DNA of 64,000 nucleotides from Ylistrum balloti (Eukaryota): the NCBI RefSeq assembly GCF_031769215.1, contig NW_026782173.1:2604001-2668000 (forward strand), in the 5' to 3' direction. Position numbers and translations under genes: made by a program. Below the pieces are notes generated by a model. That model had not been told where the DNA came from, made no database searches, and saw only the letters and a list, made by a program, of their open reading frames with translations. The stretch's first letter is position 1. Each line of letters opens with the position of its first letter. Positions 1 through 64,000 of the stretch are shown here, piece by piece.

Positions 1-3000
1 TCCTAGTTATCTACTATAACGATACAGACATTGACCAGTAGGGTCCTAGTTATCTACTATAACGATACAGACGTCGACCAGTAGGGTCCTAGTTATCTAT
101 TCTCTTGATACAGACATCGACCAGTAGGGTCCTAGTTATCTACTCTCTTGATACAGACATCGACCAGTAGGGTCCTAGTTATCTACTATAAAGATACAGA
201 CATCGACCAGTAGGGTCCTAGTTATCTACTCTCTTGATACAGACATCGACCAGTAGGGTCCTAGTTATCTACTATAACGATACAGACGTCGACCAGTAGG
301 GTCCTAGTTATCTACTCTCCTGATACAGACATCGACCAGTAGGGTCCTAGTTATCTACTATAACGATACAGACATCGACCAGTAGGGTCCTAGTTATCTA
401 CTATAACGATACAGACATCGACCAGTAGGGTCCTAGTTATCTACTATAACGATACAGACATCGACCAGTAGGGTCCTAGTTATCTACTCTCTTGATACAG
501 ACATCGACCAGTAGGGTCCTAGTTATCTACTATAACGATACAGACATCGACCAGTAGGGTCCTAGTTATCTACTCTCTTGATACAGACATCGACCAGTAG
601 GGTCCTAGTTATCTACTCTCTTGATACAGACATCGACCAGTAGGGTCCTAGTTATCTATTCTCTTGATACAGACATCGACCAGTAGGGTCCTAGTTATCT
701 ACTCTCTTGATACAGACATCGACCAGTAGGGTCCTAGTTATCTACTCTCTTGATACAGACATCGACCAGTAGGGTCCTAGTTATCTACTCTCTTGATACA
801 GACATCGACCAGTAGGGTCCTAGTTATCTACTCTCTTGATACAGACATCGACCAGTAGGGTCCTAGTTATCTACTCTCTTGATACAGACATCGACCAGTA
901 GGGTCCTAGTTATCTACTATAACGATACAGACATCGACCAGTAGGGTCCTAGTTATCTGCTCTCTTGATACAGACATTGACCAGTAAGGTCCTAGTTATC
1001 TATCCTCTTGATACAGACATCGACCAGTAGGGTCCTAGTTATCTACTCTCTTGATACAGACATCGACCATCGATACAGACATAGGGTCCTAGTTATCTAC
1101 TATCTTGATACAGACATCGACCAGTAGGGTCCTAGTTATCTACTATAACGATACAGACATCGACCAGTAGGGTCCTAGTTATCTACTCTCTTGATACAGA
1201 CATCGACCAGTAGGGTCCTAGTTATCTACTCTCACGATACAGACATCGACCAGTAGGGTCCTAGTTATCTACTCTCTTGATACAGACATCGACCAGTAGG
1301 GTCCTAGTTATCTACTCTCTTGATACAGACATCGACCAGTAGGGTCCTAGTTATCTACTATAACGATACAGACATCGACCAGTAGGGTCCTAGTTATCTA
1401 CTCTCTTGATACAGACATCGACCAGTAGGGTCCTAGTTATCTACTATAACGATACAGACATCGACCAGTAGGGTCCTAGTTATCTACTCTCTTGATACAG
1501 ACATCGACCAGTAGGGTCCTAGTTATCTACTATCTTGATACAGACATCGACCAGTAGGGTCCTAGTTATCTACTCTCTTGATACAGACATCGACCAGTAG
1601 GGTCCTAGTTATCTACTATAACGATACAGACATCGACCAGTAGGGTCCTAGTTATCTACTATAACGATACAGACATCGACCAGTAGGGTCCTAGTTATCT
1701 ACTATAACGATACAGACATCGACCAGTAGGGTCCTAGTTATCTACTCTCTTGATACAGACATCGACCAGTAGGGTCCTAGTTAGGGATACAGACATCGAC
1801 CAGTAGGGTCCTAGTTATCTACTTTAACGATACAGACATCGACCAGTAGGGTCCTAGTTATCTATTCTCTTGATACAGACATCGACCAGTAGGGTCCTAG
1901 TTATCTACTCTCTTGATACAGACATCGACCAGTAGGGTCCTAGTTATACTCTCAGACATCGACCAGTAGGGTCCTAGGATACAGACATCGACCAGTAGGG
2001 TCCTAGTTATCTACTCTCTTGATACAGACATCGACCAGTAGGGTCCTAGTTATCTACTCTCTTCATACAGACATCGACCAGCAGGGTCCTAGTTATCTAC
2101 TGTAACGATACAGATATCGACCAGTAGGGTCCAAGTTATCTACTCTCTTGATACAGACGTCGACCAGTAGGGTCCTAGTTATCTACTCTCTTGATACAGA
2201 CATCGACCAGTAGGGTCTTAGTTATCTGCTATAACGATACAGACATCGACCTGTAGAGTCCTAGTTATCTACTATAACGATACAGACATTGACCAGTAGG
2301 GTCCTAGTTATCTACTATAACGATACAGACGTCGACCAGTAGGGTCCTAGTTATCTATTCTCTTGATACAGACATCGACCAGTAGGGTCCTAGTTATCTA
2401 CTATAACGATACAGACATCGACCAGTAGGGTCCTAGTTATCTATCCTCTTGATACAGACATCGACCAGTAGGGTCCTAGTTATCTACTCTCTTGATACAG
2501 ACATCGACCAGTAGGGTCCTAGTTATCTACTATAATGATACAGACATCGACCAGTAGGGTCCTAGTTATCTACTCTCTTGATACAGACATCGACCAGTAG
2601 GGTCCTAGTTATCTACTCTCTTGATACAGACATCGACCAGTAGGGTCCTAGTTATCTACTATAACGATACAGACATCGACCAGTAAGGTCCTAGTTATCT
2701 ATCCTCTTGATACAGACATCGACCAGTAGGATCCTAGTTATCTACTCTCTTGATACAGACATCGACCAGTAGGGTCCTAGTTATCTACTCTCTTGATACA
2801 GACATCGACCAGTAGGGTCCTAGTTATCTACTCTCTTGATACAGACATCGACCAGCAGGGTCCTAGTTATCTACTATAATGATACAGACATCGACCAGTA
2901 GGGTCCTAGTTATCTACTCTCTTGATACAGACATCGACCAGTAGGGTCCTAGTTATCTACTCTCTTGATACAGACATCGACCAGTAGGGTCCTAGTTATC

Positions 3001-3581
3001 TACTCTCTTGATACAGACATCGACCAGTAGGGTCCTAGTTATCTACTCTCTTGATACAGACATCGACCAGTAGGGTCCTAGTTATCTACTCTCTTGATAC
3101 AGACATCGACCAGTAGGGTCCTAGTTATCTACTCTCTTGATACAGACATCGACCAGTAGGGTCCTAGTTATCTACTCTCTTGATACAGACATCGACCAGT
3201 AGGGTCCTAGTTATCTACTATAACGATACAGACATCGACCAGTAGGGTCCTAGTTATCTACTCTCTTGATACAGACATCGACCAGTAGGGTCCTAGTTAT
3301 CTACTATAACGATACAGACATCGACCAGTAGGGTCCTAGTTATCTACTCTCTTGATACAGACATCGACCAGTAGGGTCCTAGTTATCTACTATAACGATA
3401 CAGACATCGACCAGTAGGGTCCTAGTTATCTACTCTCTTGATACAGACATCGACCAGTAGGGTCCTAGTTATCTACTATCTTGATACAGACATCGACCAG
3501 TAGGGTCCTAGTTATCTACTCTCTTGATACAGACATCGACCAGTAGGGTCCTAGTTATCTACTATAACGATACAGACATCG
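1..3581. repeat. 43-bp tandem minisatellite, ~83 copies, runs off the left edge of the window
   Basis: Unit GATACAGACATCGACCAGTAGGGTCCTAGTTATCTAC(TATAAC/TCTCTT); starts at 21 and 64 give a 43-bp period; no unique spacers; not a multiple of 3. Confidence 0.98.
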
Positions 3582-5671
3582 CCAGGTGTGCAGCCACATA
3601 GGGAGAGACTTATTGGGGTTCAGCTCACTATAATTGGACACTGTGCAGTATGTACATGTATGTAAGTAGAGTAAGCTTGTTTAAGGGAGTATGGTGAGCA
3701 ATGTGCAACAGGAAAATGTGTATAACATATTTGAGTATACAAGATGTAATAAAGTCTTACATTGAGTTTATACAGCTCGTCTTGATTACAACATTCCTAA
3801 CACGAAAGTAAAAAAAGTATCCTTACTTCTATGGAAAACTGGCGACCATCACAAGATTAAGCAATACCAGAATACTGACAATCATTTTGAGAATTTTTAA
3901 AAAGTCATGTGTCATGTGCAATTTTCCCTCATATAACTGTAATATATCTGGCAACGATACGGACGACTGATAACGGTTTGGGAATATATGAGTGTATGAA
4001 TAGTATCAGCACGAGATTTAACAAGTTCAGTGGTTATCTTTCAAATGGAGTAGAAGATAGCGTGTAATACAAAAGACTTCAGCGGGTTATATAATTGAAA
4101 TAAGATCGGGCAACGGGCATGTAGTTAAAACAATGAAAAATGAATTACTTAAAGGAGAAAACTTTATTTATATTTTTTATGAAAGCAGAAATGTTTTACA
4201 ACATCGTAACGTAAAAGAAAAGTGCAAGACTCATGACATGAATACATCTCTTGGAACCCTTTTGAAATAGAACAAATGGGTAGGTGATAGTATGTATTCA
4301 TCAAAACGTCGCGCGCACATTTTCTGACTGACAGAATTATATGAAAATCTACTTCAATGTCTATTTACCAAACTGAAGATCATGTTTGAAAATTGTATTT
4401 GTGATTAATTGGTCATTAGTTTCATTATCCAAATATGATTCCAATATTTCAAAATAATCTTGTCAGACATACTTCAACAGAAAGAAATGATGTTCAATAG
4501 TAATCAACACTAGTAGTTGTATACCATCAATCTGAACCACTATCCTAAGGCACACGGATTGTGCGTGCTGCTTCTCATCACGTGATTGAGAGATGTGACC
4601 ATAACTCTCTATTTTATATCTTTTATATTGTCGTTTTCTTTTATTCCCTTTTCTTCTTCATTTTTCTTCTTTAAATCTCTTTTACATTAAATCGAATGCA
4701 GAAAGAAGTTTAACTATCTCAATGCATTGTTAGTATATGAAAGGGAATGTCATTCCAATGTGCATGTCACATGATACATCAGTGAAATGCTTATTAAGTC
4801 AATGTTAGCAGTCAACAGCTTTCAGTGACCTCGATGTAGTAATTGGACGTAAATTCAATAAAACAAATGAAAAACGAGCAATGTTATCCAGTTCTCCACC
4901 TCATGAATTGTTAGACAATGCTGTAAACCCAAAATGACAGGAAAATGATGTAAAGAACAAAATCAACTGCTTGAAATAACATACGACAAGCTTAACGAAA
5001 CGGGTTAAAACAACACTGTTGTTTATCCAAGACAAATGAAAATACAAACTCATCCATGATTTACAAGTATTCTCAAAATCCATCAAATAATTGTCTAAAA
5101 GCCGGAGAGAAAAAAAATGAAAGACTGAACTTATTTATAGCAAATACAAATGATAGGAAAACACTTGATAAACAATAAAATCGCAAAATCAAAGAAAATA
5201 GGCTAAAGCTATGGCAAGCCAACTTATTATTTATTCAAGGAGCGATGCCAGTCTATATTTTTTCAGTTATATAAGAAAACTCATATAGTATGTAAGATAT
5301 ATGACAATGTGTTCTGATGGAAAACCTTAAAATTTTAGCTCCTCTTCATATGTGTAAACACGATGTCTTAAGTGTTAATGAATACGCTTTTGTTAAATAC
5401 AGATTCATTGGTATTTCATTTTTTTCATTCAGTTAGCACATTTACAATAGAGTGTGATGTAAATATGTTTGACATGGAATTGTAATTGTGTCTGAAACAA
5501 TAAATGCAAAAACGTATTAGTACTACCAAATTTTATTCTAATATAAAATACACACATATGATAGTATTGACAAGTCAATTGTAAAGTCTTCCTACTTTCA
5601 ACATTATGAGAGGAATTAGCTAGAAATATTCGGTTTGGAATTTGCTCATATCATCGCTTGTTTGAACTTAC

Positions 5672-5824
5672 GTAACAACTTCCGGTGAGGGGCGTAATAA
5701 TTGTTGATCGCATCTCATCGGATCGTAAAAGGAAAGTGTGTCTCCTTTCCAAACAGTCTTTTCCGGATCATCACCCATGATACTGACTCGCCTTCGTGCT
5801 TTAGCAAAATCCATTAGCATGACG
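5672..5824 (-). CDS. Candidate internal or first coding exon of an unidentified minus-strand gene (VMLMDFAKARRRVSIMGDDPEKTVWKGDTLSFYDPMRCDQQLLRPSPEVV)
   Basis: Minus strand: pyrimidine-rich acceptor tttgtgttcctgttag, 153 nt, donor GTTAC|gtaagt; only one frame open (phase 2-2). No partner coding exon found, no homology recognised. Confidence 0.4.
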
Positions 5825-6126
5825 CTAACAGGAACACAAATATGCATGGATACACAACGAACAGTGAAGGAAGGTGCGCCTACAAGCCCATGTAATTTTA
5901 ATGAAGTCACTTCATAAAATGATTCCATCAAGTAGACACCGTCCTTAAATGACCCAGTTTATCATTAGGACAGTTTAACCGTAAGATTCAACAAACCAAT
6001 CAACCAAATTACATGTACATATACCTACATCAAAACGAAACAAAGTAATTGTTTGATGATGAATATGAGACATTTGAAAATAATGTTGAATATTCTGTAC
6101 ATTTGCGATTGAAGTAAGATTTATTA

Positions 6127-6160
6127 AGAAAGAAAGAAAGAAGGAAAGAAAGAAAGAAAG
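6127..6160. repeat. (GAAA)n microsatellite
   Basis: agaaagaaagaaagaaggaaagaaagaaagaaag seen directly. Confidence 0.9.
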
Positions 6161-6339
6161 GTCCCTCAATGTGATTCATACAGTAAGATGTTAAATTGTA
6201 TGTTGGAACGATTGAGAAATCAATAAACCATGTACAGATTGATGTCAGGTCGTCATCATAGCCCTCATGTTGACAATATAAATACGATAAATCACAAAAA
6301 TTTCGAACACGGAAGGTCACGTAAGATGTGGTCTCCATG

Positions 6340-6520
6340 ACCTACTGTAGTCACATTTTGCCATGGCGTCGAAAGCCGTCTATCCGTAAAAAAATTGACA
6401 TCTATAACTTCTTAAAACTCTTAAACCATTCTTAACCAAATTTCGCAAAAACCTTACTGTGAATTATATTCGAAAAGGGTTTTACGGGCAGGGGCAAAAA
6501 GGGGTCATGTTGACAAATAT
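6340..6520 (+). mobile_element. Fragment of a molluscan non-autonomous (Helentron/HINE-like) repeat
   Basis: ggcgtc...gccgtctatccgtaaa...aacttcttaaaac...aaccaaattt...ggggcaaaaagggg resembles, from recall, bivalve HINE-type elements; termini not identified. Confidence 0.35.
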
Positions 6521-7435
6521 GTCAGTTTAGAAACATTTGTTACTACATTGTTTCTCTCAAATTCTAATCACTCTTTGCTAACTTGAAGTTTACAGGAATG
6601 ATTTATCATAATGAATTTAGATCTTTCCGATTTTGTTAGATAGAAGACAGAACAACACTTAGTCGATGTAAGCCAACTTTTATCAACGAGATCAAGTTAA
6701 GTTGAGACAATCTCCATCAAACCACGAGACAAAAACTCACAAGACGATAGCTGGTGCACTCAACGGTCTCTTTTGCTAAACCCAGGGACACTGTATCTGT
6801 CATTATTTATCGAACGAAAGTCGGAAAGTAAAATGCATTAGTTATTAGGCTTTTGCTAGATTTCAGTAAACCATCTATGCTATATGAACATTTTTTTCAA
6901 AATCTATGACAATTGGCTCGTTTTTATTGTGACAAGCAAGTGTCATTTTTGATATATTTATATAACTATGTTGCACACTACAGCATTTTAAATATGCGTC
7001 TTCCATCAATCTCGAGTAAGGCGATATGTTTTATAAGCCGTCTAAAATCGCGTACGATGCATTTTCTCTGCTGTGACATTGTTTATAGCAGTGTCTGAAG
7101 TACACGTCTGGTGCGAATTAGCTAGCATTTCAGGTAAGCCTTTCTCATAAAGAACGACTATGTTACACACAAACGTCACGACATTCTTAGATTTACTCCA
7201 AAAGTAAACGGTATCAATCTCCTAAGCGAACCATAATCTTAATGACATGTTTAGTCTTTTCTAAACCTGTACCTAGCCACAAAGATAGGAATGGCACTCA
7301 ATTGAATAACATGTTTTGCAAACAACTTTGATCTTTACTATGTAATTTCGAATTAATTACGAAACGTTTGCATACAAATGTTAGGATTTGATATCCTGAA
7401 CATTAAATATAATTACATACATTCTAACAGATGGC

Positions 7436-7625
7436 TGCAGGATTTATCGTAAACATCAGAAATAGAATTGTAGTTCTGCCTGTAAAATCTATCGTAAAAA
7501 TCAGAATAAAATTATAGTCCTGCCTGCAAAATGTATCGCAAAAATCTGGAATATAATTGTAGTTCTGCCTACAGATTTTATCGTGAAAATCAGAAATAAA
7601 ATTGTAGTTCTGCCTGCAGAAGTTA
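7436..7625. repeat. Degenerate ~46-bp tandem repeat, ~4 copies
   Basis: Recurring atttatcgtaaaaatcagaaataaaattgtagttctgcctgcag-like unit. Confidence 0.8.
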
Positions 7626-7734
7626 TTGTCAAATTCTGACACAAAGTTGTTATTTTTATTTTAAATTCCGACTATATTAAGGCCAAGGTCTCCAATATTG
7701 TTCTTAGAGTGGAAATCTCCACAGAAATTGAATA

Positions 7735-7950
7735 AAAAGGTAAACACTCGTAACTTTGGAAGAAACTAATTGACCATGACCGACTCAGAACTTGACCTGC
7801 ATATCAATCATTTAATGTTCAAACTACACACCATATAGCAGCTTCATATCTGTATCCGTTAAATAGTGAGTGAGCGGAAACAAATATTATTACGGAATTC
7901 CGGAACGGTGGGGGTGACGAAAAGAGGAAACACTATATGCCGCAACATAT
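7735..7950 (+). mobile_element. Fragment of a molluscan non-autonomous (HINE-like) repeat
   Basis: cagaacttgacctgcatat...gagcggaaac...cggaattccggaacgg...aaacactatatgcc pattern resembles common bivalve dispersed repeats (recall). Confidence 0.35.
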
Positions 7951-8032
7951 AAATGCATTCGAAACATTTTCGTCAGTGTTAAAAAAATCGTAGCCAAGTC
8001 GACTACATTATTACCATCTTCGGTATATTTTG

Positions 8033-8240
8033 TTCTATAATCAGTTTACCAGCAAGCCGCATTATTTTGACCTAAGTGTACATATGATTATGGTACAGCA
8101 AAAAACGTCGATCGGTTCCGTACCATCTCGCACACTACGTGCGTCAGTGCTAGTGCACTCAACACTGGTCATTTGTCTGATGAAGGTGAGCGCGTAGTCA
8201 TAGAAACGCCACACTCTCATCTTCTGGTTGTGTTATAAGA
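8033..8240 (+). mobile_element. Penelope-like element 3'/pseudo-LTR relic with degenerate minimal hammerhead ribozyme (core 8177-8210)
   Basis: CTGATGA-A-GGTGAG-cgcgta-GTCATA-GAAACGCC; aligns over ~200 bp with the minus-strand copy at 58360-58640, which retains GIY-YIG C-terminal coding. Confidence 0.6.
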
Positions 8241-8486
8241 ATTTATATTATGAAGCAATCCCCATCTTTTTAAGCTTTACATAAGATATACATACGTTTA
8301 CATATAGCTGACACTTAAATAAAGCTTTCTTTCGACAATTCATGTATTTGTTGTTTTATTAACAAAAAAACAGATTAACTTGTTTGTACTAGTTCATTTC
8401 TAGCATGCCAATCACGATGATATAAAACCAATCGAAAATTGTCTTAACAAACATAATCACTGTGTTCCTGTGACATCTACACCTAC

Positions 8487-8620
8487 CTTTCTGCACTCTC
8501 TGATCTTCTGTCACATGTTGCATTAGTACCCGGGATCGCTTGCTTTTGAAACAGAGTAATTAACTTCCTGTCCACGTAAATAGCGGTGTGTTCTTTAACA
8601 GCAATCCGGAAGTCGCATCG
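8487..8620 (-). promoter_or_regulatory. Possible promoter and 5' non-coding exon of the minus-strand gene containing 5672-5824
   Basis: ETS-like sites aacttcctgt and ccggaagt at ~8560-8615, followed on the minus strand by the donor AAAG|gtaggt at 8487. Confidence 0.2.
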
Positions 8621-10779
8621 GCACATTAGCTGGACACATGTAAGAAGCTGATAGTTGGAAATGTTGATTTATTATTGGTTATTATTTATAGACAAAATGA
8701 CACGTATGTCAAGTTACCTAGTGTGTAATAAATGGTTGAGAGTAGAACGCGTAAGCGACGTCTCATAACTTTTTGTGGCTTACTTCGATGAATACTACGA
8801 ATTAAGATACACACTGAATGTGAATGAATGTAATAAGCTTGGTCTCAGACTGTAACATTATCTGTTTTACGTGCATCCAAGAGCATGCAGTCGCCGCTTT
8901 GTCCGTCCGCTTTGTCCGTCCGTTGCGGTCCGTCAGTCATAATTTTTTACAGAGTATATTACAATCACTATAAGAGGTATCAGCATGGAAGTTCAGTGTA
9001 CAAGAACTATCACTCTCTTTTGCATAATATAGGAGTTATTGCCCTTAGTTTAGTTTTCATACTTAAAATTTTGTCAGGAGCATAAAACAAAAATGATAAG
9101 AGGTATCAACCTTGTGCGTTTATTCTGGGAACATTCACCGGTTCTACCGCTTCTCTTGTATTACATGTATGTAAATGTTTTTATCTATTCCATCATTCCG
9201 TGTGTTTCTATGGCATAAAGGTAGGTTGTTGGAATTGTACCTGGGATTTTACAACCGTGCCGTGTATTTCTACTTGAGTATCAGGATTATTAAGATGTAC
9301 AAATAATGTTACAATTGATAATCTGCCACCTAACAGATAAATCGTTTCTTTGACCAATTGTTTTCCTTTGTCACTTTTTAGACGGACCTTGTTTAAAGAG
9401 GAGTTTATCACTCAATTGACATATATAGTTGTATTGATATAACAACTCATTATAACATTAGACATTTGTAACCATATCTGCAGTCGATATATTGTTTGAT
9501 TTCATCTAATTATGACTAACTATTGACTATTAATGTTCTACATTAATTACATATTACCATTTATGTAAGCATGTATATGTGTACTGAATGTTTTATTTAT
9601 GTGTTTAATGCCAATTCTTTTGTACTCTTCATTTTGGAGAAGTAAAAGAGATTAATTGACAGAAAAAATGGCTTTGGAAGTTTAAATGTTAAAAGTTTGA
9701 TAGAATATGATTTTTGAGTTTCTTGTCCCTTCACAACAACAAAAAGTCTAGGCTTGTGAATGTTGCTATACATACAACCTTATTCAACCACTGAACTGTT
9801 TTCAGATTGCTTGTAGTGATAGTATAAAAACTGTCTGTGAGAAAGACCGATTGAATTTCTCATTCTGTTTTATAGATAACAAATAACGTATTGTATTTAC
9901 TTTTCAGGAATCATTTTCAATTATTGATATGTCTTTTTTTCTAGACGTAAAAATCATGTACACATGTATTCTCCTCTAGTATGGAAAGAACAGCTCAGAA
10001 ATCGGTAGACTGAGTAGACGTGAAAGATGTGGACGAACAGCACCATGAATACACTCCAGCAGCGTGCAAGTATCTTTGCTGCTGTTTGATTAAATTATAT
10101 AGAACTTATCCCTTGATACTGACAAACAGATAGTGCTTTTATGTCATACCAACAAAAATGAAACAGAAAAACATTTTTACAAGAAAATAAAAATGTTTGT
10201 CTATGAAATAAGTACGTTGTAACGATTATAAATAAAAATTAGAGTCAAAGCTGACATTATCTCAACATTTGGTGGAACCAGGCAATATATGGCGGGTATG
10301 TAATGGTTTTCCATTTGATATCTTATATATTTTATAAGTATGACAAATTTCACGAATGTATAGCACGGAAACAATCTATTTGTATTTTGTCAACAGACAT
10401 CCATTCAATTTTCTTTTTATCCTATACACATGACAATAAATTATGGACCATTAATCTCAGTATAGAAATTTATGTAAAACTAAACGTTGTCGTATTCCTT
10501 GTAGTGTCTCGCTTCGTCTATGGTGATGAATGGCACCAAGCACAACGATATCCCTGATTAAACTGGAGTACTCACTACTCTGAGAAAACAACAGTTTGCT
10601 TCGCCATCAAAAGCAGCAGTATTACTGGTAAATTAGACATGAGCTCATGCTGTATTTAAAAATGGAACATCGAAAATTGAAAAAATGCTGAAAAATGATA
10701 TGCTTCTGGAATGGTTCAAGGTGGTATGACATACTGGCCAGTAGCTGTATGTGTTAATGTCAGCCATTGTGTTATTCCT

Positions 10780-11240
10780 CAGTTAATACAACGCCTTTTC
10801 TGTCGTGTATAACTGCCATTTGTGGACGTATCCATCGTTATCCGTCGTGCATGACTGCCATTTTAGGACATATTTAGTGTATGTGTCTTGTAAGAACGCT
10901 TTTTCCTTTTGCGCGCGACCGCCCTTTTAAGACATATCCACCAGGATATAGGGGTAGCCCCCTTCGATGTGTGGTGCTCGATGGACACCTAACGTTTCCT
11001 TCTGTACACATCTGTAGCGTCTCTTGGTCCATGCCTCTACACCATTTAACATTCCTGGCCAGGAGAAACGATTCCAATATGCGACGTATCTTTGAAGAAT
11101 GCCATCTTTCATAACAAGATTGTCAAAAGACATAAGTATAACCTGTAACAGCAGACCTTAATCCTTCCTGCTTGGTTTCCTGTTTTCCCGTGCAGTTTTG
11201 ACAAAATGACAAATAACCTTGTCCTGTACCTGTAGGGAGT
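10780..11240 (-). repeat. Third, diverged copy of the CATACACGACAG-core repeat module (module A)
   Basis: ttttgcgcgcgaccgcccttttaagacatatccac (~10905-10940) matches ttgcgcgtgaccgcgctttgaggacatatccac (~25098-25130); the gacaagg-t(a/t)at start is shared with 14430 and ~25270. Confidence 0.7.
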
Positions 11241-11299
11241 TATAACTGCTTGTCAGGTTTTCACTGTAACAAGCGGCTTCCACAAATACATGATCCATT

Positions 11300-14200
11300 T
11301 CCAATTAGGTTACCTCAGGTAAATTAGACGATGATTCCATTATTCCGGAGTGGTCGTAAATCCCCGCTGTGATGCTTGTCCTACGTGCAAAAGAGAAGCA
11401 GACCATCCAAACAGATAAACGAAATATATTCAACGTAGTCTTCCAGACAACATTCCACTGTAATATGCAAATGCAAATTGAGTGCAGCAAAATATATCAC
11501 TGTACAGGCTTAGCAAATCAAAGCAAAGTGAAGAGAAAAGAAGCACACTCATCGTTTTCAGAATAAATCATAACAAGTAAAACCCCCGGACAATTAGTGT
11601 TTCTCGCTAACGAAAAAAAAATGAAGGAATGTCTGTATGTCTGTATGTATGTAAGTGGGGGTACTTATCTCTAAAATCGTGTATTTTAGGGCATGCCGAT
11701 ACAGACCAGGCTTTTCGTGTTAAAAAAGTTTGAATCTCTGGAATTAGCCGGATGACTAGGAATCATTTCGTTGTATCTACGTTAAAACGTTACCTATTTC
11801 CCGAAATATGAACAGAAGACAAGTTATTTACCTGTTACGGTTACTGAGATATTCAAAATGGTTTCATATTAAAGGGTTAATTCATGTCAAGTTTAAAAGT
11901 GAAAGAATGAAGTCTTTGAATGTTTGAAACTTGTTTATTATGCATTCTCTCGCCATGTACGCTTTGGTACAGTATTCATATCTGTTTATTTTCCAAAAGT
12001 GAAAATAAGTATGCTGTTTGTTTTCCTTATATTCAAACCTTAAGTTATACGGGTACCAAAGGCATTTATTACAGTGTAATTGTTCTTATTACTATTATGT
12101 ACACTATACATATATATCATTGTTAAGATGAGCTAAATCTTCGTAATCAGGTACAGATCTGGTTTGTAACTCCATGAAATATTCCCAAAGCCAATCAAAA
12201 CACAATGAAAATATCAAATTATCACTTGATCGGACACAAGCTCGTAACCCAACTTACTGAAATTTTCTTAATGACTTGAAATCATTCCGTTGTACCTACA
12301 GTAAAAAGTCAGCAATTTTCTAAAACATGAATAGCTATTTACCTGCTACGATGACTGAAGATATCCAGTTATTGGTCGCAATCTGATTCTTTGCTCTTTA
12401 ACAGTTGACCCCGGGGACAAACCGGCCGTTGTTATTCACTGAAAACCAATATCAAAATATGGATCTGATTGGTCCCAAACTTTTTCAGTTGAAGACTGTG
12501 AAAGAATCCATATGATCCCATGTTTCATCACCTTTATAAAGCTTCATTTCATGACCATCATATTTATGAGAAATACAGACACTGCAGTTAATATCACATT
12601 GTAACACAGTGGTAACAGCAGTTTTTGAAGATTGTGATCAAGGTTACCTTAGTACAAACTTACCAAGGAGTGTACTGTAGTGGAGCACACGTACAACGGT
12701 TCTGAGGCGTGTACCTGTACATACGGTTATACTATATAGACATAAAATACCCGTATTATTACCATTACTTTTTCATAACAAAGAGTTGTTCAGGTCCATC
12801 TTTTTCTCTTTCAGAAGTAGCAATGACTAAATTTAATGGACAGAAATCTGTATCAAACGGTAATATTGAAAATTAAAGAACTGTTTTAAATGATATGTTA
12901 TCACAAATAGCATTACCTGAAAATATTAAAAATAACAGTTTATAATAGAGCATCACCTTTTGTATATTAAAAGCCTCTGAGCTCACACTTCTAAAAGTTA
13001 AGTATAAAAAGTGCCTTAAACCCCACTGGAGTGAAGAGTTTAAAGAGGTACATGAAATCATGCGCATAAAGAGAAAACAATTGTGAACAGAGCATAAACC
13101 TAGAGAACCTATTGCAATATGTTATAGAGAATACAAAGTCATACAGTCTAGATTTTTACCCATGAAATGGTTATGAGCTTAAGGTTTTATCTAGAATTGA
13201 AGTGATGATGTTAGATACAGCATATAGATTTATTGTAAAAGCATTTCAGGAATTTGATATCAGAACTCGTGCTGACACTGTGTTGTGGACAAATTGGATG
13301 GACATCCATAGAGGGTTATATAGATACAAAGAAACTGTTATCTTTTGGAAAACTTTGTCACCTAAACAAAAACACCTTGACAAATAGTATATCTTTAAGG
13401 AGACTGTATTCGCCAATGCCGAATAGTACGAAAACAAACCTGGAATTTTATACGATATTTAAGAATTATTGATAAGTACACATTGACATACATACTCAAA
13501 ACGTTTATCTAAACAAGTACTTTTCCTTCTAACTGCAATGGAAAAAATAGTTATGACTTCTGTGCTGTTAAAAGAACAATGAGAATGAAGAGAGAGAATG
13601 GAGGGCGATAGTGAAGTAAACTCGAGCCGCATATATTATTGAAGTTTGCAATGAAATACCCAGTTTACAAGAAATCGATACATTACGTTATGAAAATGAT
13701 TGTTTCCAATTTTAACGAATGTACATAGTTATATCACAAATGTGGAAATATGTATCGAGACGGCTTAACCCATATTTTATCAAACTGTATTGTAAATTTT
13801 ATGGTAGTATGTACACTATGTATATGCGTGTTCTCTAGAAAAAAACAAGTAAAAGATTGATTTTATAGTCTCGTTACATATGTTTGGTGTAATGTTTCTA
13901 TACTACGTTCTCTGTGTGTACTCCTTATGTATGTAACTAAAAAGTTGATTAAATAGTCTCATTACAATAAAGTGAATATTTACGGAGACTATTACGAACT
14001 AATATGTTGTATAATGTGATACTTTGTATGTACACAAGTATGTAAGGTATACATGTATTGTCTATTATGTAATTGTGTATTTATGTTCAAAATATGTTGT
14101 ATTACATGTTCAATTTCTTTTGTACTCATTATTTTTTAGGCAATATAGAGAATAATAATAACAAAGGTAAACGAATCACCATTTTGCTGTTTGAAATCCG

Positions 14201-14800
14201 AACCCTACTCATTTTCATATGAAAAAATCTGAAACGATGGTCGAATCTAGTGGACCATTTGGAGATCAAACCTGTACATTACCGGTTATTAATAACGTTA
14301 GATCAAATAACGTGTCAGCCATGCGATGTCAGAGATCGATAAGTCTGCTTTATATGTCTAATATGTCCGACTGTATACACCATCATACGGTCAGTCTGAT
14401 TAGTTTGTTCCTGGAACATTATATTTAGGATGACAAGGTAATCTTGGTAAATGTCACAAACTCCGGGCGGTCACACACGACAGGAAACCTGACATCCGCG
14501 AAAAAGGCGATTACAAACGACAGAGATTCCTAGATATATACAAAAAGGACGGTCGTACACGACAGGAATTAGTGGATATGTCCTCAAAGCGCGGTCACGC
14601 GCAACAGGAAAGGGTGGTCATACATGACAGGAAAACATGGGAATGCCTAAAAGGTCAGTCATACACGACATGGCTATATAGCCATACACTAAGCGAAAGG
14701 GTGAATCTGTCATGATTGGTGGTCATACACTACGGAAAAGCACGGATATGTCCTAAAAGGGTGACCATACATTATAAGAAAGAATGAGATATGTTCATTA
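11300..14800 (+). repeat. Left arm of a large inverted duplication (partner ~23000-26945)
   Basis: 11848-12826 and 14180-14620 are reverse-complement matches to 26516-25083 (near-identical six-frame ORFs 11920..12126+ and 26239..26445-); extra block 11368-11400 matches 26905-26936. Confidence 0.92.
12830..14175 (+). mobile_element. Internally deleted non-LTR retrotransposon (RTE-X-like) present only in the left arm
   Basis: Degenerate KPHWSEEFKEVHEIMR block, then MMLDTAYRFIVK...RTRADTVL...YIDTKKLLSFGKLC (post-RT region), then AT-rich 3' end; absent at the matching point of the right arm. Clade assignment from recall. Confidence 0.7.
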
Positions 14801-14956
14801 AGAGCGGTCAAACTCTATAGGAAAGCATGGATATATCCTAAAAGGGCGGTCAAACGCAACAGGAAAAGTTATCATACACTGCATGGAAGAATGGATATGT
14901 CCACAAAGAGCGGTCGTACGCAACATGAAAACATCGGTATGTCCATAATGGGCAGC

Positions 14957-15190
14957 CATACACGACAGATAAAGACGGAGGTGTCCTAGAAGGGCCGACA
15001 TACACGGCAGATAAGGACGGAGGCGTCCTAGAAGGGCGGACATACACGACAGATAAGGACGGAGGTGTCCTAGAAGGGCGGACATACACGACAGATAAGG
15101 ACGGAGGTGTCCTAGAAGGGCGGACATACACGACAGATAAAGACGGAGGTGTCCTAGAAGGGCGGACTTACACTACAGATAAGGACGGTC
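14957..15190. repeat. 42-bp tandem repeat, ~5.5 copies
   Basis: Unit ACACGACAGATAAGGACGGAGGTGTCCTAGAAGGGCGGACAT; explains the 14-aa repeat ORFs 14798..15127 and 14850..15131. Confidence 0.95.
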
Positions 15191-16294
15191 ATTCAAAGCA
15201 GGAAAGCAAGGATATGTCCTAAAAGGGCGCTTATTCATTGAGCTTAGCATCGTGCTACCGTTACGTTACCCATGGGGAAGTGAACATTTTAAAAAGTCTT
15301 ATTACATGTGTAGCTTTCTCCAAATATTTTAATATTTTGTGTTTGTATCTGTGTGGAATGTAAAACATATATTATGCATTAATGAATAATTATGCAAACA
15401 TTTCAAATATTCAAATATCTCCATATTATCAAACCCTGCAACCCTATTCTTACACTAGAAGATCTCCCAGATAACATACAATACACAAGTCTGATCTTTT
15501 ATGGAGGAAACAGAGTATCTGTTTTCGCTAATATTTTTCTGTAAAGGTAAGTTAAATGTCATAGGACAGATAACCCGTATTACAGATTAAGATGACGCCT
15601 TTAGTGTGTATTTCACATTTTCTTTGAATTATATATAATCGATACCAAAGCTCATATTGGAATTAAACAATGATTACTGGCTAGTCACATATCATTGAAT
15701 GAAAAATAAACAGGTTCACAGTAGCATTTATGGCGTCGTCTATGTGTTGGTAGAGTCACTTGAAACCATGGTTTTGATGTTTCATTTATAATTCAACGCA
15801 ACGAATAAAACCATGTCAATATTTTCGCAAAAAACTGAAATATGGTGAGGTTTTGTAAATAAGTTTGTTATAGCGGATCAGCTTCACATACGTTCAATAT
15901 ACGTCACCTATCCTGTGATTCATAATGGCACCATGTGAAAAATAATTAAATAAAATTAGGTTAAAGGAGGTGAAGACAGAAATTTAATACCACAATTTAT
16001 CAAATGCAATGCCCGGCATTACTTCACTATCTGATTTCATTAGTATTCTTGAAATAGTGTATTTTTAAAATGATTAGATTTGAAACATCGCGATTAATAT
16101 TTGTCCTGTTCAATCTATAGAATACAAAAGTGTATTTAAAACATGTCTTCAAAAGGAAACCAAATGTGATTTTCCTGGCAAGCCTTGGTTGTCGCATGAA
16201 CAAAGCTCCCTAAAAGTGTGTTCTCCTAATCTCTGCACCTATTCACTTCGCTGAACGCGGCCGTGCTTTGTGCGTTACGGTTAGCTGAGGTTTT

Positions 16295-18001
16295 TACACA
16301 TTGTTTATTTAACTTGAAGCCTTACGGCCCATCAGCATTCGTAACAATGTATATTTAGTATACTTATATAATAAGAAAAACATTATATAATCGTACATAA
16401 AGCATAATGCATGTCGTATTAAGTAAGTAATAAATACTCAGTCATTATTGTGTACAAGATAGACAACTTAACGGAAGATGGACAGCTCTTGTATAGTTAC
16501 TTTATACATTGACTTTACACAGGAATACATAGGTTAGAATAGAACCATAAAGTGCAGTGACAACATTTACAATCAACATTATCAAATTAAGGCTCGAACA
16601 GGGTAATACATATGTATAGAGTGGCGTAGCCAGGGAATTAACGACAACAATAAATATAATGTTGTAGACGAACAAATACTCAAGCAACGCTAACCAAAAT
16701 GAAAAACAACACTATGAGTTAAAGAATCTAGACCGTACTAATAAACTTGATTGCAGATACTTTCCTAAGTTACAAAGTTCCTTTCTGTCACGTATAGATA
16801 GCAGCTGGACAAGTTTATATGAAGATGGACGGCTCCAGTAATACTTTTTAATGAACTTTATACGAATATCTACTTATACATATAGTGGACAGATAAGAAC
16901 AAAATGAAACTCATCTTCTACCTGATTTTGATTACAAAACCAACATAACCTGTTCTCCCTCAGAATATTAGGATAACGACCTTCTTCTATACATAACTGA
17001 TGGGATGAAAGTCGTAATTTCGTTATAAGTCTAAGATATACATCTGGGATAGACTTTGTTAAATAAAATTGCAGTGTGAAAGTACCTAACAAGAATTTAC
17101 ACAAATAGCATTTTGACGACCGCTCAAGAAATCCCTTATTTGAATAAATTTATCTATCAAACGCTTCTTAAAACAACATAAAAATACCTGTTCATTATCA
17201 ACATAATGAGTAACCTTGACGTTACCAAAACCAGAGTACAACAATAGCTTCTTAACTTGACAACGCCAATTGCAGTTTCTGTAGTTACGTTCTTCCATTT
17301 CTAGGTAATTTGACTTAAGAACACAATTATCACATTTAATTAACTTCAAACAATATCTTATTATTCGACATTTTCTGATGAGATGCAAAGGCAGGTGTTC
17401 TAATTCCGAGAATACCATAAAGATGGTGCAATGTTTTCCACATTTTGGATTCTTTTTAAAGAATCAGCACGTACTTTTTCTACTGTGTCCGCGGCATTAA
17501 AGCCCCATGTTTCTCAACCATAATTAAGAACAGGTGAAACATATATGTAAAAAACATCGAGTTTTGATCCTACATTGAGTGACAAAGTATTACAAGTTCT
17601 TAATACATTATGCATGCATTTACGGCCTTGTTCAGCAATTGTGAATTAAGTTTTTGTGAACTTACCACTAAAATTAAGCAATATACAAAGATAATCAAAT
17701 CTGTAAACAATTTCTATTTCACTACCATTAAAAATAAAATTTCACATCAGCTTGTAATCTTCCACCATTTCGAAATGTCAGATCCCAATTATCACTATAT
17801 TGTTTTAAAGAATCAAACATTTTCTACAAACCAGAGACAGATTTTGAGAAGAAAACAATATCATCTGCATACATAAGAAGAAACAAAGAAATCTCTCTTA
17901 AAATAAAGCGTCACATGAAGTATTTATAAGTTCATTTTCAAGGTCATTCACATACCTGGAATAAAGAAAGCGAGATAACACCTCCCCTTGTATTAAGCCA
18001 C

Positions 18002-18003
<2 letters not shown>
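16295..18003 (-). mobile_element. 3' half of a decayed RTE-X/CR1-group LINE (RT motifs, CCHC C-terminus, 3' UTR)
   Basis: Minus strand GLIQGEVLS...YVNDLE...MYADDIVF (18000-17830), VSPVLNYG.ETWGF, LRLSSHQLCIEEGRY...RENRLCWFC...EDEFHFVLICP, then gggccgtaaggcttc plus AATAAA near 16305. Confidence 0.88.
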
Positions 18004-18043
<40 letters not shown>

Positions 18044-21000
18044 TACAACATTTATATAGCACACTATCTATTTTGACAAAATACTCTAATGCGCTTCACA
18101 ATTACATAATAATCTTACTACAAAATTTATAGAACATGTATAACACAGTAATCAACATATGTAACACAGTAACCAAATCAAGTAAGTAGTGGTGAAAGTA
18201 TGTATATACAGGAGGTCTGCGTGAGAGTCTAAAATGCAGACGTAAACAGGTGGGTTTTAATATCCCTCTTGAATTTGGCCAGGGATTTTGACTTTCTAGT
18301 AGCAGAGGGTAAGCTGTTCCACAAAGTGGCCGCTACCTTTCCAAAGCACCGGTTACCATAAGTCACAGTCCGAGAGTTCAGAACGCACAACAAGGATTCT
18401 GTCTCCGATCGTAGTGATCATGACGGCCGATATTCAGGAGCTGTTCCAATTATTGCCTTGTATGTATACATCAAAATCTTGTACTGTGACCGGAATCGCA
18501 CGGGCAGCCAATGCAATAAGTAAAGGACTGGTGTAATGTGGTCCCTCTTTCGAGTACGGTAACTAGGCGTGCTGCGGTGTTCTGTACCCTCTGCAGGCGG
18601 CTCATACGTGTATCAGATACACCAACGAGTAACGCGTTACCATAGTCTAACCTAGAAGTAACAAGAGAATGTACCAGTGTCTTGCATGCATCTGTGGTGA
18701 TGAACTGACGGATACCCCCAATGTTTCTAATTTGGTGATAACAGGAACTGGCAATTGAGTTTATCTGTTTCTCCATGTTCAGAGAGCTATCAAAGTGTAC
18801 ACCAAGGTTTCTCACAGCTTTGACGGCCTCAATAGTTTGGGCACCGACCTTTAACTGGAGACCTTTAGTGTGTTGACACTTGTGGGAAAAGACGATCAGT
18901 TCTGTCTTTTCCTGATTGAGCTTGAGCATATTTGAGTTCATCCAAGCACTGATGTCATTTAGACAGGCTTCAAGACTTGCTACTATTATGTCCCAGTTGT
19001 CTTGAGGTCTGATAACCATGTAGATTTGTGTGTCGTCGGCATAACAATGGTACTGAAGGTTACGACGACGACAAATCTCCCCGATTGGTTTCGAATAAAG
19101 ACAGTATTTTCTAGGTCCCAGAACGGACCCCTGAGGAACTCCGAAGTCTAAGGTTTTGCTGTCTGAAACAGTTGATCCAATGGCAACGCACTGTCGTCGT
19201 TCATTCAAGTAAGACTGGGTCCTTCGTAATGCATCACCAGTCACCCCATAAGAGTACTCCAGACGCTTGAACAGTGTGCCATGGTCAATGACATCAAATG
19301 CAGCAGACAGATCAAGCATGATAAGAACCGCTCTACACTTGTTATCCAGAGCGGCAGCAATATCACTGTAGACACGAAGTAGGGCCGTCTCAGTGGAATG
19401 TCCTGCGCGATAGGCTGATTGCAAGTTGTCATGAAGACTGTTGAGATTGAGATGAGCCTCAAGTCGCTGGGACACAATCTTCACCAAGATCTTAGATAAG
19501 AAAGGGAGATTTGACACCGGACGGTAGTTCTTTAATTCTTCCTTGTTCAGTCCAGGCTTCTTCAGCAGTGGTCTTACATTAGCCTTTTTGAAACACAATG
19601 GAACCCTAGACTCTGCTAATGATTTATTCATGATTAAGGTGATCAAGGGGAGCAGTGCATCAAGACATTGCTTCAGTAAAACTGTGGGAAGCGGGTCCAG
19701 CTCACAGGATTTCGATTGAGAGTTTGTAATGATCTTGCGCAATTCTTCTTCAGTTGTTGGAGTGAACTGCGTCAAAGGTTCACCAGAGAATTGGATATCG
19801 GCATCCATGGCAGAGATGCCAGTGTCGGAAGTTGAGTTCACAACATCAATCTTTTGCTTGATTGTATTGATTTTATCCTGGATAAAATCACTGAACTTGT
19901 TGGACAAAATTTTTTCAGAAGAACAGCTTGGTAGGGCGATTTCACCAGTATGTCCCATAAGGTTTCTGGTGAGTCTAAAAATCTGTCTTGTATGCGATCC
20001 ACATTCTGTGATTTTTCCTGAATAATCCTTCTTACGTTGAATGAGTAGTGAACTGACTGCCCGACAATGTTCTCTGTATATCTGGCGATGGATGGTTAGT
20101 TTGGTCTTTCGCCAACGTTTCTCCGCCTTCCTCCGCAATTGTTTTGCATCCCGAAGTTGTTCATTGTACCAAGGCGCGTTAGGTCTGACAGTAATTACCT
20201 TTGTCTGAAGAGGTGCATGTTTCTCGATCAGAGCCTCGATACCAGAGTTATATGCTTCAACAAGACAGTCAATTCCACCCTCAGTAGTCTGAAGGACTGA
20301 AGTAACTGAATGTCTTTGATGAAATCAGGTACAATTTAGTGTGGCATAGACAGCAAGATGATCACCAGATAGGTTTCCCTTACTGTCGCTCAGACATGGA
20401 TCTGCCACTAGAATTGCTCCGTGGATTAGAGAAGTATTTCCCCTTGTGATAATCACATCTAGTGTATGACCATGTGAATGGGTAGCTTCTGTCACATGTT
20501 GTGTCATCCCCCGGGAGTCAAGGATTCCGGCGAACTGTCGGGAATCAACATTAGTGTTATCATCCAAGTGGAAATTCAGGTCGCCAGCGATAATCAGCTC
20601 CTGTGGCACTACAACCTGTTGATCGAGATATGAAGATCATTCATCAAAGAAGACTTTGTTACGGAGACCGTTCCGTTTAGAAGAGGGGGGCCTGTATATG
20701 ACGCACAGTCTGAATTGTGTATCACAAGTGGTGACGGAACACGTCATGTACTCAAAGTGTGTATAGGAATCCTCGTTGTTGGAATTCAGATTTCTCACAC
20801 TCAATCCTTTCTTAAACAGAACAACCACTCCGCCACCACGTCTGCCTTGTCTAGCATTGTGGAGAATGTCATAGCCTGTTGGTATAAGCTCAGCGAGAAT
20901 TTGGTCATCAACGGTTGAGCCCAGCCAAGTCTCCGTTATCGCTAGAATATCGATATCCCGAGATGTAATGAAGTCACTGATTGACAATGACTTGTTCTTC

Positions 21001-22219
21001 ACTCGAGCGACAACTCAGCGATACTAAATTAAGCAAGACGGCGGGCTTTTGCTGACTCTCCGTCGTTGGTTTGATGACAACCAAGTTCTCGCGCGATATA
21101 GATGTTATTGGTTTCCACCTGTTAACATCGCAGCGCGGCTGCACAATGGTTCTGATGACTGATACCTCTGCTGTTGCTGCAGCATGTCCAGACAAGGGTG
21201 GTTGAGATGTTGACATACCATTTGTGGTGATTGTTTGGACGAGATTGTTGTAATTTACACCACTGTTCCTGTTTGCTTTGCCAGGGGTACACGAAATACC
21301 GATCACACTACGTATCGGTCTGACAGCACCAATGCCTGCACGTGTGCCTCGTCTCGTACGAACGTAATTGTTGGTCCCGTTCGACGTTTGTCTAACATTC
21401 AGACATTTTCTAACACTAGATAAACTCCCTGGTCTCAGTGCCAGGAGAAGAGATCTACAGTACTGTAACATATTTAATCAATTACACAAACTTAAATGAG
21501 AACAGATTATTATACTCAATGTTATTACCCTAGTGTATTAGTGGACGAAATGTCGTTTCCGATGTAATATAGTTGAATGACAAACTCTTCAATAAAAGAA
21601 GAAATATTACTTTTGAATATGTTACAAAAGCTGATATCACCAATCTGTAAGAAATAAAGTAGACTTCACTGAGCAAGACAATATGGAAACATATACACGA
21701 CCTATCGGAAGCCTATGAAACAAAGATGGCGACCTACCCAAGCTATGCAGTATAACGATAAGATATTGCAAAGATCACCACATTGTCATGTAATACAATA
21801 ACAAATGCCCGTATCAACTTATAAGTTAACAGAACATGTTATTAGAACTAAACAGAGAAAATAAATTCAGTCAAGATGTAATATTTATCTAGATGTTTTG
21901 TTAAGTGGGCGAGATGTCAAAAAGTGGCCGAAAAATCACAAAAAGCTATATGATCTATCTACGTTAGAAATTTGAGTCTCTTCGTCCCACATCCACGGTA
22001 ATGATCTCGTGTGTTGGAAATTAAATATCTAAACTGTGAAATGATTATACTATTCACCAAGTTAGTGGGAGCGTAAAAATAAACAAGAACTACTTAAACA
22101 ATAATCTGGCCAATATCAGCCAGGATAAATTCACCAATTCGTGAAAATTATAAAAATTGTCACGAGCTAACGGGAGCAAGCCTTATCAGGCGCTAACCGG
22201 AAGTTAGATTGATTAAGAG
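18004..22219 (-). mobile_element. L2-clade LINE, probably near full length, with (ATT)n tail and 5-bp TSD CACAT
   Basis: TSD cacat at 17999-18003 and 22220-22224; (aat)n at ~18003-18043; APE plus RT ORF inside; removing it restores the host LINE RT (FFTCSC|GLIQGE). Confidence 0.88.
18229..21471 (-). pseudogene. L2 ORF2 (APE endonuclease + reverse transcriptase), disrupted
   Basis: ITETWL, GDLNFH, GHTLD, SGDH, KSCELDPLPT, NYRPVSNL, DLSAAFD, GVPQGSVLGP, YADDTQ, HITPVL..LHWLPV, KTHLF. Lesions: +1 nt near 21003, in-frame TGA at 20637-20639, deletion/frameshift near 20325, frameshift near 18560. Confidence 0.95.
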
Positions 22220-22900
22220 CACATGAGCAGGTAAAGAAATCAGGCCCCACTTGTATAAAACATCTCAACTTGAGATTTCCTCAAGTCGAGATTTTCCTCT
22301 GCTGATATCTCCTTGAAAATATCTTGTATGAAAATTCCTCAAGGAATTTCAGGACATCCTAGCCGATGACTTCCTCCTGTTCCTTGAGAAAATTTTATAC
22401 AAGCCGTTTTTGAGGAGATATCAGCTGAGGAAAATCTCGACTTGAGGAAATCTCAAGTTGAGATGTTTTATACAAGTGGGGCCAGACAACTCAGACTTAT
22501 ACTTAACACAAGACTTTAAACCTTCATATAAAGATTTTACAATATTCCACTTAGAAAAAGTTTCAAAAACAATTTATTTCTATTAACACTATCGAAGGCC
22601 TTACGATAGTCAACAAAACAGCAGTAAAGCTTACAGTTATTATAAAGCATTTTCTTAAGTACACCATGTAAGGCAAAATAGCATCATTAGTTCCAAAACC
22701 AGGTTTAAACCCGAATTGGGCATCGGTAATAATGCTGTACGTCTGATTCAGATGCACAACTTACCAAAGTGATTCCTCTGTAATTATTTGTGTTATTGAC
22801 ATCACCATTTTTTAGCAAAGGGAAAATGATACCCGTGACCAGACTAATAAGACGCCCGTATCAAAAATAATATAAGATAATTGTGTCAGAATAAGAGTGA
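22220..22900 (-). mobile_element. 5' RT part of the same decayed host LINE (interrupted by the MITE)
   Basis: Minus strand IFDTGV...GIIFPLLKNGDVNNTNNYRGITLVSC, QFGFKPGFGTNDAI, LKSCVKYKSELS|DFFTCS. Confidence 0.85.
22244..22482. mobile_element. PIF/Harbinger-type MITE, 239 bp, TSD CAG
   Basis: TIR GCCCCACTTGTATAAAACATCTCAACTTGAG... perfect for 56 bp and imperfect to ~100 bp; CAG at 22241-22243 and 22483-22485; excision restores TCT GAT TTC of the host RT. A CWG TSD is typical of animal Harbingers. Confidence 0.9.
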
Positions 22901-22999
22901 ATGTCTCCTTATGTTTGACAAAAAATCGTAAAGAATGTTATTGATGCCGGGAAATTAACCTAATTTGGCACCTTTTAATACCTTCATTACTACTGTTAG

Positions 23000-25900
23000 A
23001 GGTCCTTGTGAATTTCCGTTGCGTAATACTGTCCTTTCTGGAAATATTCATTCTTTCCTGAAGAGTATGACCGCCCTCTCCTGTAGCGAGTGACCGCCGT
23101 TTAAAGACATATCAATGCTTTCGTGTAGTGTATGACCATCCTTTCATCGGCACCCTTTCTTATCGTGTATGAATATATCTTCCTGTCGTGTATGACTATA
23201 TCTACCTGTCGTGTATGACTATATTTACCTGCCGTGTAAGACTATGTCTTCCTGTCGTGTATGACTGTATCTACCTGTCGTGTATGACTATATCTTCCTG
23301 TCGTGTATGACTATATCTTCCTGTCGTGTATGACTATATCTACCTGTCGTGTATGACTATATCTACCTATAGTGTATGACTATATCTACCTGTCGTGTAT
23401 GACTGTATCTTCCTGTCGTGTATGACTATATCTTCCTGTCGTGTATGACTATATCTACCTATAGTGTATGACTATATCTACCTGTCGTGTATGACTATAT
23501 CTACCTATAGTGTATGACTATATCTACCTGTCGTGTATGACTGTATCTTCCTGTCGTGTATGACTATATCTTCCTGTCGTGTATGACTATATCTACCTGT
23601 CGTGTATGACTATATCTACCTATATTATATGACTATATCTACCTGTCGTGTATGACTATATCTACCTATCGTGTATGACTATGTCTTCCTGTCGTGTATG
23701 ACTATATCTACCTGTCGTGTATGACTATATCTACCTGTCGTGTATGACTATATCTACCTGTCGTGTATGACTATATCTACCTGTCGTGTATGACTATATC
23801 TACCTGTCGTGTATGACTATATCTACCTGTCGTGTATGACTGTATCTTCCTGTCGTGTATGACTATATCTTCCTGTCGTGTATGACTATATCTACCTATA
23901 GTGTATGACTATATCTACCTGTCGTGTATGTCTATATCTACCTGTCGTGTATGACTATATCTACCTGTCGTGTATGACTATATCTACCTATAGTATATGA
24001 CTATATCTACCTGTCGTGTATGACTATATCTACCTATCGTGTATGACTATATTTACCTGTCGTGTATGACTATATCTTCCTGTCGTGTATGGCTATATCT
24101 TCCTGTCGTGTATGACTATATCTACCTGTCGTGTATGACTATATCTACTTGTCGTGTATGACTATATTTACCTGTCGTGTATGACTATATCTTCCTGTCG
24201 TGTATTGCTATATCTTCCTGTCGTGTATGACTATATCTACCTGTCGTGTATGACTATATCTACCTATAGTGTATGACTATATCTACCTGTCGTGTATGAT
24301 TGTATCTTCCTGTCGTGTATGACTATATCTACCTGTCGTGTATGACTATATCTACCTGTCGTGTATGATTATATCTTCCTGTCGTGTATGACTATATTTA
24401 CCTGTCGTGTATGACTATATCTTCCTGTCGTGTATGACTATATCTTCCTGTCGTGTATGACTATATCTACCTGTCGTGTATGACTATATATACCTGTCGT
24501 GTAACTATATCTTCCTGTCGTGTATGACTATATCTTCCTGTCGTGTATGACTATATCTACCTGTCGTGTATGACTATATCTACCTGTCGTGTATGACTAT
24601 ATCTTCCTGTCGGTATGACTATATCTTCCTGTCGTGTATGACTATATCTACCTGTCGTGTATGGTTATATCTTCCTGTCGTGTATGACTATATTTACCTG
24701 TCGTGTATGACTATATCTACCTGTCGTGTATGACTATATCTACCTCTCGTGTATGACTATATCTTCCTGTCGTGTATGACTATATCTTCCTGTCGTGTAT
24801 GGCTATATCTTCCTGTCGTGTATGACTATATATACCTGTCGTGTATGACTATATGTACCTGTCGTGTATGACTATATGTACCTATCGTGTATGACTATAT
24901 ATACCTGTCGTGTATCTGTCGTGTATGACTATATCTACCTGTCGTGTATGACTATATCTACCTGTCGTGTATGACTATATCTTTCTGTCGTGTATGATTA
25001 TATTTTCCTGTCGTGTATTGCCGCCAATTTAGACATACCCAAACTTTCCTGTAATGTATAACTATATATCCATGTCGTAAATGACCACCCTTTCCTGTTG
25101 CGCGTGACCGCGCTTTGAGGACATATCCACTAATTCCTGTCGTGTACGACCGTCTTTTTTGTATATATCTAGGAATCTCTGTCGTTTGTAATCGCCTTTT
25201 TCGCGGATGTCAGGTTTCCTGTCGTGTGTGACCGCCCGGAGTTTGTGACATTTACCAAGATTACCTTGTCATCCTAAATATAATGTTCCAGGAACAAAAT
25301 AATCAGACTGACCGTATGATGGTGTATACAGTCGGACATATTAGACATATAAAGCAGACTTATCGATCTCTGACATCGCATGGCTGACACGTTATTTGAT
25401 CTAACGTTATTAATAACCGGTAATGTACAGGTTTGATCTCCAAATGGTCCACCAGATCCGACCGTCGATTCAGATTTTTCATATGAAAATGAGTAGGGTT
25501 CGGATTTCAAACAGCAGAATGTCATTTGCATGTCGATGTCTTTGCTACTTCTGAAAGAGATAAAGATGAGCCAGAACATCTCTTTGTCATGAAAAAGTAA
25601 TGGTAATAATACGGGTATTTTATGTCTATATAGTATAACCGTATGAAAAGGTACAAGCCTCAGAACCGTTGTACATGTGCTCCACTACAGTACACTCTTT
25701 GGTAAGTTTGTACTAAGGTAACCTTGACCACAATCTTCAAAACCTGCTGTTACCACTGTGTTACAATGTGGTATTAACTGCAGTGTCTGTATTTCTCATA
25801 AATATGATGGTCATGAAATGAAGCTTTATAAAGGTGATGAAACATGGGATCATATGGATTCTTTCACAGTCTTCAACTGAAAAAGTTTGGGACCAATCAG

Positions 25901-26945
25901 ATCCATATTTTTATATTGCTTTTCAGTGAATAACAACGACCGGTCTGTCCCCGGGGTCAACTGTTACAGAGCAAAGAATCAGATTGAGACCAATACCTGG
26001 ATATCTTTAGTCACCGTATCAGGTAAATAGCTGTTCATGTTTTAGAAAATTGGTAACGTTTTACCATAGGTACAACGGAATGCTTTCAAGTCATTAAGAA
26101 AATTTCAGTAAGTTGGGTTACGAGCTTGTGTCCGATCAAGTGATAATTTGATATTTCCTTTGTATTGTGACTGGCTTTGGGAACGTTTCATGGAGTTACA
26201 AACCAGATCTGTACCTGATTACGAAGATTTAGCTCATCTTAACAATGATATATATGTATAGTGTACATTATAGTAATAAGAACAATTACACTGTAATAAA
26301 TGCCTTTGGTACCCGTATAACTTAAAGTTTGAATATAAGGAAAACAAACAGCATACTTATTTTCACTTTTGGAAAATAAACAGATATGAATACTGTACCT
26401 AAGCGTACATGGCGAGAGAATGCATAATAAACAAGTTTCAAACATTCAACGACTTAATCCTTTCACTTTGAAACTTAAAAATGAATTTATCCATTAATAT
26501 GAAACTATTTTGAATAAGCAAATATATGGTGTTTCACTATATCAGTGTTTCCTTTGTAAATGTCTTCTTTTTTATGTAAAACGATTTTGTTTTGTATATG
26601 TACATGTCTTAGGTACATCAAAAACAAGTCTCAACATAAGATTAAAATGTCAGAACCTTTGCCACATATAAGAATAAAATTATAAAATATGCGAACATCA
26701 TGAAACGAAAAAACAGATACCATTAAGTTGAGACATTAGAAGTACACAATGAACACACACATTCCTGCTTGGCCCTCTAAAATTATGAGAATTCAATAAA
26801 TTACCGTGTGATCTCGATTATGCCCCTGCTACATCCCAAAAATGATGGAATGTTGCCTGGAAGATTACGTCGAATCTATTTCTTATATCTCTTTGAACGA
26901 TCGTCTCTTTTGCACGTTTGACAAGCATCACAGAGAGGATTTGTT
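23000..26945 (-). repeat. Right arm of the large inverted duplication
   Basis: Reverse-complement match to 11300-14800; lacks the 12830-14175 LINE and carries an expanded 23-bp array. Confidence 0.92.
23165..25020. repeat. 23-bp tandem minisatellite, ~80 copies
   Basis: Unit TCGTGTATGACTATATCT(A/T)CCTG; starts at 23301 and 23324 give a 23-bp period. Confidence 0.98.
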
Positions 26946-29900
26946 CACTTCAACTTAATAACAAAACGAGATAAACATAGGCGTCATTTTTAAAAGAGTG
27001 AGTATGTTTCAGTGTTCCACCTACATGTATATTAATCGTACTTACAAATAACATACAATGATCATGACAAATACGTTTAATTTAAACATTGTACATGTAT
27101 TGCAAATGTTTCTATATATATCAGTCTCGTCGCCATATATGTTTGTACTCGTCACACACTTGTGGGCTATTGTTTAATTGTGTATAATGTTCTGCGTCTG
27201 TAGTGTTTTACGTGTTCTGTTTAATATGCTTTTTATGACATATGACTTGACTGACCAATTATTGGCCTAGAATGACTACTCACTGTTTCCCACGTCGTAA
27301 AAGCTGAATACGCGTAAGTGGACAAGTCCAGCTTGGGACTCGGGTGTGACCAGATCTACACAGAAACTTATTATTTCCAGTGGTGTAAGTTCGTATTTTG
27401 TATCTTGTGTTAAATTCTCACTGACTTAGATGCATTTCCTGACTTCTTTCAAATATCATTAAAGAAAATTTGGACTGAAACAATGTACAGGTACAGTGTA
27501 TAAATAAAAGTCGTACCTTGACTACCCAAAGATTAAGAAAAACTACTTTCTTCCTATTGAGGCCTTACTTAGCATTCCATCGCCTTTTGGCTTTATGTTT
27601 AAATGTCCCTAATAAAGATTTCTAGGAATCTGTAACATTTTGTAGTTAAGTGGTGATATTATCATCGTATTTTTCCAAAAGGTGTCCACATAAATTTCCT
27701 TTCGTTCATATCTTTTCCTCGATTCAGTGATGTTGAGGATCTAGATTCCATTAACATTTCGGTACTTTCCCTCTGTCTGACGCTCAGCACTATAAGGGCT
27801 TACCAAGAAGGCCTAGTGTATTAGGACCGAAATCATACCAAATTTCTTGTGATGTTATATTTCTTCTTTGAAACGGCTCTATAGAGTTGGCTATTAACAG
27901 TTCATTTCAAGTAAAGATCGCTTTTTATTTTTATTTTGGAATTTCGGACATCATTAGCATGAAGGTCGTATCTAGACGGAAGATCGAGCCGTTCGCAATC
28001 GTTTTTATACAAATATCATGCCCTCGGCCGATATTTTCCTACCAGGTCGACATACAAATGCAACACAATATTGACCTCACCAAGGGTCCATAATTGATCA
28101 ATTTAGTATCGCTTAGTCTGACATGTCATGAAAGTATATTCAGAGTCTCTAACACTTACCTTCGCGTTTTAAACGTCTAGTTAAGAACGGTCTTTGGTGT
28201 AATAAAGCATTATTTATTTATTAATAACTTGAAACAAAAAGTATAAAATATGAATTGTACCGTTGTTTGTGCAAACGTATAATATTATTAAGGAAATGGT
28301 TTTCATAAAATACATGTTTTAATTTGTTTTATCCAACAATCATCAATACATTACATGTAACTTCATTGGCTTAAGGTACGATGTGAAATCATTATCGGAT
28401 ATAGCGAGAAATGTATCCTGTAATTCTTGTGTCCATTAGACTGATACTATCATACCTAATTGGTCCATGCAACAGGAAGTCCCTACATTAATTGGGCAGT
28501 CCGCTGTACTTTCATGTTCTTAAAAATCAGCGACATGATTATATGTTTTTTTCACTTACATGTTTATATTTATTCACATTACAATAAACAGAACACTTTG
28601 TAACTCTTTTAAAAACTGATATAAAATAATCTTTATATAAATGCAGTTGTGACCGGGACTTGTTCTCTCGCATTTTTAATATGCAGACTTGCTTTTAATT
28701 ATCTTAGCATATTTTTAAGATTTCAGTAACCAATTACATGTAAACTTTTATCTCACTCGATTTACGTTTAAAACCTCGTCATCATTCAGGACTATTTTTA
28801 TGAAGTCGTATTGGGATTAGTCCCTGAATGAGTCAGTATAAGTGTAATTACAAACTACTTTCATTTTCGTCTCTTTTACTTGATCTGCTACACCAAACAA
28901 TACCATTTGATTCATTTATGTATAAACCTATTTTTAGCATTTTGAAAAATAAAATGGTCCGTTTTGTAATTTTTTTTCTTTATTAACGGATATACGGTAT
29001 ACAATAACCCTGGTGACGGTTTAATAACAACAAATACAGAGAGATAACTCTAATACACAGTGTGCGAAAAAAACAAAGGTATTAAATATTCTACGAATTA
29101 TAACTTAGATAATGTTCAATATCATTAAACTGTGGTTTTAATAAATATTTGACTCTAAACTTTATCTGTATACAATATATGTATATTCTTTTGTCGACTC
29201 AGATAGTCAGAACTTATAAAAATAAAGTATATAAATGCATGACTCCTATAGCAAGGGATACAACAAACAAGATATTTTACGGTTGCCTCCCTTTAATCAA
29301 TAAAACGTACATCAAATACGGAAAATGTAGCATTAACATACATAGACACTACAGTATCCAGTTTCTTTTCGTTGACTGCTGTTTTAACATAGAAAGTGAA
29401 AGTGGTAATTCTGTAGGTGGTGAGTTTTAGACAGGGAATTACCTGCGAAATGGATCTACTTGTTCATTTTCAGAAATCAAATAATACATTTTATAAATCG
29501 TTTTGGTTATCAGAACTTAAATCGCACATATAAGATATCTTAATAACTGAACGCCTGTCATCATAAGCGCAGGGGTCCGTTTTAGTGTTTCTGAGTGCTA
29601 ACCAATGCTTTGAAATAATGTAGAAATATTCCGGCATCTTTCGAAAATGTATGTATTGAGTAATGTTGCGTTACTTTTTGATACAAATTTTTAGCTAGGG
29701 TGAAACTTCTTCGAAAGAAAGCCATAAAAAGGGTGTTTCTACAACTTCATGATCGAAATATTGGCGGAGACAATCGTTCATCATTATCCCCAGTGTCCTT
29801 CAAATATCGGAGCGCTCCATCAGGCACCGGTTTCGGATTTTTTCACAGTTATTTGCTGACATTGGGTTGATTTTAAAGTGAATTAATGGAACGTACACTT

Positions 29901-30789
29901 TTACATGAAAATATATATATTGAAGCTGGATATATACATGTACATCAGATATGAAGTGGAAGTATACGGATATGCTCGAATCTTTCTAATTATAGGTATC
30001 CCCGAGGAGATCATTCCAGAAGCAGTGTACTATTGCTTATAACCTAAGATAACCACAAAACTTTATAATAAAATAGCAGAAGTATTAGTGATATGAACAA
30101 TACTTTCACATTCAAATATGTTAATACACAACAAATGTAATAATAGCGTAGTTTGATTTCTGTTAACTATAGAACCAAAGTCATTGCTTTTCTACCCCAA
30201 AGTCAACATCGTGAACATCGAAATCGGTTTTTAAGTGTTGGTCGCGTCGGACAACAGGGACAATGTCCTATTTTGGTTTCTCTTGTAAGAAATCCGTGCT
30301 TCCTAAGTCTATGATGTTTTCATGTCGCAATCAACATGAAAGAGTTTGTTCCGAATACCACAAGTTACGAGAAAGATATTAACAAATGATTCATTAACTT
30401 ACATCACAGGAATTCGAGAGATGCATGTTGAGGAAGATTACACCAAAGACATAAAGAGAACAACATGTCAATGTGATTAAAGTAAGATTAAATTAATTAA
30501 TTAAACTGCATCATACCGCCGTCCTTTTGGAAATTCAGAGATGGCCTAGATTGTTGTCATCTAGAGAAGGAGTAAATAAATGTAGAATGATTTATAGTGA
30601 AATATGTTGTTGGATATATTTTATGCTAGCTGAAATGTCAGGTGATTTCATTCTTCATGTAAGAAGGGCGACTGATTGTGGACATTCCCTGCAGGTCGAA
30701 TATGGTTCTCCTATGGCTTCTGTTAGTAGACATCGGAGATACCGAAAATGAGGTCCGCATACTCCACTACATGGCTGCTCTTTGTTCTT

Positions 30790-31340
30790 TGTCTTTCCTC
30801 ATACTAGACCTAATTTTTCTTGTCTTTCCTCATACTAGACCTAATTTTCCTCGTCTTTCCTCATACTAGACCTAATTTTCCTCGTCTTTCCTCATACTAG
30901 TCCTATTTTTTCTTGTCTTTCCTCATACTAGACCTAATTTTTATCGTCTTTCTTCATACTAGACCTAATTTTTCATGTCTTTCCTCATACTAGACCTAAT
31001 TTTTCTCGTCTTTCCTCATACTAGACCTAATTTTCCTCGTCTTTCCTCATACTAGACCTAATTTTCCTCGTTTTTCCTCATACTAGACCTAATTATCCTC
31101 GTCTTTCCTCATACTAGACCTAATTATCCTCGTCTTTCCTAATACTGGACCTAATTTTCCTCGTCTTTCCTCATACTAGACCTAATTTTTCTTGTCTTTC
31201 CTCATACTAGACCTAATTTTCCTCGTCTTTCCTCATACTAGACCTAATTTTTCTTGTCTTTCCTAATACTAGACCTAATTTTTCTTGTCTTTCCTAATAC
31301 TAGACCTAATTTTTCTTGTCTTTCCTCACACCAGACCTTA
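30790..31340. repeat. 31-bp tandem minisatellite, ~18 copies
   Basis: Unit TCTTTCCTCATACTAGACCTAATTTTCCTCG; starts at 30861 and 30892. Confidence 0.96.
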
Positions 31341-33689
31341 TTTGACGCTTGTTGCTTCGGACCCGTAAAATTCCGTCAAATCAGACAAAACCTATTTTAA
31401 ATGCGACATCATGAAATGGACTCATTATGATTTGACATGGCGTGTATTGTCGATGGGCCAGAAGTCGCTTACCCTTCCGAAACACCCTATCTTATCATCC
31501 TTATACCTTCTTCATGGGTCGTCTGTATACTTTTATATTCATATGATTCAAGTCTTAAACTATCATATATCATAACAACAATGACTGAAAGTTGCTCCTT
31601 GTACAATATTCCACAAAAAGTAATTTTCTATGGTTTGCTCGCCGTTGTTTATGAACGTGTTCCCTGTTTTAGGTAAACTCGCTGCTTTTGTTCATATTCA
31701 AAAGACCTTTTAAGTAGTTAACAAAACCATGAGATCACATCTGTTTCGTCATTCCAAGAGTAGCGTGATCGAAAGAAATGTCAAAAACTAGGATGAGCCA
31801 GGTGCACTTGCCGCATTACTCAACTAATGTCATAGTTTTCACAAATCGGATCATTTCAGAAGAACTACGATCATTTCATAACAATGAGAGAATAACAGAA
31901 TCGATTTCACTGACGTCAAGAGTTCGACCTGTTTACAGGAGGTCAGCTGTCACATCAACATCAAGGATTGAAACGGTCGTGCTGATCTGTCTCAAACGGT
32001 TTCAAAGACTTCATTCTCAGGCCATTGCCCGGATCATTATCTACAGAAATTATAGGGAATTAAACCCTACTTATCTGAGTGAGTGATGAAGTCCGTTATT
32101 ATCATAGACCTATATAATGTCAAACGATTTGCAGACTATCATTGATCCAGTGTAATTACTATGTATATTGAAGTAAAGGGTTACATGCTATCACAATTGA
32201 GTAACTTATAATTACTAAGGTTTTGTGTAACTAGACAACATAATTAGTAGGCACATACTATCGTTTATCACAGGATTGTACACGGCTACAGGTTTTTGTT
32301 TGTTGGAGAGTTCATATTTGATTCTTTGACTGTGACGGATATCGAAATAAAAACAAAAACGATTTTTAGAAAAAAAATCATGAGTCGTATTTGTTGTGGA
32401 GCGGGAAAGCAATGAAACACTACATTACTTTATTCAACGCGTGAGTGAAATATATACATTTTCAATGTATGTTACAGTGTGCGGATTATACCTAAATATA
32501 ACAGAAAAAAATCATTATAGACATATTCTGGCTGTTCGATGTGTCGTAATATCTTAAAGCGTTATAATGACTTTGTGGCTTGATATTACAATAGAATAGT
32601 GTTACGGTGGAACACGAAAACATCGAGAAAATCCATTGTCAAACCGACGAAGTATTGACTATTTTATAGGAATCTCTTTTGCAGTAGCTGTGCTTTTATT
32701 GAGTTGAGAAATCGCAAACTTCAACACTGGTTTGGAACAAACACAACTATATCAACAACAACAACGTGTCTTAAAAGACAACATCAGATGCAAAACAAGT
32801 ATGGCGCGTAAGTGATCGGGGCAACAACTGGTGTCAAATTAAAGTTAGGTATGCGACGATTCACTTCAGTTCGTGTCACGGAATAGAATAACGCACTTTT
32901 CGCACAACAGTTAATCTGGAACATGTAAGTAACATATTTAAATAACAGTCCTTCTCCGCCTTCCTCTCGATCTTCCAACAAGGGGCACAACCTTTTATAG
33001 CTTCTAATTAAGGACGCTCACCAGTAAGCATTGTGACAGGTATTTTAATTTTAATAATCACACATATTACATATTTATTTTGGTCACTCTGATGGAATTA
33101 AATATTGCTGACAATACTTTAACACATTGTCTACCTACCAATGCAAGTTTCTGAGTAGTCTATATACTGAGATATATTCAAACCCTTTCACTTCTTCAGT
33201 CCTAAACATTTAAGTTTGAAAGGAAAATGTCCATCACATGATACTAGGGCTCTCTATTTTGCTCTTCTCGATAAACATGAGGGGAGCATGGTCTATGCAC
33301 AATGCATATGGAGAAGTAGTCTCGCTCAGCTCATTAATATTCATGAGATAATTACGTCAAAACATTTGTGATGTCATCAAAACTTAAGGTTCGCCAAGTA
33401 TGGAAACCAGTGGTATGAGTGGGGTACATATTTTCCTTTACTTTTGACTCTACATCCATTATTAGATGTAGAGGCAAACAATCAATATCTTTTTATAGGT
33501 AAAATAATATTAATACAGTTTAAAGCATGAGTCTGTAATTTTATGCAACGTTCTAGGCTCTCTTATGACAACACAAGACATAACTAAAGATATAACGTGA
33601 TGGCAAAAAGGTTCAACATATATACAAACTTGTAAATAACAGCATGAAAAATTAAGAAAAATAAAAAGATTGGGGATGGAAGTGAAAGA

Positions 33690-33780
33690 AAGGGACAGGA
33701 GGATGTGGGTGGGTGGGTGGTGGGGACAGGAGGATGTGGGTGGGGGAGGACAGGAGGATGTGGGTGGGTGGGGGTTCTGG
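33690..33780 (+). repeat. G-rich short tandem repeat (3 x GGACAGGAGGATGTGGGTGGG...)
   Basis: Multiple GGG runs seen directly; G-quadruplex-competent pattern. Confidence 0.8.
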
Positions 33781-34229
33781 TTGCAACAGCTGTCCACTAG
33801 TTAGTATCAAACCTCTTACTTGATTTTATAAATTACTGTACAGCAAGTGCTATGTAACTATTTCCAAAGGACGATCAGCATCTCACCATATGACTTTATC
33901 AAGTTAGAGGACTGAATAGACACCAATGTTTGACACCAAACGATTTTATTTGAGGATTAGAACATTTGAACGCTCAAAATTATAATGATACGCATCTTTA
34001 TTTCCACCACCGCACTAACATTCAAACACAAACACCTATGTGGAATAAATCATTTTTAAGACCACTACATGTTTGTGCTAGAGAACAGAGAGGTATCGGT
34101 AACATATTACAACGTTAAGACAATTTAGTAAAACAGGTGGTACTGCTGATATTTTGATATTACATGTAGAAGTTGATGCGTCATTTTTCACAGAATCATC
34201 GAGACTTTCATAAATTGATTGAAGAAGGG

Positions 34230-35900
34230 ATCAATTATTTTTGAGAATGTCTCGGGATTACGAAACTCATGACAAAGGTACTAATCCATTATGCATCTTG
34301 TAAAAAGTAGAAAGTTTACATTTCTACATTTAAAGAAACCCAATCACTTTCACAGTAAAGTGCCCCATAAGAGGCAACAGATGATAGACCAGTTACAAAA
34401 TAGGCTGCTTCTAACTGTACCCTCTCATTTCAACAGATCAATCATCCCAAACACAAGAGACATATTCAGGAGTTGGCCTCATGAAACATGTAAATATGGT
34501 ATTAAATTTGTCTTTACTAGCTTTTTACTTCGGTTGTTTTAATGTAGATACTTAAAAAAACACTCCTAGGTAACATTGAGAGTAAGTGATCGGAAGCGGT
34601 TCATCATTACAAATAAGGTAGGGTTTATACCAAGTGGAAAAATGCAAGATGAGAAATGCATTACGTCCGTCTTAGCGGGATTGAAGCGCATCAGCAACTG
34701 ATAAGACCAGTCCTGAAAACGCTGAATATCATGGTGTAGGTTTTGTGCTATCATATTCAAATCTGCAGAAGAATCTTGGAGAGAAGAATCATTGGCAAAG
34801 AGTCTGGTAAATGTTTTCATAGGATCAACAAGATCATTAATGTAAAAGAAGAACAATAGAGGGTCAAGGCCAGATCCTTGCGGTACACCCGCCATATCAA
34901 ATGAATGAGTAGAGGAATTGTTTCCATAGACGACAGATTGTTGACGATTACTTAGATTGCTCGAGAACCAGGAAAATGTAAGGGACCATCAATGCCAAAC
35001 TAGCGAAGTTAAGGTCCATTATACCACACATTATCAAATGCCTTAGAGAGGTCGCAAAATACAACACACGAATATTCTTTGTTGAAACAATATTATGTCA
35101 ATGTTCGATCAGCTGTTAAACTGTTGCATGATCTGACAGAAATCCACAAATTGATATTAGTATAATATATTATTGTCCTTAGCAAATTTGAAGACATGTT
35201 TCAATACGCACCTTTCCGTTATTTTCGAAACACAACTCATCAGAGAAATAGGTCGATAACGAACACTCATGGATTTAAAGATTAAATAACAACATTAGAG
35301 GAAACGATAAGATTCTTGCCGTAGCTTTGAGCATTCTGTGACTTTATCAAGGTCGACTGCTTTACCAATATCAAGCCAAGGTCATTGTGAGCCAAAATGT
35401 TTTCAACTAATGAAGGCTGTAGGAAGAAAAGGTTAAATAAGATATCTCATATGGTCTGTTTCTTGTTAGGGGAAAATATGGGGACGTCTTGTAAAACCAA
35501 GTGTGGGTTATGAAAACGATCAATATCTCTAACGAAATTAAGTATTTCATTTAGTTCTACAGTGGTTAGGTGAAAAACTTTCAAAGTTTCTGGACCTGGA
35601 ACTACTGGTAGGAATGTGTAAAACATCTGAGCAGCCATCAAAATATAATTCACTATAGACATGGAATCACATGAATGATACAGGTGTATCTTCACCCTGT
35701 TGAAGGAAAGAATGGATGAGATATGCATAACATCTACGGGGCCCAGTAAGGACAACGTGTATAGTAAGGACAGGATAGTCATAGGCTAAGCATGCATCTA
35801 GAAATGTAGCCTACTTGGCATGATCATACATTGGCAAGAATTACGAGCAAGTTGAACAGGTAAAATAGTCCATGGTGGGTCTGCAGTAATTTTGGGGTCT
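34230..35900 (-). mobile_element. CR1/L2-group LINE relic (RT region)
   Basis: Minus strand YRPISLMS, FCDLSKAFDNVW, GVPQGSGLDPLLFFFYINDL, LFANDSSL (degenerate FADD), RPTPEYVSCVWD; many stops. Upstream boundary approximate. Confidence 0.85.
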
Positions 35901-49431: not shown

Positions 49432-50745
49432 AAATTACAGCTGATGAGACAATAACTGCTATCTGAGTTTCTATCATAATCCATAGTGCTTGTTAAGTTA
49501 TTTAAAACAATATTGAAACTTTATGATCACATATCATACCCTGACAATATCACTGGACACACTATCGCTGTATTGTGTTACGACTTTTTGGGAGTGGGAT
49601 CAGTATTGTTTAAAAATAATTTTGTAAAAGTATATTTGGTATCAGGTTTTTAAAAACAGCTCATTATATTCAGTAATCATAGAAGAAATCGGGATGTCGA
49701 AATTAATTTTACAAATGTCGATGTATGCCTGCTGCTGTACTTAGGCTCTTCATATCGTGTCAGCCTTTTGCTATTTGCTCGCATGTGTTGGTCTGTGTGA
49801 TAATCCTACAACAAGCAAAATGTTTCCAGAGAGTTGTTTCAGGCAGTTCTGGATCGCTACCTTCTAGAAGATTTTGGCTATCATAAAAGTTGAAGCGCTG
49901 ATAAGAATTGCATTAACAATACACTGAACAATATGTTTATATCTATGTGGCTCAAATGAGTGTATTGGACTTCACATTTTTAGCAAGGTTTGTTTGTTGT
50001 TTGTTTCATGGGTAACAAGTCATGAAGCTATTGACAGTAACATTGATTTTTAGCTGAAATAATGTACTGAACTTTCCTTATTTACGTAGTCTTAAAATGG
50101 TTGTGTTACAGGCGACGTTTTTCAAATTGTTTTTCGCTTTTTTCATAAAAAGAGTGCATAAACTTTGTATCCTTTATTCAAAAGTGTATAGCTATTGTAA
50201 TGGACCATAAGTAGATTTAACTCCTTCTAAAATAGTTTTAATTATTTGGGATATAATATTATCATATTTCTTTGTCGATGTTGATTCATCTTTATCAGTA
50301 AAACGTTAACTTAAGAATAAAGTTGCAAAAGGTGACGGAAAATAAACTGCAAACTATACAATACTTATGAGCCTGAGCGTTTTACATTTTATCAACCACT
50401 AGCGGGGTCAAATTTTAAAACTAGGAAGGTCAGATTTTAAAGCTAGTAAGGTAATATTAAAACAAGCATGTCGAGTATCCTGAATCTATTGTATAATGGA
50501 AAGGATTGTGCTTTTCACAAAAATTGGATACTTACAAACATTCGTTGAAACATAATTTTATAAAACTGATTAAAAAACCCAAATCAACGATATTCTCACA
50601 TATTTATCTTTTTATTACATGTGTGCCATAAAAATTGAATGCAATATGTGTTATTACATTGATGACAGGGAAGTTATATGATGTAATAAGATAATATGAG
50701 TCATAATATATGATACAGATATTGTCATCCACTTATCATCACGAT

Positions 50746-50898
50746 CCAGTATTACAGAATACCCTCAAACACTGTTGTTTCAGTATTACAGAATACCCTC
50801 AAACACTGTTGTTTCAGTATTACAGAATACCCTCAAACACTGTTGTTTCAGTATTACAGAATACCCTCAAACACTGTTGTTCCAGTATTACAGAATAC
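50746..50898. repeat. 34-bp tandem repeat, ~4.5 copies
   Basis: Unit CAGTATTACAGAATACCCTCAAACACTGTTGTTT; starts at 50761 and 50795. Confidence 0.95.
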
Positions 50899-51537
50899 TA
50901 TGTAAGACTTTAATTGTTTTAACATAACAAAATACCCCCCTGACTGAGATCATGCTAACATGAATACATTTCTTACTACAAATTATTACAAATGTATTAC
51001 AAAGACATCGGCGATTTCCATATAAATTGACGGGCAAACCTTCAGTATTGATGTGTTGACAAGACAACCACAATTCATAGTTTTAATGTTGACTACAATC
51101 TTACAACTTAAAACTATATTTCATGAAAATTTAAATGTGTGCAAACATCTTTTACTCCCTGACTTGTCTTACTGTGATTACGGAGAACCTACGGCATCCG
51201 CCTCAAATTAAACATACAAAATATCGTTATCACACACAAAGGGATGAGAACTACGAAAACCTATTTAACAACTCATTGACAATTCAGAAAACTTCATATC
51301 GCAAAATGACGCACATCCATGTAAGCACAAATCACTGTTCAATACCATTTACAATACACGGGAGTTACATCTTAACAATTCAGGCGCATTTAGCAAGCCT
51401 TCGTTAGTTGTCTGTCCTTTTGTCTATATTTTACCTCCTTCTCTGTGATGTGAAAAGTCGGATCTTGGTGTGCTTGGTGTGGGACATTTATAAACTATTG
51501 GAGACGTCTATCGTCTCGATCTGTCCACACACGCGTT

Positions 51538-51993
51538 TTATCTGTCTTTTTTGTTTTCTGTGTGAGTCTCCGCGTCACTTATGACTTGGTCATTGTCAGA
51601 ACTTGGAGGAGACACTGATTCACATCCGAGCATCTCATCCGTTGATCGACAAGACCGATCGGTAGACAAGTCCTGATAACGGGGAAAGGTAAGGAAAGAT
51701 CCTATAGTGAGGAGAACACCAGCCACTATGCACGCCACTCCTAAGATGGACAAAGGATCTGTAGGCAGAACGCCCCATGTCTGATCTACGTATGCAGCCA
51801 GCAGACATAGAAATCCTTCTATCAGGGCCACCACTCCCAGTACTCTCAGAATTTTGTTGGCCTTCTGCCTCGTATAACACCTCGGAATTCCTCCTTTACC
51901 GTTAAGGGATTCGTTGGAGGGATGCTGACGCCTAGATTTCTCGCACATGGTACTGCCTTGTATTGTTGTGTTCCCAAGATCTGGCTCTGTCAT
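51538..51993 (-). CDS. Uncharacterised 151-aa two-TM membrane protein with C-terminal KKxx (NKKDR*)
   Basis: ATG at 51993, 11 nt after acceptor tttcttcag| (exon starts 52004); candidate UTR-intron donor CAG|gtaagt at 52649; TM1 ILRVLGVVALIEGFLCLLAAYV, TM2 LSILGVACIVAGVLLTIGSFLTF; more GC-rich than the flanks; stop TAA at 51538-51540. Confidence 0.8.
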   Translation of the reverse strand: MTEPDLGNTTIQGSTMCEKSRRQHPSNESLNGKGGIPRCYTRQKANKILRVLGVVALIEGFLCLLAAYVDQTWGVLPTDPLSILGVACIVAGVLLTIGSFLTFPRYQDLSTDRSCRSTDEMLGCESVSPPSSDNDQVISDAETHTENKKDR

Positions 51994-52649
51994 ACTTAAC
52001 TTTTCTGAAGAAATAAGTAAATTGCAAAATTTGAAAAACTGAGATACTGTGATTTTATGCTTATAACACTCAACGTAAGTCCTACGTATAACCCGACTCC
52101 AAGGACGGGAAGCCAACGGTAAAGGCTTGAATTAAAAGATATTAGGATTAAATGGTTTGAAAGCATGACTGGAAAAATCAGAGTTTTATGGAAAGTCACA
52201 TTTACACTGTGGTCGGGAGGGGCATAACATATGGTTTGATTAGAAATATGGCTTTAAAATGGTGACCCCCTAGAGGAGTACTTAAGCAATGATGAAGTGG
52301 ATACCCTGCACGTTTTAGTATGTAATGACACACATCAACGAATACTATGCGGAGCGGGTAACTGCTCGTTTTAAAAACACTGTCAGCTTTACGCCGCAAT
52401 GTTTATGCAAATTTATTCATTTTAACACTTTAAAGTGCAGATTTATGGTTTGAATTGCAAAATATTTTCAATCTTTTTTCTTTGAATAATTGCTTTATCT
52501 TGACAATGTCTAAATCATCTCTGGCACTTAATAACATCTTAAACAAAATGCGTCATTACTTAATTCCAGAAAATATCGAAAATTACCAATTCTTAAGCGT
52601 TCTGCTATACATTGCTGTAAAGCAGTATAATATTGTATAGGTACTTACC

Positions 52650-53243
52650 TGATAGTTTACAGAAACGTGATACTTGTTCTATATCTACCAAAGCTGCAAT
52701 GGTGTGAATAGGATTATCACGTATTAAATTTGGAAAATTACATGATACGTGGCCGATGTAAGGTGTTACACGTCGATACAGTACATCACGAATGTCTGCA
52801 TGCTGACTTGGAATTCTATAATTAGAAATGTGTCATACTATTATAAAATTGTTTGTGTAGAACTGGCATGCCGATCTTTTGTTACAATAAATTAATGTCA
52901 GTCTTATTATTTTTTCTTTTAATTATATTGACATATATGAAATAAAATCGTTCAATTTAACAAGTAATTTGTTATACAGACTATAATTACGTATAGCATG
53001 CCTCTATTTGTTTCAGCGATGTTAAATACGTAGTAAGGGAGATAACTCTAACTAACCCTGGCCACGTGGCCGAATGTTACGTTGCTGTCACCGCGTCCTT
53101 CCATATGAAATAAATGTAAACCATGCAGTCGGTTGTGATGTGTTATCCCGGGTATATAAATATGTCAGATGGTGAAAAATTTAAACATTAGAATTTTTAC
53201 ACACCAAGCTAGAACGATAAAGGACAACACTCTCAAGTAAAAC
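52650..53243. promoter_or_regulatory. Candidate bidirectional promoter of the two-TM gene and the Sar1-like gene
   Basis: Head-to-head genes under 600 bp apart; TATATAAA at 53153-53160; palindrome GGCCACGTGGCC at 53060-53071; second GCCACGT (minus strand) at ~52747-52754. Confidence 0.5.
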
Positions 53244-55706
53244 ATGTTTCTGTGGGATTGGTTACATTCGCTCCTGTATTATTTTGGTAAGTATTCATTG
53301 TATATACATATATATTACAATGTTCAGGTGACTATATGCTTGTTTGTGGCATTCAATTAGTATTATTATTATTATGATTATTTCAATAACAGCGGATTAA
53401 CATAATTGATTGAACACACTTATTTGTCAATATTCAACAAAGGCATCAATGTACTGTCTCTAAATAGTTCAACTGGAATATATTTAGAGTGTGTAATAAC
53501 ATACTATTTAGCAGAGATTATTTCTCTCTCAATGTGACTGCGTTTTGTTTTGGATTTGGGCTGATAATTAGGCATCGGAAAGTTACTACTAATCAATGGC
53601 TATCGCATTAATCTTAATTGGAATTCGAGTTTTTTTATGTTATTTATGGTATTTATGGTATTTTCAGGGTTCAACAGAAATGCTAAAATTGTGATTGTTG
53701 GCCTGGACAACGCCGGGAAATCTACTTTATTAAACATGTTGAAGACTGGGCGCGCAGCACAGTTTCCACCAACAGGTCAGGCACGTAAGTAGTATTACAT
53801 TCATTAAACAATGCATATGATATTAGTAAAGTGTGTCAGAAATATTACCTCTGGCTCGCTCTCAAGTGCTATATGTATCGGAACTGGATCAAACGACTAA
53901 CGGTGACGAGGGATACAAGGTTCGAATCCCGATTCCATCCCAACTTGTCTATACAATCATATACAGCTGTATGTGGGCAGTTACGTATCACATCAGTGTA
54001 AATAGTTTGTATAATTTTGCTGTAAAGTAAGTGATATATGTTTGAATATTGTCTATGTACAAATATGTATAATTGTACAAGTATACATTATTATCATATC
54101 ATACATTTGTATTCGTATTAAGATTTATATTGTAAGGTACTATTTGCATGTAGTTATATAACAGACATTTATCGTGTCCTAGGGAGTGAAGAAATGACTA
54201 TTGGCGGACTTACCATACAAGCATACGATCTCGGGGGCCACGCAATAAGTGAGTACAATGTTTAGAACAAGAAAAAGGTAATTATAGATCGCTCATTTTC
54301 AGTTAATCATTTTTTGTTAGAAAAAAAATGAGTAAACATTTGTTGAGATTCTCTTTCAGTTTCCGAAATCAATATATATGTCAGTATGTGTGTGTACGAG
54401 GAAAACTCTTCAAAAGCTCACTTGAGGCGCGATATACGGGTTGTAAAAGCATTTTGAAAGTACGTGCATTTCAGCACTTCTCATAAAGTTGGCATTATTC
54501 TAGATAACACAATAGTGTTCGCCTTTTGTTTCTGATTCATTCACTGGTTTATTTTATACAGTGCGGAGAGTTTGGCTGGATTACTTCCCCGCAGTAGATG
54601 GAATTGTCTATATGGTGGATGCGGCGGACAGGGAGAGACTTCAGGAAAGCAAAACCGAACTCACGGTAATTAACACAATAGAACACACGAAACACAGCGT
54701 TCAGAACTGTCACAAGACAAACTTGATAAATCAATTTGAATTGAACATAAGATTTAAACACAATGATTGATACAAATGTCATCAGTTGTTGGTTTCTGTA
54801 CAATCACACAAATCGAAAATTTTGTAATGATTTTATCTGTTGTTTGCAAATGTGGCCAATCAGTAAAAGTATCTCCCTTGTCAATTTAGAGGATCCTTGA
54901 TGACCCGGAAATCCCTCCAATACCTATCCTCATACTTGGCAACAAGACTGACAAAGGAACAGCTATTGGCAAGGAGGAGTTGATCATGTCGTTTGACCTA
55001 CAACGTCGCCTGTATAAGGTATAATCAGCTCTACTTGTTATTGTTGTCATCCCTGTATATATAACACACTTAATGACAGACAAGATGTGTTATTGTTGTC
55101 ATCCCTGTATTTATATATAACACAGTTGATGGCAGACAGGACTTGTTATTTTCATCTATATTTACACATTGTATAACAATGACTGAGGACAGACAATACC
55201 TGTTATTGTCATTTTCCTTGTATTTACATTATATAGCGGTAAATCAGTAGTTGAGAACAGACAGGACGTGTAACTGCCATTCCACAGTTATTTACACATT
55301 GTATAACATTTTTTGGGGACAGACAATATCTATTATTGTTATTTTTCCTGTATTAACACATCGCAAACATAAGTTGAGGACGGACAATACATGATATTAT
55401 CCTCCCCCTTATATCTATACAATCTTATCCCATATCATATGAATTAAGCCGTCGTCGAAAGAATTTAATGTTTCTGACAAGCTTTAGTTCACCTCCTCCT
55501 ATTGTCATATTGCTATCACATGTATGAAGAAATATTTACCGTGTCTGATAGAACAAATCGTTGCTTGTTTCCAGGAGACGGGATATAACGAAACAGAGAA
55601 TGGACGTCCTCCTCTTCGTGAGTGTCAACTATTTATGTGTAGTCTGTTAAAGAAACAAGGGTACGGGGACGCCTTCCGGTGGCTGGCGAAGGCCACGAAA
55701 AAGTAG
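53244..55706 (+). CDS. SAR1: Sar1-family small GTPase (divergent paralog), 196 aa, 6 coding exons
   Basis: Exons 53244-53286, 53668-53784, 54183-54248, 54562-54665, 54890-55018, 55575-55706 (591 nt, phases consistent). MFLWDW amphipathic N-terminus, G1 [10 protein letters not shown]3 [20 protein letters not shown]4 [22 protein letters not shown]. Confidence 0.95.
53850..53945 (+). mobile_element. Possible tRNA-derived SINE relic in Sar1 intron 2
   Basis: B-box GGTTCGAATCCC at 53919-53930; A-box and cloverleaf not convincing. Confidence 0.25.
55025..55400. repeat. Degenerate ~55-60-bp tandem repeat in Sar1 intron 5
   Basis: Recurring ttgttattgtcat...tgtatttacacattgtataaca...gaggacagaca units, about 6-7 copies. 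Confidence 0.7.
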
Positions 55707-56534
55707 CCATGACGGACATAGGAACTGTGTCATAACGGCGCCAAAATAGTTGGCATGGAGATAGCAGATATGTGGATAGAAACAAACAGTGGTTTCGTGA
55801 AACCAAATTGAGGTGTAAATCTCAAATTAGGAGAGAATGTTTCAGTTTAATCAATCTTATATAAATACAAGCGAATGTGATATCCTCTTTTTCTCTCTGA
55901 TCATTGTCTCTTACTTCAAGATGTACACGTATTATATACAATGCATTATTTCAAAATATTAACACTTTTAATGGGTGCCATTGCATTGATAACAGGGTAC
56001 TTATGCTGTAAAATTAAGTTCTTCTCGTCAGAACATGCAAGATAATTGTTTAGAAGTTTTTGATTTGAAGCGATCTAATCGCGTAATAATGTTATTCAGT
56101 TAATATTCAGTTTTTATTTGTGTGCATACAACTATGTCATAACTTGTATGTACTTTATTTGTGATATGGCGTCACAATGGAGACAATGGATAGGGCCTAG
56201 ATTGCTTCGGATAGCATAGAAATGTGTATTTTGGAACAATAGTTTCATCGATCTCACTTGAACTAGAAAACAGAAACAGGTTTACATGACAAAGCGATTT
56301 ATTCAGCTTTTCGTCTTGCTTAAAAGGACCATAGTACCATGAATAGATCATTACATGTGTGTATGTCAAATTTTATATTATATGTTATGTTTAAAATTAT
56401 ATGATTGTTTAATAAATCATGTTATCGTCTACATGTGCTCTGTTTTCTTCTTTACATATTACTATAATGAAATAGCTAAAAGCATGAACAATTCACAGGA
56501 ATCGTATTTGAGTATTTATGGAAAGTGCAGGAAC

Positions 56535-57100
56535 GTGTATAGTACACGAAGGCTCTGGGTTGAGTACGAAGGAACTTTGTAGAATACGAAGGTTGTGTGT
56601 AGAGTACGAATGCTCTGTGAAGAGTACGAATGCTCTGTGTAGAGTACGAATGCTCTGTGTAGAGTACGAATGTTCTGTGTTGAGTGCGAATGTTCTGTGT
56701 AGAATGCGAATGTTCTGTGTTACGTACGAATGCTCTGTGTAGAGTACGAATGCTCTGTGTAGAGTACGAATGTTCTGTGTTTAGTGCGAATGTTCTGTGT
56801 TACGTACGAATGTTCTGTGTTACGTACGAATGATCTGTGTAGAGTACGAAGGTTGTGTGTAGAGTACGAATGTTCTGTGTAGAGTACGAATGCTCTGTGT
56901 AGAGTACGAATGTTCTGTGTAGAGTACGAATGTTCTGTGTAGAGTACGAATGCTCTGTGTAGAGTACGAATGTTCTGTGTAGAGTACGAATGTTCTACGA
57001 ATGCTCTGTGTGTAGAAGGTTGTGTGTACGAATGTACTGTGTGCAACGAATGCTCTGTGTAGACTACGAATGCTCTGTGTAGAGTACGAATGTACTGTGC
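56535..57100. repeat. 20-bp tandem minisatellite, ~28 copies
   Basis: Unit TG(C/T)TCTGTGTAGAGTACGAA; explains ORFs 56518-57213. Confidence 0.96.
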
Positions 57101-57209
57101 AAAGTAAAAGGTCATCGATATACTTGTTACTCGTAATTAACAACAAACTCCATATATACAATTATAGCTGCTCGGCTCTACAATTAATTCATCGCACAAT
57201 AGCCTTAGA

Positions 57210-57211
<2 letters not shown>

Positions 57212-57246
<35 letters not shown>
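57212..57246. repeat. (AT)n microsatellite
   Basis: Seen directly. Confidence 0.95.
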
Positions 57247-57249
<3 letters not shown>

Positions 57250-57719
57250 CATATTTGAATAACTTTCTCATAACTTTCAAAAAATCATTGGTTGTATACC
57301 AAAATTATAACAAAAGTATCTTAGTCCTCAGTATCTCTTATCGCTTTTAAAAGACAGGTTTACAAATATCATATTTCGTGTCATCTTTCCTACAGAGTCC
57401 TTCCTAAGAAATCATGACAAATCAAATTAATTGTTTTCGCTTGTTTGGATTATCACTAAATCAGTAAACAGATTAACTATAACTAAATAAGTAAATGAAA
57501 TATTCTAGCATCCTGAAAACTAGATAACGACATTATATGATATCCTTTTCTTTTATTGAACACACTGACCCACTTCGGTCGCAAAGTCTTTAACAGCATC
57601 TAGTTTAATGGCTTCCTCTTTTAAGCTATAAAACTTTGGCTCTAACGGTAAAATCTGGCATATTTTAGCGAATATAATGACATGACGTCATTAGTGTTAT
57701 ACGTAGTGAAAAGAGGAAC

Positions 57720-58230
57720 TCCCTACCCAGTAGAACAGGCCCAGATCAAACTTTGTTTGTATGGCTATTTTTGGTAAAGATTAATGAACTTGACTCCTAT
57801 AGTGTTGTCCACAATCTGCACCTACCGGCTATACTTTTAGCGGATGATAACTTGCTTATGAACTGTTCTATTGGGAGCCTACGGTATCTTCTTAATATGG
57901 TTCATGATTTTTCACTAAAATGGCACTTGAATTAGAACGCGGCAAAAAGTGAATTGACGGAGTTCCATAACGGTTATTCGAAACACCACACAACATGATG
58001 CAGGAATTACACTAACATAAAAACGGCATGCGCAAACAGAAGACACTCACTGAATGTACCGATGAGTGTTGGTATTCATACTGGAGGTTGGAATCCGCTG
58101 CAAGCTGTAAACTGATAAAAAAAATATAGTGTAATCACGTATTTTGTATGGATCCGAATTATGGGCTTATGGTTGATATTGCTGACCTGTACCAGCGCTG
58201 ATCAGAAAAATTAACTCTCTTCTATAGTAC
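57720..58230 (+). mobile_element. LINE RT relic (RTE-X-like)
   Basis: LPAILLADDNLL...LLNMVHDFSLKWHL (degenerate YADD region) and RILYGSELW at ~58137-58165. Confidence 0.75.
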
Positions 58231-58359
58231 TCTAACACACGCGCACACACACATGTACATTTGATGTATTAAAAGGCACGTCTTTCTGTCTGTCTGTCAT
58301 ACATGAAACAAAAATAACCAAACGTACACTTACATCTACTGATGCTCATCAGAGTGTAG

Positions 58360-58640
58360 AACAGAATTTTTTTTATAGACGTAGACGTGAGACGTTTCGA
58401 TGACTGCACGGTCACCTTCACACCAACATTGGCGTAGGTATTGCACGAGATGGTAAGGAATCGACCTACTTTTTCGGTTGTACTACAAACCTATGTACTA
58501 CACTCAGGTCGAAAATAGTAACACGAGACGGTATGCAGATTATAGACCTGTTTAACAGTTGGTCATACAGTGTAGATGTGCGAGAGTCTGTGACTCCCCT
58601 TGTCCCTGCTTAATGCTGGATGATCATATTTGGAACGATA
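58360..58640 (-). mobile_element. Penelope-like element 3' end: GIY-YIG C-terminal remnant plus hammerhead remnant (58391-58420)
   Basis: Minus strand HPALSRDKGSHRLSHIY..YDQLL resembles the LNRDxGxYxLSHxYDxLL terminus of Penelope endonucleases; then TGA-A-GGTGAC-cgtgca-GTCATC-GAAACGTC and an A-run. Confidence 0.7.
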
Positions 58641-59281
58641 TTAAGTCCGTGTTCACGCTTCGATTTGTACACGTCTATGTATACATTTTGGTCACCGCGA
58701 TGCGGTGATTGGACACGGTATCTTCACTTCTTTTCTTTCCTATCTTTCTAAGCTATTTTTCACAAAAACAAAAAGTATTCTATTCATGCATTTTTTTCCG
58801 TTTCATGACGTCCTACAAATTAATGTATATATCACTAACGGAGACAAATTTATAGAAGTTTCAAAATTTATTTCTGAATCCAATTCAAATGTGATTTTTA
58901 CAACTATGTTATATGTATATCTATGTAATTATAAATGAAAATAATTCATATTAAACAAATTTTAAAATAGTATCGGGTGTTTAATTATTGAAGTCCGAGG
59001 TCTGATTGATGCATTCATAATATATGACTTAAGTATATATTGTTACGAATGGAATTGTGTATGAATACATTTCCGATTAGATCTAAAAGTTATTAATTCA
59101 ATATTTTGTTCTGGTATACCTAACTTTAATACAGACATTTGAAATGAGCGCCAATAAAACAAGTGCTCCCAATTTCAACCAATCACCGTGGCCAAATTTT
59201 GTCAGTGCGGCGCTACCGCAGTATTGGCAACACGAAAACAACAATGGCCGTAGTTCTTGATAGCCTCTGAAAACCACAAAA

Positions 59282-59852
59282 ATGGAAAGCATATTTGGAA
59301 GAAGACAACCTTACATCGATCCTGTTATTGAGGAATCGGAGTAAGCCATTTTCATACTAAGAGTGACTAAACAGAATATATTCATATCGTTGTCATATTT
59401 ACTATTGTGTCGGTTTTTCCATCCTAGTCACCGATTGATCAGTTTATCGTTTGCTTGACTGTATATTTAAGTCCGTGTTTCTAGCAAGACTCAACTTAGG
59501 GCATTTGTCTTTGATATACACAACATGATATCATGATACACACAACATGATATCACACAATATACGCCCATCGTGCACAAAACAATGATCAACGTCCGCA
59601 CCACACCTACCACAGTGACAACTTAATTAATATGTACCTTACGTACAGCACTATATCAGATGTTCAGTTGTATATAACAGGGATCGTTACAAATGATATA
59701 CTTGATTGCTCGCATATGTATACTTGTATGCGTACTTCATACGCTGTGTAAATATATTAGTAATCTTTCATCATATTTTAGGGAGGAAAATTTCAAAGAA
59801 AAAGATGAGAAAGAGGTGATATCTGATGTTGATCAGGAGCTTGGAATTATTA

Positions 59853-59890
<38 letters not shown>

Positions 59891-62800
59891 GGGGATTTGG
59901 ATGACGATGATGAGGATATTGATGAACTTCTTGGTGAAGATTCACGGTAGGTTTTATCATTTTATCACATATTTAACCCTTTATTTTGAATACATATTAT
60001 AATTATAGGATAATCAGATACCTGACTCTTTCAGTCTTAGTTGGCAGTACATAGCATTTCTTTCTTGCCATTACCTCGTGTATGGGATCTAGCTTCCTTC
60101 TATATATAGTTTATCTCTTTGCAGTCAATCTCTCACTTCATATTATTTGACAAAGAAATTCACAATGAAAGATGGGTAATGCTTAAACACATATAAATAC
60201 AGGTTTTGAAGTGTGATTAGTTAGAATACAAACTTATTGAGTTGTCAACCAATCTGTTAGTTCCAGTGGTTTGATTCCATGGCAGCCTGTTGTGGTGAAG
60301 AATGCCAGACCTCCACATCCCTTGACTGTCACTCATGTTAATCAAACAATTGACTTGATGGTGAGCTGTTTTACACTCTTTACTAAAACATTTTTTTCAA
60401 AGAAAGATCTTCGACAGAAATAGATGTTCACTATATATTGTTTACAATGGAGAGTCACATATACTTACAGGTCTGAGTTTAAATGAGACAAGCTCTTACC
60501 AAACTGCTAAAAAATTAAAGTCAGCTAAAAAAATGGGTGGGTGGGGTCAAGTATTAAGTTATTGTACATATTGTTGCTAATTATCATATAGTTTCCACTG
60601 AATTCTGTTTGTTTTATAGGGCCTCAAAAATGCTGAGTCAGTTACTGCCTCTGAGCTTCAGACATCAGAGGAATGGCTGAAGTTTCACAGCCTTGAATAT
60701 CTACAACTCACACTCAAGGACCTGGTGGACAAAGGAAAAGTTGGGAAGTAAGGAATTCTTGTCTCAACATTCATGATAATGTTATGTAGTACCTAACACA
60801 TTGCAGTTAATCCTCTTAATTAGACCAATAATTCTGAGGAGAATTAAAAACACTCTCCCAACTCAATATGTTTACAATCGAGATGAATTGCACATAACAC
60901 AGCATTGTGGACAACACACAGTATATTCTCTTACACCATGCCATTGAGGATTCTTAAGAATTTTCAGCTTGAATGATCTCAACTAACAAATATATTTTAA
61001 AGGGTCCAAGCATTCAACATAACATAAAATCTTATGATAAATTCTGATATTTCTCAGTCTACCACACCACACAGAGGAGATTGATTGTTTGTCACTATTT
61101 CTTCCCTCTTATCAAAAACTGCAAATCATAATATAAACTCAATACATTGTGCTACTATCATCACTAAAGAAAGTGTGTAATAAAATTGATGATAAATTAT
61201 GGTATATGTTACACAACAATACCTTTTTTCCTGTCTAGTTAAATAAAGGTAGATCTATATACTTTCACATGTGATGATGAGCATGCTGTTTAGTATGTCG
61301 TCTGGTATCTCTGGTGGCTCCCAATCTGTTGCGTTATTTTTGTGAAATCTTCCAATTCAAATCAATATAATTTGGTATCTTAAAAATAAAACAAAACAAA
61401 AATCAAACAAACAAACAAATAAAAAAAACGAAAACAGAAAACTTTAACTTCACTTTTTCTTGTTTTAAATGGACAGTGTTTTAATGGAAATATATATTCT
61501 GCAGTTTACAGCCAGACCACAGGACTGGGAAGCCATCACAACATATACAGTTTGAGGCCTATGATGTCAATGAATTTGAGTATCGTCTTAACACGTGAGT
61601 ATACCTTACAATTTGGTCTTTTGCTTTATTGTCAAGGCAAAAAAATTATATTACCAAATTACATGTTTTCCACACAAATTTGACTTCTTATGATTGATTT
61701 CTGTCAATACTATTCTGTATGATATGTTTTATAGAGATAATCTGATAATTAGAAGAATATATTACTTTTCTTTTTCTTTTTTTTCTTTTTCAGGTCCATA
61801 GAGATGTACACAAAACGAATAAAGTGGCTCCTACAAGGAAGTAAAAGGGTAAGCAATGTAGGACTACATGTAGGAACATTATGTAGCAGATATGGCCATT
61901 GACAAATTTTCACTAGGTTATGTTTTGATGGCCTAATCACTTTGAGACTTCACATGTACTGGATATCAGCAAATACTCTTTTGGACCCAGAATTGTTGAT
62001 GTGTGGAACAGCCTGCCAGGTTTGGATGTACAAGTAACAACCATAAAAGACTTAAAAATTAATCTGAACAGCTATTGGAATTGCTTAGAACTAAAATTTA
62101 ACCATCTTACTAGCTTTAAATCTGGAAGTGACCATTAATTTTATTTCATGTATACTGAAAAAGCTTTAAATATCAAGATGATTTATGAAAAGAAATTTCT
62201 GCTGATGTGGTAATCTTTTCATTAAATTGACAATCGCCTGCTCTTAATTTGTAGGTGTTTGGTAACATTAGAGGAAAGCGTGTTGCAGTCTTGGTGGACA
62301 ACTCAGATGCCAATGCTGGATTCGGAAGATTGACAACTTTCCAGGAATCTATGATTGTAAGTGACTAAGTAAGAGGAAAGTCACTTGAATACTGACGAGT
62401 GATTTACTGCAGGGTGGATATTATTTGTGACAGTAACAATTGTTGTGATGTTATTGATCACTTTAAAGTATTTATTTGATATATACTATTATACCTTCAG
62501 AAATGTTAGTTGTTATATATGTCTCCAAAATCATCTGTCACTTTCTTAAATATTACTTTCAGAATTGTTACTTTTTATCTTCTTACCTGTTCTTTGTTAC
62601 TTGTTCTACTCATCCTTGTTATTTTATTACTTTCTTGTAACTATGTGATTTGTTACTCCTGTTATGTATTGTTATTTTCTAAATTTCTTACCTATCTTAT
62701 ACTGATATTACCTGATGTTTGGTTCTTTCTCAGCACATGTTGGATGAGCAGCTTTCCACAAGGACAGCGATTTACCTGATGTCATTTGGTACTGATATTG

Positions 62801-63885
62801 ATCCTCTTTGGCCAGTCTCACGTGATGTCAATTGTAGGATGTAAGTATCCCAAGATGCTAAACGCATGTAACATTAGTGTAACAACCCTGATCCAGAGGT
62901 CATATTATACCTCTAATAGTATGTTTGACTTAAATTAATCATATAAAAAAAGTCTACAATGTAGAAGGTCTGACAGACCCATGATGTCATAAATACAAGA
63001 CCTGATGTTTCGTAGAATTTGAAGTTTATAATAAGACATGAGGTAAAACAACAACTTTCAGCAGACCTGATATGTGTTGTCTTTGTTACTGACAGTATTG
63101 AGGAGGCCAAGGAATGGGTGATGAGAATGAAGGCATCAGGTGGCTGTAATCTACTGAAGGCCATGAAACATGTGATGAATATCCAGGATATTGACTCTGT
63201 TGTTATCATTCTCGGCAGTGTGTAAGTTTGAATCAATTTTATGTTAACAATAGAGAGAATGAGACTGTTGAGAAGTTAAAAATTAATTTATATTGTTGGA
63301 AGATTCAGATGAGTAAAGATTTTATTAAGTTTATCTTCAGTTTTAAAAAAAAATCCAGGGAGTTACTGTTAGCTATAATGTTGCAGGTTTAATATTGGCA
63401 AAATAAGTGGAGATGATTAAAAGGCGAGGGAATATAGCTGACTGTACCATCTGTACATCTGTATAGTTGTTGTGTAATCTTCTTCCAGTCTGATAAAAAG
63501 TCAGTATATACAACACTTCAGCAATGGTATATACATCTATGTAATATCTATGTGTACCTTACATAGCAAACTTTGTTGAAGTCTGAAAGATGTCATACAG
63601 TAATAGACAAATAAAATACATAGCCGACCACAACTTGAAGTAAATTTAATTCTTGTCCAACACTGTTATATACATAATGACACATCACCATGTCATTCTA
63701 TCTGTAAATCAGGTAAAAGTGTAGGAATATTGATACTACTACAGTCTAAGCAATGTACATGGTGTTTTTCCTTCAGACCAGACCAAAGTTCGGAGATATT
63801 GTGTGACTATATCCATCAGATGGGCGTTGGTGAGGAGAGACCTCTCCAGACAGTGGCCTATGACTGCAGTAACCATCTTACTAAT
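59282..63885 (+). CDS. VWA3A: von Willebrand factor A domain-containing protein 3A, 5' part (364 codons in 11 exons; continues beyond the window)
   Basis: Exons 59282-59340, 59782-59946, 60125-60175, 60261-60360, 60620-60747, 61505-61594, 61794-61848, 62255-62356, 62734-62840, 63096-63221, 63777-63885, all phase-consistent. THVNQT, SEEWLKFHSL..LQLTL.DL, IEMYTKRIKWL..SKRVFG.IRG.RV, GGCNLLKAMK, PDQSSEILCDYI match human VWA3A better than VWA3B (recall). Confidence 0.88.
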
Positions 63886-64000
63886 GTAAGTACTACATAG
63901 CCATATATGGACATGGAAATTATTGTATTTAAAATATCTCTTTCTTTAAATTTTGGTATTATTACCAAGATGTATACTCTTCAGCTGAAGGAATGAAATA

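Follow-up and report, generated by a model that had tools for sequence, protein, structure and literature searches.

A divergent Sar1-like gene and a KKxx-tagged membrane hairpin form a head-to-head gene pair in bivalves: a possible partnership in the early secretory pathway

Sar1 is usually treated as the single, highly conserved entry to the secretory pathway; in its canonical form it is activated by Sec12 and recruits Sec23/24. What is the purpose of a divergent Sar1-like gene that lies head-to-head with a gene for a small membrane protein carrying an ER-retrieval motif? The locus that raises this question lies in a window of 64,000 nt (the whole stretch of DNA that was analysed) from the scallop Ylistrum balloti. 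A preliminary description of this DNA had reported a 151-aa ORF with two transmembrane (TM) segments, hereafter the hairpin, head-to-head with and under 600 bp away from a Sar1-type gene. Both genes were confirmed (Table 1): they are divergently oriented, with the hairpin on the (-) strand and the Sar1-like gene on the (+) strand, and the distance from the hairpin gene's candidate 5' exon to the Sar1-like ATG is 595 bp. Our main reading, to which we give a probability of about 0.5, is that the two form a conserved early-secretory pair in which the hairpin cycles between ER and Golgi, is retrieved by COPI and, rather than receiving cargo, more probably serves as a partner or escort within the membrane.

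Table 1. Features of the hairpin and Sar1-like genes (positions are those of the window).
Feature	Position	Strand	Basis
Hairpin coding sequence, 151 aa from first ATG; stop TAA 51538–51540	51541–51993	(-)	ORF
C-terminal KKDR, KKxx dilysine motif	51541–51552	(-)	Sequence; family comparison
TM helix 2, aa ~81–103	51685–51753	(-)	Hydropathy, AlphaFold
Luminal turn (predicted), aa 70–80, DQTWGVLPTDP	51754–51786	(-)	Alignment, charge count
TM helix 1, aa ~47–69	51787–51855	(-)	Hydropathy, AlphaFold, family alignment
Start of hairpin coding exon, directly after splice acceptor cttatttcttcag, 11 nt upstream of ATG	51994–52004	(-)	Sequence
Candidate non-coding 5' exon of hairpin gene	52649–52790	(-)	Argopecten alignment
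TATA-like element TTTCTAATTATAGAA, upstream of candidate hairpin 5' exon	52814–52828	(-)	Argopecten conservation
Sar1-like promoter block: palindromic E-box GCCACGTGGCCG, then TTACGTTGC	53061–53095	(+)	
TATA box TATATAA, 91 bp upstream of Sar1-like ATG	53153–53159	(+)	
Sar1-like exon 1: N-terminal aromatic amphipathic helix, no Gly2	53244–53286	(+)	
Sar1-like exon 2: P-loop GLDNAGKS and switch-I threonine (PPT)	53668–53784	(+)	Best PDB matches Sar1
Sar1-like exon 3: Walker B YDLGGH with Sar1-specific catalytic His	54183–54248	(+)	Alignment
Sar1-like exon 4: switch II and alpha-3	54562–54665	(+)	PDB match
Sar1-like exon 5: NKTD (NKxD guanine-specificity motif)	54890–55018	(+)	Alignment
Sar1-like exon 6: FMCS (G5), GYGDAFRWL; stop TAG 55704–55706	55575–55706	(+)	

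The splice acceptor of the hairpin coding exon (52004/52005) sits just upstream of the ATG, as it does at every ortholog locus (L004, L005, L008, L009 and L010). The candidate 5' exon is collinear with exon 1 as annotated for the ortholog in Argopecten, an exon ending in ATCAG/GTGAGT. The 3' end of the candidate exon is set by a donor (CAG/GTAAGT, at 52649), and its 5' end is an estimate. No in-frame ATG is present in this exon, and read-through meets a stop (AAA AGT TAA) in exon 2.

Kyte-Doolittle hydropathy gives two hydrophobic spans in the hairpin protein, tabulated as TM1 and TM2, and AlphaFold places helices at residues 39–73 and 79–102 (pLDDT ~90) between disordered tails, of which the acidic C-terminal one is ~48 aa long (pLDDT <50). 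The flank preceding TM1 has a charge of +4, in line with the basic residues that had been pointed out there, and the loop contains no positive and two negative residues; the positive-inside pattern is consistent across the family. The charge pattern, the confidently modelled pair of helices and the even TM count together fit a predicted topology with both termini in the cytosol. TM1 contains a conserved mid-membrane E/Q (E59 here). The luminal turn is the best-conserved part of the protein, with columns D70, L76, P77, D79 and L81 invariant in an alignment of eight sequences (family-invariant D-x5-LP-x-D-x-L).

Orthologs match the hairpin with E-values of 2.6e-22 to 3e-14. Searching 1.84 billion proteins (cluster representatives) with a profile retrieved only a handful of relatives and a word search added more; only two annotated hairpin proteins, from Argopecten and Solemya, were found among these representatives. 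In Pfam, no family attains its cut-off. Judged by these searches, the hairpin is a small, unannotated family without a Pfam match that appears to span Bivalvia. The term "lineage-specific", originally applied to the proposed adaptor, was thus an overstatement: the family extends across Bivalvia, and a Sar1b of comparable divergence exists in the annelid Capitella.

The tail of the hairpin is where its probable location is written. A dilysine signal of this type has Lys at -3 and at -4 (or -5) from the C-terminal end; in the cytosol it is bound by the alpha/beta'-COP propellers of COPI, by which proteins that have escaped to the Golgi are brought back to the ER. The last six residues of the hairpin, ENKKDR, place lysines at -4 and -3, and a DAE also occurs in the tail; both had been described before and can be read directly from the sequence. 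Comparison across the family separates the two motifs. KK is kept at -4/-3 in 10/10 core-family sequences from ~7 lineages (C-termini ENKKDR, ENKKDK, SSKKEQ, SLKKEQ, EDKKSK, ENKKEQ, ENKKDQ and RDKKIN). Beyond this motif the tail has diverged to the point of being unalignable; the chance of KK at these positions, calculated from tail composition, is 0.001–0.02 per sequence. The one divergent subfamily (P0009) has neither a canonical KKxx nor a Sar1-like neighbour within 10 kb. From its conservation, the KKxx is very probably functional and, because KKxx binds COPI, the hairpin most likely resides in the ER or cycles between ER and Golgi.

The preliminary description went further, and proposed a cycling cargo adaptor—comparable to ERGIC-53 and p24—that combines Sec24-binding DxE export with KKxx retrieval and is exported by its own dedicated Sar1. 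Such an adaptor would agree with the conserved KKxx, the acidity of the tails in all members (10–14 D/E) and the conserved linkage to a Sar1-like gene. The proposed export signal itself does not hold up, however: DxE occurs in just 5 of 13 tails and at non-homologous positions, being absent or elsewhere in most orthologs, such that acidity alone is shared. The comparison with ERGIC-53 and p24 also breaks down, because the luminal part of the hairpin is predicted to be a turn of only ~11 residues. This leaves no domain for luminal cargo, and only membrane-embedded cargo would be recognisable. We consider an adaptor of this kind quite improbable.

The second gene of the pair (53244–55706) has six GT-AG exons and encodes an intact 196-aa product. 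G1 (GxxxxGK(S/T)), G3 (DxxG), G4 (NKxD) and G5 are all kept; His replaces Gln after DxxG (Sar1 H79), and an amphipathic helix stands in place of Gly2/myristoylation. Every exon tested is a better match to solved Sar1 structures than to Arf/Arl structures: the top PDB matches for exons 2 and 4 are Sar1 chains, the PT of exon 2 aligns with residues 53–54 of yeast Sar1, and exon 4 scores 39 bits with SAR1B in the PDB versus 29 bits with Arl2. Pfam Arf is matched by the exons at 2e-10 and 2.2e-11, and a homologue of exon 1 is present in L001, L002 and L008. By these motifs and matches, the product would belong to the Sar1 subfamily of ARF-family GTPases.

Within this subfamily, the bivalve proteins stand apart. 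They are 45–56% identical to canonical Sar1s, which are ~62–87% identical to one another across animals, fungi and plants; the protein from Argopecten irradians (196 aa) is 80% identical to that of the present scallop. In a tree of Sar1 sequences only, without an Arf/Arl outgroup, the three bivalve Sar1-like proteins form one clade (SH-aLRT 96) beside Trichoplax SAR1b (94), and each of them, when placed singly, goes to the same position. Two lineage-wide changes lie beside switch I—canonical Thr60 (HPT) is Arg, and the L of EEL is M—and could alter partner binding. These comparisons indicate that the gene is an extra, fast-evolving copy from the animal Sar1 lineage; it is called a paralog here on the basis of its divergence and the literature, no canonical Sar1 having been retrieved from scallop.

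That last point, together with an MFLWDW start like that of Lottia and annelid canonical Sar1s, would suit a different explanation, in which the gene is simply the canonical bivalve Sar1 evolving fast, or else a member of the ancient SarB group, and its pairing with the hairpin is incidental. However, Lottia, a mollusc, has a canonical Sar1 of ordinary type that is, by eye, near-identical to those of Capitella and Helobdella, unlike the scallop protein with its low identity to any canonical Sar1. SarB, an ancient protist paralog that co-occurs with typical Sar1, has no known function according to the sections of Vargova et al. 2021 (PMC8358228) drawn on here; in the animal rows of the table in those sections it is marked absent, Lottia included, and its Walker B aromatic is generally Trp, intron positions of its own being a further mark of the group. 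The bivalve protein is likewise a Sar1-like paralog, but differs from SarB as portrayed there in its Walker B Tyr, and SarB identity was rejected on this residue and the animal table rows. The tree groups the gene with animal Sar1, and we regard either version as highly improbable.

Both genes of the pair are under purifying selection (omega ~0.07–0.09). Against Argopecten, omega is 0.071 for the TM core of the hairpin and 0.54 for its N-tail; the value for the Sar1-like gene is 0.087. In a second individual, the 591 bp of Sar1-like exons contain 0 SNPs, compared with 28 differences over the ~3.4 kb covered by its contig. The one public sequencing run located consists of DNA reads.

Is the arrangement itself conserved? 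A Sar1-like gene lies head-to-head with the hairpin gene in 4/4 loci with enough flanking sequence: this scallop, Argopecten irradians, Solemya velum and, as a fourth lineage, the Logan contig L008, in which Sar1-like exon 1 is MFFWDWIRSFLSYFG. The linked neighbour is of Arf/Sar1 type in all of the latter three. Solemya is a protobranch, and the linkage therefore covers the Protobranchia-Autobranchia split, the deepest in bivalves. In Solemya, a stop follows TM2 in the hairpin copy that adjoins the Sar1-like gene, and an intact copy is found 5 kb further out. As a control, 80 microbial-eukaryote Sar1 loci were inspected for a hairpin gene; none (0/80) has one. We have little doubt that the gene pair is really conserved. 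Loss of the KKxx in orthologs and absence of linkage had both been named in the preliminary description as grounds for dropping its proposal; neither was observed in the core family and at the loci with enough flank.

The DNA between the genes contains two TATA-like elements, one per gene, ~330 bp apart here. That of the hairpin gene is conserved in Argopecten, where it occurs in two copies, and the promoter block of the Sar1-like gene is nearly identical there. Solemya also has CACGTG or ACGTGGC 117–274 bp upstream of the Sar1-like ATG, and TATA(A/T)A is found 57–101 bp upstream of this ATG in all four species. The inter-gene distance is not fixed: in the other species, the start codons of the pair are ~1.1–1.35 kb apart. 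A bidirectional promoter would have divergent transcription starts less than ~1 kb apart. With a TATA-like element for each gene and a variable distance, the shared promoter proposed earlier is no more than plausible; the two genes are probably co-regulated.

Co-regulation may, hypothetically, be all that unites them. The genes could be neighbours only, kept side by side by bidirectional regulatory DNA that is shared or interleaved, with the hairpin an ER-resident COPI client whose unrelated job is, for instance, lipid handling or complex assembly. Shared regulatory DNA alone can hold head-to-head pairs together, and the presence of one TATA-like element per gene, the spacing of the pair (0.6 to 1.3 kb) and the disordered, fast-evolving cytosolic tails of the hairpin are all compatible with mere neighbourhood; known KKxx/KxKxx hairpins, moreover, differ in job, TMEM263 serving lipid droplets and Vma21 V-ATPase assembly. 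Against this, orientation and adjacency have been kept in every lineage with sufficient flank and across the deepest bivalve split, the motifs would put both products at the same ER-Golgi trafficking step, and the sole subfamily without a Sar1-like neighbour is also the one without a canonical KKxx. We judge neighbourhood alone to be somewhat unlikely.

The reading that we prefer, that of an early-secretory pair, would work as follows: (i) the two genes, which have been together since the deepest bivalve split, would have adjacent TATA-type promoters, 0.3–1.3 kb apart, from which transcription runs in opposite directions, (ii) the Sar1-like GTPase would keep the needs of Sar1, namely insertion into the ER membrane via its amphipathic helix and GTP cycling via its G motifs, (iii) the hairpin, with both ends cytosolic, would be returned by COPI through KKxx, and (iv) in the membrane, the hairpin would partner, regulate or escort the GTPase, in the manner of Vma21p, Mst27/28 or TMEM263, such that both gene products may act at one step. 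Because the cytosolic tails are disordered and, apart from KKxx, poorly conserved, any contact between the hairpin and the GTPase would be expected in or at the membrane. A direct functional partnership is a tentative proposal, with odds slightly below even. A stronger form—in which the hairpin is a dedicated bilayer receptor, activator or effector of the GTPase, and the two constitute a second, lophotrochozoan-specific start of ER export parallel to Sec12 and canonical Sar1—strikes us as unlikely. Were it true, KKxx would confine the partner to the ER, and GTPase activation with it, and the second route might serve the proteins of shell matrix, byssus or mucus, which are secreted very heavily.

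Additional Sar1 paralogs have been recorded before, SarB and Capitella Sar1b among them. The divergent copy described here comes with a linked and co-inherited membrane protein that carries an ER-retrieval tag. This neighbour, whose family is described in no database, offers a clue to the purpose of extra Sar1 copies, in an animal group reliant on massive, specialised secretion. Retention of the pair in clams and scallops points to an unstudied part of the bivalve secretory machinery, and short single-exon membrane proteins of the hairpin kind are largely missing from bivalve annotations.

How does the pair compare with known systems? With canonical, COPII-nucleating Sar1 (SAR1A/B, yeast Sar1p), the Sar1-like protein has in common a length of ~195 aa, a non-myristoylated N-terminal amphipathic helix, GLDNAGK(S/T), the switch-I PT, the catalytic His of DLGGH, NKxD and FMCS. 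It differs from canonical Sar1 in a one-residue deletion after the N-terminal helix, a more aromatic helix (YYFGF), GKS for GKT, Tyr as the Walker B aromatic, EM for EEL and, in the scallop proteins, three inserted residues in the TTGKG loop. A parallel among lophotrochozoans is CteSar1b of Capitella teleta (ELU10821.1), a divergent protein that accompanies a typical Sar1 as a second copy, which by eye has the same GKS, AYD-GGH and DAFRW ending and which, in the consulted sections of Vargova et al. 2021 (PMC8358228), is "Sar1" by similarity only.

For the hairpin, likenesses are of architecture. In yeast, the Mst27/Mst28 proteins reportedly (work of Sandmann and colleagues from 2003) carry KKXX plus a COPII-binding motif. 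They belong to the two-TM DUP240 family and cycle between ER and Golgi, and their overexpression suppresses the lethality of COPI mutants, suggesting that cargo able to bind COPI can promote the formation of vesicles (reviewed in PMC5166505); the family is fungal, with no sequence relationship to the bivalve hairpin shown. Human TMEM263 is an ER-resident hairpin of ~116 aa (TM 38–60 and 80–102, luminal linker) with C-terminal dilysine-type COPI binding and a role in lipid droplet biogenesis (PMC13714300). No Pfam or profile match connects TMEM263 with the bivalve protein, and TMEM263 lacks linkage to a Sar1 gene. ERGIC-53 and p24 are of type I topology, expose a large cargo-binding domain to the lumen and combine export and dilysine-type retrieval signals in the cytosolic tail, whereas the bivalve hairpin is predicted to expose ~11 luminal residues and has no conserved COPII export motif. 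Yeast Vma21p, a two-TM protein of 77 aa with a C-terminal KKED, leaves the ER as escort of the V-ATPase V0 sector and is brought back by COPI. Like the bivalve hairpin, for which an N-in/C-in topology is predicted, Vma21p is a small N-in/C-in hairpin, ends in KKxx and has no luminal domain; the two have no detectable sequence similarity, and the bivalve protein is set apart by its long, disordered acidic tails and its conserved luminal turn.

A 151-amino acid open reading frame (counted from the first ATG) lies on the minus strand of the window, head-to-head with a plus-strand, six-exon Sar1-like GTPase gene (see table). Exact look-up of the 151-amino acid protein returned no record, and the gene is therefore unannotated in this genome. 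The protein is a hairpin: hydropathy places two transmembrane (TM) spans at residues ~47–69 and ~81–103, and an AlphaFold model built from the family alignment contains two helices (residues 39–73 and 79–102, pLDDT ~90) flanked by disorder at residues 1–35 and 107–151 (mean pLDDT 60 for the whole two-helix model). The 15 residues preceding TM1 carry a charge of +4, while the inter-helix turn has no positive and two negative residues, a pattern that predicts a cytosolic location for both ends. The C-terminus, ENKKDR, places lysines at positions -4 and -3, and DAE is present in the tail. Between the end of a candidate non-coding first exon and the Sar1-like ATG there are 595 bp. The preliminary description of a two-TM protein with a KKxx end, a DAE in its tail, (predicted) cytosolic termini, and less than 600 bp between its candidate 5' exon and the ATG of a divergent Sar1 is thus correct in all particulars; the observation as a whole is confirmed with respect to gene models, motifs and geometry.

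Features of the hairpin and Sar1-like loci (window coordinates unless a Solemya velum locus, L002, is named)
Feature	Position	Strand	Details
Hairpin coding sequence	51541-51993	minus	151 aa; stop TAA 51538-51540
Hairpin splice acceptor	11 nt upstream of ATG	minus	opens coding exon
Hairpin candidate non-coding first exon	end at 52649	minus	donor CAG/GTAAGT
Hairpin-side TATA-like element	52814-52828		TTTCTAATTATAGAA; conserved; ~165 bp upstream of candidate first-exon donor
35-bp block	53061-53095		GCCACGTGGCCG...TTACGTTGC; nearly identical in two scallops
Sar1-like exons 1-6	53244-53286, 53668-53784, 54183-54248, 54562-54665, 54890-55018, 55575-55706	plus	all introns GT-AG; product 196 aa
7tm_1 (rhodopsin-type GPCR)	47713-49431	plus	three ORF pieces in different frames; convergent with hairpin gene
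Non-LTR retrotransposon remnant	18471-21471	minus	555-aa ORF with reverse transcriptase domain RVT_1 (3.8e-29); adjacent ORF with Exo_endo_phos endonuclease piece
34-bp repeat	50747-50898		4.5 copies, 99% matches; downstream of hairpin gene
20-bp tandem repeat	56546-57099		27.7 copies; directly downstream of Sar1-like gene
Solemya hairpin copy A	L002 10001-10436 (GCA_048127485.1)		in-frame stop after helix 2
Solemya hairpin copy B	L002 15163-15603 (GCA_048127485.1)		intact, with KKIN

A word-index search recovered one relative of the hairpin protein, an 'uncharacterized protein' of Argopecten irradians that ends ENKKDK and is 40% identical overall (~80% in the hairpin core). When 1.84 billion cluster representatives were searched with a profile, ten matched, seven of them credible as family members, and a further word search, this time queried with the family profile, added four more. 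Members occur in the protobranch Solemya velum (a 'hypothetical protein') and in a metagenome from the gill of the file clam Acesta; the remainder lie on Logan, ENA or JGI contigs. Pfam searches with the window protein and all eight family members produced nothing at threshold (sub-threshold TM noise only, e.g., Pam17, Claudin_2, TMEM100), and ESM Atlas look-alikes scored no higher than 0.80, which is chance level. In the family alignment, the invariant columns fall in the membrane, including a mid-membrane E/Q of helix 1, and in the luminal turn (D-x5-LP-x-D-x-L). The hairpin protein is a member of a real, undescribed family. Several members carry a Cys pair directly after helix 2 (CPGC, CKKCHHNC, YCGGRC, NPGC), which could be a palmitoylation or metal site; the scallop proteins have no Cys pair at that spot.

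A cytosolic C-terminal KKxx is bound by the WD40 propellers of alpha- and beta'-COP and drives retrieval from the Golgi to the ER. A summary of the motif is given in PMC13714300. In the core family, the C-termini are ENKKDR, ENKKDK, SSKKEQ (two), SLKKEQ, EDKKSK, ENKKEQ (two), ENKKDQ and RDKKIN. Lysines are thus found at -4 and -3 in all ten core members, from approximately seven lineages, at the ends of 36–58-residue tails that are otherwise unalignable. When each tail was shuffled, KK fell at these positions in 0.1–2% of trials, which argues that the KKxx is under selection; no other cytosolic feature of the hairpin is conserved. The di-acidic DxE, cited in the preliminary description as a Sec24/COPII export signal, fared differently: it is present in 5 of 13 tails, at unrelated positions, and what the tails have in common is a general acidity. 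Unlike the KKxx, DxE is thus not under selection, and this detail of the preliminary description is not supported.

The Sar1-like product retains the motifs GLDNAGKS, switch-I PT, DLGGH (with the Sar1-specific His), NKTD and FMCS, and begins with an aromatic amphipathic helix without Gly2. Solved Sar1 structures score above any Arf or Arl structure for exons 2 and 4 (for exon 4, SAR1B 39 bits versus Arl2 29 bits). We considered whether the switch-I magnesium Thr had been lost. This was ruled out: PT aligns with yeast Sar1 residues 53–54, Thr is kept at residue 54 (which we take to be the magnesium-binding Thr), and the residue replaced by Arg is the next Thr, that of canonical HPT. Canonical Sar1 sequences for identities and trees were drawn from a search with a composite alignment of Sar1 exon pieces, in which the 120 matches listed were generic Sar1s and included no molluscs. 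Identity of the protein to canonical Sar1s (animals, fungi, plants, protists) is 45–52%, while canonical animal, fungal and plant Sar1s share ~62–87% identity among themselves; the 'divergent Sar1' of the preliminary description stands.

SarB, a protist paralog family that usually has Trp in Walker B, is scored as absent in the animal rows consulted of a table in Vargova et al. 2021 (PMC8358228). Since the Walker B residue here is Tyr, and given the protist distribution of SarB, the Sar1-like gene was not filed as SarB. According to the supplement of that paper, typical Sar1 is nearly one and the same protein in Lottia, Capitella and Helobdella, and the window protein does not resemble it; Capitella has a second, divergent Sar1b that is like the window protein in GKS, AYD-GGH and DAFRW. 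A phylogeny of 47 Sar1 sequences groups the three bivalve proteins in a single clade (SH-aLRT 96) beside Trichoplax SAR1b (94). Because the branches involved are long, trees were rebuilt without the scallops or without Solemya; the remaining bivalve protein(s) still grouped beside Trichoplax. We conclude that the Sar1-like gene is probably a long-branch Sar1 duplicate of the animal lineage. The label 'paralog' is given because of this divergence and the statement in PMC8358228 that every taxon examined had a typical Sar1. Nothing relevant to a bivalve Sar1 paralog turned up in a literature search.

The pairing of the two genes is conserved. In Argopecten, the hairpin ortholog is head-to-head with a 196-amino acid Arf-family gene whose six exons match those of the window Sar1-like gene, at 80% identity. 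In Solemya, the arrangement and exon structure are again the same at 50% identity, and the two Sar1-like proteins share a deletion after the N-terminal helix, GKS, Arg at canonical HPT, EM and AYDLGGH. Logan contig L008 carries Sar1-like exon 1 (MFFWDWIRSFLSYFG, with a GT donor after it) on the strand opposite the hairpin gene, 1.29 kb upstream of the hairpin ATG. The pair is therefore present in 4/4 loci with enough upstream DNA; other hairpin contigs, with upstream flanks of only 430–650 bp, were left out of this count. As a control, the hairpin gene was found at 0 of 80 Sar1 loci of microbial eukaryotes, these being the matches of a metagenome scan with Sar1-like exon 2 (no close ortholog among the 80; identity at most 66–72% over the matched part of the exon). 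An intact Sar1-derived GTPase gene and a hairpin gene are divergently arranged and co-inherited. With linkage and KKxx both conserved, neither of two conditions named in the preliminary description as refuting it holds. We found no report of this pairing in the literature. A 7tm_1 gene occupies the same relative position, on the far side of the hairpin gene, in the window and in Argopecten (locus L001, from 22127), so local synteny in scallops reaches a third gene.

Solemya carries two tandem hairpin copies: the copy adjoining the Sar1-like gene stops after helix 2, and the intact copy is 5 kb further out. The public 290-amino acid model KAL5018514.1 (L002 10001–15606) fuses both, and the Sar1-like annotation uses an upstream first exon (ATG at 9440) rather than the conserved MFVFDW exon at 8873–8915.

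The P0009 group is a divergent subfamily of 129-amino acid proteins from many metagenomes, whose ending, KCFK[GS]D, is not a canonical dilysine. Its members (loci L005–L007, from ENA and JGI metagenomes) have the same hairpin with the turn LPHD[PL]L; the gene adjoins a BTB-BACK-Jacalin gene, and some members of the cluster continue past the stop. No Sar1-like exon was found within 10 kb on either side of the P0009-group locus. Hence, the sole subfamily without the neighbour is also the sole one without a canonical KKxx, a co-absence that, as a single case, is suggestive.

Both genes are under purifying selection. Between the window and Argopecten, hairpin omega rises from 0.07 for the core to 0.54 for the N-terminal tail. 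A single public sequencing run was ruled out as RNA evidence: its contigs cross introns and intergenic DNA with ~0.7% differences, indicating DNA of another individual, and it was used for polymorphism only. The Sar1-like exons show 0 differences in 591 bp versus 28 in the ~3.4 kb covered by the contig (neutral expectation for the exons, ~5). The hairpin coding sequence shows two, both non-synonymous (R21K and T111I) and both in the poorly conserved tails.

On the Sar1-like side, a TATA box lies 57–101 bp upstream of the ATG in 4/4 species, and an ACGT-core element lies 117–274 bp upstream (CACGTG or ACGTGGC in three species, TGACGT in the fourth). The ACGTGGC/CACGTG elements presumably resemble the boxes of CREB3/CrebA-type secretory-gene regulators. 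The stretch holding the hairpin TATA-like element and candidate first exon is collinear in alignment with the Argopecten region around annotated exon 1. The TATA-type elements are separated by ~330 bp in the window and by ~1.1 kb in Argopecten, where an insertion with a second copy of the TATA-like element has widened the gap. There, GCATTTCTAATAATAGAAC occurs twice, ~750 bp apart (L001 8657–10000), pointing to local duplication or insertion as the source of the wider intergenic region. The elements themselves present as two closely spaced divergent promoters; one shared promoter, as the preliminary description has it, and co-expression of both genes are plausible inferences.

How might the two products work? 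The hairpin would exit the ER and be retrieved, so that it would reside in the ER and at the ER–Golgi interface. The Sar1-like protein would still insert into the ER membrane and hydrolyse GTP, with altered contacts next to switch I. With only a turn on the luminal side and disorder in both tails, the hairpin would have its conserved surfaces in the bilayer, where the Sar1 amphipathic helix sits. The cargo adaptor of the preliminary description is not supported, given so small a luminal surface; with a bilayer location in view, we prefer a partner, regulator or escort acting at the membrane level to a receptor for luminal cargo. The hairpin and the Sar1-like protein may be directly coupled, at a little short of even odds (about 0.4). 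A Sar1 paralog and a dilysine-tagged hairpin are known kinds of protein, but the hairpin family is undescribed. For the partner, regulator or escort role proposed here, Vma21p, Mst27/28 and TMEM263 provide analogues.
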